Below are positions 1 through 50,950 of a stretch of DNA of 50,950 bases, in pieces. The DNA is from a virus (Duplodnaviria; Caudoviricetes), in the IMG/VR virus record IMGVR_UViG_3300025160_000002, positions 1 to 50,950 of that record; one strand, 5' to 3'. The notes beneath the pieces were generated by a model, which was given only the letters and a program-made list of their open reading frames with translations, was not told the origin of the DNA and made no database searches. Within the stretch, counting starts at the first letter, position 1. Each line of letters begins with the position of its first letter. The translations under genes were made by a program, and so were the position numbers.

Positions 1-99
1 TTTAAATAGAGGTTCTCGTGCTACAAATTCTTTAGCATCTACCCATTCCGTTGGTTCTCCTTCATACTCATCTAAAGGTTTCCAACCTTTTTCACGAGC
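1..99. repeat. 99-bp terminal direct repeat (copy 1); assembly overlap of a circularised contig
   Basis: Identical to 50852-50950; an ORF reads through the join in frame. Confidence 0.97.
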
Positions 100-195
100 T
101 ACATCTTCGTGGGAAGGTTGAGTAGTCTCTTCCTTTTCTTCTTTTACAACTTCTTCAACTATGTCTACTGTATTATCTATTGTTTCAGTTGTCAT
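1..195 (-). CDS. N-terminal 65 codons of the putative scaffolding protein (continues at 50851 down to 50189; about 285 aa in total)
   Basis: ATG at 195 overlaps the end of groES; MTTETIDNTV...AREKGWKPLDEY...WVDAKEFVAREPLFK joins in frame to G-LHKLNRENKK; acidic N-terminus; lies between portal and capsid genes. Confidence 0.8.
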   Translation of the reverse strand, partial: MTTETIDNTVDIVEEVVKEEKEETTQPSHEDVAREKGWKPLDEYEGEPTEWVDAKEFVAREPLFK

Positions 196-514
196 CTAAT
201 TCTTCCTCTACGGCTACTATATCTTTATCATTTAATAGTAAACGATCTAGTCTAATGTTTCCAAAATGATCTGTTAATCTCATTCCAGAATGTCTTTGAT
301 AAAAGACTATATCACCAACTTTGACAGACTTATCTAGCATATCAGCATAAGCGTCTGGACCTATACTTAAAACTTTACCTCGTACTTGAGCTTGTTGTTC
401 TAGTTTTTTTAGTTCTGGGGTAACTAGTACAATGCCGCCTTTTGAGGTTTCTTCTACTTTAATAGGTTCAATTAAAACTCTATATCCTACTGGTCTCGCT
501 CGTTTCATCGTCAT
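185..514 (-). CDS. groS: GroES-like co-chaperonin
   Basis: RPVGYRVLIEP...EETSKGGIVL...GKVLSIGP...VKVGDIVFY...LLNDKDIVA matches the Cpn10 pattern. Confidence 0.9.
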   Translation of the reverse strand: MTMKRARPVGYRVLIEPIKVEETSKGGIVLVTPELKKLEQQAQVRGKVLSIGPDAYADMLDKSVKVGDIVFYQRHSGMRLTDHFGNIRLDRLLLNDKDIVAVEEELDDN

Positions 515-749
515 CTTCTAAAAGATCCTCTAATATTGGGGTTGCACAACTCTCGTATACTTCTGCCATTATCATAGCTTTTGTATAATCTTCTCCTGTT
601 TCGTAAACTGTATTACGTCTAAATCCACCTGCTGCTGCTATTTCTCTACGAACTACTGCTTCTTGTAATAATATATTAAAATAATGCTTTGTTATTGGTA
701 GGTCTAACCAATCTTTTATTTCTTCTTCACTTAGTCTTGCTCTTAACAT
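480..749 (-). CDS. Hypothetical protein in head module
   Basis: ORF overlapping both portal and groES ends. Confidence 0.65.
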   Translation of the reverse strand: MLRARLSEEEIKDWLDLPITKHYFNILLQEAVVRREIAAAGGFRRNTVYETGEDYTKAMIMAEVYESCATPILEDLLEDDDETSETSRI

Positions 750-2685
750 TTACTTTATTATCCTCTTGGATATGGCGCATGGTTGCTTCCATTGCACGTT
801 GTCTTATATCACTTTCTAATTTACCTTTATTCAAATCTATATTAGCATCACCTTGTCTAAGTTTATAGGCAGTCTCTAATTCTTTTCGTTCTTGTTCTCT
901 ACCACGAATAGCTAAGTCACCTTGTACTTTAGCCTCTTCAATACTTAATTCACGGTCTTGTAACATAAGATCTAATGGAGGTTGCTGTTGCTGCTGTTCT
1001 GGTGGAAGCACTTCTTCTGGATTTTCAATCTCATATGCATCATATACACGTTTCAGTACTTCGCGTGGAGGCGCACCAAACTGAATCATCTTCATTAAAA
1101 ATTCAGCTCTCACCATCTTTTGTAATTGACTTACTGCATTAGGATCAGCAGTAGGTACAATGTCCATAGACTCATCTTCATAGTCTTTAGGAGAAACTTC
1201 TAAATCTTTAAGGTCTTCACTCTCTAAGTCTAGTATAGTAAAATATTCTTTATCATCTAAATATAGTTTATTTAGTTTATAGACTTGTCTAATCTCTTCT
1301 GACAAAGCTCTACGTAAGCGTTTATAAATTGCAGTAAAAACCCGCATTCCATTTTCTACGACCGCTTGAGTAGTAGTAGCTTTTTGGTTTTGCCCTGGGT
1401 TTTCGCCTACAAGCATATCAGTTGTTGAACTAATACGTTGGACAGATTCAATTAGCATTTGTAGTAATTGAAATAAAACATTGGAAGGTTCTCTTACTGG
1501 GATAGGTAAAATACCATTACGAATATCTTGCCCAGTAGCATTAACTACTTTCCATTCTCCAGGAGATAGTTCCATACTACCAGTTTTTTGCCTAAACGAT
1601 TTAGCAATAAAACCAGATTGTAGATTAGAAAGAGTACCGGCATCTAGTAATTGATTAATAAGGGTATTAGTAGCTTTATTTAAAGGACTAATAAGATGTC
1701 CAAAACCTATATCATAAAAACCTCCATCAACTGAAGGTATAAACGTATACTTAATATAGTATTGGTCAGGTACAATTTTATTGACCTGACCTTTATTCAT
1801 TGTTATATTTTCTTTTTGAAATCGTGCTACAATTCGTAAAACTTTACGAGTAGCATAATCTACTGTAATAATATAAGGTTCACTGTAGTTATCACCATCT
1901 AAATCATAATACCCATGTTGTTCCAGAATCATACGAGGAACATCATAATTAGTATTAGGCTTACTTAATCCTTGAATTTTATCAGAGACTTGGGTAGTTA
2001 CATCGTTTCTAGGTTGGTCTGTTTCTCCAAATTCACAATCACGAAATAAACCATCATGTATATTTTCCATGATCTCATTAGAAGTCATGGAAAGGATTTC
2101 GGTTAGTCGACAAGTCTTAATATTTTTTGCATAGTAATCAACTACTAAATCTTTAGCAAAAACATGCTTATTAACATTCCGTTCTAAGCTTGGGCTAAAA
2201 TAAACTTTCTTAAATTCAGTACCAGTAATAGGTAATATCAGAAGTAAACGATCCATATCTTCTTCCCATTCAGTCATCTGATCTAGGAATTGATAGTTCA
2301 TATGAGCTTTAACTCTTTCTGCTCGTCTACGTTTAATACCTAGTAAATCTCTTCCAACGGATTTAACATTGACTACATCCCTACTAGGGATTAATGCAGG
2401 GTAAGCTCGTGCATGAAAAGTAATTGCAGCCAAAGACATTAAAGGATATTTAATATTAGCTGCATTAGGCCAAGGCCAAGATTTCTTTTCTTCAACCTGC
2501 ATAGCTAGATTTAGACTAGTCTTATATCGTTCTAACCATCCCTTTCTAGATGCATTATCCGAATCAAAACAATTAACAACTTTATCCCCTATTTCAGATA
2601 AGCAATCTGGCTCTAATAGATCAGCTATATTGTCTACATCTACTAGGTCTTTAATAGTATAACCTTCAGGTAAATAATTATCCAT
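727..2685 (-). CDS. Portal protein (podovirus type)
   Basis: 652 aa directly after TerL; KSWPWPNAANIKYP, FYDIGFGHLI, NQLLDAGTLSN and FTAIYKR motifs typical of this portal family. Confidence 0.9.
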   Translation of the reverse strand: MDNYLPEGYTIKDLVDVDNIADLLEPDCLSEIGDKVVNCFDSDNASRKGWLERYKTSLNLAMQVEEKKSWPWPNAANIKYPLMSLAAITFHARAYPALIPSRDVVNVKSVGRDLLGIKRRRAERVKAHMNYQFLDQMTEWEEDMDRLLLILPITGTEFKKVYFSPSLERNVNKHVFAKDLVVDYYAKNIKTCRLTEILSMTSNEIMENIHDGLFRDCEFGETDQPRNDVTTQVSDKIQGLSKPNTNYDVPRMILEQHGYYDLDGDNYSEPYIITVDYATRKVLRIVARFQKENITMNKGQVNKIVPDQYYIKYTFIPSVDGGFYDIGFGHLISPLNKATNTLINQLLDAGTLSNLQSGFIAKSFRQKTGSMELSPGEWKVVNATGQDIRNGILPIPVREPSNVLFQLLQMLIESVQRISSTTDMLVGENPGQNQKATTTQAVVENGMRVFTAIYKRLRRALSEEIRQVYKLNKLYLDDKEYFTILDLESEDLKDLEVSPKDYEDESMDIVPTADPNAVSQLQKMVRAEFLMKMIQFGAPPREVLKRVYDAYEIENPEEVLPPEQQQQQPPLDLMLQDRELSIEEAKVQGDLAIRGREQERKELETAYKLRQGDANIDLNKGKLESDIRQRAMEATMRHIQEDNKVNVKSKTK

Positions 2686-2687
2686 AC

Positions 2688-4151
2688 CTAATATCCTGTA
2701 AGAGAATCACGGCCAATATATACTGGTTCATAAGTTTCCATCTGCTCTAGATAATCCTCAAGTGCTTGTTGTTTAGACGTCGGGCCTTCATTAAGTTCAT
2801 TAATTGCTATTCCTAACCAAGCTATAGCATCTACTTGATCTTTGTATGTACTCTTCGGGAATTGTAATAACTCTTGTTCAAAGGCTGGATACCATTCAGC
2901 TTCTTTGTCGAAGTATACGCCACCTGCTCGCATTCTAGCTTGAATAGCTCGTGCTCTACTTCGTTTATCTTTAGTAGGTACTCCTGCACTAATGTTTAGG
3001 TATATACCTCTATCATTCATTTTCTCTCTTAATGGACCCATTAAAGTTAATTTAATCTGTCCTTCTTCTACTTTCCATAAATCTATATTATGAAGTCGTT
3101 GTACTTCTAACATAGTATCTATGATGTCATTAGCATCTCCTCTAAACCTAATAACTTGTTTAACAAGGAGTCTACGAAATTGATCTAATCCAGCTACAAC
3201 TAAAACCGTATAAGCTCTTTTATCTTTATCTGATATAGCTAAATCTACACCACAATAATTAGTGGTAAGTAATTTAACCATATCCTCTTCTATAGGTTTA
3301 AAATCTTCTTTTTTAAAATAAGCTTCATTATGTGAAGCAGGATCATTTAACCATTCTTGAGCATACCCTTCTGGATTCCCGGTATTAATATACTCTTGTC
3401 TTATGTTGCGTAGTTCTTGCTCTGACCATTGTTCTGGCCATATGATATCATTAAAATCATCAAAGCCTGCATGAGCTTTATAAAGTTTAGTTACCCAACT
3501 TTTATTTTCCATAAGACTCATTAATAATGAATCCATATGAAGGATAGTCCCTACAACTAACAAATGCCCAGTCTTAGATAGTGCTGGTAATAATGCTTTT
3601 AAAAACCAATTACGGAGTTTTTCTCTACGTTCATCTGATTCTACTAATTCATCATTCTCAAGATCATCAACTATAATCCAATCTGGCCGTTGATTTCTCC
3701 ACTTTAATCCGCGAACTTTTTGTTCTGCTCCTTTGGCTTGTATACGAAATTTATATCCATCATCCATTTCTACAATTATATCAGTAACAGCGTCTTTAAC
3801 TATCTTCCGCACACCAAAATGTCTTTTTAATAAATCATTTTCTTCTAGTTCTGTTTTAATATCCACTAAGAACTGGGAGGCTTGGGATTCAGTATCTGAT
3901 ACAATTATACCATATTTCTTGATTCTAAATAAAAATAAGAATAAAGTTAAAGCATGTGTAATAGCTGTGCTCTTTGCGTGAAATCTAGGGGCTGCAATAG
4001 CAATACGTTTAATACCAGTAGAAGCTAATTCCCATATTTCACGATGAATGGTAGCTATATCTACTGGTGTATCATACCTATCTAATAGGAAAGCTTTAAC
4101 AAAATTATAAACTTGTAAAGAAGTAAACTTACGATTCTTCTGCTGAGTCAT
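2688..4151 (-). CDS. terL: Terminase large subunit
   Basis: Walker A-like APRFHAKST, VRGL, Walker B IIVDDLE, nuclease GVDLAIS and FPKSTYKDQVDA. Confidence 0.95.
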   Translation of the reverse strand: MTQQKNRKFTSLQVYNFVKAFLLDRYDTPVDIATIHREIWELASTGIKRIAIAAPRFHAKSTAITHALTLFLFLFRIKKYGIIVSDTESQASQFLVDIKTELEENDLLKRHFGVRKIVKDAVTDIIVEMDDGYKFRIQAKGAEQKVRGLKWRNQRPDWIIVDDLENDELVESDERREKLRNWFLKALLPALSKTGHLLVVGTILHMDSLLMSLMENKSWVTKLYKAHAGFDDFNDIIWPEQWSEQELRNIRQEYINTGNPEGYAQEWLNDPASHNEAYFKKEDFKPIEEDMVKLLTTNYCGVDLAISDKDKRAYTVLVVAGLDQFRRLLVKQVIRFRGDANDIIDTMLEVQRLHNIDLWKVEEGQIKLTLMGPLREKMNDRGIYLNISAGVPTKDKRSRARAIQARMRAGGVYFDKEAEWYPAFEQELLQFPKSTYKDQVDAIAWLGIAINELNEGPTSKQQALEDYLEQMETYEPVYIGRDSLTGY

Positions 4152-4602
4152 TCATTATAACAGGCTTCTCTAGCGCTTTTTGAATTTCATCTAAACGATC
4201 TTTAGAACTTATTCGCTCTACTCTAGAGGTAACTTGTCCTCGTAGTAATGCTCGTTTTTCTGCTATAATTGAAGTTAAAAGAGCTAGGTCTCTAGCTTTA
4301 ACTGGAACACGTACTTGTTCCCCAGTTTTCTTACTATATTCAATATCACCATTTAGGACTCTATCTTTTAGTGCATCGGTAGTCTGGTGTATAAGTCCCG
4401 TCCATTGAGCATCTAATTGGTCTTGTTTATATGCTTGAGCTTCTTTTATTAACCCTTGGAACCATTCTTGTTTAAGCCAATCATTAATAGTACGCTTAGG
4501 AACAGCACATATTTGGGAGGCTTGCTCTGCATAACCAGTAACTATATAAGCAAATGCAGCATTGATTTTATCATCTAAACTCCATGCCTGTCCTCTAGCC
4601 AT
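4129..4602 (-). CDS. Terminase small subunit (putative)
   Basis: Immediately upstream of terL; N-terminal HTH-like ASQICAVPKRTINDW. Confidence 0.7.
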   Translation of the reverse strand: MARGQAWSLDDKINAAFAYIVTGYAEQASQICAVPKRTINDWLKQEWFQGLIKEAQAYKQDQLDAQWTGLIHQTTDALKDRVLNGDIEYSKKTGEQVRVPVKARDLALLTSIIAEKRALLRGQVTSRVERISSKDRLDEIQKALEKPVIMNDSAEES

Positions 4603-4603
4603 A

Positions 4604-4861
4604 CTATTCTGCTCCAGATTCCTTTAATGCCTTATGGATTTTCATATCTTGTATCATACCAGCACCCCGTAGCATTTCTGAGGAGTCTCCGTACTTACCA
4701 GCTTCAGTTTTTCTAATAGGGGTCATAGCTTCTGTGTCCATATACTTGCCAGGATTACGTGCCTCATCTTTACGATAAGCAGTATTCTCTTTGGTACGTT
4801 GTGCAACTTCCCCTGCTCGTTCTTTTAATAACTTATTGGATTGTTCAGATAATTTAGGCAT
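4604..4861 (-). CDS. Hypothetical protein
   Basis: Tightly packed ORF in the late operon. Confidence 0.65.
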   Translation of the reverse strand: MPKLSEQSNKLLKERAGEVAQRTKENTAYRKDEARNPGKYMDTEAMTPIRKTEAGKYGDSSEMLRGAGMIQDMKIHKALKESGAE

Positions 4862-5525
4862 CGGTAAATAACTCAGGTAATAGGTCGTTAAGATAATATA
4901 TAGGAGTCATATAGTTACGAAAAGGCTGACTAGTCTCTCCCCTAACAATAATACCCAATAATTGGTTCTTATAAAATACCGGGCCTCCAGAACTACCTGG
5001 TCCTGCAATAGAGGTTATAGCCCAAGTATTATTTAAAAAAGGTATATCTATATATGGATTATTATCTTTATAAAGTCCAATATAGGTTGTATACCCTATT
5101 ATCCATTGATTATTAGGATACCCGGTATGTATTAGTTCATCTAATGGGCTAGGAACCTCTTTAGACAGCTTCACAGCTTTGTAGCGATAAGTTGCACAGG
5201 AGTGTGGTAGGGTATATACCAGATACCCTATATCTTCGCTCTGGTGGGTTTGTAGGAGGTCTGGGACTAGGTTAGGAGTCTGGTCTAGTACTAGTTCTTT
5301 TCCCAACTCAATTACATGTTTGGCAGTAACTATAGTAATTACACAAGAAGTATCAGTACTTTGTGTTTCAACTACTACCCCAGAACCGTGCCCTTGGTCA
5401 ACTATAGATAGGTTAACTGTAGAATTCTCTAACTCGTTAATTGTAGGTAACTGTGGTATAACTACGGTATCTAGGAAAAAAAGACTAACTAGTACCACAC
5501 AAACAGACCAAAGAAAGTATTTCAT
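4854..5525 (-). CDS. Membrane-anchored trypsin-like serine protease without PDZ domain
   Basis: N-terminal hydrophobic helix; GSGVVV, TAKHV (His), EDIG (Asp), GSSGGP (Ser). Confidence 0.88.
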   Translation of the reverse strand: MKYFLWSVCVVLVSLFFLDTVVIPQLPTINELENSTVNLSIVDQGHGSGVVVETQSTDTSCVITIVTAKHVIELGKELVLDQTPNLVPDLLQTHQSEDIGYLVYTLPHSCATYRYKAVKLSKEVPSPLDELIHTGYPNNQWIIGYTTYIGLYKDNNPYIDIPFLNNTWAITSIAGPGSSGGPVFYKNQLLGIIVRGETSQPFRNYMTPIYYLNDLLPELFTDA

Positions 5526-5590
5526 ATAAGTAGTTGATTTACTTGTTCTTTTAATTCTTGAATTTTAGACATAGTATGCCTCAACGATAG

Positions 5591-5950
5591 TCTGTTACTC
5601 AGAAATCACTTAGCTACTCATAACGCCCCCAAAAGGGGCTATTCGTAGACAAAGTGAGCCCTATGTACATCGGGTAAATATACCAGGTGTACTTAGAATT
5701 CTATGTAACAGAGATTTCTCTCCAGAATTGGTTTCAACTATATCTATATCAGCGGAACAGTATTTTCGGAACTGAGCAAAACCGTTTACTTCGGGAGTTA
5801 TGGTCCCCATTACCCATTACACTTGTAGGCTATTACGCCACTCGGTAGTAATCACCCCTAACGCTGCTTATCCCTGGGCTAGGTCAATTATAGTGAAACA
5901 CTAGTTCCTTGGCTTAACATCCGGGAGCTAGTAAGTAGGATGCAAGGGTT
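5591..5950 (+). ncRNA. Candidate structured non-coding element
   Basis: No long ORF; nested stems TCTGTTAC/GTAACAGA (5591-98/5705-12), TCACTT/AAGTGA, GCCCC/GGGGC, GTACATC/GGTGTAC, ACTAGTTCCTTGG/CCGGGAGCTAGT; G-U pairs fit the + strand. Confidence 0.4.
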
Positions 5951-5995
5951 GTATAGGTTGGCAGTAAATTTATACTTTTCATACCCTCTCTACTC

Positions 5996-6023
5996 TTAGA
6001 CGCCAAAAACGGTAAAAAGTTTA
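5996..6023 (-). promoter_or_regulatory. ECF (sigmaE/AlgU-type) promoter driving the late operon
   Basis: TAAACTT-N16-TCTAA on the minus strand; 28 bp identical to 20291-20318. Confidence 0.8.
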
Positions 6024-6197
6024 CCATTTTTGAAAATATATTTTTAGAGGGGTCTAAATTCTGGTGTAGTTTGTAGAGAGTTAAGTCTTAAATTGCGTAA
6101 GTTCAGTAGGTAGGCAGGTGTAAATCTATGTAAAACTAAGGTAAACAGCTTAGAATAAGCCTTTTAGAGGTGAGCGAAGGTAGTAAAATGAAAGATG

Positions 6198-6301
6198 TAA
6201 CTCCTTGATTTTTATCTATTTTTCTAGTAGCGTGGCAGATGTGCTCCTAATCTTATAACATGCATCAAGATGTTTCCCCCACCCCCTCTAACTTCTTGAT
6301 T
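6198..6301. promoter_or_regulatory. Two IHF consensus sites (6198-6210 and 6289-6301)
   Basis: TAACTCCTTGATT and TAACTTCTTGATT match YAANNNNTTGATW; further matches at 5527-5539 and 17731-17743. Confidence 0.55.
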
Positions 6302-6702
6302 CTAAAGGCTTTCTCTATACCTTGTATAGCTATACCCTTGCTTATAGTGTGTCTTTTGCTATACGTTAGTAAAACTATCTTATGTCAATGTGTAATTGGA
6401 ATAGTTACACATATACCCTATACTCTAGAATACTAATATGTTACCTTTCGTAACACTTCCTATACATATCACCGTTTATCCGACTGTTTATACCGTCCAT
6501 CTGTTAGAGCTTGCACTACTCGCGCAACAGTTTATCTTGTGCCTTGAACACCTGAACGCCTCTACAGGTAAATGTTTAGAGGGTATAGTCGGAACGGCCG
6601 ATGGTGGCGAGAGGATAATCCCCCGCACCGGAGGGACACAAAAGACTGAACCCGACCTAGTATCTTAGCTTATGGGTAGGCATACCCATAGGAGCACACA
6701 CG

Positions 6703-6900
6703 ATGCGTAAACTTTCATACGATGAAATAACCGAAGTCTTTACCTTGCAAGTCTCGGATGAATACGGGGATGATATCACTAGCTTTACTATCCCAGACTA
6801 TGCTACCAGCTTTAATATCTATGGTTTTGATTGCACAGCACTAAAGCAGTTAGTTAAGCAGTACAGACAACGGCAGGTTCACGCTGACCGTACCGTCTAG
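6703..6900 (+). CDS. Early hypothetical protein
   Basis: AGGAG RBS upstream; ORF bracketed by a long-range stem. Confidence 0.75.
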   Translation: MRKLSYDEITEVFTLQVSDEYGDDITSFTIPDYATSFNIYGFDCTALKQLVKQYRQRQVHADRTV

Positions 6901-6963
6901 TCACTCACTATCCTACCCATAATCTAGGGTACTAGGTTACTTTTCTTATCTGAGGGTTAGGTC

Positions 6964-7119
6964 ATGTTTACTATCTTAATGGACGTAGTAACTGGATTAG
7001 CTTACGGCTTTCTATACGTAGGGCTCTTTATCGTTCTCAACCTGCTTGTTATTCTTTTGTTAGGGCTCGTTGGGTATGGTTTTCGCTTTGTCCTATATAT
7101 AATAGATAGGACACTATGA
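6964..7119 (+). CDS. Small membrane protein (51 aa, below ORF-track cutoff)
   Basis: GAGGG upstream; MFTILMDVVTGLAYGFLYVGLFIVLNLLVILLLGLVGYGFRFVLYIIDRTL; ATGA overlap with the next gene. Confidence 0.65.
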   Translation: MFTILMDVVTGLAYGFLYVGLFIVLNLLVILLLGLVGYGFRFVLYIIDRTL

Positions 7120-7544
7120 GCCTGCAACGGGAGTTGTTAGATACTCATAACATTCTGGAAATTATGAGTAAGTACAAGGTAAGCCGCACTCAGGCCTTCC
7201 AGTTCAAAGCACAAGGATATGCGGTTAGAAGGAGTTATCCGCAAGTTATGCCTAGCAAAGTAGATTATCTAGCCATAGCTAGGCGTAGTGCTTGGTTTAT
7301 GACTAAGCGTACCGGGGATGTTGACCTTCGCCACGAGTGCGAACAAGCGGTATTAGTCAGGTTATGGAAAGACGCGGACAAGGTAGATGCAGCACGAGCT
7401 CCAGACGCGCTAGCACATACCATAGCTAAAACCGCTTGTTTGAACGTGTTGAAATCATGGCGACACAAGGAAGATATATCACTAGACGACTGGCTACCGC
7501 TGTATGAGCAAGACGGTCCAGGTAGTCTAGACATGGATAACTAG
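7116..7544 (+). CDS. Sigma-70 region-2-like protein lacking a C-terminal region 4
   Basis: ECEQAVLVRLWKDADKVD...ALAHTIAKTACLNVLKSWRHKEDISLD resembles ECF region 2. Confidence 0.55.
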   Translation: MSLQRELLDTHNILEIMSKYKVSRTQAFQFKAQGYAVRRSYPQVMPSKVDYLAIARRSAWFMTKRTGDVDLRHECEQAVLVRLWKDADKVDAARAPDALAHTIAKTACLNVLKSWRHKEDISLDDWLPLYEQDGPGSLDMDN

Positions 7545-7553
7545 CAGTAACTT

Positions 7554-7590
7554 AGGCACTGAGTTAATCGCTCAGTGCCTTTTTTTTTTT
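7554..7590 (+). terminator. Rho-independent terminator
   Basis: AGGCACTGAG-TTAATCG-CTCAGTGCCT followed by 10 T. Confidence 0.93.
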
Positions 7591-7748
7591 GATATTTTTC
7601 ATTAGTCCGGTATTGACTATATAGTGTATTCCTTATAACCGCGTGTAACAAGCAAGTGACAGAGTATTCTGGAATACACAGTAGCAGTCCGGTAATGTCT
7701 ATATGATGTACATCGTGTGCTTGACCTTATTAGTAAGAGGGCAGACAC

Positions 7749-8414
7749 ATGGGAAAACCAACAGCAGTTAAGCAAGATATTGATGGTGTAGTTATTGCCG
7801 ATGGCCTTAGCAAAGAGCGGATTATTGTCCTTGCGGATCGTTTGGCGGAACTGGCGGAAGTTAGCCGGAAAGCCGAAAAGATCATCGGAGAGAAGCGTAG
7901 CACTGTTGCAGATGCAATGCTGAGTATCGCTCGCGACTGCGAAGGGATAAAAGAATTTGATACATCCTATTCGCTGGCCACGATTCGCTACAAGGCGAAG
8001 CATCGCTCCAAAGCTGTACCGAAGGTTATGACACAGACTGCGAGCGACATCCGTCGCATGTATTCGCAAGGTGTTGATCTTAAAGGTATCGACGCGGAAA
8101 CTGGTGAAGTACTTACTTATTCAAAGTTGAAGGGTAAGGCCAGCAAGCAACAGCGCGAAGCAGTGAACAAGGCGCGTGAGGCGATCGAGTCTACCAAGCC
8201 GGATTATTTGAAGCGGTTTGAAGGCTTGGTCAGTCTGTTCCTAACGTTTGCAGTGAATCGGCAAACAGAGCAGTATTTTGTTGATTGCAAGGTATTCGAG
8301 GAGATCAACGAACTACTGAGCAACACTGCGAAGGAATGGACTAAGGAGCATCCGCCTATCGTCGAGTCTGTGGAAGATACTACAGGCGACGATTCACTTG
8401 CAGAGGCAGCGTAG
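7749..8414 (+). CDS. Early hypothetical protein (GC-richer than the genome)
   Basis: AAGAGG RBS; 221 aa; bracketed by a long-range stem. Confidence 0.85.
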   Translation: MGKPTAVKQDIDGVVIADGLSKERIIVLADRLAELAEVSRKAEKIIGEKRSTVADAMLSIARDCEGIKEFDTSYSLATIRYKAKHRSKAVPKVMTQTASDIRRMYSQGVDLKGIDAETGEVLTYSKLKGKASKQQREAVNKAREAIESTKPDYLKRFEGLVSLFLTFAVNRQTEQYFVDCKVFEEINELLSNTAKEWTKEHPPIVESVEDTTGDDSLAEAA

Positions 8415-8643
8415 TTTAACCGTCAAGCACATGGTGTACAGATAGCATCCTAGACGTAATAGGGTGCCTATCTAATTGGATTCAAAGAGTCTAATTAGGT
8501 AGAATATGTTTGAGTGCATCGGTTTCCGCTGATCCCGTCGGAAATAATAACGGGGTACATTAAGACGATAGCGCACTTGCAAGGGTGCTTATTGGCAGTA
8601 AGGGCTTTAATCTAAGAATTAACTTAGAGCTACTCTTTTAACG

Positions 8644-8714
8644 TGGCCTGTAATTCAATGGTAGAATAGGCTCCTTATAAGAGCCTTATCTAGGTTCAAC
8701 TCCTAGCAGGCCAA
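8644..8714 (+). tRNA. tRNA-Ile, anticodon UAU (no encoded CCA)
   Basis: Acceptor TGGCCTG/CAGGCCA, D arm ATTC/GAAT, anticodon stem GGCTC/GAGCC with loop CT-TAT-AA, T arm CTAGG-TTCAACT-CCTAG, discriminator A. Confidence 0.92.
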
Positions 8715-8720
8715 CTCTTT

Positions 8721-8806
8721 AGTACAGTGGTCGCTTTTAACGACCATAAATACGCGGACGATCAATCGTCTGGATAGAAGCGTAGCGTACTTCTGTACTT
8801 TTTTTT
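8721..8806 (+). ncRNA. Multibranch RNA ending in a U-tract (sRNA or atypical terminator)
   Basis: Closing stem AGTACAG/CTGTACT around TGGTCG/CGACCA, TACGC/GCGTA and GGACGA/TCGTCT; then a T run. Confidence 0.5.
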
Positions 8807-9006
8807 GTTTTGAAATTAGTGAAGTTAGTTAGAATATATTCTAGAATATATTTCTAGACGCGAGAGAATCTGGTAGAGGATTCGCTAGCTACTTGACACT
8901 AGCTAGAAGTGTAACCGGCGATACTGTGTTGCACGGGGGCCAGACTACCCCATCCTTTTATTAGGGAAAACTGGCGGGAATCTAGGTGTAGCATACGCTA
9001 GGCATA

Positions 9007-9164
9007 TATCTAGTCTTTAATGGTGCATGTGGTAAAATCGTGGTTGTTACTCGAACAACACCTTAATCTTAAATTAGGGGCCAATAGGCGCACTACCTAT
9101 CTTGCGGGGTTATCCCAGGCTTGAGCGGCCAAACGAGCAAGAGTGCATCATTAAGGATTAGATA
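9007..9164 (+). ncRNA. Structured RNA closed by a 22-bp stem
   Basis: 9007-9028 pairs fully with 9143-9164 (4 G-U); internal hairpins GTTGTT/AACAAC, CCTTAAT/ATTAGGG, ATAGG/CCTAT, CTTGC/GCAAG. Confidence 0.65.
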
Positions 9165-9323
9165 AAGTGCCGATGATGTGTTACCAAACTAAGGTGAAAC
9201 TTATAGATTCCACAGCGTCCAGCCGCAATATCCTGATACTTTGTAGCAGCGATCAGGGGTCTCATACGAGTGCTAGCTGGGAAGTAGTTTTAGTTAATTC
9301 ATTAAACTAAGTGAGGTGCTTTC

Positions 9324-9509
9324 ATGTTAATGCTACTTGGTAAGTATACTGTTACAGTGTTGTTTCTAGTTATTATGGTCTTACTAGCCTTCCTTGTTGG
9401 ATGTTCTAGTACTCCAACATTACAAGAATATCAGGAATTGTGCAACGGGAAAGTACAATTCTATGTTCATGGTACGAAGTACGATGCTGCAAGAGTGGAA
9501 TGCAAATGA
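9324..9509 (+). CDS. Small lipoprotein
   Basis: GAGGTG RBS; hydrophobic signal and lipobox LVG-C. Confidence 0.7.
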   Translation: MLMLLGKYTVTVLFLVIMVLLAFLVGCSSTPTLQEYQELCNGKVQFYVHGTKYDAARVECK

Positions 9510-9814
9510 CCAAATGTAAACAAAAAGAGAATATATATCTTACTGAACTTCAAGCCTGGAGGGTTGCTGAGATACTTTTTAGTCGCCGTGATGGCTTTTG
9601 TAAAATGATTAAAATGCTAAAGGAGAGGCTCTTAATAACGGGCAGAGTTTCTAAGCAAATGCGTAAGAAATTTGAACATCTCCCTAACTACGACCCGGAT
9701 ACCCCTGACTATAAATTCCCAAAAACTTGTGGCTGCACACATGATCTTCACCGTGTGATATTCGCGGCGAACAGAGCAGACATGTTGAGTTCCAGACGAA
9801 AGAGGGCCAAATGA
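9506..9814 (+). CDS. Hypothetical protein (start moved to ATG 9506)
   Basis: ATGA overlap with the preceding stop. Confidence 0.6.
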   Translation: MTKCKQKENIYLTELQAWRVAEILFSRRDGFCKMIKMLKERLLITGRVSKQMRKKFEHLPNYDPDTPDYKFPKTCGCTHDLHRVIFAANRADMLSSRRKRAK

Positions 9815-10146
9815 TAGATTTCAACAAACCTGTACAAACAAGGAGTGGGCGAGCGGTGAGGATTTTATGTACTGATGCACCAGGAGTATCACCCGTTATT
9901 GGTTTATTAGAAAGTAAAGAGGTAATGAGGTGGCTGGTGTGCGGTACGCATTTCTCTGCCTACACTAGGGACTACGACCTGGAGAACGTGCCGGAAGACA
10001 CCTTTGTATATCTCAATGTTTATCTGGATGCTCGCAAGCAAATGTTCGTCCTTTCTAATCCGTCCAGGGCCGTGGCCGATCAAGTGCAGCTTTTTAATAG
10101 AATCGGCTGCATAAAGGTCAAGCTGGAAGCCCGCTTCGATGATTAA
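9811..10146 (+). CDS. Hypothetical phage protein
   Basis: ATGA coupling; KPVQTRSGRAVRILCTD motif. Confidence 0.7.
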   Translation: MIDFNKPVQTRSGRAVRILCTDAPGVSPVIGLLESKEVMRWLVCGTHFSAYTRDYDLENVPEDTFVYLNVYLDARKQMFVLSNPSRAVADQVQLFNRIGCIKVKLEARFDD

Positions 10147-10164
10147 TTTAGAGGGTTTCAATTA

Positions 10165-10452
10165 ATGTTTAACATTTATCCTCGTAAGCAAGTTAGTCCG
10201 CATCTTAGGGGGGCACCTAAGCCCTATATGTATCGAAAACCTGGCGGAAAAATATACAAACTAAAGAAGCGCCCAGGTACATTTTCCCTTTCAAATCAAG
10301 TAGTTTGGGATAGTTTTCAAAAACGTATTCTAGAATATATTACAGTCAAAGGCGTGACTGTTCGAGAAGGTATTAAACATGGGCGTGTTAGTATTAATCA
10401 TCAATCCTTTAGAGTTAAACAATTAGGAACTAAAGCATGGATGACTATATAA
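10165..10452 (+). CDS. Basic hypothetical protein
   Basis: GAGGG RBS; packed operon. Confidence 0.6.
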   Translation: MFNIYPRKQVSPHLRGAPKPYMYRKPGGKIYKLKKRPGTFSLSNQVVWDSFQKRILEYITVKGVTVREGIKHGRVSINHQSFRVKQLGTKAWMTI

Positions 10453-10634
10453 CTAGATTCAAGAATTTACTTTTTTGTCAACAATGGACAGAGACTATGA
10501 GAACATTAGCTGATAAAGAACGGGAAGAAGGGACTAAGAAGCCTCAAGGACCAGTTCCATTATTTGTTAGAATGCCTATGAGAAAACAAGTTATAATGCG
10601 CCCAGGTAAAACTAAGCGAGATCATAAAAGGTAA
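10437..10634 (+). CDS. Hypothetical protein
   Basis: AGGA RBS; packed operon. Confidence 0.6.
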   Translation: MDDYITRFKNLLFCQQWTETMRTLADKEREEGTKKPQGPVPLFVRMPMRKQVIMRPGKTKRDHKR

Positions 10635-10636
10635 AT

Positions 10637-11050
10637 ATGTGCTTATACAATAATGTATCCAAGGTTAGAAAGTTGTTAAAATCTACAAAGAAACATATTA
10701 AAGGGTATAAAATATATCAAGTAGATTATAATAATAACCTATATCCGTTCTATTATAATGAGAATAAAGTCATAGTAAATAAAAATAGGTATATTCAAAG
10801 TAATACCAGCCGGAAAAAGCCTTCTCTTAGACAGGAAGAAATAAACCAAGGTCTGCATATATACACTACACGACCCTCGATAATGAGCCTCGAAACCTTC
10901 CGCCTCGCCAAGCGCATAGTCGTGGTAAAGGTCGTAGGTTATAGAAAAGATTTACTAGGGATAGGGTATGATGATGATGCAGTATTTACAAAAGTTCGTG
11001 TTTCAAAAAGAGAATTGACCAGATTACGAAAATTAGGAATTAAAATATGA
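10637..11050 (+). CDS. Basic hypothetical protein
   Basis: AAGGT RBS; MCLY start, GYKIY and GLHIY motifs. Confidence 0.7.
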   Translation: MCLYNNVSKVRKLLKSTKKHIKGYKIYQVDYNNNLYPFYYNENKVIVNKNRYIQSNTSRKKPSLRQEEINQGLHIYTTRPSIMSLETFRLAKRIVVVKVVGYRKDLLGIGYDDDAVFTKVRVSKRELTRLRKLGIKI

Positions 11051-11682
11051 ATAAACGCATATTAATGTTTGGGAAGGGTTATAGTCGTCCCTTTACTGAG
11101 CGCGGGAATTTAGATATAGTGTCATATTATTCCTACCCTGATGATTTATCAAATTATAAGTATGTAGTCTTTACTGGAGGTGCAGATATTGGACCAAATA
11201 TGTATAATGAACTTCCTAATGGCACTTCTTGGTTTGATACTGAACGAGACGCAGCAGAATATGCGTTAATGAAACGATGTGTTGATCTTGGAATTCCTAC
11301 TGTGGGTATTTGCCGTGGAATGCAAATGCAAACTATTTATAATGGTGGGAAGTTAATTCAAGATATGGCGCATCATAACCATAATCATCCAATCTCTACA
11401 CTAGAAGGTGGTGCTTTGCAGGTTAATAGTCTGCACCATCAATTATGTGTTCCAGAGGGATATGTGTCCATACTGGCTTGGTTTCCAACAACAGATGCTG
11501 GTCTACCAAGATTATATAACGGTATACCTACTGGTTTTAGTCGTAAAGAGTATCTCGAACCTGAGGCATTATGGTTCCCAAAAACTAAATGTCTTGGTGT
11601 CCAATTTCATCCAGAAATGATGAATAACGATACAGAAGGTTACAAATATTTTCAATACCTATTAAACCGCTATATAGAGTGA
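11047..11682 (+). CDS. Class I glutamine amidotransferase / peptidase C26 (gamma-glutamyl hydrolase-like)
   Basis: FTGGADIGP, GICRGMQ, VNSLHHQ, GVQFHPE. Confidence 0.92.
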   Translation: MNKRILMFGKGYSRPFTERGNLDIVSYYSYPDDLSNYKYVVFTGGADIGPNMYNELPNGTSWFDTERDAAEYALMKRCVDLGIPTVGICRGMQMQTIYNGGKLIQDMAHHNHNHPISTLEGGALQVNSLHHQLCVPEGYVSILAWFPTTDAGLPRLYNGIPTGFSRKEYLEPEALWFPKTKCLGVQFHPEMMNNDTEGYKYFQYLLNRYIE

Positions 11683-11685
11683 TAT

Positions 11686-12195
11686 ATGATAACTACTGAA
11701 CTAGATTTACCGGCATGTTTTAAAACACAATTAGAGAGTATAATCCCTAATTGTGAAATAAAGCTGTCCAAAATCTTTCCACCGATTGAAGCTGCATATA
11801 CATACGGGACTGGACGGGGTAACTTACTGTTAAGGCAGTATTCTCCGGCGAATCCTGTTTTTATTGATTATGGAATATTTAAGATTACAATTAATTGCAC
11901 AGAACTAGCTAGATTTTCATTATACCAAATGCCTAATTGTTGTGGAATAATGATCTTATCTAAATTAGACGTAAACTATGGATATAGACGAAAGGGAGTT
12001 GGTTCCATTTTACTAAACTTTATAGAGTATATTGGCCTGACAGGAGATTATACTAAAGTAATATGTACTAACATTAATCCTATATTTGATGTTTTACTTG
12101 CAAAAAAGAAGTGGAAATTGGTTGATGCATTTTATAATCATAATAGTGAACACACTGTAAAAACGTGGATGAAAGAGGTTTATAGAGATGAATAA
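11686..12195 (+). CDS. GNAT-like protein with CCG motif
   Basis: Acetyl-CoA-binding motif VNYGYRRKGVGSILL; YQMPNCCG. Confidence 0.7.
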   Translation: MITTELDLPACFKTQLESIIPNCEIKLSKIFPPIEAAYTYGTGRGNLLLRQYSPANPVFIDYGIFKITINCTELARFSLYQMPNCCGIMILSKLDVNYGYRRKGVGSILLNFIEYIGLTGDYTKVICTNINPIFDVLLAKKKWKLVDAFYNHNSEHTVKTWMKEVYRDE

Positions 12196-12979
12196 AGTAA
12201 CTATAGGAGCTGATCCGGAAGTATTTCTTAAACGTGGAGATACTTTTATTCCAGCTATAGGTTTAATTGGAGGGACTAAAAAGAACCCCAAAAAATGTGG
12301 TATAGGGTTTATTCAGGAAGATAATGTTATGCCTGAGTTTAATATTCCTCCTTCTACAACAGCCACTACATTTTCCAATCGTATCGGGTCTATGCTTAGG
12401 GAATTAGAAAAGATAGCATCTAAGCACCAGTGTACTTTAGAATATAAATCTTGGGCAGCATTTGATCCACAAGTTTTACGACATCCCCAAGCACAAATGA
12501 TTGGGTGTGATCCAGACTATAATGCATGGACTATGGAACAAAACGCTAGAGTTAATGCAGATATGTTAGGAAATATTCGTGTAGCTGCTGGCCATGTACA
12601 TATTGGATTTAATTGTGGCTCTAATCCTGCTTCTAGAAACAATTTAGTTAAGTGGTGTGATCTATATCTTGGAGTACCTAGTATACTCATGGAAGATGAC
12701 GGAAATATTAGACGTAAATATTACGGGAAGGCTGGCGCATACCGGCCAAAGCCTTATGGGGTAGAATATAGGGTTCTAGGAAATTGGTGGATACAGCATG
12801 AAAGCTACCGTAAATGGGTATTTAATAATACCATGAGCGCAGTAAGTCTAATAACTAAAGGAATTGCCTTTGACGACCGCTTACATTCGTTTATTATAGA
12901 CGCGATTAATAATCAAAATAAATCAACAGCAAAGATGTTTTGTGATAAATATAATATTACTATTCCTACAAAGGTATAA
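12188..12979 (+). CDS. phiEco32-like COOH-NH2 ligase type 2
   Basis: IGADPEVFL, QEDNVMPEFNIPP, GCDPDYNAW, GHVHIG, RRKYYGKAGAYRPKPYGVEYR. Confidence 0.92.
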   Translation: MNKVTIGADPEVFLKRGDTFIPAIGLIGGTKKNPKKCGIGFIQEDNVMPEFNIPPSTTATTFSNRIGSMLRELEKIASKHQCTLEYKSWAAFDPQVLRHPQAQMIGCDPDYNAWTMEQNARVNADMLGNIRVAAGHVHIGFNCGSNPASRNNLVKWCDLYLGVPSILMEDDGNIRRKYYGKAGAYRPKPYGVEYRVLGNWWIQHESYRKWVFNNTMSAVSLITKGIAFDDRLHSFIIDAINNQNKSTAKMFCDKYNITIPTKV

Positions 12980-12982
12980 TTT

Positions 12983-13609
12983 ATGCCTAATACTTACAGC
13001 CGGGAAGAGTATAACAGGGGTTATAGCAAGACTTACGTAGGCTGGATAACACCTAATAAAATAATTCCTTATAATGTACAGGCTGTTGTTCAGGGTAAGA
13101 GTCTAAACCATATGGTATTTCAGGGATATAGATATGAAGAGGGTACGTGGATTCCTCAAAATGCTGAACTAAAAGAATTAACTTTAGATTATCCACAATG
13201 CGGGGTTATTAATCATAAAGAATGGGTAATATATATTAAGAGAGACCCAAGAAGGCAGTATTCACAGGGATTTCCTGAGCAATACAGCCGTTTAGTATCT
13301 AATCCAAGCAGGGATTTATGTGATACTTTAAAAATGGACCCAGACACTGTAGATTTGACTAATTTATTTAATCCGTACTATTATTCCCCTTTAGAAGCTA
13401 TTAAACTAGTAAATGAGGGAAATGCTTTAGCGAGAGCCGTTTCTAACAAATTATTTGTAACTATATCTGCATTTGAGGAGGATCTTGGGTTATTTTATAA
13501 AGAATATAAAATAGGAGTAATTAAAGATACAAAAGTTTATTTACACCCCTCTGTCCTGCATTTAACAGAGGAAGTCGGAACATATTTTGAGGTCGTTAAT
13601 AATGGCTAA
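12983..13609 (+). CDS. Hypothetical protein of the amidoligase cluster
   Basis: 208-aa ORF between the two ligases. Confidence 0.75.
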   Translation: MPNTYSREEYNRGYSKTYVGWITPNKIIPYNVQAVVQGKSLNHMVFQGYRYEEGTWIPQNAELKELTLDYPQCGVINHKEWVIYIKRDPRRQYSQGFPEQYSRLVSNPSRDLCDTLKMDPDTVDLTNLFNPYYYSPLEAIKLVNEGNALARAVSNKLFVTISAFEEDLGLFYKEYKIGVIKDTKVYLHPSVLHLTEEVGTYFEVVNNG

Positions 13610-14741
13610 TACTAAGTCTGTAGGACAAGTATTTCATCAAAGAGAGAATATAAGAACCTATAAAGAGGATTTTTATTGGGTATTACCAGATACAATGGTT
13701 GGAGTTGAAATAGAAGTAGAAGGAGCTAGGGATATTATAACTGGAAAGAGTGGTTTATGGGAAAAGGTGCATGACGGTAGTTTACGACAAGTTAAGGAAG
13801 CAGATCCTTATGAACTACGGTTCTTAGAACCTCTTTGTGGTTATGATTTAAGTACAGCATTAAATATTTTTGAAAAGGGGCTGCGAATTCTTAAAGAGCC
13901 TCCAGTTTGGAGTGCTCGAACCAGTGTGCATGTTCATTTAAATATGATAGAAATGTCATTAGAACAATTACTTAGCTTTATAATTTATTACACAGTCTTT
14001 GAAAAAAGTTTGTTTCGTTATGCAGGTAAAGAAAGAGAAAACAATACGTACTGTTTACCTTATTATAAAGCAGAAGGAGTTCTGTTTGAAGCATTATCTA
14101 TTGACAGTATAACGAACCCTACAGCTATATATACAATTTCTAATGAGAATTACAGATATGCAGCATTAAATTTAGCTGCTTTAAAGAAATTTGGGACAGT
14201 AGAATTTAGACATATGGGAGGTACTTCGGATGTGCATAAAATTAGAAACTGGATTAATATTATTTTTTGTCTTAAAAAATATTCTTTAATTAATACCACT
14301 TTAGATTTAACGGAAATTCCTCAGTTCTTTTCAGCAAAGGGCATGAAAAATTGTGCTGAAGAAGTATTTGGAAAGTATTTATCTTTACTAGATTACCCTG
14401 AATTTAATATTGATATGTTAAATGGTATTAGATTAGCTCAAGATATTATATATAGATCTAACCTGGTTGAATCTTCTACAAAACTAAAACAATCAGGAAC
14501 TAACTTTAGTTCAAGAATAAAAAAATATGCAGAAAATAAACACATAAATCTAAGCCCCGTTGAGCAAGTAAATACTCCACAGAAGACGAAGAGGAAACCG
14601 AGTACGGCAGGGGAGATAATCATTGAAGAGGCTCGTGAATTCGCCGGGTTTAATATCAACGACCCAAACAATTTCGTTGTACAAGAGGCGCGTGAGACAA
14701 GATTGAACTTAGAAGATAACGACGAAGAGGATGGTAACTAA
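13602..14741 (+). CDS. Putative amidoligase
   Basis: VGVEIEVE, HDGSLR, RTSVHVH, RYAALN, GTVEFRH; start set at ATG 13602. Confidence 0.9.
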   Translation: MANTKSVGQVFHQRENIRTYKEDFYWVLPDTMVGVEIEVEGARDIITGKSGLWEKVHDGSLRQVKEADPYELRFLEPLCGYDLSTALNIFEKGLRILKEPPVWSARTSVHVHLNMIEMSLEQLLSFIIYYTVFEKSLFRYAGKERENNTYCLPYYKAEGVLFEALSIDSITNPTAIYTISNENYRYAALNLAALKKFGTVEFRHMGGTSDVHKIRNWINIIFCLKKYSLINTTLDLTEIPQFFSAKGMKNCAEEVFGKYLSLLDYPEFNIDMLNGIRLAQDIIYRSNLVESSTKLKQSGTNFSSRIKKYAENKHINLSPVEQVNTPQKTKRKPSTAGEIIIEEAREFAGFNINDPNNFVVQEARETRLNLEDNDEEDGN

Positions 14742-16066
14742 TGTGTGGAATTTTTGGAATAGTATCCTTTGACGACAAGATCCTGAATAACAAAAAAGAT
14801 TTCTTTTATCAAGCGTTAATAACAAACAGCTTGAGGGGGATGCACGGTACTGGAATTTGCACAGTATCTAAAGAAAATAATGTGGAAGTGTATAAAAAAG
14901 CTATGTCTGGTTATGATTTTACGCATTTACCAAGAACTACCTTTCTTTTAAATGATTTTAAATCCTTAAAGTATGCTATAGGACATAATAGACATGCTAC
15001 AAAGGGTGATCTTTCAGATATTAACAGTCATCCCTTTATTGAAGATAATATTACATTAGTACATAATGGGAATATACTATGGATGCATACTCTAGATGTT
15101 CCTAATGCATATCAAGACTATAATGTAGATAGCCATATACTTACGAAGGCATTTGCTTTGCATGGTTATAAAGCAACTATTCCTAGAATAGAAGGTGCCG
15201 CAGCTTTAGCATGGTTTGATTCCAGCGCTGGTACATTTCATTTATATAGAAATAAAGAACGCCCTATGTATTTTTCTGCTGTGAAAAATAGTGATACTAT
15301 TATATTCGGCAGTGAATTAAAAATGATTAACTGGTTAGCTGAGCGCAATGGTATTGAGGTTAAAAAATCTTTTTATTTAGAAGACGATATGGTAATTACA
15401 TTTAAAGATAGTATTAAATATACTAAAGAACTTATCAAACCTACCCCTAAACAACCAATTCCAGTCTATAATTGGAACAATAAACCAATACCTGCTATAG
15501 AGCATATCGCTAGTAATCAAAGACTTACTTCTAATAGTAAATTAGGAGATTATAATCTAAAGATAGGTCAATTAATAGAGTTTGCGTTTGAAGAAATGTG
15601 CTACAACAATCATAAATCTAGACACGGAGATTTAGTTGGTAGAATTTTAATACCCCCTTACCCTGCTGTAATAGCTAGAGGGATTAAAAGGGATGAATTT
15701 AAAGGGGATTATGTGTTAGAAGGGAGAGTTCTACATGCAGAGTATGACCCTAAATATAAATGTATAATGGTTCATTTAGGTGCAGTAAAACAAACTAATC
15801 AAGCTGATACTGGGCAAGCACTAGTATATGAAGACGGACCAGGAGCAGATGATAACGACGGAGAAACAGTAACAACATATGTTGCAGGCCCGTTAGGGCA
15901 CCTGATTACTATAGATCAATTTAAATTGTGGGTTAAAGATGGTTGTGTTAATTGTAGAGCAGATATTACAGAGGATATGGTACATGCTCTTAGATGGACT
16001 CATGCGAATCAACCAGTATGTTATGGTTGCCAAACTAATCCAGCTATAACCCCTTATTTACATTAG
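14741..16066 (+). CDS. Class II (Ntn) glutamine amidotransferase
   Basis: MCGIFG, RGMHGTG, GHNRHAT, HPF, HNG, RNKERPM; C-terminal CxxC...CxxC. Confidence 0.92.
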   Translation: MCGIFGIVSFDDKILNNKKDFFYQALITNSLRGMHGTGICTVSKENNVEVYKKAMSGYDFTHLPRTTFLLNDFKSLKYAIGHNRHATKGDLSDINSHPFIEDNITLVHNGNILWMHTLDVPNAYQDYNVDSHILTKAFALHGYKATIPRIEGAAALAWFDSSAGTFHLYRNKERPMYFSAVKNSDTIIFGSELKMINWLAERNGIEVKKSFYLEDDMVITFKDSIKYTKELIKPTPKQPIPVYNWNNKPIPAIEHIASNQRLTSNSKLGDYNLKIGQLIEFAFEEMCYNNHKSRHGDLVGRILIPPYPAVIARGIKRDEFKGDYVLEGRVLHAEYDPKYKCIMVHLGAVKQTNQADTGQALVYEDGPGADDNDGETVTTYVAGPLGHLITIDQFKLWVKDGCVNCRADITEDMVHALRWTHANQPVCYGCQTNPAITPYLH

Positions 16067-16075
16067 GATAAAGAT

Positions 16076-16912
16076 ATGACAACAGCAGTTATTCTTAGAC
16101 GTAAGAAGTTAGGTAAAACTTCGTGTAATGGTATAGTTGGTTTTAGTCACTCTAATGTACAAGTAGTGCGTAACGATGCTGTTATTCCTAAAGCAGATGT
16201 ATATATTAGATGGGGATGTACTTCACCTATACCATACACAGAGAACCGTATTATTTTAAACCTGGCTCAGGCAATTCATATTGTAGGAGATAAGGCAGGA
16301 TTTAGAGCAATTTTGGATGAGGATGCACTATGCCCCCTTACTTGGTTTGATTGGGCCCATGTTCCACCACAAGCATTTCCTGTAGTTGTTCGCCCTCAAG
16401 TACACGCGCAAGGCAAGCAGGTGTATTTCTGTGAGAATTCAGTACAGATGTTTACTGCTATCGAGAAATGCGGTCCTGGTTATTATATATCTAAGTTTAT
16501 TGATAAAGTAGCAGAATATAGAGTATTTGTAGCTCAAGGACGGGCAGTATGGGTAGTTAAGAAAACCCCAGGTAATCCTGAGGATGTAGCATGGAATGTA
16601 GCTAGAGGTGGAAGATTTGATAATGTTAGTTGGAACAACTGGCCCCTTAAAGGGGTTAAATTAGCAATAGGAGGATTTCTATTATCTGGGTTAGATTTTG
16701 GTGGGGTAGATATAATGATTGATGCACAAAATAATTGGTATATATTAGAAATTAATTCTGCACCTTCTCAAACCTCTCCCTACAGGCAGAAGTGTGTTGC
16801 TAAAGTATTTGATTATATTATAGAAAATGGGAAAGATATTATACCCCTAGTAAGGAGACCTGGGGGGTATCTTAAATTTATTCATCCTGCTCTTGACTAC
16901 TCTGCTTATTAA
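16076..16912 (+). CDS. RimK-like ATP-grasp ligase
   Basis: IRWG, EYRVFV, WN, GLDFGGVDI, ILEINSAP. Confidence 0.9.
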   Translation: MTTAVILRRKKLGKTSCNGIVGFSHSNVQVVRNDAVIPKADVYIRWGCTSPIPYTENRIILNLAQAIHIVGDKAGFRAILDEDALCPLTWFDWAHVPPQAFPVVVRPQVHAQGKQVYFCENSVQMFTAIEKCGPGYYISKFIDKVAEYRVFVAQGRAVWVVKKTPGNPEDVAWNVARGGRFDNVSWNNWPLKGVKLAIGGFLLSGLDFGGVDIMIDAQNNWYILEINSAPSQTSPYRQKCVAKVFDYIIENGKDIIPLVRRPGGYLKFIHPALDYSAY

Positions 16913-16928
16913 TTAAGGGTGTATACAA

Positions 16929-17273
16929 ATGGTATATTCAAGCTACTATGGGGACGTATATTACGAAGCCCAATGTTTGTTCGGGTGTTGTAGTATATTG
17001 GAAATAAGTTGTGTCCAGATAAAACCTCACAAGGATAAAGATATTATATCTTTATATAAGGAATTTGATTCTTATATTAAAAATAATATTATAGCTAGTA
17101 TTAATATGTTTATTATGACAGATAAAGATAGAAAGTATACGACCGAACCTTCAATTTATGATTTTTGTATTAAGATGAAATGGAAGGTATTAGAAGTATT
17201 TCAAAGTTGTCATGATCGGCGCAATGTTGTTATGTTTGGGTATAATAGGAGTACGGATAATGAGCAGGTTTAA
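16929..17273 (+). CDS. Degenerate GNAT-like protein with CCS motif
   Basis: GCCSILEIS; C-terminal KWKVLEVF resembles 11686-12195. Confidence 0.55.
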   Translation: MVYSSYYGDVYYEAQCLFGCCSILEISCVQIKPHKDKDIISLYKEFDSYIKNNIIASINMFIMTDKDRKYTTEPSIYDFCIKMKWKVLEVFQSCHDRRNVVMFGYNRSTDNEQV

Positions 17274-17733
17274 TTCACCTAGTAAAAGCGGTTATGTTAA
17301 ATTTAAGTCTCAGAAATTAGCTAGCTGTTGTGGTGTAGCTTTAGTACATAGTGTGACTTTTTATCCAGTCTCCATTAAGGGGTATAAACAGAAAGAATTT
17401 ATGAATAAAAGGTGGAATCCTTCTATCGGATTTGTGTATGTTAAAGAGACATATCCGACAGCGATTTACTTAAAACCCAAGGAAATTAAAAAACATTTAC
17501 TAACTTTATATACTGAATTTTTTATATTTTTAAAAACGTGCAACAAATTAAAGTCTTTAAATCGCGCTAAAGTACTATTAGCAGACTATGTTAGGGGTGA
17601 TATCAGTGCATTTGTAAAAGCTACTGGAGGGAAAAAAGCAGGCTGGATGATTGATAAACCAGTCTATAATCTGTTCAGCAACCGTTTCGACGTAGTATAT
17701 ACCTTAAACAGGGAAGTACTACATAGGCACTAA
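17260..17733 (+). CDS. Degenerate GNAT-like protein with CCG motif
   Basis: SCCGVALVH; C-terminal GWMIDKPVYN; start set at ATG 17260 after AGGAG. Confidence 0.55.
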   Translation: MSRFNSPSKSGYVKFKSQKLASCCGVALVHSVTFYPVSIKGYKQKEFMNKRWNPSIGFVYVKETYPTAIYLKPKEIKKHLLTLYTEFFIFLKTCNKLKSLNRAKVLLADYVRGDISAFVKATGGKKAGWMIDKPVYNLFSNRFDVVYTLNREVLHRH

Positions 17734-17798
17734 GTTGTTGATTTAAAAGCAAAAGTAAAAAGTTTACTGAATTATGAAAATAAATATAAATATATTTA

Positions 17799-17826
17799 TA
17801 AACTTTTGTTCATATTTGGCGTCTAA
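17799..17826 (+). promoter_or_regulatory. ECF (sigmaE/AlgU-type) promoter
   Basis: TAAACTT-TTGTTCATATTTGGCG-TCTAA; same boxes and 16-nt spacer as 5996-6023 and 20291-20318. Confidence 0.75.
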
Positions 17827-17831
17827 TATAT

Positions 17832-17995
17832 TAGGAGCCTCAAGGAATGTATCTATACGTGAGTACATGGATGTACGAACGATACTTCCAATCAGGGATG
17901 ATAGCCCTAGCGGCGATTGCGCGTGTGAAGGCATGGATGCCGAAACGATACCTGGTTTCTTGTGTGGCTGGACGGATACAGACACACGTATGCAG
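17832..17995 (+). ncRNA. Candidate CsrA/RsmA-binding RNA (CsrB/RsmY/RsmZ-like)
   Basis: 7 GGA in about 145 nt, 5 as ANGGA; hairpins GTACA-TGGA-TGTAC, ATCA-GGGA-TGAT, GGCA-TGGA-TGCC. Confidence 0.7.
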
Positions 17996-18034
17996 AGGTA
18001 AATATCAACAGAGATAACCAACATAGGTGAACAT

Positions 18035-18508
18035 ATGAAAACACTAAATATACTAGATAAATATCTTACTATTGTATCTTCATTACTAGATATAAATAAA
18101 GAAGAGTTATTAATTACTGTTGACAAGGAAATAATAGGCAGTTTGCCTGATTATACAAAACCCGAATTTCCTGTAAATTGGTCTTTAGGTACGTATGAAC
18201 TAGTAACTAAGGAGAATAAACTAATTGCATCCTGGGAGCTATACCAAATGCCACATTGTTGTGGAATAATGGTTTCTACAAAAGCTTTTGTAGTTGAGCA
18301 GTATAGAGGTAAAAGGGTAGGAGGAGTATTAAATCAATTAAGACAAGATATAGGTACACACCTTGGATTTTCATTAATGTTTTGCACAGATATTGTACAA
18401 AATATACACCAAAGACAGTTATTGAACACTCAAGGTTTTCAAGATATTTATGCGTTTGTTAATAGACGAACAACAAATACAGTTATTCTTTCAGTAATTA
18501 ATTTATAA
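18035..18508 (+). CDS. GNAT-like protein with CCG motif (paralog of 11686-12195)
   Basis: LYQMPHCCGIM, VVEQYRGKRVGGVL. Confidence 0.72.
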   Translation: MKTLNILDKYLTIVSSLLDINKEELLITVDKEIIGSLPDYTKPEFPVNWSLGTYELVTKENKLIASWELYQMPHCCGIMVSTKAFVVEQYRGKRVGGVLNQLRQDIGTHLGFSLMFCTDIVQNIHQRQLLNTQGFQDIYAFVNRRTTNTVILSVINL

Positions 18509-18685
18509 ATGCTCCTGTTACAAACACTAATAAAGACTGGAAAGATATTACTTCAATGCCCGAAGTGTAGTATTAAATTCTACTGGTCTACTGTAAGGAA
18601 GAAGATTAAATGTCCTGGGTGCAACTTACTTTCTAGTACGAGGTTTTATGCGAGAGCAAATAAGAGTAATGGGAATGCAGCTTAA
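18509..18685 (+). CDS. Small zinc-ribbon protein (58 aa, below cutoff)
   Basis: ATG abuts the previous stop; CPKC...CPGC. Confidence 0.55.
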   Translation: MLLLQTLIKTGKILLQCPKCSIKFYWSTVRKKIKCPGCNLLSSTRFYARANKSNGNAA

Positions 18686-19424
18686 CGTAGGAGATTCTAA
18701 ACGATTCCATTGTCCTTTCTGCCTAGCTACCCATGAAAAATCTTTAACAATTACTAGAACGCCTGCTGGTTTATTGTATATTTGTTTCCGGGCTAAATGC
18801 AATGCTCAAGGTATAGTAGGCGATATACGCATGGAACCTATAAAGAATAAAGTCTTTGTTCCACAGATAATTACCGAGCCTCTTGTTACGTTACCAGAAG
18901 ATATATATAATAAATATTTAGCACAATATAATCTTGACTATCAAGATTGGAATATATTGCACCATGTTAAATGGGCTCCAGGAAGTAACTCATTATATTT
19001 TCCTATGTATAATCCGTGGGGAGCATTGATAGGGGCTCAGCTTAAACGTTTAGATAAACATATACCCAAAGTACTAACATTTAGATATACGGAAGAACCA
19101 TTAGTACACTTCCCATTAGATGTTCTTAAAGAATATGTCGAATTAGTCGTAGTGGAAGATTTTATATCTGCTGCTGTAGTGCATGAAGTTTCCCCTGTAT
19201 GTTCGATTAATGGCACGAATATAACTAAAGATATGCTAAAGCTGTTCAAGATAATAGGGGTTACGAATCTTATCTTAATGCTTGATGGTGATGCAGTAGC
19301 TAAAGCTGTTACTATAAAAAAATCAATAGGTCCGTTATTTAAATCTTGTAGAATTATACCTTTACCAGTCGGTACTGATCCTAAAGATTTATCATATAAA
19401 CAACTTGAGAGATATCTGATATGA
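18648..19424 (+). CDS. DNA primase (Zn finger plus TOPRIM)
   Basis: CPFC...CFRAKC; VVVED; LMLDGDA; DPKD. Confidence 0.88.
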   Translation: MREQIRVMGMQLNVGDSKRFHCPFCLATHEKSLTITRTPAGLLYICFRAKCNAQGIVGDIRMEPIKNKVFVPQIITEPLVTLPEDIYNKYLAQYNLDYQDWNILHHVKWAPGSNSLYFPMYNPWGALIGAQLKRLDKHIPKVLTFRYTEEPLVHFPLDVLKEYVELVVVEDFISAAVVHEVSPVCSINGTNITKDMLKLFKIIGVTNLILMLDGDAVAKAVTIKKSIGPLFKSCRIIPLPVGTDPKDLSYKQLERYLI

Positions 19425-19433
19425 GTATTTAAT

Positions 19434-20075
19434 ATGATACATACGGTATTATTTATACTACTATTTTTACCTGTTAACCTGATGGCAGGTCATTCATTAA
19501 GTCAATATGCCTCAGAGATGGAGATTAAGTACCAACTCCCTAAGGACTTACTAGTAAACATCTGTACTGTGGAGTCTAATTGGAGGAATGTTAAAGGACT
19601 ACATGGAGAGCTGGGAGTATGCCAATTACGTCCAAGTTCTGTTAAACACGCCTTTCCAGACCTCACTAGAACCTCTACAAGCTATTATAAGATAGGGGAT
19701 AAGGGGGTAGGTAGGATACAGTATAAACTATCGCTCTTAGGGGTTCCTACGAAGGTTACTGATGTATATGATCTACAGACCATAGTATCAGTTAGGGCTT
19801 TTCAGAATGAGCATAAATTAGTAGTTGATGGTATAGTTGGCCCAAAGACTTGGGATAAACTCATGGGCACTCCCTTCCCTAAAGCTACTTTAGAAGATAA
19901 GTTATGGAATCCTAAAGATAATATAGAAATAGCAGCGATGTATATAGCTAGGCTAAGTAGGATATTAGATACTACTGATCCTAGTATTCTAGCTGTAGCG
20001 TATAATGGGGGAGAAAAGAGTTGGCCGGTTAAGTACTTGAAAAAACTTGAGAAATTAAATAGGGGTATACAATGA
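19434..20075 (+). CDS. SLT-like lytic transglycosylase with inserted peptidoglycan-binding domain and N-terminal signal
   Basis: VES, GVCQL, AYNGG; VRAFQNEHKLVVDGIVGPKTW. Confidence 0.85.
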   Translation: MIHTVLFILLFLPVNLMAGHSLSQYASEMEIKYQLPKDLLVNICTVESNWRNVKGLHGELGVCQLRPSSVKHAFPDLTRTSTSYYKIGDKGVGRIQYKLSLLGVPTKVTDVYDLQTIVSVRAFQNEHKLVVDGIVGPKTWDKLMGTPFPKATLEDKLWNPKDNIEIAAMYIARLSRILDTTDPSILAVAYNGGEKSWPVKYLKKLEKLNRGIQ

Positions 20076-20272
20076 CAATTTTGTGCCATAGGTGTAAAGT
20101 AATCCTAGGTGAATGTCTTTGTAGACAAGGGATTAAACCTACTATAGGTACTTGCCCTTGTCAGCAAGGGTACTATATGTACGCCCATGTAAGTTACTGT
20201 TGTACTTGTTGGTTTGATTCTGGTAAAGCTAAGGAATGTGCTGATGATAATGCATCTGTTCATGGTTTTTAA
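20072..20272 (+). CDS. Cys-rich small protein
   Basis: ATGA coupling; many Cys. Confidence 0.5.
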   Translation: MTILCHRCKVILGECLCRQGIKPTIGTCPCQQGYYMYAHVSYCCTCWFDSGKAKECADDNASVHGF

Positions 20273-20290
20273 TTAATTTAACAAAAACAG

Positions 20291-20318
20291 TAAACTTTTT
20301 ACCGTTTTTGGCGTCTAA
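20291..20318 (+). promoter_or_regulatory. ECF (sigmaE/AlgU-type) promoter for the middle/replication genes
   Basis: TAAACTTTTTACCGTTTTTGGCGTCTAA, exact inverted copy of 5996-6023. Confidence 0.8.
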
Positions 20319-20332
20319 CAATAGAGAGATCT

Positions 20333-20632
20333 ATGAAAACATTAGTAGAATCAGGTATAGTAGAGTGTGGTCCTGGGTGGGATAAATTAATTCAGCCTGT
20401 GCTGGATGCTTGTGCAGTAGAGGGTGTACAGATCACCCAGATTAAAGAAAAGTATGGAACATTGCGGATTTACACTGGACCTGCCCCCGATAAAATATAT
20501 AGTTTAATAGACACGGCAGAGGTACAGTCGGCGTTTACTTGTGAAACGTGTGGGGCTCCTGGTACGTTACAAGGTCATGGGTGGGTATATACTGCATGTG
20601 ATTTACATATAAGAAAAGGATATGACCCATGA
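20333..20632 (+). CDS. Conserved phage protein
   Basis: CGPGW, QIKEKYGTLRIY, CETCGAPG, C..H. Confidence 0.8.
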   Translation: MKTLVESGIVECGPGWDKLIQPVLDACAVEGVQITQIKEKYGTLRIYTGPAPDKIYSLIDTAEVQSAFTCETCGAPGTLQGHGWVYTACDLHIRKGYDP

Positions 20633-20811
20633 TAACTGTTAAGAAGTTGATCGTGGAACTACAAAAGTTCCCGACAGATGCTAAGTGCTATGGCTACTAC
20701 GAGTGTGCCGGTGTTACTGGCGTTATCATTAAGTCCTCTGACGGTAAGTCTGAATTGAGCTACATAGAGACTCAAAGCAGCGAGTACGTGAGACAGGAGG
20801 AAGCTAAATGA
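20629..20811 (+). CDS. Hypothetical protein
   Basis: ATGA overlaps at both ends. Confidence 0.65.
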   Translation: MITVKKLIVELQKFPTDAKCYGYYECAGVTGVIIKSSDGKSELSYIETQSSEYVRQEEAK

Positions 20812-21143
20812 AAGTGAAGGTCGAGGTATATTTGAAGTACGACGATAACAAACCACACGATGATAACGTAGGGTTTTATGCGTTTCTGGACGGTGACGCC
20901 GAATTGAAAGATAAGAAATTGAAGAAACTGTTCGATGCGGCCAGAACTAAAGTGCTGCACGACGTGCGCCAGCACGAGGAAAAGGTAGAGCCGTTTCATA
21001 AGGAATGCCTCGCAGACGAGTACAAGTGGATATCTATAGGTTACAAGTTGTCCAGCAACGCAGATGGTGTAATTGTTATAACACCGTTCCGTGAAGAATT
21101 GCCCGCACAAGAGGCTTCTGATCCTGGTTTGCTTCGGAGGTAA
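20808..21143 (+). CDS. Hypothetical protein (GC-richer)
   Basis: AGGAGG RBS; ATGA overlap. Confidence 0.7.
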   Translation: MKVKVEVYLKYDDNKPHDDNVGFYAFLDGDAELKDKKLKKLFDAARTKVLHDVRQHEEKVEPFHKECLADEYKWISIGYKLSSNADGVIVITPFREELPAQEASDPGLLRR

Positions 21144-21152
21144 AAAATAAAC

Positions 21153-21797
21153 ATGAATCCTCATAAAATATACTTTATTTCGGATTTACATTTGGGTCAC
21201 AACCTTATGACTCAACCACGCACTGATGGTACAACCTTCCGTAAACAAGGGCATGAAGAACGTATACTAAAAGCATGGTCGCATATAGTAAAACCTACAG
21301 ATCATGTATATATGCTAGGGGATATAGCTATGACCAAGGTATCATATTGGTTTAGTCGTATCAAAGAATTACCAGGAACTAAGCATCTGGTTTGTGGAAA
21401 TCACGATCAAAACAGAGCCAAATGGTACCTTAAATATGTGGATACAGTTAGTTTATTTGGTGAATTAAATTACCTTAAATTGGAATTAGGTGCTAATGAA
21501 GTAACTGATCCCCCAATTACTTATTGGGGGAATATTCTTCTTAGTCATGTACCTGCGTTTGAATCAGTTGGAACTGCTTATGATAGTAGATTTCAAGGGC
21601 TTATGCGTAAAGGAGAAACTTGGTTTCATAGGGCTAGTTGCCTGTTAAACATACACGGGCATACCCATGGGAAAGGGGCAGAGAAACATAACACCATAGA
21701 TATTGGGATTGATGCAGTAGGGGAATATCCTATATCATTAGAGCAGATTCTTCACGTTAAATTGCCTGGTATAGGATTACCGAGGGTAGAAGTATGA
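21153..21797 (+). CDS. Calcineurin-like metallophosphoesterase
   Basis: SDLHLGH, LGD, GNHD, LSH, HGHTH. Confidence 0.9.
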   Translation: MNPHKIYFISDLHLGHNLMTQPRTDGTTFRKQGHEERILKAWSHIVKPTDHVYMLGDIAMTKVSYWFSRIKELPGTKHLVCGNHDQNRAKWYLKYVDTVSLFGELNYLKLELGANEVTDPPITYWGNILLSHVPAFESVGTAYDSRFQGLMRKGETWFHRASCLLNIHGHTHGKGAEKHNTIDIGIDAVGEYPISLEQILHVKLPGIGLPRVEV

Positions 21798-22426
21798 ACG
21801 AAAAATCAGATGAAGAACTAATTAAGGGAATGCAGTATACTACAGACCCTTCAATCATAAAAGTATTATATACAATTATAGTAGAAAGAAACTATAAACC
21901 TTTAACTACTTATGTGAAAGGTTTAGTTAAAGGAGATACATTTGATGCACACGATATTGTGCATAGTGCTTTTATTAAAGCCCTAGAAAATTATAATTCT
22001 TTTGATAACAAATCGTCGGTTAATACTTGGTTGTGTGCTATTGCACGTAATGATTATTATAGTAGTATTCGTACTGCTAAACGTAGACCTCCTACTCATG
22101 ATGTTCCGATAGATGAATTTATTTTAGAAGATGAACCTATTTTAGATCCAGAGTATTTATATATAAAGGGGAAACTCATGGAAGCTTTTACTGATTATGA
22201 TGACCCGTCAAATATCTATCAAAGTGTACAAACACTTGAAGAAATTGAAGAACTTATAGATGATTTACCGGAGCATTTACAACAGCTTTATACTATGAGG
22301 TATGTAGATCAATTAGAGTATAACGAAATAGCTGAGAAACTACAAGTACCTGTAAGCACTATTAAAAATAGATTGTTCGAATTAAATGTTATTATAAACC
22401 GTATAGTTAATGTAGAAGGGTGTTAA
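21794..22426 (+). CDS. ECF sigma factor, RpoE/AlgU-like
   Basis: DAHDIVHSAFIKA, SSVNTWLCAIARN, RRPP, region 4 LEYNEIAEKLQVPVSTIKNRL. Confidence 0.9.
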   Translation: MNEKSDEELIKGMQYTTDPSIIKVLYTIIVERNYKPLTTYVKGLVKGDTFDAHDIVHSAFIKALENYNSFDNKSSVNTWLCAIARNDYYSSIRTAKRRPPTHDVPIDEFILEDEPILDPEYLYIKGKLMEAFTDYDDPSNIYQSVQTLEEIEELIDDLPEHLQQLYTMRYVDQLEYNEIAEKLQVPVSTIKNRLFELNVIINRIVNVEGC

Positions 22427-23605
22427 GTGAATGAAAACAAAGTTATTGCTACCATTGCTTCTTCGAGGGAAGCATTTAATAAACTAGCTTCCTTTATAGA
22501 AACTAAAACCTTTTCTGATTTAGGACAACTATTATATATTGCTATTACAAAATATTATGCAGCAGATAAGGATGCAGTAAAAGCAGATGTAGAAGTAATT
22601 GGAGAGAAATTAAAAACTAAAGTAGGTAAAAACTATGGTATGCTTAATGAGTATATTCAATCATTACCTGAACCTACTTCAGTTCCTAATCTATTAGAAT
22701 TGTTTAATGAGCATATAAAAGAAAGAAAAGGATTAGAGATTGTTCATGCCCTAACTTCTAATAAAGATACTCACGCAGTAAAATTAATGGAAGAATTCTT
22801 AGCTATTGATGTAACAGACCAAGAGGATAATATATATAATGCTACTCCACTGGATGTGCTCGAACAACATTTTATTGGAACAAATCTTATTCCTATTTAT
22901 CCTACTAAGCTTAATCAGTTGCTTGGGGGCGGTGTACCTAGACAATATCAAATCTGTATCTTTGCTCGTCCTAATATCGGTAAGTCTACTGCTGCTATTA
23001 ATATCGCTGCCGGTGCTGCAAGGAATGGTTACCAAGTATTGTATGTAGGTAATGAAGATCCAGCACCAGTAATGGTATATCGTTTAGTATCCAGGCTTAT
23101 AGGTGTATCCGAGCATGAGATTAAAAAGAATTTAAATAAATACTATGAGGAAGCTCTTTTACATGGCTATAAGAATATATTTCTGGCTCCTTTACATCCA
23201 GGAAATTTACAAGAAGTTCGTATTTTGGTGGAAAAGTATAAACCGGATATAGTTATTATAGACCAGATACGCAATATGAATATTAAACCGGAGAGCATGA
23301 CTATTAATCTTGAGCAGGGGGTTATAGGTATGCGTAACTTAGCTAAGGAATTTAATTTTGTATCTGTTGTAGTTACTCAGGCTGGAGAAAGTGCAGCGCA
23401 TAAACTTATATTGTCTCAAGAAGATGTTGAATGGAGTAACACTGGGGTAGCAGGACAGATGGATTTAATGATAGGTATGTCTACTAATGATGACCTAGAG
23501 CGTGGGGGTAAAGTGATGTTAAGTTTTCCTAAGCGTAAATATGGTCCTAAAATTCAACCATTCCATGCTAAAATAGATTATACTACTAACACTATACTAG
23601 CATGA
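22427..23605 (+). CDS. DnaB-like replicative helicase
   Basis: FARPNIGKST, NED, IVIIDQ, VTQA, DLMIG. Confidence 0.9.
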   Translation: MNENKVIATIASSREAFNKLASFIETKTFSDLGQLLYIAITKYYAADKDAVKADVEVIGEKLKTKVGKNYGMLNEYIQSLPEPTSVPNLLELFNEHIKERKGLEIVHALTSNKDTHAVKLMEEFLAIDVTDQEDNIYNATPLDVLEQHFIGTNLIPIYPTKLNQLLGGGVPRQYQICIFARPNIGKSTAAINIAAGAARNGYQVLYVGNEDPAPVMVYRLVSRLIGVSEHEIKKNLNKYYEEALLHGYKNIFLAPLHPGNLQEVRILVEKYKPDIVIIDQIRNMNIKPESMTINLEQGVIGMRNLAKEFNFVSVVVTQAGESAAHKLILSQEDVEWSNTGVAGQMDLMIGMSTNDDLERGGKVMLSFPKRKYGPKIQPFHAKIDYTTNTILA

Positions 23606-23847
23606 AAACTACATCGACTAGAGAAGTTCGTTGCCAATTGTGCGAGTGGCTTGGGGCAGAAGATAAACTTCTAATAGCGCATAATCCCTTTGATGCTGTA
23701 GACCTTATTTACGGTTGCCCAAGTTGCAAGTCTATTGGGCATTTTACGGAAATCTGTGATGAGCCGTTATGTCGTAGTGAAGCGCATATTGGTTCTCCTA
23801 CGGAGGACGGCTACAGGAGAACGTGTTACCGGCATGTACCGGCTTGA
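23602..23847 (+). CDS. Cys-rich hypothetical protein
   Basis: CQLC, CPSC, C..H; ATGA overlap. Confidence 0.7.
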   Translation: MKTTSTREVRCQLCEWLGAEDKLLIAHNPFDAVDLIYGCPSCKSIGHFTEICDEPLCRSEAHIGSPTEDGYRRTCYRHVPA

Positions 23848-23863
23848 TGAGATAAATACTTTG

Positions 23864-24247
23864 ATGAACATCCTGCTGAAAACGCTTAGAGTATTGGCTG
23901 TGGGCTTTGGTCCCTTTAAGTATAAGCTCGCTGCTGCTGCACTAGATGAGAGGGGCAAGGTAATAGCATACGGTACTAATATCCGTAAAACTCATCCTCT
24001 ACAGGCGCACCATGCTAAGAACACCAATCAGCCAGATAAGGTTTTTCTTCATGCGGAGATCGCAGCACTTGTTAAATGCAGAAGTCAGCCCCATAGTTTG
24101 TTTGTTATAAGGGTCCGTGGAAACGGTTCCTTGGGCATGGCTAAACCTTGCCCCATATGCATGTCTGCTATAATAGAAGCTGGTGTACGAACTATTAGGT
24201 ATAGTAATAGCGCTGGAGATATCGTCGAGGAACAAGTATGTATATAG
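23864..24247 (+). CDS. Zn-dependent deaminase (cytidine deaminase superfamily), substrate unknown
   Basis: HAEIAAL and KPCPIC; start set at ATG 23864. Confidence 0.85.
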   Translation: MNILLKTLRVLAVGFGPFKYKLAAAALDERGKVIAYGTNIRKTHPLQAHHAKNTNQPDKVFLHAEIAALVKCRSQPHSLFVIRVRGNGSLGMAKPCPICMSAIIEAGVRTIRYSNSAGDIVEEQVCI

Positions 24248-24441
24248 AATGTAAAGCAGGGCAATTAAGTGATGTCTGGGTTCCAGTCCCTTTAAATTAT
24301 GCTATAGGTTTCTTGTCTCTGGATGACGGAGATTATAGAAAAGCAGAAATAACGGCTTTACTAGATGCAGGAGAAACTCTTGAGAGAGCAGGGTATCAAT
24401 TTAGAAAGAGTGCCGACGGGTTAGGCGCAGGAGATAAATGA
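24238..24441 (+). CDS. Hypothetical protein
   Basis: GAGG RBS; packed. Confidence 0.6.
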   Translation: MYIECKAGQLSDVWVPVPLNYAIGFLSLDDGDYRKAEITALLDAGETLERAGYQFRKSADGLGAGDK

Positions 24442-24638
24442 TGACTAAGCAGGAATTTAAAATTCGTTGGGAATCAGACGAACACGGCGGAGGAATTACG
24501 TTCGATGATATTGCAGAGTGCGCGATAGAGTGGGGGATTGCTAGAAGACCCCGCATTATGCAAATAGATGTGGTGCGTTACCAAGTGCTAAAGCACGCCG
24601 GAACAAACGATTACCAAGAGTTTCAACCACGAGGTTAG
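24438..24638 (+). CDS. Hypothetical protein
   Basis: AGGAG RBS; ATGA overlap. Confidence 0.7.
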   Translation: MMTKQEFKIRWESDEHGGGITFDDIAECAIEWGIARRPRIMQIDVVRYQVLKHAGTNDYQEFQPRG

Positions 24639-24673
24639 GTTCACGATGAGAACACAACCAAAAGGGGGACGCG

Positions 24674-26467
24674 ATGCACCTTCCTAAATTCATAACTGAC
24701 CCTAATCCTGAAATTTATCTTAGTGATAACTATCTAGTTTTGGATCTTGAGACTACAAACTATGACTACGGTGATGCCCGCAATAATAATAATTCAATTG
24801 TTTTTGGGTTTGCTACTTCTCCGAAAGGGAACCACTTTGTATTTAAATCGGGTGGTGCTCTACTTGATTCACGGATTGACTGGAGTGAATTTGACTTTAT
24901 TGTTTGTCAAAATGCTAAGTTTGAATTAAAATGGTTATATAGAGCAGGTGTAGATATATCTAAGATACTTGTATACGACACTATGCTTGGAGATTATGTT
25001 ATAGCGGGGAATAGAGGGTGGTCGTTAGACTTAGATTCGATATGTCACAGATACGAAGTCCCTACTAAATCAAACTATGTTCATCAGTTGATACAAAAAG
25101 AAGTATGTCCTAGCTCTATATCCTCTAGAGCAGTTCAAGAATACTGCATGAACGATGTAATGATTACAGAGCAGGTAATGCTAAAACAAAGACAAAAATT
25201 AAAAGAAGAAAAATTATTACCTGCTTTTTTTATTCGATGTCTAACTACTCCAGTCATAGCCGAAATGGAAATGCACGGAATGTATTTAGATAAAGAGTTA
25301 TCTTTAAAATTATCTAAAGACTTTAACTTAAGATATAATGATATTGTTACACAATTAGATGAGATTACAGGGGGAATTAATATGGCATCCCCTAAACAGG
25401 TATCTAATTTCTTATACACAACATTAAAGTTTCCTCCCCCTAAAACTGCTTACGGGAAACCTATTGTAGGGCTTACAGGACGACCTAAAACGGACGAGAA
25501 AACTCTTTTGTTACTTAAACCTAATACTCCTAAACAGAAAGAATTCCTGGAGTTAAAAGGACATGAAAGTAAACTACGTAAAAAGATTACTGGGTATACC
25601 AATAGATTTGTAGATATAGTTAAAAACAAAGATTGTATTATGTATGGAAATTTTAATCAGCATGTGGTTGATACTCACAGATTATCGTCTAGTAATCCTA
25701 ATCTACAAAATATTGATAGAGCTTTAAAACAGGTAATTAAAGCCAGAATTCCAGGTAATAGTATTATAAGCATAGATTATGCGGGTATTGAGTTTAGAAC
25801 TGGTGGGCAGCTATCGCAAGACCCACAAGTTTTAGATGACATTATAAATAAATTTGATGTTCATTCTTACACTGCTAGCATTATTTTTAACGAACAGTGG
25901 GAAGAAACTGGGAGTACTAAAACAAATTCTATAGGGGAAGAAATTAGGAACAAAGCTAAAGCAGATACGTTTGGTCCTATGTACGGTAAAGTAAGAGGCA
26001 CAGATAAACAAGTAGAATACTTTGAGGCTTTCAGAAAAAAATATAAAGTAATGACTGATACCCAAGAAAGTTGGGTTCAAGAAGTATTAGATAAAGGATA
26101 CCTAACAACTGTTACAGAAGTTAAACTTTATTACCCACATACAGAATATACTCAGTCTGGTTATGTAACTAATAGTACTAAAATTAAGAATAATCCTATC
26201 CAGATGTTTGCTACAGCAGATATAGCCCCAACAGGTGTAGCATTACTATGGCATAGTATGAAAGTTAATAATCTAAAATCTTTTTTAATAGCAGAAATTC
26301 ATGATTCTGCTGTAGGAGAAATATACCCAGATGAAATAGAGATAATGAATAAACTAGCAACACAGTGCATGGCAAAAGATATAGTTCCTTTTTTTAAGAA
26401 AGTTTATGGGTATGAACTGAATTACCCCTTAGATGTAGAAGTAAAAATAGGGCAGTCATGGCGTTAA
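24674..26467 (+). CDS. Family A DNA polymerase with 3'-5' exonuclease
   Basis: LDLET, NAKFE, YCMND; RLSSSNPNLQN; motif A DYAGIEFR; motif B RNKAKADTFGPMYG; motif C IHDS. Confidence 0.95.
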   Translation: MHLPKFITDPNPEIYLSDNYLVLDLETTNYDYGDARNNNNSIVFGFATSPKGNHFVFKSGGALLDSRIDWSEFDFIVCQNAKFELKWLYRAGVDISKILVYDTMLGDYVIAGNRGWSLDLDSICHRYEVPTKSNYVHQLIQKEVCPSSISSRAVQEYCMNDVMITEQVMLKQRQKLKEEKLLPAFFIRCLTTPVIAEMEMHGMYLDKELSLKLSKDFNLRYNDIVTQLDEITGGINMASPKQVSNFLYTTLKFPPPKTAYGKPIVGLTGRPKTDEKTLLLLKPNTPKQKEFLELKGHESKLRKKITGYTNRFVDIVKNKDCIMYGNFNQHVVDTHRLSSSNPNLQNIDRALKQVIKARIPGNSIISIDYAGIEFRTGGQLSQDPQVLDDIINKFDVHSYTASIIFNEQWEETGSTKTNSIGEEIRNKAKADTFGPMYGKVRGTDKQVEYFEAFRKKYKVMTDTQESWVQEVLDKGYLTTVTEVKLYYPHTEYTQSGYVTNSTKIKNNPIQMFATADIAPTGVALLWHSMKVNNLKSFLIAEIHDSAVGEIYPDEIEIMNKLATQCMAKDIVPFFKKVYGYELNYPLDVEVKIGQSWR

Positions 26468-27000
26468 AAATTTATAGGGATATAGGTATTAAAAACGACA
26501 GGGCTGGACGACCTAGATACTTTGTATCTTATATATGTCCTAATTGTAAAAAAGAAATAGAAGTTCGCAAAGAAACATTATATAAAAATAAAACTGGTTG
26601 TTGTAGACCTTGTAAAAATAAATTAGCTAGTGGGACTAACTCTCCTGTTTGGCAGGGATATAAAACCATTCCTCAAAGTATATTTTACAGAATTACAAAC
26701 GGTGCACGACACAGGAATATAGAGATAGCTATCTCTATTAAGGATGTATATAAACAATGGAGCAAACAAAAAGGTAGATGTTATTATACAAATATAATAC
26801 TTGGGTTTAATGCTCGTGGTAAAAGTGAATTTACATCCGCGTCATTAGATAGGGTAAATAATGCTTTAGGGTATACTAAAGATAATATAGTGTGGGTTCA
26901 TAAAGATATCAACAGGATGAAGTCTACATTAACACATAATAGGTTCGTTGAATTATGTAGTTTAGTAAAAACTACGTGGGAAGTAAAAGATCAATCCTAA
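26458..27000 (+). CDS. Free-standing HNH-like endonuclease
   Basis: QKGRCYYT, SLDRVNNALGYTKDNIVWVHKDINRMKS. Confidence 0.82.
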   Translation: MALKIYRDIGIKNDRAGRPRYFVSYICPNCKKEIEVRKETLYKNKTGCCRPCKNKLASGTNSPVWQGYKTIPQSIFYRITNGARHRNIEIAISIKDVYKQWSKQKGRCYYTNIILGFNARGKSEFTSASLDRVNNALGYTKDNIVWVHKDINRMKSTLTHNRFVELCSLVKTTWEVKDQS

Positions 27001-27012
27001 TTGGAGATAAAC

Positions 27013-27258
27013 ATGGCAACGGTAGAAGATACGATAGTAAAAGAAGTGATGAAAAAGGCAGTTAAAGGAATAGATTTAAATGCGTTAGCTGTAAAACTAC
27101 AACCTAAAATAGAGCAAGAAATTATAGCTGCTGTATTTATGGTGTTAAAGGACGAGCAACCTTTTTATGACGCTGTAAATAACTTTTTGGAGAGCAAAGT
27201 ATTTACTGCTGTAGTAGAAACGAAACTAAAACAAGCATTCGGAGTTACCCAATCATGA
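27013..27258 (+). CDS. Hypothetical protein
   Basis: GGAG RBS before ATG 27013. Confidence 0.7.
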   Translation: MATVEDTIVKEVMKKAVKGIDLNALAVKLQPKIEQEIIAAVFMVLKDEQPFYDAVNNFLESKVFTAVVETKLKQAFGVTQS

Positions 27259-27818
27259 GTGATATTATTAAAGGTGTAGTTGAAGCAGTTAATAGAGTTG
27301 ATGGACCAAAGGTCGGGGATAAACCTAAATGGAAAAAGGTTTCTATTAAACTAAAGGGTGAATGGTATGGAGGTTTTCTTAACTCAAATGATACGGATGA
27401 TCGTAACAAAGTAGCAGAAGGGGATGCTGTAATATTATCATTTGTTAAGAATGGACGCTATATGAATATAGAAGAACTTAAAATTGACACGTCTGTTCCA
27501 AAGGTTGTGGCACCAGAAGCCAAAGTAGCAGTAGTTACTACAGAATATGTACCATCTAACATTCGAGATATCCGTATAACTGTAGCCGGTTCTCGTAATG
27601 CTGCTCTTGAGTTTATCCGGTTAGCTTTAGATAAGGAAGTAATTACTCTTAAAGCGAAGAAAGTGGGGGATCGCGTAGATGAACTATTAGATCATGTTAA
27701 TTATTTTACTGAGGTTTTTGCTAAGCAAACACTTAATGCGACAGATGTAGCGTTGCTAGGTGCTAACTCAAATAAAAACACTACTGAAAAGGAAGCTGAT
27801 GACAGTTATACTGAGTAA
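27255..27818 (+). CDS. Putative single-stranded DNA-binding protein
   Basis: OB-like N-terminus (GEWYGG), acidic tail, position between polymerase and exonuclease. Confidence 0.55.
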   Translation: MSDIIKGVVEAVNRVDGPKVGDKPKWKKVSIKLKGEWYGGFLNSNDTDDRNKVAEGDAVILSFVKNGRYMNIEELKIDTSVPKVVAPEAKVAVVTTEYVPSNIRDIRITVAGSRNAALEFIRLALDKEVITLKAKKVGDRVDELLDHVNYFTEVFAKQTLNATDVALLGANSNKNTTEKEADDSYTE

Positions 27819-28080
27819 TAAATATAGTAATAAAGCAACTGGATGCCCATTTCGTGTTATTAATAACACGGAGAATTTCGCTTTAGTCTTTGATGAAGAT
27901 GCTGATCCTCTTGATTTAAAAGATCCATTTTATTATATTGTTTATTTGCCAACACAAAAAGTAGAGTTTGCTACTCAGTCTATTAGAGAAGCACAAATGT
28001 CTTTGTCTGTATTAGAGGAAACTTTACAAGCATTGAAGCATACAGTAGTCAAACCAGAAGTAGTTCCTACTATTAATTAA
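27799..28080 (+). CDS. Hypothetical protein
   Basis: AAGGA RBS before ATG 27799. Confidence 0.65.
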   Translation: MTVILSNKYSNKATGCPFRVINNTENFALVFDEDADPLDLKDPFYYIVYLPTQKVEFATQSIREAQMSLSVLEETLQALKHTVVKPEVVPTIN

Positions 28081-28089
28081 GGTATAGAC

Positions 28090-28947
28090 ATGCGGGCAAT
28101 TATTGATTATGATGTACTTTGTTATAGATGCGGGTTCGCTTCCGAACATACGTCGTATAATATCTTAGAGAAAGGTAGCGATATCAAAGTCTATACAGCT
28201 AATTCTATGAAAGAAGTTCATGCGTTTATTGGAGAAAGCCAAGACCTTTATCCAGTAAAACAAGTTACACCAGAACCATTAGCTAATTGCTTGCATTCAG
28301 TTAAAATATCTATACAAAGTATTTTAGATGAGGTTAAAGCTGTATCATTCTCTGGGTATTTAACAGGTAAAGACCAGTTTAGGGAGAAGGTAGCGATGAT
28401 TAAACCTTATAAAGGTAATCGTGATCCTTCTCATAAACCGTTTTATTATAAGGAAATAAAAGAATATCTTATTAACAAATGGAAAGCTCAAGTTATAGAG
28501 TACTATGAAGCAGATGATGCTATGGCCCAAGAACAGTATAAAGATTTTCAACTACATGAAAGAATCTGTGGAGACACAGATACAACTAACTCACCCATAC
28601 TATGTACTATAGATAAAGACTTAAATCAAATACCTGGTTGGCATTATAACTTTGTAAAGAAAGAAACATTTTGGGTAACAGAAGATGCAGCTTTGAGATT
28701 TTTTTATGAGCAATTAATAGCGGGCGATCCAACAGATAATATACCAGGAATCCCTGGGTATGGACCAAAGAAAGCTGCAAAAGCTATACTTAACTGCACA
28801 ACAGGACTAGATATGTACACTACAGCAGTAGCATTATACACTGCTCACTTCCATGATGAGGTTATAGCACACGAAGCATTACATGACACTGCTAGATTAG
28901 TTTACATAATTAAAGAAAAGGGTATTGAGTGGGACCCTCCTGTATAA
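28090..28947 (+). CDS. 5'-3' exonuclease (T7 gp6/FEN-like)
   Basis: IIDYD, YKGNR, EADD, IDKDL, GDPTDNIPGIPGYGPKKA. Confidence 0.93.
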   Translation: MRAIIDYDVLCYRCGFASEHTSYNILEKGSDIKVYTANSMKEVHAFIGESQDLYPVKQVTPEPLANCLHSVKISIQSILDEVKAVSFSGYLTGKDQFREKVAMIKPYKGNRDPSHKPFYYKEIKEYLINKWKAQVIEYYEADDAMAQEQYKDFQLHERICGDTDTTNSPILCTIDKDLNQIPGWHYNFVKKETFWVTEDAALRFFYEQLIAGDPTDNIPGIPGYGPKKAAKAILNCTTGLDMYTTAVALYTAHFHDEVIAHEALHDTARLVYIIKEKGIEWDPPV

Positions 28948-29129
28948 TGAGTAAAACTAGAAAAGCTTATTCTAAAAAAGAATTAAGGTTAGATGAGGTA
29001 GTGAGAAAACCGACTGGATATGAACCGGTGGGATTGAAATTATGTCCTAGTTGTAGGGGGGCTTGTAATTATATAGATAAGCATACCCTACTAGTATGTG
29101 GTAGGTGTAAAGGTACTGGAGTAATTTAA
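28947..29129 (+). CDS. Small Zn-finger protein
   Basis: CPSCRG...CGRCKGTG. Confidence 0.6.
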   Translation: MSKTRKAYSKKELRLDEVVRKPTGYEPVGLKLCPSCRGACNYIDKHTLLVCGRCKGTGVI

Positions 29130-29477
29130 ATGACAGAGGTAGACCCGAATGGTTTGGAACTCAAAGCCCCTGGCGCAAAAGCTGATGCCGGAAAAGCTCC
29201 TATCTTCCGAGGATTGTTGGATTACTTTCCGAGAGCTTGTTTACAAGTGGCCTTGGTTAGCCAACGAGGGGCTTTTAAATACAGTTGGAAAGGATGGGAG
29301 AATGTCCCTGATGGCATTAATAGGTATAACGACGCTCTTGGACGTCACATTGCCTATGAATCAATTGAAGGACCGATTGACAGAGATACAGGATTATTGC
29401 ATGCAGCTCAAGTTGCATGGAATGCGTTAGCCCGCTTAGAACTAATACTTCGAGAGGCAGAAAATGAACCGAAATAA
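29130..29477 (+). CDS. dATP/dGTP diphosphohydrolase N-terminal domain (DUF5664-like)
   Basis: GAKADAGK, GAFKYSWKGW, RYNDALGRH, DTGLLHAAQVAWNAL. Confidence 0.85.
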   Translation: MTEVDPNGLELKAPGAKADAGKAPIFRGLLDYFPRACLQVALVSQRGAFKYSWKGWENVPDGINRYNDALGRHIAYESIEGPIDRDTGLLHAAQVAWNALARLELILREAENEPK

Positions 29478-29637
29478 TACACCCGTCGTACACGACGAAC
29501 GAGAGAATTATTATTTAATGAGAGATATGCTGTACAGTAGATTTGAGTTAAAAGTCTATAAACCGTTAACCTTTAGCGATGAGTTTGATATTGCTTCTAA
29601 ATTGAATACGTTCTTTAGAGATATAAATGTCAAGTAA
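29464..29637 (+). CDS. Small hypothetical protein (57 aa, below cutoff)
   Basis: GAGG RBS; fills the gap between neighbours. Confidence 0.5.
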   Translation: MNRNNTPVVHDERENYYLMRDMLYSRFELKVYKPLTFSDEFDIASKLNTFFRDINVK

Positions 29638-29950
29638 ATCGAAGATCAAAGGCTACCATTATGAAGTATCAGTTAGAGATAAACTATTGGCTGAGGGTAT
29701 TCCTGCTGAACGTGTTATTGGATCAGGTATGTTTGGTGGTAAGTACACCGGTGATGTCGTTATACCAAACATTGAACATCCCGAATTTGTCTGCGAATGC
29801 AAAAAAAGAAAAGATGGGGCAGGGTTTGTAGTCTTAGAGAAGTGGATGAAAGATAAAGATGTTATGTTTTTAGCACGTGATAGGCAAGAATCAATGGTAG
29901 TGCTTAGTTGGACTACTTATATAAAGTTAATGAAGAAATTTTATGAATAA
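29627..29950 (+). CDS. Holliday junction resolvase-like PD-(D/E)xK nuclease
   Basis: KSKIKGYHYE, GDV, ECKKRK. Confidence 0.82.
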   Translation: MSSKSKIKGYHYEVSVRDKLLAEGIPAERVIGSGMFGGKYTGDVVIPNIEHPEFVCECKKRKDGAGFVVLEKWMKDKDVMFLARDRQESMVVLSWTTYIKLMKKFYE

Positions 29951-30152
29951 AGATGGTGAATTCATATATACTAATCTATCTCCACATGGATGTAGAGATT
30001 GTGGGGAAATAAATAAAGATTATACTGGGGCGTTAACTGGTAGAAAGATATGTTCTGAATGCGGAGGTCTAGTATTAAATCTTCAAGAAGCATTTGATTA
30101 CATAATGCAGTTACATGCGTCTATGGACGGTGCGATGGATAAAGAATGGTAA
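29943..30152 (+). CDS. Zn-ribbon hypothetical protein
   Basis: CRDC...CSECGG. Confidence 0.65.
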   Translation: MNKDGEFIYTNLSPHGCRDCGEINKDYTGALTGRKICSECGGLVLNLQEAFDYIMQLHASMDGAMDKEW

Positions 30153-30925
30153 ATAAACATACAGTTATACCTGATGGCCAGGTAAAGCCAGGAGTATCCT
30201 TAGATCATTGGAAATGGGCTGGAGAATATATTGCAACTAAACATCCAGATACTATTATTAATATTGGGGATTTTGCAGATATGCATTCTCTTAGTTCTTA
30301 TGATATAGGACAGAAAGTCTATGAGGGAAGGACTTATAAAGCGGATATAGAAGCAGCACATTATGCTATGGAGTTGTTTATGACTCCTATAGTTAAAGAA
30401 ATTAAACGCCTACGTTCTAATCGTAAGAAGCAATGGAATCCTAGACTTGTTATTACTCTTGGTAATCATGAAGATCGTATTACTAGAGCTATAGAAGCAG
30501 ATCGTAAACTTGAGGGAACTATTAGTCTTGATGACTTACCTTATAAAAAATGGGGATATGAAGTAATTCCTTTTAAAGAACCAATTAATCTGGATGGAAT
30601 TATGTATTGCCATTATTTTACAACGGGTGTTATGGGTAGACCTGTTACATCTGCTAGAGCACTAACAATTAAGAAACATCAATCTTGTGTGATGGGGCAT
30701 AACCCTGCTACTGAAATTGATATGTCCCAAGTCAGGGCAGACGGCACACCTCTAATTAGTATTTTTGCTGGAGCATTCTATGCTCATCAAGAAGAGTATT
30801 TAGGAGTGCAGGGTAATCCAGTACATAGGCAGATATGGATGTTACATGAAGTACAAGATGGATTCTTTTATCCTATGGCTGTAAGTTTAGAATATTTACG
30901 CAAGAGGTACGGAGAACATAATTAA
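30146..30925 (+). CDS. Metallophosphoesterase
   Basis: IPD, IGDFAD, LGNHE, YCHY, MGH. Confidence 0.88.
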   Translation: MVNKHTVIPDGQVKPGVSLDHWKWAGEYIATKHPDTIINIGDFADMHSLSSYDIGQKVYEGRTYKADIEAAHYAMELFMTPIVKEIKRLRSNRKKQWNPRLVITLGNHEDRITRAIEADRKLEGTISLDDLPYKKWGYEVIPFKEPINLDGIMYCHYFTTGVMGRPVTSARALTIKKHQSCVMGHNPATEIDMSQVRADGTPLISIFAGAFYAHQEEYLGVQGNPVHRQIWMLHEVQDGFFYPMAVSLEYLRKRYGEHN

Positions 30926-31206
30926 TGCCTTACAAAACTGAAGAATTCCCAGAAGGTACACAACTGATTAAACCTGATGGTAGTGCTTATATCTTTGTTA
31001 AAGTTGTAGAACCTTTAGAAAAAAGTGTGTATGTAGACCTTAATCAATTAGGACATGCTATGAATTTTAAAGGTATGGGTGCTCGCTTTCCTCAAGCATT
31101 AACTACAGAAATAGTACCTCATAACTGGTATACATTTGTAATGGTACGGCCACCACAACCACGTCAACCAAATGAACCAAAAGTATTACTTACCAACACC
31201 AAGTAA
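30925..31206 (+). CDS. Hypothetical protein
   Basis: GGAG RBS; packed. Confidence 0.65.
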   Translation: MPYKTEEFPEGTQLIKPDGSAYIFVKVVEPLEKSVYVDLNQLGHAMNFKGMGARFPQALTTEIVPHNWYTFVMVRPPQPRQPNEPKVLLTNTK

Positions 31207-31642
31207 GTGGGATTTAAGATTTCTAGAACTAGCTAAACTAGTAGCTACATGGTCTCGTGATCCGAGCACACAGGTAGGAGCAGTCATAGTTAGACCTGAT
31301 AAGACTATATGTTCTGTAGGGTTTAATGGATTCCCTAAAAAAATGTTAGATGCAGAATATCTATATAACAACAGAGACGAAAAATATGGTCGTATTATAC
31401 ACGGAGAAATGAATGCTCTTTTACACACAAATGAAAAGGTTACTGGTTATACTTTGTATACGTGGCCTTTTTTACCTTGTGAAAGGTGCGTTGTTCATAT
31501 GGCACAAGCTGGTATAACAACTGTAGTAAGTTACATATGCCCTCAAGAGAAAGAAGATAGATGGGCACAGTCGTTATTTAATACTAGATTATATTGTTTT
31601 GAAATGGGTATTAATCTAATAGAATATGACAACCATACTTGA
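31172..31642 (+). CDS. dCMP deaminase
   Basis: SRDPSTQVGAVIV, GFNGFP, HGEMNA, PCERC. Confidence 0.92.
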   Translation: MNQKYYLPTPSKWDLRFLELAKLVATWSRDPSTQVGAVIVRPDKTICSVGFNGFPKKMLDAEYLYNNRDEKYGRIIHGEMNALLHTNEKVTGYTLYTWPFLPCERCVVHMAQAGITTVVSYICPQEKEDRWAQSLFNTRLYCFEMGINLIEYDNHT

Positions 31643-32582
31643 GAATACTAAGTTAGATTTTGATGATGTCTTGCTTGTACCTAAGCGTTCAGACATATCT
31701 AGTAGATCAGAAGTAGTACTAAAGAGACATTTTAAATTTAAATACGCTTCATATAATATAGATTGTGTTCCGATTATTGCAGCTAATATGGATAATATAG
31801 GAACTCATAAAGTTGCTAGTGTATTCGATAACTATTCCATGCTTGTTGCGTTTTCAAAGTTTATTGATATAGGCCCGAACTATCATCCACATTTTCAATC
31901 TGTAGGTATAGGCGAAAAACTCCCTACTAGTCTCCACCCCTATACTGATATATGTATTGATGTTGCTAATGGGTACACTGCTAAGTTTGCTGATTATGTA
32001 TCACAGGTAAGAGATTGTTATCCAGATAAAGTGATAATGGCGGGTAATGTAGTTACCCCAGATATGGTATACCACTTAATAGAAAAAGGAGCAGATATTG
32101 TCAAAATTGGGATTGGTCCAGGTTCAGTTTGTACCACAAGAAAAGTTACTGGGGTTGGTTACCCCCAGTTCTCTGCTATTCTCGAATGTGTTGATGCTGC
32201 TCACGGAGCAGGGGGACATGTATGCAGCGATGGAGGTATCAAAACTCCTGGAGACTTTGCCAAAGCTTTTGGGGCAGGAGCAGACTTCGTAATGGCTGGA
32301 GGTATATTTGCTGGAACTGATGAAACAGGAACTGAATTATATGGCATGGCTTCAGAGGCTGCCAGGAAGCTACACTACGACCATCCAGGGGCTTACAGAG
32401 CTGCTGAGGGGAAGGTAGTTAGGGTTACCCCAAAGGGTCCACTAAAGAATGTCGTAGAAGAGATCCTAGGAGGTTTGAGGAGTGCGGGAACGTATATTGG
32501 TGCAAAGTGCATAAAAGATTTTCCAAAGTGTGCAACATTTGTTAGGGTAAATAATACACACAATACACTATATGGCAACTGA
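31626..32582 (+). CDS. guaC: GMP reductase
   Basis: LDFDDVLLVPKRS, PIIAANMD, IDVANGY, KIGIGPGSVCTTR, YGMAS, YRAAEGK. Confidence 0.92.
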   Translation: MTTILENTKLDFDDVLLVPKRSDISSRSEVVLKRHFKFKYASYNIDCVPIIAANMDNIGTHKVASVFDNYSMLVAFSKFIDIGPNYHPHFQSVGIGEKLPTSLHPYTDICIDVANGYTAKFADYVSQVRDCYPDKVIMAGNVVTPDMVYHLIEKGADIVKIGIGPGSVCTTRKVTGVGYPQFSAILECVDAAHGAGGHVCSDGGIKTPGDFAKAFGAGADFVMAGGIFAGTDETGTELYGMASEAARKLHYDHPGAYRAAEGKVVRVTPKGPLKNVVEEILGGLRSAGTYIGAKCIKDFPKCATFVRVNNTHNTLYGN

Positions 32583-33264
32583 AATTAAGGTACTAGATCA
32601 TGGGTATGTTAGACTCTTTGAATCTATGGGTAATGATCTTTCTATTGTTCGTAATGCTCGGGTATCATATAATACTGAGTGGAGAACGGGTGAAGATGCT
32701 GGTAAAGATGAAAAGTTAATCCGCTATCTACTTAATAATAAACATACTTCCCCTTTTGAATCTGTAGTATTTACCTTTGATATTAAGTGTCCTATATTTA
32801 TTGCTCGTCAATGGCATCGTCACCGCACTTGGTCTTATAATGAAATAAGTGCTAGGTATACTGAAGTACTAGACGACTATTATATACCAGAACCCGAGAA
32901 TATAGGTGTACAATCTAAAGATAATAAACAGGCTCGTAATGTGAATGAAGGTTTAGATATTCTAACTGTAGCAGATATACGTTATAAATTAATTCAGGAG
33001 TCTAGAGCAGCTTATCTCCAATATGGATCATTACTACGATTAGGATGTCCTAGAGAATTAGCTCGTAGTATTTTACCTCTTAATATGTATACACATTTCT
33101 TTGGTACAGTAGACTTACATAACCTGTTACATTTTATTAAATTACGTAGTCATTCTCATGCACAATGGGAAATTCAGCAGTATAGTAATGCTTTACTAGA
33201 ACTTATAACTCCAATTGTTCCAGTAACAATAGCAGTGTTTAAGGAGTATTGTAATGCAGATTGA
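32572..33264 (+). CDS. thyX: Flavin-dependent thymidylate synthase
   Basis: ARVSY, HTSPFE, RQWHRHRTWSYNEISARY, RELARSILP, HAQWEI. Confidence 0.96.
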   Translation: MATEIKVLDHGYVRLFESMGNDLSIVRNARVSYNTEWRTGEDAGKDEKLIRYLLNNKHTSPFESVVFTFDIKCPIFIARQWHRHRTWSYNEISARYTEVLDDYYIPEPENIGVQSKDNKQARNVNEGLDILTVADIRYKLIQESRAAYLQYGSLLRLGCPRELARSILPLNMYTHFFGTVDLHNLLHFIKLRSHSHAQWEIQQYSNALLELITPIVPVTIAVFKEYCNAD

Positions 33265-33276
33265 GGAGAAGCTGAA

Positions 33277-33504
33277 ATGATGTACATCTGCCAATATTGC
33301 GGGATGGCTCACGAGTCTATCGGGCTTTGCCCGCGCATACAGACAATAACCTACTACAAAGACGGGACAGTTCATTCGGTGACGCTTTTTTCAGCCGATG
33401 CAGGGGTATTGGAGCTAACAAAACCACAGGTTGAGTGCTTGAAGTGCGAAAAATGTGGGCACCGTATCAGCGCCCCTAACGCAAAGGTGAGCCGCGATGC
33501 ATAG
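33277..33504 (+). CDS. Zn-binding hypothetical protein
   Basis: GAGGAG RBS; CQYCG..H..CP and CEKCG. Confidence 0.7.
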   Translation: MMYICQYCGMAHESIGLCPRIQTITYYKDGTVHSVTLFSADAGVLELTKPQVECLKCEKCGHRISAPNAKVSRDA

Positions 33505-33599
33505 TGATGAAAATGGCTGGATAGAAAGTATACAGTTGGTATGCAACTGGGTTATATGGATGGGTTGGTTCTTTTTGGGGTATTTCCTAGGTACATTAC

Positions 33600-34163
33600 A
33601 TGAGTAAGCCCGAATACTGTGTATGTGGTTCACCAGTACCTAAAACTAAAATTAGACCCCAAGGTGGGGGGGCAAGAAGAATATATTGTTCTAAAAACTG
33701 CGCGGCTCGTGACTGGGCTCATAATAATAAAGAAAAAACACGCGCATCTAAACTTACGTACGCTAATAAAACAGAATCAAAAACAAAGAAGCGTACGTAC
33801 CAAAGGCAGAGAAAGCCTTGGTTACGAATTACTCCTGAATATAAACTTTACAATAATGCTAGGACCAGAGCGAGAGCAAAAAATCTTGAGTTTTCAATTG
33901 AAGTAAAAGACATTAACATCCCTAATAAATGCCCATTATTGAATATTCCTATTATTATAAATAATACAAAAATCGTTACTCCGAATAGCCCTTCCCTCGA
34001 CCGTATAAATTCGCTGAAGGGTTACACACCAAATAATATTTGGGTAATTAGTCATAGAGCTAATACTGCCAAAAGTAATTTGTCTCTACAAGAATTAAAA
34101 ATGCTTGCAGACAGTCTTGAACAAATCCTTATCCAGAGGTATATTAATGACACAGGTCGATAA
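33600..34163 (+). CDS. Free-standing HNH-like endonuclease
   Basis: CPLLNIP, PSLDRINSLKGYTPNNIWVISHRANTAKS. Confidence 0.82.
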   Translation: MSKPEYCVCGSPVPKTKIRPQGGGARRIYCSKNCAARDWAHNNKEKTRASKLTYANKTESKTKKRTYQRQRKPWLRITPEYKLYNNARTRARAKNLEFSIEVKDINIPNKCPLLNIPIIINNTKIVTPNSPSLDRINSLKGYTPNNIWVISHRANTAKSNLSLQELKMLADSLEQILIQRYINDTGR

Positions 34164-34584
34164 ACTATCTATATACTTAATAGGTGCGCTGGCTAATCCT
34201 GAGATACCTCATATAGCAACTAAATTAAGAAGTGAAGGTTTTGATGTTTTTGATGACTGGTGGTCTGCCGGACCTTTAGCAGATTCATATCTTTTAGACT
34301 ATGCTAAAAAACGAAATTTAAATTATAAGGCGGCTCTACAAACTTATGCAGCAAAGCATATCTTTGAATTTGATAAACTCCATCTGGATAGATGTGATAC
34401 AGCAATTATGGTTATGAAAGCAGGGAAAAGTGCTCATCTTGAGCTAGGGTATGCTGCTGGAAGAGGTAAAAAAACTTATATTCTTTTTGATAAAGAACCT
34501 TCAAGAGTAGATATTATGTACCAGTTTGCTAATAATATATTTTTTAATGTAGAAGAACTTATAGATGAACTCAAGAAACTTTAA
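34147..34584 (+). CDS. Nucleoside 2-deoxyribosyltransferase-like protein
   Basis: IYLIG, FDKLHLDRCD, GKSAHLELGYAAG; start at ATG 34147 after GAGG. Confidence 0.8.
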   Translation: MTQVDKLSIYLIGALANPEIPHIATKLRSEGFDVFDDWWSAGPLADSYLLDYAKKRNLNYKAALQTYAAKHIFEFDKLHLDRCDTAIMVMKAGKSAHLELGYAAGRGKKTYILFDKEPSRVDIMYQFANNIFFNVEELIDELKKL

Positions 34585-34837
34585 GTTAGTTGAGATTTCT
34601 TGGATTGATGCGGAAGCATCTGAAGCGGGATGGTCTGAGGATGATCCTAATGCACCACTAACACTACTTAAAACTTATGGAATTTTGGTTAGACAGGACG
34701 AACATTGGGTAGTGCATGCTTCTACATTTGACCCAGATACAAATAGGTATAGCGAGAAAGCTAAAATCCCTGTAGGCATGATTAAAGGAATTAGAATAAT
34801 AGAAGAAGTAGAGATTCAATTACCTGAACATTTTTAG
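34565..34837 (+). CDS. Hypothetical phage protein
   Basis: LVEISWIDA...IPVGMI; last gene of the plus arm. Confidence 0.75.
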   Translation: MNSRNFKLVEISWIDAEASEAGWSEDDPNAPLTLLKTYGILVRQDEHWVVHASTFDPDTNRYSEKAKIPVGMIKGIRIIEEVEIQLPEHF

Positions 34838-35253
34838 GCATCGCGAGCTACATTTGTTTTCTTTTCATAAGTTCGTAAGCCACTAAGACCTAGCAATCCA
34901 CCAAGCATTGTTATAAGAACACTTACATCTAATACTGGGGGAGCAATCCAACCAAAGTTTAATGAAGCCCAGGCAAGTAATGGTTGTAGAATAAACTGAT
35001 ATGTTAAACCACTACCACAGACCCAACCTACGAAAGGACGCCAGCCAGCTATAAACCAATTTGTGCTTTTAGCTTCTTCTTGATTAATCGTCATTTGCCC
35101 TAGAGCTAATTTAACATCAGCATCTAGTTCCGCTAGTTCTCCATGTTGTTGTAGTTCAATTAGTTTAAGTTGAGCCGCGGCTTTTGCTGATGGATCAGGA
35201 ATGACTCGATCTAATACTTTTCCAATTAACGGAATAAAAGATAAGAGGCTCAT
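34834..35253 (-). CDS. Holin-like protein (3TM family)
   Basis: WFIAGWRPFVGWVCG, MLGGLLGLSGLRTYEK. Confidence 0.85.
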   Translation of the reverse strand: MSLLSFIPLIGKVLDRVIPDPSAKAAAQLKLIELQQHGELAELDADVKLALGQMTINQEEAKSTNWFIAGWRPFVGWVCGSGLTYQFILQPLLAWASLNFGWIAPPVLDVSVLITMLGGLLGLSGLRTYEKKTNVARDA

Positions 35254-35645
35254 GCTTTGATTGTTACCATAATATTGTCTTCATTCTTTGTTTCATTCAT
35301 AAACATAAGATAAGCTACTTTACTGGAGTAAACGCCCTTTTCTCCTGTAGCACTTAGTCCAAAACTAGAACCAAGTGCTATGCACCCTAATAGCTCAGAT
35401 GGCCAATTAGCTATATGTATTTGGATGTAAGTACGCCCTGGCACCTCATCGAATTGCCATGTATTAGGACCATGTTTAGGACTATTGTACCTACTTAAGG
35501 TGTAAGTACCTTCAGGTATACAAGGATAGTCTGGGTCATTCTTAGAGCGCTCACACGTATAAGCCACATGTGTGCCACCCTCTCTGCCCATTCTACCATA
35601 TGTACCATTATCTTCATATGTTCTGGTTATTAGGTAATGCTTCAC
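35250..35645 (-). CDS. DUF5675-like protein, probable endolysin
   Basis: TYG, TCE, CIPEGTY, VPGRTYIQIHIAN..ELLGCIALG; flanked by membrane genes. Confidence 0.8.
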   Translation of the reverse strand: MKHYLITRTYEDNGTYGRMGREGGTHVAYTCERSKNDPDYPCIPEGTYTLSRYNSPKHGPNTWQFDEVPGRTYIQIHIANWPSELLGCIALGSSFGLSATGEKGVYSSKVAYLMFMNETKNEDNIMVTIKA

Positions 35646-35833
35646 TTTTTATATTTCCACCAAGCATATAGTTGAGTAGCACTCCAAGCTATAGCTAATA
35701 TAGTAGCTATAGCCGTTAACCAAGGTTGAATCCATCCTAACCATCCTACTGTTACTATAGCCCATACACTAACATCAACAGTTTTACTAGTTTGGTGCTG
35801 GACTATATCTTGCATAACTTGTTTAAAGTCCAT
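35642..35833 (-). CDS. Small membrane protein of the lysis cassette
   Basis: Hydrophobic helices and basic C-terminus. Confidence 0.7.
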   Translation of the reverse strand: MDFKQVMQDIVQHQTSKTVDVSVWAIVTVGWLGWIQPWLTAIATILAIAWSATQLYAWWKYKK

Positions 35834-38789
35834 AAGATTTCTTCTGTTTCTTGTCTAACTGCGCTTGTCTTTTCTCTCGTCCGCCACCAAAAAATTCATA
35901 CAAGAATTTACCAGCAACGGGTATATATTTTTGAGAACGGTATGTTTTCTGTTTATCTGGAGTAAGCCCGTAATCTTCTTCATTGTCCAGATACTTAAAT
36001 ATATCCTTACTAACTGTTAAAACAAGATCTAATACAGGTAAAGGAAGTGCGATAGCATCTAGTACAGCGTCACCAGCCTTAGAAAGTTTATCAGCTTCTA
36101 ATATTTTACGAACTACTAATTCTGACCCAGCAAAGTTTTTCCAGAAAGCTACCACTACTTCAGCTGGTAAATCAAGATTTGACGCATCGCGTCCTAATAT
36201 CCAATTAACCAGGTATGCACGACCTACACCTCCTATAGTTAATAAAGCCCCAAACTTAGCAAATTGGGATGTCCCTTCTACAATATTACCTGCTGCAAAT
36301 TGGTTGAAGATATTCCTACGTACATAGTCGAATTGTGTTAGAGTAAACGAACTAAGCATATAGACTAGTCTACCATTAGGATTCTCTAAATACTTTAAAG
36401 GCATTGATGATTTACTAACTGGTTGAATCTCTAACAGTTCCGCCCATACTAAAGCATCCACATCATCAGTTATTCGATTATTTTTTAAATCATCGACCAA
36501 TTTAGCAAAATCATCCCCATAAGCATTAGAGTATTGTTTAGAAAATTTTGCTAAGCCTTTATCAGTCTTAACTAGATTTGTGTATTTTATTAAGGTAGCA
36601 TTTAGGTTAGTAGTTTTACCTAACTGGTCTACTCTTTCAAATTGTACTAATTTTAAAATCTTCTCTAACGCACGAGCACTAAAAGCGGATGACTCAGCTA
36701 GTTCTTCACTAGCTTGTTTAAGCCCTTGTTTAGCTGCTGTTGTAATATCTTTACGTGTAAGAGATTGGAAGGTAGGAATAACACCTTCTCTTACAGCCGT
36801 AAAAAATATGTCCTGTAATTGGGTAACAGCCGATGTTATGTGCCCAAGAAACGCTGCATACCCTATATTACGAAACATAGATACAATCTTATTAGGGGCC
36901 ATTTCTCCTATACCAAATCTAGCTGTTAATAATCTTCGTAGTTCGTCTAGTTTAGCTGCATCCTTAACTAATGTACGATTAGTTAATACGAATTTACTAA
37001 CAGTACCTTCAAGATCTATTGATTGTAGTTCTTTATTATATTTTAAAGATTTACCAAAGAACTTCGCTTTCTCAATATCATATACTGCTCTGCGTACATA
37101 GGCATGAAAGGATTCTTCAAATCCTGCATAGTGTGGTCTAGCTTCTTCAGGAACAATATCACCAAATTTTCTACCTTTAGTAAACCCAGAACGTGCTGGT
37201 TCTCTAGGATATCCTCGTAACCATTTACCAGTAATATCTAGTTTTTCTAGGTCTGTTAGAGCACTTCCCTTTTTACCAGCAGCATCTAGCAGGGCTGTAT
37301 CTAATCCAGACTTTTTAGTATAATCTAATGCTTTTCGTAATTTTTTTATACTCTTAACCATACGAGGTAAATAATCTGTAAGATAAGGTATATCTTTATT
37401 TACATGCTGTTTATATTCTGCATGTAAACTATCTAGGGTTTTACGTACTCCCTTAAAATTCTCTAGTGCTTCAGGGTTATTATGAAATATTCTTTTTATA
37501 GTATTTACATCCCTAGATAACCAAGAATCTTGAAATAATTTTTGGTTGTCTTTAGATAAACCTTTGACTGCTTTAAATAGTTTATTTGCGCCAATAGATA
37601 AATCATATGGACGCTTATGTACATTTTTTTCTAACCGTACAGTATCTAACCAAATCTTTTCATCTATTTTTTTAATGCGACTAAGAATAGGTTCAATCGC
37701 GTCATCGGCCAATGACCCAGATTTCCAAGGTCTCATTCCAACAGGCGTAGCGTCTTCTAGTATTTCTACTGCTGCTTTTTGTGTCCCAGGAATAAACAAA
37801 CCATTAGTTGGAGTGCCCGTTCTAGTCATAGCAGTATTGAAATCCTGCATTTTAATATCTAAACTAGTAAGGGTATCTTGTAATGCTTGAAATCTTGGTT
37901 TACCCTTAGCAACTTCTTCGATAACTTGTTGTTGTACTTTTTCTACAAGTTCAGAAGATTGTTCTGCTAATTTACGCTCTGCTGCTTGTCCTAATTTTCG
38001 AGTAATTAATCCCGCCGCTTTAGTTCCACCAAAAGCAATTAGAGGCGTAAGGACGAAACCAATAGCGCCAGCTTCCCCTACTTGAATTAAATCAAATTCA
38101 TTTTCTCTAGCTGCTTGCCTCATAGCTTCAGAAGCTGCTGTTACTCCTGCTGCTGTTGGTCCTACCTTTTTAAACATATCTACTAAAGTTTTAGCTTTAC
38201 CGACTTGTCCAAAAGGGAGAAAGGTTAATGGGTCTTTAACTGTAGCAGCTAGTTGCCCGACAAGGCTTGCTCCCGTAGTAATATCTTCTGGATTTGTATC
38301 AGGGTGAAGTTGTTGTAATTGTTGTAATTTATATTCACCAATACGTTGTTTCCGTTGGTCAGGAGTTAGGTCATAGAAATCTTCTCCGTACTTATCTGCA
38401 AGAGTTTCAGATATAAGACCTAACGAAAGTCTAGAGGTTACAAAAGGTGCTTGTTCCTTTGCTGTCTCAGTTAAACCAAAAGATGCAGTGGAACTTATAT
38501 CTTGAATTGCTTCACTAATTTTATCACTGTATTTAAGATATACTCCGGGAGCATTCTGGCTGATCCAATCTTGGGCATTATTATAAAAGTTTTGTGGGTC
38601 ATTATCCCATTCATATTTAACTTGCTCAAAGAAAGGAACTTCTTTACCTTCTTCAGCAAAGTCTGGAATACCTGAAGTTTTAATACCACCTACAGATGCA
38701 AATGCAGGTATAGATTCTTCTGCAAAAGCAGGAATCTTATTAGTAGGAGGAATCTCAGGATCAGTAACAGCGAAAGTGGGTAGTGTCAT
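35823..38789 (-). CDS. Large internal virion / DNA ejection protein
   Basis: 988 aa, last of three consecutive ejection-type genes. Confidence 0.7.
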   Translation of the reverse strand: MTLPTFAVTDPEIPPTNKIPAFAEESIPAFASVGGIKTSGIPDFAEEGKEVPFFEQVKYEWDNDPQNFYNNAQDWISQNAPGVYLKYSDKISEAIQDISSTASFGLTETAKEQAPFVTSRLSLGLISETLADKYGEDFYDLTPDQRKQRIGEYKLQQLQQLHPDTNPEDITTGASLVGQLAATVKDPLTFLPFGQVGKAKTLVDMFKKVGPTAAGVTAASEAMRQAARENEFDLIQVGEAGAIGFVLTPLIAFGGTKAAGLITRKLGQAAERKLAEQSSELVEKVQQQVIEEVAKGKPRFQALQDTLTSLDIKMQDFNTAMTRTGTPTNGLFIPGTQKAAVEILEDATPVGMRPWKSGSLADDAIEPILSRIKKIDEKIWLDTVRLEKNVHKRPYDLSIGANKLFKAVKGLSKDNQKLFQDSWLSRDVNTIKRIFHNNPEALENFKGVRKTLDSLHAEYKQHVNKDIPYLTDYLPRMVKSIKKLRKALDYTKKSGLDTALLDAAGKKGSALTDLEKLDITGKWLRGYPREPARSGFTKGRKFGDIVPEEARPHYAGFEESFHAYVRRAVYDIEKAKFFGKSLKYNKELQSIDLEGTVSKFVLTNRTLVKDAAKLDELRRLLTARFGIGEMAPNKIVSMFRNIGYAAFLGHITSAVTQLQDIFFTAVREGVIPTFQSLTRKDITTAAKQGLKQASEELAESSAFSARALEKILKLVQFERVDQLGKTTNLNATLIKYTNLVKTDKGLAKFSKQYSNAYGDDFAKLVDDLKNNRITDDVDALVWAELLEIQPVSKSSMPLKYLENPNGRLVYMLSSFTLTQFDYVRRNIFNQFAAGNIVEGTSQFAKFGALLTIGGVGRAYLVNWILGRDASNLDLPAEVVVAFWKNFAGSELVVRKILEADKLSKAGDAVLDAIALPLPVLDLVLTVSKDIFKYLDNEEDYGLTPDKQKTYRSQKYIPVAGKFLYEFFGGGREKRQAQLDKKQKKSYGL

Positions 38790-39967
38790 TATTCTTTAAC
38801 TTCGGTCCCATCTGCATAATAATATTTACCTTCTGGACTTAAATATAAAGGTTTTCCTGTTTTCTTATGAACAAGAGGTTGTCCCCCCGGGCTTTTAGCA
38901 CGATCTAACATTGGTACATCTTTACCAAACCCATTATTAAGTATAGTTGCTCTTTCGACAGGAGTTATTTCACCCTCTTCAAACGCTGCCGCTACTTCTT
39001 TTTCACTATTAAAATAACGAGCAGGTTTATCAAGTTGCTTATCCCACCACGAAGTCTTTACTGGGGGTAAAGTACGCGACATTAGGTTACCGATAATAGT
39101 ATCTCTAGCCTCTTCATATGAAGGGGGTTCTTCTCCTTGGTTAACTGCTTTCTGTTGTTCATCTAATATACCATTTGCAATAGATACTTTAAGACTATTA
39201 AGTTGATCTGGTTTCATGCCTTCAAATTCAGTGATTGAAGCTAAGTATGCTCCAGCTTGTTGAATATCCGTAGGTCCAGCTTTTTTAGGAGTCTTAGGTT
39301 TAATACCCCCTTTACGTTCTGTTGCAGCTTTAATACTTTCTCTAGATTTAGTAAGTTCAGTCCATTGTTGTAATTGAACTTCTTTATTACGACCTAACAT
39401 CATCATTTGTTCGTCATTTAGTTCTTGTACATCACCATCCTTTTGGGTCACTTTAACATTCCCGTTAGGTAGCATTTCTAAATTTTGAACTTGATTTTCC
39501 TTATCAGCGTATTTATTAAATAAGCCGATAGTACCTTTAATATCTTTGGTTGCTTTAAGATAATCCCAAGCTCTTGTAACAACCTCAGTATTTAAAAGAT
39601 CCTTTTTAAGTGGTTGTGCTTTGACTTTTAATTCTAAATCTAAATTGGCTGAATCTAATTGATTTTTAGCAGTTTCTAAACTTAGTTGAGTTTGACGAAA
39701 AGCGTTAGCTTTCTCTGGAGAGATTGCATCTAACTTTGTAGCATATAGCTCTGGATCAAACTTAGTAGTTGTGTCTACTCCTAGATCAGGTAAATCTGGA
39801 TTAGTAGATCTTGGTGTTTGTGTAGTTACAAAAGAAGTATCTCTAGCTGTTCTTATATCTTCTTTCTCTTTGCGTTGTTGTCGAACCTCAGCTAACTGCT
39901 CCAAGGTTAAAGCTCCTTGGACACCCTTCATGAAACTATCGTATAGATTAGGAGCTTGATAAGGCAT
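38789..39967 (-). CDS. Internal virion / ejection protein
   Basis: Synteny; helical, Q/E/K-rich. Confidence 0.65.
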   Translation of the reverse strand: MPYQAPNLYDSFMKGVQGALTLEQLAEVRQQRKEKEDIRTARDTSFVTTQTPRSTNPDLPDLGVDTTTKFDPELYATKLDAISPEKANAFRQTQLSLETAKNQLDSANLDLELKVKAQPLKKDLLNTEVVTRAWDYLKATKDIKGTIGLFNKYADKENQVQNLEMLPNGNVKVTQKDGDVQELNDEQMMMLGRNKEVQLQQWTELTKSRESIKAATERKGGIKPKTPKKAGPTDIQQAGAYLASITEFEGMKPDQLNSLKVSIANGILDEQQKAVNQGEEPPSYEEARDTIIGNLMSRTLPPVKTSWWDKQLDKPARYFNSEKEVAAAFEEGEITPVERATILNNGFGKDVPMLDRAKSPGGQPLVHKKTGKPLYLSPEGKYYYADGTEVKE

Positions 39968-41124
39968 TATAGCATTCCATAATTAACGTGTTTAATACCA
40001 TTAATTTCTTTAACTGCTTCAGGCATAACTTTTTCTACTTCCTGAGCTATAACCCCTATAAATTTCTTAGCACTATTTATATAATTAAATTCATACACAT
40101 TAATACCAGGAATATGTTCTCTAATATATTTAAGATTTTCTTTAATTCTGATATCAGACTTAGCGAACATCTGCCCCCCCAAGCTCATTAAGTCACTACC
40201 CATTTGTCCTTGAGCTGAAGCTTTACCTAGTCCTCCTTCTAACAGACCATGAGCCGCTTGGCCAGATGTTTGTGTAGCTGCTCCTGCCAGATTAGATGCA
40301 GCATTTACACCTAATGAAGCGATATTATATCTGCGAGTAAACTCATCTGCATAAGTTTGTTGTGCTAGCCCAGAAGCATATTTAGTAAGTTCTTGTAATA
40401 CATTACCACTACCTCTATAACCAGAGGCAGCAGCAGAGCGATTAACAGCTTCTAGGCCTTGGTCTCTAGTAAATTGATATCCAGGAGTTTGTTCTAAAGC
40501 TTGCAACGCAGACATAGTATTACCTGCATCTTGGCCTTGCACGGTATTAGTGTTTCCAGCTACTTCATTACCCTGTGAGGCACCAAGTTTTTCATTTTGT
40601 GCCATGAGGTTGGTTCTATAATTATTATACACTTCAGCAGGATCTTCAATGTATGGATCATAGTTTTGCCGCCACCATTCGTCAAATTCAAGAACTTGCT
40701 GTGGTTGGCCTTGCCCACTTGAGGAAGTAAACATTTCAGGATATTTATCCCTGAGTGTAGATTCTGCTACATTAACTCCCACGACGGGTTCTGTTCCTAG
40801 ACTCGGATCCCATTGTCCCTCTGCTTTCCACTGTTGCAGAGCTTTATTTAATTGGAACTGCTTCCGCATTTCATCATCAATACCAGTACTAGAAGAAGGT
40901 TGTTGAGCCATTTGTGGTAAAGATGTACCTCCTCCCATTAAAGAAGCCATACCACCTAATCCATACTGTTGTCCAAATTGATTATAAGGACTAAGTGCTG
41001 CCTCAGCTCTACCGTAACCAGTCTCTGCTTTACCAGCAGCAGCATCTCCGGCTTTCTTGGCTGTTTTACCAGCCTGATTAGCCATAATAGCTCCAGCTGC
41101 TACGACTGCGACGACGGCTGGCAT
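39967..41124 (-). CDS. DNA transfer/pilot protein with C-terminal peptidase S74-like domain
   Basis: Ala/Gly-rich; PGYQF..DQG...SAAASG..GSG; SDIRIKEN...GVIAQEV...VNYG. Confidence 0.75.
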   Translation of the reverse strand: MPAVVAVVAAGAIMANQAGKTAKKAGDAAAGKAETGYGRAEAALSPYNQFGQQYGLGGMASLMGGGTSLPQMAQQPSSSTGIDDEMRKQFQLNKALQQWKAEGQWDPSLGTEPVVGVNVAESTLRDKYPEMFTSSSGQGQPQQVLEFDEWWRQNYDPYIEDPAEVYNNYRTNLMAQNEKLGASQGNEVAGNTNTVQGQDAGNTMSALQALEQTPGYQFTRDQGLEAVNRSAAASGYRGSGNVLQELTKYASGLAQQTYADEFTRRYNIASLGVNAASNLAGAATQTSGQAAHGLLEGGLGKASAQGQMGSDLMSLGGQMFAKSDIRIKENLKYIREHIPGINVYEFNYINSAKKFIGVIAQEVEKVMPEAVKEINGIKHVNYGML

Positions 41125-41606
41125 TATAGTATACCTTTGTTCATAGTAGATAACTCCAATTCTGATAGAATACCATCATAATATATACCATTTTTTAACC
41201 ACATGTTGTTGATCGTTTTAATGTATTTAAATTTGAAAAAAGTAGCAAACTTCTGAGCATCTGTGTGACACGTAGGAATGGTTGTTTGTAATTTATAACA
41301 TTTACCAATTTCTTGTATAAGAATATTAGTTTGTTGAGTTGCTCTTATTGCAACTCTACCTCTATACTTATGCAAGATAGTGATATGCGGGGTATACGCA
41401 CCATCTTCTAAATATTCATACATATTAAAACCTACTAAATTATTATCCTTTTCTATTTTAAAAAAAATATGCTTGTCAAATGAATATGGAATGATCTCGT
41501 CTAATTTATCTTTATATGAGGCTTCTTTATCTGATGCTATTTCATCCCACAGTTCTAACATCACACTTTTTATTAGAAATACATCTTGCGTAGGTTCTAT
41601 ATTCAT
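41124..41606 (-). CDS. GNAT-fold virion assembly protein
   Basis: HITILHKYRGR, FKFKY; precedes the ejection genes. Confidence 0.65.
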   Translation of the reverse strand: MNIEPTQDVFLIKSVMLELWDEIASDKEASYKDKLDEIIPYSFDKHIFFKIEKDNNLVGFNMYEYLEDGAYTPHITILHKYRGRVAIRATQQTNILIQEIGKCYKLQTTIPTCHTDAQKFATFFKFKYIKTINNMWLKNGIYYDGILSELELSTMNKGIL

Positions 41607-42607
41607 AACTGTTTACCACGATAATCTACCCACCCATGAAGAACCACAGCTACACTTGTACCTGCGAATGAAGCACTTAATCTATACCGTATTTGACGAC
41701 TAGTGTTAGTTCTAATACTTAAATATATACTATCAAAATATATTAGTGATGTGAGAGCAATGTTTATAAAAACATTATAAACAGTACCACTAGGTGCAGT
41801 ATCTGTTTGATCTAAAGAAGTTAATAAGCAGTAAACAGCACCATCATCAGCATCACTTGTTAAACTGGCTGTTATTAAGGCATTAACTTGAATACCAGCT
41901 GGAATATTTGTCAACGTCTTAGTAACAGCACTTGTTCCTGGGTTCGATTCAGCGAACTCATTCATAGGAGTTTTTAATAAAAATTCGTCTCCAAACTGAG
42001 AGAATGGAACTATAGTTGCACTAGCTCTTATTATAGACCCGATTCTACGTTTTAAACTATAGGACGAGGGCATAGTAGGAGCAGTTGCTGAAGTAGAGAA
42101 TAGAACATCTACTACTCCAGTATCAGTTCGCTTTATCAAAAATACATGATATGTAGTATTAGCTATTGATCCAGTATCTAATCCCCCTTGATTTGTCCCG
42201 ACTGCCCAAGCAGCATCTAATCGTTTAGTTATACCATTAACTAAAATCATAGTAACACCAGTATCAGAAGATGTAGCTTCCCCGGTAGCTATATCAATAT
42301 CATTTGTTGCATCAGTTGCATTATTGGATAACGTAAGTCCCCCTATGTGTCCTCTAGGGGCCACACTAGATGCCGGACTTACAGTTGCACCACCAACTCC
42401 TATTCCTAAAGCCCCTTCATCAGTTAAAAATACAAGTCCATTTTCTAGGTCTGCGGCAGGTAAGTCTACTGAGTCAAATGCAGGGACATAGATAATATTA
42501 TTCCGTCCACCGCCTAAACGAATATATACTTTATTTAACCACTGAAGAATGGTTGGTATATCTTCTACTACAGGGGGAGGAGGAAGATTAATAAACTCAT
42601 TTGTCAT
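41603..42607 (-). CDS. Tail fibre-like protein
   Basis: GLTLSNN, KRLDAAWAVGTNQGGLDTG, RRIGS. Confidence 0.7.
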   Translation of the reverse strand: MTNEFINLPPPPVVEDIPTILQWLNKVYIRLGGGRNNIIYVPAFDSVDLPAADLENGLVFLTDEGALGIGVGGATVSPASSVAPRGHIGGLTLSNNATDATNDIDIATGEATSSDTGVTMILVNGITKRLDAAWAVGTNQGGLDTGSIANTTYHVFLIKRTDTGVVDVLFSTSATAPTMPSSYSLKRRIGSIIRASATIVPFSQFGDEFLLKTPMNEFAESNPGTSAVTKTLTNIPAGIQVNALITASLTSDADDGAVYCLLTSLDQTDTAPSGTVYNVFINIALTSLIYFDSIYLSIRTNTSRQIRYRLSASFAGTSVAVVLHGWVDYRGKQL

Positions 42608-44067
42608 TACTTCATCCCTAGATCTAAGTCAAGTATTAAAGAATACAGTTTAAGGTTATTAGCACCAGTATAGCTAAGTTTAAAAGCTCTTTCATAAAAA
42701 GAACCTAATCCTGTTAATTTGCTATCATATTTATTAATGTCTAATGTTCTAGCAGTAGAATAAGTTTGGTAGTCATCATCAGTATATGATATACTAATAT
42801 TCGTTGTACTTCCTGGATTGTCAGAACTAACTGCTAATTGTGAACAGAACTTTCTTATATGGCTAGTATCTTGTTTTGCAGATACATTGTCTATTTTAGG
42901 AGTAATAATAGTAAATGCTGGATTAGTGCTAGTATCATCACCTATTCCTGATATGCTAGAAACTATTGGGCTAGTACCTACTACTACTTTACTAGAACCA
43001 ATACCACTAACTGCACCTCGCTGATAAGTTACTGTCCAATGATACCAGATATTATCAGAGATATCATATACTAATGAATAACTATTACTCCAATTATCTT
43101 GAACTATTAAAAAAGCTTTATTCTTATATGTAACAATTCCACGTATAACAGTATCCCCGTTATCCAGTAATAAATAATCTATTGCTGGTGTAGATATACG
43201 TTCGAGTTTAAAACTATCTAAAGCATATATTCCAACTGCACCCCCTTGAGGTTTACCAACAAAAAATAAAGTATCCCCGTATGATGCAACCATAGATTTA
43301 GAGCTTTTTTCTGTTTCTGCGAGAGTCTGAGATACCAGTCCTACTTTATAAAAAATATCAGAGCGTCTACTAAAAGGACTTCCGGTTGGGTTACCGGCAT
43401 TATAGAAAAACTCTATACTACCTTGACCAAAAGCTACTATATGATTTTTATGTTTAGCTAGATAAACCAGTTTATCAGATTCTAATTGTGCAGCTATGAA
43501 GTTAGTAGATGTCCAAGCAGTCATGGAACCTAAATCAGAATTATAAATTCTACTATCTACACCAACATTGGCAGCTATACAAATATACCCATCTAATTGA
43601 ACTACTCCAGGTACCACTTCCGTTGATGCTACTTTAATAGGCATATCTGAATCGGTGATTTCTGTTAAACCAGCAGTTGATTTCGTAATTCTATAATCCG
43701 AATTAGTAGTTCCTCCAGAAGGAGCCCCGCCATGAAGATAAACATACGTCTCATCCTCCGCCCATGTTACCCCATCTTTGGTATATAAATTAGTAGCTGT
43801 GGACCCTTCTACCGCATTCTTCCATACAGATAAGGCGCTATCAACCCACCATACATTCCCACTTGAATCAATGAAAGGAGCAAAGATTTCAGAACGTGTA
43901 GGATTGGTAGCACTATCATCACTGTAGGAGACATAACCAGGACGTTTAGTTATACCTTTGCGTAACCCATCATTAAATATATACCCGTTATGAATCTTAC
44001 ATGCATCCCTTGAACTAATAGCAGATTCAGATTTAGGGAATTCTCCTAAAGGAGATACATATCTCAT
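42607..44067 (-). CDS. Tail hub / DNA stabilisation protein (P22 gp10-like)
   Basis: KRPG, LDGY, FGQGSIEFFYNAG, ISTPAID, ISYTDD. Confidence 0.8.
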   Translation of the reverse strand: MRYVSPLGEFPKSESAISSRDACKIHNGYIFNDGLRKGITKRPGYVSYSDDSATNPTRSEIFAPFIDSSGNVWWVDSALSVWKNAVEGSTATNLYTKDGVTWAEDETYVYLHGGAPSGGTTNSDYRITKSTAGLTEITDSDMPIKVASTEVVPGVVQLDGYICIAANVGVDSRIYNSDLGSMTAWTSTNFIAAQLESDKLVYLAKHKNHIVAFGQGSIEFFYNAGNPTGSPFSRRSDIFYKVGLVSQTLAETEKSSKSMVASYGDTLFFVGKPQGGAVGIYALDSFKLERISTPAIDYLLLDNGDTVIRGIVTYKNKAFLIVQDNWSNSYSLVYDISDNIWYHWTVTYQRGAVSGIGSSKVVVGTSPIVSSISGIGDDTSTNPAFTIITPKIDNVSAKQDTSHIRKFCSQLAVSSDNPGSTTNISISYTDDDYQTYSTARTLDINKYDSKLTGLGSFYERAFKLSYTGANNLKLYSLILDLDLGMK

Positions 44068-44069
44068 TA

Positions 44070-45020
44070 TTAATAATTCCTGTAATTAGGTCTGACAAAG
44101 ATTGAAGTTCCTTGTTCTCTATCCCATCCTTCAGCTTCTATTAATGCAAAGCCTGCTTCGTCTCGTAATGTATTACGTTCCCCTAAAGATAGTCTATACT
44201 TTCTAGATAATCTATAAGCTAATCCTAAATATAATGCTTCATACCATTCTTGTGGAAAATCAGGAGTATCTCCGGCTGCATCAAAATCTTCTAGTGTACG
44301 TTTACAAAGCATTTCTAGTGTTTCAGTTTCATCGTCTGGTTCATTATAAACAGAGATAATACTAGATGCTAAATTAGGTTGAAACTGAATTTGATTAACT
44401 TTTCCTGTAGTTGTTTTAATGGGTAGATTATGATAATCTGTTCTAGCTATAATCTCAATAGGAATTTCTTGGAGATCTTTTGTTTTACGTGTTACATCTA
44501 AGATAGATTTAATACGTAATGCATTTACTTTAGCTATATACACATATACTATATTATCAACGGCTGCTGCACCAGTTAATGCAGTTGTTAAAGTAACAGT
44601 AGTACCAGAAGGAGCACCGTTAACTGTAGTCCATTGTACTGTTCCATCATCTAGTTCAACTCCAATAGCATACCCCGTTGATATACCAGTAGCAGAATCT
44701 ACACTAATAGTCGTCGCACTAGAGGCAGCAGCCGCTGCTAAAGCAGTGCGTGTTACACCACTAGTTAGAGCAATATGATCCGTACCAGTAGTATATGCAA
44801 CTTTATCCTCTTCTAAAAATAGAGTTACTTTATCTACTGCCCATAAATTAATACCTCGTCCAACCATAGCTTTAACCATGATATTAAGAGTACGTGAATG
44901 GTCTGTAAGTTGATCGGCTGTAGGAGCACCACCTTCAGGTAGTACACCAATAGTCATTAATGCTTCTTCTATAATGTCATCACGAGATACGGAGAAATCT
45001 ATACTGCCTGATGTGCTCAC
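44070..45020 (-). CDS. Head-tail adaptor (P22 gp4-like)
   Basis: SRDDIIEEAL..IGV, DFPQEWYEALYLGLAYRL; GTG start. Confidence 0.72.
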   Translation of the reverse strand: MSTSGSIDFSVSRDDIIEEALMTIGVLPEGGAPTADQLTDHSRTLNIMVKAMVGRGINLWAVDKVTLFLEEDKVAYTTGTDHIALTSGVTRTALAAAAASSATTISVDSATGISTGYAIGVELDDGTVQWTTVNGAPSGTTVTLTTALTGAAAVDNIVYVYIAKVNALRIKSILDVTRKTKDLQEIPIEIIARTDYHNLPIKTTTGKVNQIQFQPNLASSIISVYNEPDDETETLEMLCKRTLEDFDAAGDTPDFPQEWYEALYLGLAYRLSRKYRLSLGERNTLRDEAGFALIEAEGWDREQGTSIFVRPNYRNY

Positions 45021-45021
45021 C

Positions 45022-45774
45022 CTATGCTACCTCGTATGAACCAGAAACTACAATGACTGCTCCGTTAGCACCGGGATAAGCACCAGTATGAAAATATGTT
45101 CTAGCTATAGTAGTTGATGAGGATGCTTGTAATATAGACACAGTACTATCATCAGTAATTCCCCGATCTTGCCCAACAAATGTGTGTTCTACCGAAGCAG
45201 CACATGCGGAAGGTAACGTAAAACCAATATAACCAGCACCGGTACCATTAGTCGTAATCGTCAATACTACAGCAAAATGGATAATTTTACCCTGTTTAAG
45301 CCACCTACCTGTCCCTGAAGCAGTTGTTATTGTACCTGATCCTGAGGAAATTGTTGGGGTATAAGCTGCCCACGCGCCATCATCAGGTATAATACCTAAT
45401 GCTGTTTGTGCTGCCCCTTTACTTGAAGCTCCTGTTCCACCATCTGTTAAAGGAACATCAGTACCACCTGCTCTATAAAGTTCATTACCTTCTACAGCTA
45501 GAGTTCCAGCAGAGGCTCTAGTAATTGTGGTATCAGTAGCATGCCCAACTTCTATTCCTGTAAATTGTGGACTATCCCCAGTACCTAATCCAAGGCTTGT
45601 ACGTGCAGTTGCGCCTGCCTCTTTAACAAAATTAGTTCCATCAGATACTAGTATTGTCCCGTCTGCACCAACAGATGACATAGCATTAAATATATCATAT
45701 ACTAATGCATCTACATCATTAGCCCATGCTGCTTCTATTACTGTTTCTTTTGCTGTAAAAGTTGTCGTAGTCAT
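45022..45774 (-). CDS. Short tail fibre / needle-like protein
   Basis: ARTSLGLG, GGTGA, WAAYTPT, GRW...GK. Confidence 0.65.
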   Translation of the reverse strand: MTTTTFTAKETVIEAAWANDVDALVYDIFNAMSSVGADGTILVSDGTNFVKEAGATARTSLGLGTGDSPQFTGIEVGHATDTTITRASAGTLAVEGNELYRAGGTDVPLTDGGTGASSKGAAQTALGIIPDDGAWAAYTPTISSGSGTITTASGTGRWLKQGKIIHFAVVLTITTNGTGAGYIGFTLPSACAASVEHTFVGQDRGITDDSTVSILQASSSTTIARTYFHTGAYPGANGAVIVVSGSYEVA

Positions 45775-46121
45775 AGTGTCGTTGTGTGAAATGTACCAAG
45801 GGGCATTTCTATTTCTTCTTTGTTAATATCATATCCTACAATTGAACATCCTGCTACTGCATATCCTACAACTGCTGACCTACCAGATACTGTGCAAACT
45901 CCAGTGATGAATACATCTGCTGGTTCTGGTCGAGTAAAAGGAAGAGGTAAATCATCCTTAGCTGGAGGGCGTGGATAATCTAGTGGGTGTCTCTCTTCCC
46001 AATCTTCTGAGCAAACTAAAAGCCCATTCCAAAGTCTACGAATCTCTGAAGATTTTACTTTTTTCCTACAAATTTCACAGATACAATTCCATTCATAGGG
46101 GGCAGCGTAGTCTTTACTCAT
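45771..46121 (-). CDS. Conserved Zn-binding protein of the structural module
   Basis: CEIC...WNGLLVC..DWEERHP. Confidence 0.75.
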   Translation of the reverse strand: MSKDYAAPYEWNCICEICRKKVKSSEIRRLWNGLLVCSEDWEERHPLDYPRPPAKDDLPLPFTRPEPADVFITGVCTVSGRSAVVGYAVAGCSIVGYDINKEEIEMPLGTFHTTTL

Positions 46122-46548
46122 AATTCTTTTCCAAATATTTAGCAGCAGATAAAAGATTATTTATATTATCCATAAAACTTCCAAGCCCATAATTACACTT
46201 AGCACAAAGCAATCCTCTTATTTCTCCTGTTTTATGGCAGTGGTCTACTGAAAGCATAGTAGGTTCTTTACTTCTACTAAGTCTTGTTTCTTCTTGACCA
46301 CAAATAGCGCAAACATAGTTTTGATCTTTAAGCATTTCAAGATATTTTTCATAAGTCATTCCATAATGTTCTCTTAAAAATTTATCTTTACGCTTAACTT
46401 TAACCCCTTCTTTTTGTCTTGCCTTTTTATGCCATATTGCTACCTTATCCTTATTCTTTTTTCTCCATCTTTTGGTAGCTTCGTTTAATTGGGCTTTCCT
46501 TCTAGGAGAAGCATTTTTGTATTCATTTCTTATATATTGTTTACTCAA
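46114..46548 (-). CDS. Endonuclease VII-like free-standing nuclease
   Basis: YGMT, QNYVCAIC, VDHCHKTGEIRGLLCAKCN.GLG; TTG start. Confidence 0.9.
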   Translation of the reverse strand: MSKQYIRNEYKNASPRRKAQLNEATKRWRKKNKDKVAIWHKKARQKEGVKVKRKDKFLREHYGMTYEKYLEMLKDQNYVCAICGQEETRLSRSKEPTMLSVDHCHKTGEIRGLLCAKCNYGLGSFMDNINNLLSAAKYLEKNYE

Positions 46549-46565
46549 AGTTTTCTATGTACTAC

Positions 46566-46745
46566 TCATTTAATTTTTTTCTCTATATCCAAAAGTATAC
46601 AAGCTACCTGTTTTAATAATAACTCGATCTTATGTAAGTGCCAATTAGAATGATCTTCCGGACGAGTTGTGTAGTCAGCGGGATGCTGACACTCTTGTTC
46701 TGGGTATATATCCCACCAGTCAGGAGGTGGAATAGGATCAGCCAT
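46566..46745 (-). CDS. Small hypothetical protein (59 aa, below cutoff)
   Basis: MADPIPPPDWW...LLDIEKKIK; start overlaps the previous stop. Confidence 0.6.
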   Translation of the reverse strand: MADPIPPPDWWDIYPEQECQHPADYTTRPEDHSNWHLHKIELLLKQVACILLDIEKKIK

Positions 46746-47140
46746 TAAGATTTCTTCTTAAGATAAAAGGTAAGTGCTACATAATCCCCAGCAGTTAATC
46801 CCTGGGTACTATAATTAATATCTCCAGTTTTACCTGTACCAGAATTATTAATTAGTCCTCCAATATATTCCCAATCGAATTCTTCTGAACAGTCCGGCGC
46901 TAGTGCTAAGAAAGGAATATCAGTAGTAGCATCCCATAGTAGTCTAACTGAAACCCCGGACGTTACGGATGTTAACTTCATTAGTTTTAAATCAGTAGAA
47001 GTAAATCCTAATACATAGTCTGAAGCATCAACTAATGTCGCTGCGGTTGCTTCTGCTGTAGCATCTGCGGTAATATTAACTTGTACTACTAGATTTCGAC
47101 TACCCTCTAGAAGTGTTTGTTTAGTAACTGTAATCGTCAT
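46745..47140 (-). CDS. Structural-module hypothetical protein
   Basis: Beta-rich; GGL.N...GKTGDI. Confidence 0.75.
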   Translation of the reverse strand: MTITVTKQTLLEGSRNLVVQVNITADATAEATAATLVDASDYVLGFTSTDLKLMKLTSVTSGVSVRLLWDATTDIPFLALAPDCSEEFDWEYIGGLINNSGTGKTGDINYSTQGLTAGDYVALTFYLKKKS

Positions 47141-47151
47141 AGTATTATCCC

Positions 47152-47177
47152 AAAAGGGGGGACTAATTTCCCCCCTT
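47152..47177 (-). terminator. Probable intrinsic terminator
   Basis: G6/C6 stem followed by TTTT on the minus strand. Confidence 0.65.
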
Positions 47178-47191
47178 AAATGTAAAGTTAA

Positions 47192-48142
47192 TTACGCATC
47201 ATTATAAACTACACCACCACCACCAACTAGACCAAAAGCATTGGCCTCACCAGAGACATAACACTCAAAGAAATGTCCACCAGTAAAGTCACCTGTTGAA
47301 GTAGCTCCAGCAGTATCAATAGAACTTACATAGCAGTTTCTTACCACACCGCTATTAGCCGTCCCATTAAAATCAACCCATAAAGCACCATCAACATTTG
47401 ATCTAAAAACACTGTCCTTAATGTCTACGTTAGTAGCATTACCAGAAGTAGCAATTAGGCCAGTGACAACAGTTTGGGCTGTATTCGCATAAAACAAACT
47501 ATCGCTAACATAAAAACCATCATGAGCAACACCATTAATATGCGAAGTATTGGCTATATCATTTGTAATAAATTTGCATTTATTAAATGAAATATCATCA
47601 GCACCAGTAGCTAAGTCCACTACGATAGCATAGTTTAGATTAGCTCCTGCCTCAGTAAAATAGCAAGCCTCAAAAGAAAGACCATCTACTCCTGATACAT
47701 CTAGGCCAATAGCAACATCAGCAAAATTAGCTTCCCACTGAATATTATAAAAAGTACTATTAGCAGCCGAAATAACATGAGTTGCGGCGGCAGCAGTAAA
47801 ACTAAATTTAGGACGTAAAGTTCCTGTCCCTAATCCAACTACAGCAACTCCTGCAACATCCGAAGTAATACCAGATGCAGCAGAAATATTCTCTGCATGC
47901 CCTGGCATTAGAACAATAATATCACCACGATTGGCTTTGCATTTACCAATAGCAGCATCTAAAGTACTAAGGGGTTGATGGTATGATCCCTTATTGCCAT
48001 CTGACCCACTAATACCTCCATCAGGAAGTACAGTACTGTTATTTACCCAAAAAACCTTTCCTGGATGCAGAATTTGTACAGGCACATCTCTGATGAGAAT
48101 ACCATTACTAAACCCGCCAGGATAATTATCCATTCTAGACAT
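47192..48142 (-). CDS. Beta-helix-like virion protein (possible head fibre)
   Basis: GSDGNKGS..QPLSTLDAAI..C...GDIIVLMPGH followed by short beta repeats; follows the capsid gene. Confidence 0.6.
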   Translation of the reverse strand: MSRMDNYPGGFSNGILIRDVPVQILHPGKVFWVNNSTVLPDGGISGSDGNKGSYHQPLSTLDAAIGKCKANRGDIIVLMPGHAENISAASGITSDVAGVAVVGLGTGTLRPKFSFTAAAATHVISAANSTFYNIQWEANFADVAIGLDVSGVDGLSFEACYFTEAGANLNYAIVVDLATGADDISFNKCKFITNDIANTSHINGVAHDGFYVSDSLFYANTAQTVVTGLIATSGNATNVDIKDSVFRSNVDGALWVDFNGTANSGVVRNCYVSSIDTAGATSTGDFTGGHFFECYVSGEANAFGLVGGGGVVYNDA

Positions 48143-48172
48143 TTTATAACCCTCTTTATTTTAAGAGAAATG

Positions 48173-48198
48173 GAGAGGGGATATTTCTACCCCCTCTC
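48173..48198 (-). terminator. Hairpin after the capsid gene (terminator or stabiliser)
   Basis: GAGAGGGG/CCCCTCTC stem just past the stop; weak U-tract. Confidence 0.55.
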
Positions 48199-48210
48199 AC
48201 AGTTTATTTA

Positions 48211-49119
48211 CTAGGCTCCAGGGGAACCGAACAAGGCTTTTGGATCAGACCAACCATAGGCCTCACGATAAACAGCTTTGTATTTGAGGTTATCGCTATC
48301 AAAGTCATTATCTTCTGAGAACTGAATTGGTTTACGAACCCAACGCTTCATACCATGAGGAACACCATCCACACGTAAGAACCATGCATCTGTATCTGTC
48401 AGATAATGATTCATTACAATACTAGGAATATGTCCTGCCATTTTAAGAGCATTTACATCATTATTAGAATTACCAGACTGAAGTGGTGAGTTTAGGATAC
48501 GCTCTGCTTCTGCCCATAAATCTACTGGAATGATTAGGTTTTTGATTTTAACTGCAATCTTCAAACCACGATCATTAGTATATTTACTTAGGTCAATAAC
48601 AGCTTGTTCTAATGAAGCTTCGCTTAGATCAGCAGCAGTGGATAACTCATTAGCATACGTACCACCAGATACATTTGGATGGTCGGTAGCTAGTAGTTCT
48701 TTCGCATCTCCGCCAACATAAGTTGAATTGAAAGCCCGATTATACACATTAGTAGCAACTGTTTCTTGTGTCTGACGAGCAGCATAACCAAGAGCAGGAG
48801 CTTTAAGCGAGGCAATTTTCATATACTGGTCATCTTCAACAGCTTCTGAAGTAATAATAAAACCACTAAAGTATTTAAGATGCGTATAACGAGTTATAAA
48901 ACCTTGCTGAGAGTTATCATATACAACTGATGCACCCTCATCACCCTGTGTAAATAAGCCAAAACCTACTTCACTAATATCCTCTTCAAATGCTTTTTCT
49001 GATGTATGCTCATCAAATAAAGCAGTGAGTTCTAAAGGATGTTCATTGTAAGCTCCACCAAACCAAGCATTAACACCAGGCCAGAGAGCTTTAGCAAAAC
49101 TATTACGATTAATTATCAT
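48211..49119 (-). CDS. Major capsid protein (Mu gpT-like family)
   Basis: AKALWPG, DLSEASLEQA, HYLTDTDAWF, YGWSDPKALFGSPGA; AGGAG RBS. Confidence 0.9.
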   Translation of the reverse strand: MIINRNSFAKALWPGVNAWFGGAYNEHPLELTALFDEHTSEKAFEEDISEVGFGLFTQGDEGASVVYDNSQQGFITRYTHLKYFSGFIITSEAVEDDQYMKIASLKAPALGYAARQTQETVATNVYNRAFNSTYVGGDAKELLATDHPNVSGGTYANELSTAADLSEASLEQAVIDLSKYTNDRGLKIAVKIKNLIIPVDLWAEAERILNSPLQSGNSNNDVNALKMAGHIPSIVMNHYLTDTDAWFLRVDGVPHGMKRWVRKPIQFSEDNDFDSDNLKYKAVYREAYGWSDPKALFGSPGA

Positions 49120-49133
49120 TTGTTAAGCTCCTA

Positions 49134-49697
49134 TTAAGCGTGGAATGCTTGTTCAGCACGAGTTACCATTACCCAATAACGACCCCACACTAAAGTCTCG
49201 TCATTATCTGGATACTTGGGAACTTCCACTACAGTAAAGTCTGCATTTGTACTTGTAGTAATTTCTTGTCGTGAAACACCAGTTGTAGTATCTCCTGCTG
49301 TTGCAAGGATATCAACTGTCTCACCAACTAGTTTGGTTAAAGCAGTTGCAGTTTGTGCTTCAAATAACACATCATCTACTGGAACATAATATACTACCCA
49401 ATCTGTATGAGTGTTTGCACTGTCGTCATAATAACGAACAGTTAAATCAGAAGGATTAAAATTACCTCCTACTTCCTGTGACATAGAATCTTTCTTACCA
49501 AAGCCTACAGCGACACCCAGAATTGCAGCGTCATTAGTTGCTGTAACAGCAGCTAAACCTGAAGCTAATGAAAGCATATCTCCTACGAACATATCAGCAC
49601 CATCTGTTACACCAATAACACGAGTTATACTCGTAACTGGAGCACCAGAGAATGTTTTCACAGGGCGAAAACCGTTTGGACGGTCTACATTTGCCAT
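49134..49697 (-). CDS. Capsid decoration/cement protein
   Basis: MANVDRPNGFRPV; immediately upstream of the capsid gene. Confidence 0.65.
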   Translation of the reverse strand: MANVDRPNGFRPVKTFSGAPVTSITRVIGVTDGADMFVGDMLSLASGLAAVTATNDAAILGVAVGFGKKDSMSQEVGGNFNPSDLTVRYYDDSANTHTDWVVYYVPVDDVLFEAQTATALTKLVGETVDILATAGDTTTGVSRQEITTSTNADFTVVEVPKYPDNDETLVWGRYWVMVTRAEQAFHA

Positions 49698-49737
49698 ATT
49701 ACTATTACCTCTTTATTTAAAGCGCCAAGAGGTACAA

Positions 49738-50182
49738 TTATTTTTTGAGGGAAACCTCACCATAAGTACCATCTTCGCCACTTTCTTTTGCATTTACTTT
49801 ACGGCGCATCATTAATTGTTCTTGTCTAGTAATCTCTGCTTGCTTTGCTTTTTGATCTTTGTCATATATATCCTTTTGAATACGCATAAGGATAGCTTTA
49901 CGACCACGACCAACATTTGCAATAGCAGAAGTACCTAACGACGCATTGCCATCAACATCACCAATTTTAGTATTTGTATTTTCAACAACTTCATATCCTG
50001 CTAGTTTAAATGCGTCCACTCTGGTCGAACCATCAGGGTTATTTACATCATTGACAAAACGATACACATAATTGGCGTCACGATTAGAAGCATTTAAAAC
50101 GCTACGCTTCTGCTCATGTAACGGAACCCTCTCAGGGCGATTAGCTTCGATTTGTACTTCACGAGATTCTCTTTCTCTTGTC
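49738..50182 (-). CDS. Conserved head-module protein
   Basis: YVYRFVND...GYEVV...LMRI; start likely ATG 50182-50184 region after GGTGAGG (track ORF begins 50244). Confidence 0.65.
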
Positions 50183-50188
50183 ATGGGG

Positions 50189-50851
50189 TTATGCCTCACC
50201 TTTGAATTTACCACCGCCTTCGCGGTATGCTTTAATATACTCATCTTCCTTCATGATTTTATTTCTAATAAATCTAGTTGCCATCTTTCTAGTTTCTTCG
50301 TCAGGTAGATCAGAAATAGTGTACTGTTTATTTGTTTTATTCTGCTCTACTGTAGTACGTTTTGAAGATTCGGTTACAGAAGTTTTCTTACGATTAGGGT
50401 TCATAAATTTATTAGGGAATTCTTCTTTCACTTGTTTTGTTACTTCAGCATAAATTTTTTCTAGGTCTTGTGGAGTCAATTTATCCATTCGACCATTATA
50501 TTTATCTTGTGTTAACTCTTGTACTAGTTCCGTTCCTAAACCATTCGCATATCGTTTAAGTGTAGGATCAGTATCAAACCAAGGATTTTGTTCTACCCAA
50601 TTATCATAAACTTCTTGAGAAGGGTTTCCTTGAAACACAGGAGTAGTTTCTGTTTTTTCCAAAGTTTTCATTGCATCACGAGCTTCAATAGCTTGTACAA
50701 TGTTACCTTCTGTAGCAGCAGTTTCATACTGTGCTTTTAAATCTTTCATTGCTTGTTCATATGATGTTTTACGAGAATTATCAAGCATCGTTTTAACATC
50801 ATTTAGCATAATTTTTAATTTCTTGTTTTCTCTATTTAATTTATGCAAACC
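50189..50851 (-). CDS. Putative scaffolding protein, C-terminal part (starts at 195)
   Basis: Coiled-coil, WVEQNPWF, VKEEFPNKF; in frame across the join. Confidence 0.8.
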   Translation of the reverse strand, partial: GLHKLNRENKKLKIMLNDVKTMLDNSRKTSYEQAMKDLKAQYETAATEGNIVQAIEARDAMKTLEKTETTPVFQGNPSQEVYDNWVEQNPWFDTDPTLKRYANGLGTELVQELTQDKYNGRMDKLTPQDLEKIYAEVTKQVKEEFPNKFMNPNRKKTSVTESSKRTTVEQNKTNKQYTISDLPDEETRKMATRFIRNKIMKEDEYIKAYREGGGKFKGEA

Positions 50852-50950
50852 TTTAAATAGAGGTTCTCGTGCTACAAATTCTTTAGCATCTACCCATTCC
50901 GTTGGTTCTCCTTCATACTCATCTAAAGGTTTCCAACCTTTTTCACGAGC
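50852..50950. repeat. 99-bp terminal direct repeat (copy 2)
   Basis: Identical to 1-99. Confidence 0.97.

What the first reader, a model, noticed from the sequence alone, without database searches (positions are those of the whole stretch)
17832..17995. Candidate phage-encoded CsrA/RsmA sponge RNA
Seen: a GC-richer intergenic island holds 7 GGA in about 145 nt (17834, 17844, 17869, 17896, 17935, 17970, 17974), 5 of them ANGGA. Three are perfect CANGGAUG hairpins with different stem sequences but conserved pairing: GTACA-TGGA-TGTAC (17863-76), ATCA-GGGA-TGAT (17891-902), GGCA-TGGA-TGCC (17930-41). A fourth loop, GACGGATA, is closed by CTG/CAG. Both CATGGATG hairpins are followed by AACGATAC, and ATACGTG (17855-61) can pair with CACGTAT (17985-91) to close the domain. 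It begins a few bases after the promoter at 17799-17826 and has an IHF consensus upstream (17731-43). Established: A/U-CANGGANG-U/A in hairpin loops is the high-affinity CsrA/RsmA/RsmE site, and tandem copies define CsrB/RsmY/RsmZ. Inference: the phage titrates the host global translational regulator. I do not know of a described phage-encoded Csr sponge, but cannot verify novelty. No terminator is visible, so it may act as a 5' leader of the GNAT-primase transcript.
Basis: partly seen in the sequence, partly recalled or inferred. Interest (0 to 1): 0.9.

Follow-up and report, generated by a model that had tools for sequence, protein, structure and literature searches.

The report
Phage leader RNA with CsrA-type hairpins
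A soil and groundwater phage carries, between a promoter-like motif and its replication genes, a short non-coding stretch with three hairpins that look like ideal binding sites for the bacterial regulator CsrA, so it may bind or soak up that regulator, but this is not yet shown.

Summary
The sequence features are real and at the stated coordinates. GGA density alone is unremarkable: 797 of 20,000 local shuffles reach 7 GGA. Three CANGGAUG hairpins within 75 nt never arose in those 20,000 shuffles, and they are 3 of only 10 NGGA tetraloop hairpins in the 50,950-bp genome.

The stretch is not coding. Natural variants shift or truncate both + strand ORFs, and neither ORF has a protein family. It lies directly after a 28-nt promoter-like motif found exactly three times in the genome. 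No terminator follows, so it reads as a roughly 200-nt 5' leader of a GNAT-fold gene and the primase gene.

No Rfam Csr/Rsm model matches, even at E<=10. No relative with the same downstream gene has the array. The host is unknown, so whether it has csrA is unknown.

Best reading (0.4): a leader RNA that binds CsrA-family dimers through decoy-type sites. A true titrating sponge is possible (about 0.2) but unproven. Six literature searches found no phage-encoded Csr decoy RNA.

The parts
17799..17826 (+). Promoter-like 28-nt motif TAAACTTTT-N7-TTTGGCGTCTAA. It can be read as a -35-like TAAACT, a 17-nt spacer and a -10-like TCTAAT (17822-27). The inferred start of the RNA is near 17834.
   Evidence: Exactly 3 copies in the window (5996-6023 on the - strand, 17799-17826 on +, 20291-20318 on +) against 0.01 expected. 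The other two copies are followed within 13-15 nt by a Shine-Dalgarno sequence and an ATG. The sigma-70 scan did not list it. The promoter function and the start site are inferred.
17833..17846 (+). 5'-proximal AGGAG and AAGGA (GGA at 17834 and 17844). They are Shine-Dalgarno-like and lie in front of ATG 17847.
   Evidence: GGA 17834 is predicted unpaired (0.88-1.0). GGA 17844 is predicted paired with UUCC 17886-89, but that partner is changed in the X11 variant. With HP1 these sites meet a re-implemented published CsrA-target rule for the start at 17847.
17847..18017 (+). Short open frame. It is 56 aa here and is not conserved as a protein.
   Evidence: 0 hits among 1.84 billion cluster representatives. 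Its length becomes 34 or 17 aa in the natural variants. The overlapping 75-aa frame (17774-18001) becomes 48, 34, 80 or 58 aa.
17863..17876 (+). HP1, GUACA-UGGA-UGUAC. It can open to the hexaloop AUGGAU on a 4-pair stem.
   Evidence: Pair probability 0.98. The X12 variant has 17876 C>T, which turns the closing G-C into G-U.
17891..17902 (+). HP2, AUCA-GGGA-UGAU.
   Evidence: Pair probability is only 0.23-0.26, because it competes with an AGGG/CCCU hairpin. It is unchanged in all variants seen.
17930..17941 (+). HP3, GGCA-UGGA-UGCC.
   Evidence: Pair probability 0.65-0.66. It is unchanged in X12 and X7; the X11 contig ends at 17935, inside it.
17962..17987 (+). HP4, GUGUG-g-CUG / GACGGAUA / CAG-a-CACAC. 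The 8-nt loop holds ACGGAU.
   Evidence: GGA 17974 is predicted unpaired at 0.97-0.99. It is unchanged in the X7 contig.
17859..17951 (+). Two 27-nt direct-repeat modules (17859-85 and 17925-51, 74% alike, 66 nt apart). Each module is a CAUGGAUG hairpin followed by GA(A)ACGAUAC, and each is followed by a second GGA hairpin (HP2, HP4).
   Evidence: The reading as two two-hairpin units is inferred.
17832..18034 (+). The whole element: a GC-richer, non-coding leader of about 200 nt between the promoter-like motif and the next gene.
18035..18508 (+). First gene after the leader, a 157-aa protein with a GNAT acetyltransferase fold. The primase gene follows at 18648-19424.
   Evidence: No Pfam or PHROG hit. 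The model has pLDDT 73. Foldseek matches GNAT acetyltransferases at E about 1e-6 and TM about 0.6. The primase matches PHROG 47 at 1.3e-23. The Shine-Dalgarno sequence of this gene (AGGUG) holds no GGA.

Best explanation
The stretch 17832-18034 is a non-coding, structured 5' leader RNA of the phage's GNAT-primase transcription unit. It starts a few bases after a phage promoter-like motif.

It carries a compact array of CsrA/RsmA-type sites. Three are near-ideal hairpins (CANGGAUG, which can open to an ANGGAU hexaloop on a stem). A fourth ACGGAU sits in an 8-nt loop. AGGAG and AAGGA lie at the 5' end.

Most likely mechanism (inferred): dimers of a CsrA-family protein of the host clamp pairs of sites, HP1 with HP2 (GGAs 27 nt apart) and HP3 with HP4 (39 nt apart). 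The 5' sites together with HP1 cover the start of a short, non-conserved frame.

The sites are of the high-affinity decoy type, and none overlaps the ribosome-binding site of the real downstream gene. The leader therefore looks more like a decoy embedded in an mRNA than like a classical repressed target. It would hold CsrA while it is abundant. It could also tie the stability or read-through of the replication-gene transcript to the host's CsrA activity.

Shown here: the sequence pattern, its rarity, the non-coding status and the position after the repeated motif. Inferred: transcription, the start site, CsrA binding and any effect on the host.
For: - Three CANGGATG tetraloop hairpins lie in 75 nt. 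0 of 20,000 shuffles reach 3. They are 3 of 10 such hairpins genome-wide and 3 of 5 CANGGATG in the window.
- The outer stem pairs differ between the copies but always pair: 12 of 12 cells, and 2 of 4 pairs have three pair types each. 13 of 500 shuffles score as high.
[quoted passage not shown] It also matches the 8-nt-loop variant described for RsmZ SL1 (passages of PMC4005645).
- Spacings of 27 and 39 nt lie within the 10-60 nt bridged by one dimer (passages of PMC4066749).
- E. coli CsrB, run through the same script, shows the same kind of hairpin (for example caucAGGAUgaug), 6.0 GGA per 100 nt against 4.2 here, and the same GC of 0.51.
- HP1, HP3 and the HP4 loop are predicted to be exposed.
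- The stretch is not coding. The 56-aa frame has 0 hits. The 75-aa frame has only 3 near-identical hits, 2 of which carry a frameshifted chimera. Variants change the frame lengths to 48, 34, 80 or 58 aa and to 34 or 17 aa.
- None of the 7 variable places seen (17876, 17888, 17889, 17890, 17920, 17951; 17722 and 17729 lie outside) touches a GGA loop. 17876 C>T keeps the pairing as G-U.
- It lies on the sense strand 8 nt after a 28-nt motif present exactly 3 times. The other two copies have their ATG 13-15 nt downstream, so the 200-nt leader here is an extra.
- 34 of 55 uncurated gene starts have a Shine-Dalgarno-like tetramer. The nearest cultured relatives infect Proteobacteria.
Against: - No Rfam family matches at E<=10, either on 2 kb or on the 241 nt alone.
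- Folding energy is ordinary: z = -1.32, and 24 of 200 shuffles fold at least as well.
- HP2 forms in only about a quarter of the ensemble, and GGA 17844 is predicted paired.
- There are only 3-4 good sites, against 14 of 22 in CsrB.
- No terminator on the + strand in 17300-18700, so no discrete small RNA can be read from the sequence.
- No GGA lies at the ribosome-binding site of gene 18035, which fails the target rule. That rule is itself loose: 4 of 57 starts pass.
- 0 of 11 related loci scanned have a CANGGATG array. Where the homologous gene exists, its upstream region is different.
- The variants are too close to test covariation. The near-identity of 17674-18452 in run X7, and of 17787-18928 in L021, also covers 418-894 nt of coding sequence. 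It therefore points to mosaic exchange rather than to selection on the RNA.
- The host is unknown. Some Betaproteobacteria lack chromosomal csrA (Burkholderia cepacia and B. cenocepacia; passage of PMC7366521), and the best portal match is an Alcaligenes phage.
- In Serratia the Rsm pathway regulates CRISPR-Cas expression (start of the abstract of PMC8450108). Perturbing CsrA would therefore also touch host defence there, and the direction of that effect was not checked.
Confidence: 0.4

Rival explanations
1. It is a structured leader RNA that works without CsrA. The hairpins would be bound by another RNA-binding protein, for example a phage translational or antitermination factor such as the basic zinc-ribbon ORF at 18509-18685. 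Alternatively they would serve as processing or stability signals for the polycistronic transcript.
For: - The conserved tail GA(A)ACGAUAC after both CAUGGAUG hairpins, part of a 27-nt direct repeat, is not explained by CsrA recognition.
- GAUAC recurs in the HP4 loop.
- There is no Rfam Csr match.
- The array is lineage-specific, as phage-specific operators usually are.
Against: - No candidate RNA-binding protein was identified. Pfam and PHROG gave nothing for the neighbouring genes, and the phage has no CsrA-like gene.
- 17951 C>A alters the conserved tail in natural variants.
- The a-priori match to the CsrA high-affinity motif would then be a coincidence occurring three times over.
Confidence: 0.2
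2. It is a DNA-level element: a replication origin or operator next to the primase gene. The inverted repeats and the 27-nt direct repeats would be protein-binding sites, and the AT-rich stretch 17735-17830 would be the unwinding region.
For: - The position is just upstream of the replication genes.
- A strongly AT-rich palindromic tract (GC 0.10-0.23) adjoins a GC-rich repeat block.
- A reverse copy of the TAAACTTTT box lies at 17758-66.
Against: - The shared half-sites are only CA/TG, the centres (NGGA) are asymmetric, and the outer arms differ while staying complementary. This fits single-strand hairpins and not a duplex-binding dimer.
- 17876 C>T keeps a G-U pair only on the + strand RNA.
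- All three sites lie on the sense strand, after a promoter-like motif.
- Cumulative GC skew turns near 6 kb and 34 kb, not at 17.8 kb. This is confounded by the strand switches of transcription at the same places.
Confidence: 0.12
3. It has no present function. It would be a decaying remnant of a small acquired gene or moron cassette (promoter, Shine-Dalgarno sequence, ATG 17847), and the hairpins would be leftovers of an internal duplication.
For: - ATG 17847 sits where the first genes of the other two motif copies start. It has one of the few AGGAG sites in the genome (2 of 55 gene starts).
- The two repeats are in frame, reading WMYERY and WMPKRY.
- The frame is broken in the variants.
- The array is absent from relatives.
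- The foreign-looking GC content fits an acquired piece.
Against: - A duplication does not explain HP2.
- A duplication does not explain stems that differ yet stay complementary.
- A duplication does not explain 0 of 20,000 shuffles reaching the pattern.
- The stretch is kept at 97% or more in every run that holds it. One of those relatives has an ATP-grasp gene piece only 81% identical, though coverage there is patchy.
Confidence: 0.15
4. It encodes a small protein, from either the 75-aa or the 56-aa frame.
For: - Open frames exist in both frames.
- AGGAG lies 9 nt before ATG 17847.
- Gene callers have called the 75-aa frame in three metagenome contigs.
Against: - 0 hits for the 56-aa frame in 1.84 billion representatives.
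- No Pfam or PHROG hit for the 75-aa frame.
- A 1-nt deletion at 17890 is seen independently in a Logan contig and in two database proteins. With stops created by 17876 C>T, 17920 C>A and 17951 C>A, it reshapes both frames.
- A GC-rich island in an AT-rich genome is open in several frames by composition alone; four frames are open here.
Confidence: 0.05

Closest known systems
Csr/Rsm decoy small RNAs (CsrB, CsrC, RsmB of enterobacteria; RsmX, RsmY, RsmZ of Pseudomonas)
   Same: - Several GGA triplets are presented in short hairpin loops of the ANGGAX type.
- GGA density is similar: 4.2 per 100 nt against 6.0 in E. coli CsrB.
- GC is the same (0.51), and individual hairpins are nearly the same (passages of PMC4005645).
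- By recollection, the size and site number are closer to RsmY/RsmZ than to CsrB.
   Different: - No covariance-model match to any Rfam family.
- No intrinsic terminator, so by sequence it is not a discrete small RNA.
- No GacA/UvrY-type upstream palindrome (motif recalled).
- It sits in a lytic-type phage genome after a phage promoter-like motif.
- Only 3-4 strong sites.
CsrA-bound mRNA leaders (glgC, cstA, pgaA, hcnA; recalled: the flhDC leader protected from RNase E, and the Salmonella fim leader that sequesters CsrA)
   Same: - It is a 5' leader with several A(N)GGA sites 10-60 nt apart.
- One pair of sites lies at a Shine-Dalgarno sequence and start codon (17833-46 before ATG 17847).
- That start passes a re-implemented CSRA_TARGET rule (rule from passages of PMC4066749).
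   Different: - The start that passes belongs to a non-conserved short frame.
- The real downstream gene (18035) has no GGA at its ribosome-binding site and fails the rule.
- The sites are of the optimal decoy form, not the weaker mRNA form.
Phage- and plasmid-borne csrA genes
   Same: Mobile elements are already known to interfere with the Csr system. 30 of 2517 phage genomes carry a csrA allele (passages of PMC7366521).
   Different: Those elements carry the protein. This phage has no CsrA-like gene and would carry the RNA ligand instead. The supplementary tables of that paper were not seen.
Phage RNA decoys of host proteins (recalled, no call: pseudo-ToxI repeats of phage PhiTE against ToxN; RNA anti-CRISPRs that mimic CRISPR repeats)
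   Same: A phage-encoded repetitive structured RNA that mimics the natural RNA ligand of a host protein.
   Different: The target protein is different. Those mimics are near-copies of a host sequence. Here no host counterpart was found: the 29-nt core has no match in genome contigs.

Membership tests
Csr/Rsm decoy sRNA families of Rfam (CsrB, CsrC, RsmX, RsmY, RsmZ and relatives) | Match to a family covariance model | tested here: not met
   cmscan at E<=10 gave no hit in the element, either on 17000-19000 (3 unrelated weak hits elsewhere) or on 17800-18040 alone (0 hits). At the gathering threshold the whole window gave only the tRNA.
Csr/Rsm decoy sRNA (functional class) | Multiple GGA motifs exposed in hairpin loops of the ANGGAX type | tested here: met
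   Three CANGGAUG hairpins plus ACGGAU in an 8-nt loop. 4 of 7 GGA lie in loops, against 14 of 22 in E. coli CsrB by the same script. Exposure is predicted for HP1, HP3 and HP4, and is weak for HP2.
Csr/Rsm decoy sRNA (functional class) | Discrete small transcript with its own promoter and an intrinsic terminator | tested here: not met
   A promoter-like motif is present. No terminator-like site lies on the + strand in 17300-18700, and there is no U-run after 17987.
Csr/Rsm decoy sRNA (functional class) | GacA/UvrY-type upstream activating palindrome (motif recalled from memory) | tested here: not met
   None of the 29 matches with up to 3 mismatches lies between 16063 and 25333. 37 matches are expected by chance.
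Csr/Rsm decoy sRNA (functional class) | Binds CsrA/RsmA and relieves repression of its targets | not testable with these tools
   This needs EMSA or ITC and a reporter. The complex-prediction tool takes proteins only.
Csr/Rsm decoy sRNA (functional class) | Host possesses a CsrA-family protein | not testable with these tools
   The host is unknown. The record is an uncultured virus from soil and groundwater runs. The nearest cultured relatives are at 35-45% identity and infect Alcaligenes, Vibrio, Xanthomonas and Stenotrophomonas. The phage itself has no csrA.
CsrA-repressed mRNA leader (CSRA_TARGET rule of PMC4066749) | A(N)GGA overlapping the Shine-Dalgarno region of the regulated gene, with at least 3 primary sites and at least 2 pairs 10-60 nt apart | tested here: inconclusive
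   My re-implementation passes the short frame at 17847 (3 primary sites, 3 pairs) and fails gene 18035 (no site at its Shine-Dalgarno sequence). 4 of 57 starts pass with 100 nt upstream and 5 of 57 with 200 nt, so the rule is loose.
Protein-coding gene | Reading frame kept in relatives, and homologs exist | tested here: not met
Replication origin with iterons | Repeated duplex binding sites beside an AT-rich tract, and a skew or mapping signal | tested here: inconclusive
   One 27-nt direct repeat at 74% and an adjacent AT-rich tract. No skew turn at 17.8 kb. The stems covary in the way single-strand hairpins do.

The most novel reading that the evidence does not exclude
This is a genuine phage-encoded Csr/Rsm decoy. 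During infection the abundant leader, or a fragment processed from it, would titrate the host's CsrA-family regulator. That would either reprogram host carbon flow and translation in favour of replication, or neutralise a CsrA-controlled or CsrA-like defence function. It would be the RNA counterpart of the csrA genes already known on phages, and it would have evolved independently of CsrB/RsmXYZ.
Probability: 0.2. Interest if true: 0.85.

Novelty: new variant of a known kind. Interest (0 to 1): 0.6.

Why it matters
CsrA/RsmA is one of the main post-transcriptional regulators of bacteria. Its only known RNA antagonists are chromosomal (a few plasmid-linked) decoy RNAs and some mRNA leaders. Phages are known to carry csrA genes (PMC7366521, passages).

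Six full-text searches and the passages read turned up no phage-encoded Csr decoy RNA. The library lacks most subscription journals, so this is not proof of absence.

If the element binds CsrA, it would show that a virus can manipulate or sense this global regulator with 160 nt of RNA. It would also give a minimal natural decoy of two two-hairpin units, and it would justify a systematic search for GGA-hairpin arrays in phage leaders.

If it does not bind CsrA, it is still a rare, clearly non-random structured leader in front of the replication genes of an uncultured phage lineage.

Tried and rejected
**Homologs of the element**
- blastn of 17400-18500 against 50,697 phage records: no match.
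- The 29-nt core: none in viral contigs or genome contigs.
- CATGGATG-N4-AACGATAC in viral contigs: 13 single-copy stretches. By eye none has a second copy or a hairpin array, and several share one coding context.
38 loci have 3 full sites within 200 nt. Only L034 has extended stems, and that is a coding DTDVESE tandem repeat.
- The promoter motif in genome contigs: none.

**Relatives found through neighbouring proteins**
- Single-protein scans with the 157-aa, 173-aa and primase proteins found nothing.
- The alignment A1 gave 6 viral and 8 metagenome loci. Five contig lengths (147916, 69814, 40083, 20707 and 4680) occur both among these loci and among the hits.
- The ATP-grasp protein gave 3 loci.
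- 11 loci were scanned: L002-L007, L024, L026 and L029-L031. L021-L023, L025, L027 and L028 were left out of that count. Going by equal contig lengths and contig ranges, L022, L023, L025 and L028 repeat contigs already scanned. L027 has an upstream region almost identical to that of L026. L021 is identical to the window over the element.
- 0 of the 11 have tandem CANGGATG hairpins. Loose-definition clusters of 3 occur in 3 of 11: L002 at 5748, L026 at 2477 and L029 at 3610.
- L021 is 100% identical over 17787-18928, so it says nothing about selection.

**RNA evidence**
- No RNA holder is listed among the 12 runs.
- Read laying used contigs only, and parts without cover are not evidence.

**Other attempts**
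- The minus-strand 120-aa frame: no protein hits.
- PDB sequence search with A1: only E = 0.38.
- tRNA and tmRNA: none at the element.
- CRISPR-repeat mimic and type III antitoxin mimic were considered and dropped. The two modules are only 74% alike and are not tandem.
The 779-nt contig of P0002 (75% identical GNAT protein, with about 476 nt upstream), which would be the best comparator, could therefore not be read.
- The host could not be inferred.
Full report
**Setting**

The window is a complete virus record of 50,950 bp with direct terminal repeats. Near-identical DNA is held by 12 listed runs of 9 studies, all labelled soil or groundwater metagenomes.

Genes from about 7.1 to 34.6 kb lie on the + strand and the rest lie on the - strand. 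Around the finding lie:
- a glutamine amidotransferase (14741-16066) and an ATP-grasp protein (16076-16912);
- two proteins with no family match;
- then a 157-aa protein (18035-18508), a primase (18648-19424) and a transglycosylase (19434-20075).

The 157-aa protein has no Pfam, PHROG or PDB sequence match. Its model (pLDDT 73) matches GNAT acetyltransferases by fold, at E about 1e-6 and TM about 0.6.

The nearest cultured phages are distant:
- portal: 45% to Alcaligenes phage vB_Af_QDWS535;
- DNA polymerase: 35% to VpV262-like Vibrio phages and to Xanthomonas and Stenotrophomonas phages.

**The observation**

The GC island is real: 0.49-0.55 against 0.23-0.40 around it.

The number of GGA is not special by itself:
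- 7 or more occur in 797 of 20,000 dinucleotide-preserving shuffles of 17832-17995;
- they occur in 1.2% of 165-nt windows on the + strand;
- with a loose definition (any GGA in a 4-8 nt loop closed by 4 pairs), a second cluster of three exists on the - strand at 39462.

What is special is the specific form. Three NGGA tetraloops are closed by C-A/U-G and by two or three further pairs.
- 0 of 20,000 shuffles have three such hairpins, and 0 have three CANGGATG.
- The whole genome holds only 10 such hairpins on both strands, and three are here.
- It holds five CANGGATG, all on the + strand, and three are here.
- Aligned on each other, the three copies keep C-G and A-U fixed. The two outer pairs take three different Watson-Crick forms each: 12 of 12 cells pair, and every slid control is at 50% or less.

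- The IHF consensus is present but at chance level: 7 against 4.76 expected.
- The proposed closing helix ATACGTG/CACGTAT is a perfect 7-mer complement. It overlaps the stem of the fourth hairpin and is not chosen in the minimum-energy fold.
- Overall folding energy is ordinary: z = -1.32 on the + strand and -0.97 on the - strand.

**Coding or not**

The island is open in four frames, as expected for a GC-rich patch in an AT-rich genome.
- The 56-aa frame has no relative among 1.84 billion representatives.
- The 75-aa frame has three hits, all near-identical at the DNA level. One has a single substitution. Two read the first 38 residues of this frame and then continue in the other frame.

Laying Logan contigs of four runs on 16500-19500 showed the same changes in the DNA:
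- 17888 C>A, 17889 C>G and a 1-nt deletion at 17890 (X11);
- 17876 C>T (X12);
- 17920 C>A (X11, X12, X7);
- 17951 C>A (X12, X7).

Applied in a script, these turn the 75-aa frame into 48, 34, 80 or 58 aa and the 56-aa frame into 34 or 17 aa. The deletion is seen in three independent sources, so it is not a read error. Neither frame is kept.

None of the changes touches a GGA loop. The one change inside a hairpin (17876) turns the closing G-C of HP1 into G-U. With so few changes this is compatible with an RNA constraint but does not prove one. If 7 changes fell at random in 160 nt, about a third of the time none would hit the 24 core bases (my arithmetic).

**Conservation**

I could not show selective conservation.
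- L021 is identical to the window over 17787-18928. All 49 differences in the 1,619-nt aligned block lie beyond 18928.
- In X7, a 779-nt contig (17674-18452) has 4 differences. The other nine laid contigs are 5-15% different.
- In both cases the identical block includes hundreds of coding bases, so mosaic exchange explains it better than selection on the RNA.
- In X11, the element piece (17806-17935) is 97% identical and an ATP-grasp piece (16567-16717) is 81% identical. Cover there is patchy and depth is about 3.

**Transcription context**

A 28-nt motif, TAAACTTTT-N7-TTTGGCGTCTAA, occurs exactly three times with no mismatch: at 5996-6023 (- strand), 17799-17826 (+) and 20291-20318 (+). 0.01 copies are expected. 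It can be read as a -35-like and a -10-like hexamer 17 nt apart, although the consensus scan did not list it.

At the other two copies, a Shine-Dalgarno sequence and an ATG follow within 13-15 nt. Here ATG 17847 follows after 19 nt, but the first conserved gene starts about 200 nt further on. The element is thus an insertion between a repeated regulatory motif and its gene, on the sense strand.

No terminator-like site lies on the + strand between 17300 and 18700. I therefore read the element as the 5' leader of the GNAT-primase unit and not as a discrete small RNA. The start near 17834 is an inference.

**What it resembles**

- If the A-U pair next to the loop opens, HP1, HP2 and HP3 become AUGGAU, AGGGAU and AUGGAU hexaloops closed by C-G on 3-4 further pairs.
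- HP4 carries ACGGAU in an 8-nt loop.
- From memory, the SELEX optimum for E. coli CsrA (RUACARGGAUGU) matches HP1 at 11 of 12 places. This comes from no call.

One CsrA dimer can bridge sites 10-63 nt apart (passages of PMC4066749). HP1-HP2 are 27 nt apart and HP3-HP4 are 39 nt apart. The 27-nt direct repeat 66 nt apart suggests a duplicated two-hairpin unit.

E. coli CsrB, taken from the K-12 record and run through the same script, has 22 GGA in 369 nt. 14 of them lie in short hairpin loops, and some hairpins are almost the same as HP2.

In the predicted ensemble:
- HP1 forms at 0.98;
- HP3 forms at 0.66;
- HP2 forms at only about 0.25;
- the HP4 loop GGA is free;
- GGA 17844 is paired.

**What does not fit a Csr sponge**
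- No Rfam family matches, even at E<=10 on the 241 nt alone.
- There is no terminator.
- No GacA/UvrY-type palindrome lies upstream (recalled motif).
- There are few sites compared with CsrB.
- The phage has no csrA of its own.
- The host is unknown.
- My re-implementation of the CSRA_TARGET rule passes the short frame at 17847 but fails gene 18035, whose AGGUG site holds no GGA. The rule is loose: 4 of 57 starts pass.
- The conserved tail GA(A)ACGAUAC after two hairpins is not explained by CsrA, and natural variants change its last base.

**Relatives**

Homologs of the 157-aa protein (42-51% identical) gave 6 viral and 8 metagenome loci, with overlap between the two lists. The ATP-grasp protein gave 3 more loci.

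Where the homologous gene exists, its upstream region is another gene or an unrelated spacer. 0 of 11 scanned loci hold tandem CANGGATG hairpins.

Pattern scans of the public collections found no copy of the element and no analogous non-coding array. As far as these collections show, the element is confined to this phage and its near-identical strains.

**Verdict**

The pattern is real, non-random and non-coding, and it sits in a transcribed-looking position on the sense strand.

The best single explanation is a leader RNA that binds CsrA-family dimers through decoy-type sites (0.4). Whether it titrates the regulator, senses it, or does both cannot be told from sequence.

The rivals are:
- another RNA-binding partner, or a processing signal (0.2);
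- a functionless remnant (0.15);
- a DNA-level origin or operator (0.12);
- a small protein (0.05).

**Literature**

Six searches and passages of five papers showed phage-borne csrA genes (30 of 2517 phage genomes, PMC7366521) but no phage-encoded Csr decoy RNA. The supplementary tables of these papers were not available. Subscription journals are mostly outside the library.

Noticed in passing
window 5996-6023 (-), 17799-17826 (+), 20291-20318 (+): A 28-nt motif, TAAACTTTT-N7-TTTGGCGTCTAA, is present exactly three times (0.01 expected). Each copy lies 13-19 nt before a Shine-Dalgarno sequence and an ATG. It is probably a class of phage promoters or regulator sites. A reverse copy of its first box lies at 17758-66.
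   Followed up: partly
window 5526-7115: This 1.6-kb stretch has no ORF of 100 aa or more and lies at the strand switch and the GC-skew minimum. From the motif copy at 5996-6023, a 22-aa frame and then about 400 nt of non-coding sequence run leftwards, with a GCCCC-UUUU-GGGGC hairpin near 5620-5640. The function is unknown, and the region could hold the origin or other RNAs.
   Followed up: partly
window 29979-29998 and 10436-10443: These are the two other CATGGATG sites of the genome, also on the sense strand. The first forms CUCcACA-UGGA-UGUaGAG about 40 nt into a small ORF that starts at 29944. The second overlaps a start codon preceded by AGGAA. They may be chance.
   Followed up: no
window 27287-27465: This is the only other region with 5 or more ANGGA in 165 nt on the + strand. 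It lies inside the ORF 27255-27818.
   Followed up: no
window 17674-18928; L021; run X7: Strains are mosaic. L021 is 100% identical over 17787-18928 and has 49 differences in the 477 nt beyond. X7 has one near-identical 779-nt contig among contigs that are 5-15% different. The promoter-leader-GNAT block seems to be exchanged between strains as a unit.
   Followed up: partly
window 18177-18150 (-): A strong sigma-70-like site (TTTACA, 16 nt, TATAAT; 11 of 12) lies on the antisense strand inside the GNAT-fold gene and points toward the element. Promoter-like sites are fewer than expected by chance in this AT-rich stretch (3 found, 6.2 expected).
   Followed up: no
window 8644-8715: tRNA-Ile with anticodon TAT. 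It is the only Rfam or ARAGORN hit in the genome.
   Followed up: no
window 17707-17727 and 18007-18027: A 21-nt direct repeat (71% alike) flanks the AT-rich tract, the motif and the element. It could be a scar of insertion of the cassette, or chance.
   Followed up: no
window 18509-18685: A 58-aa basic ORF with a CPKC...CPGC zinc ribbon lies between the GNAT-fold gene and the primase, and it overlaps the primase start. It is a possible nucleic-acid-binding protein.
   Followed up: no
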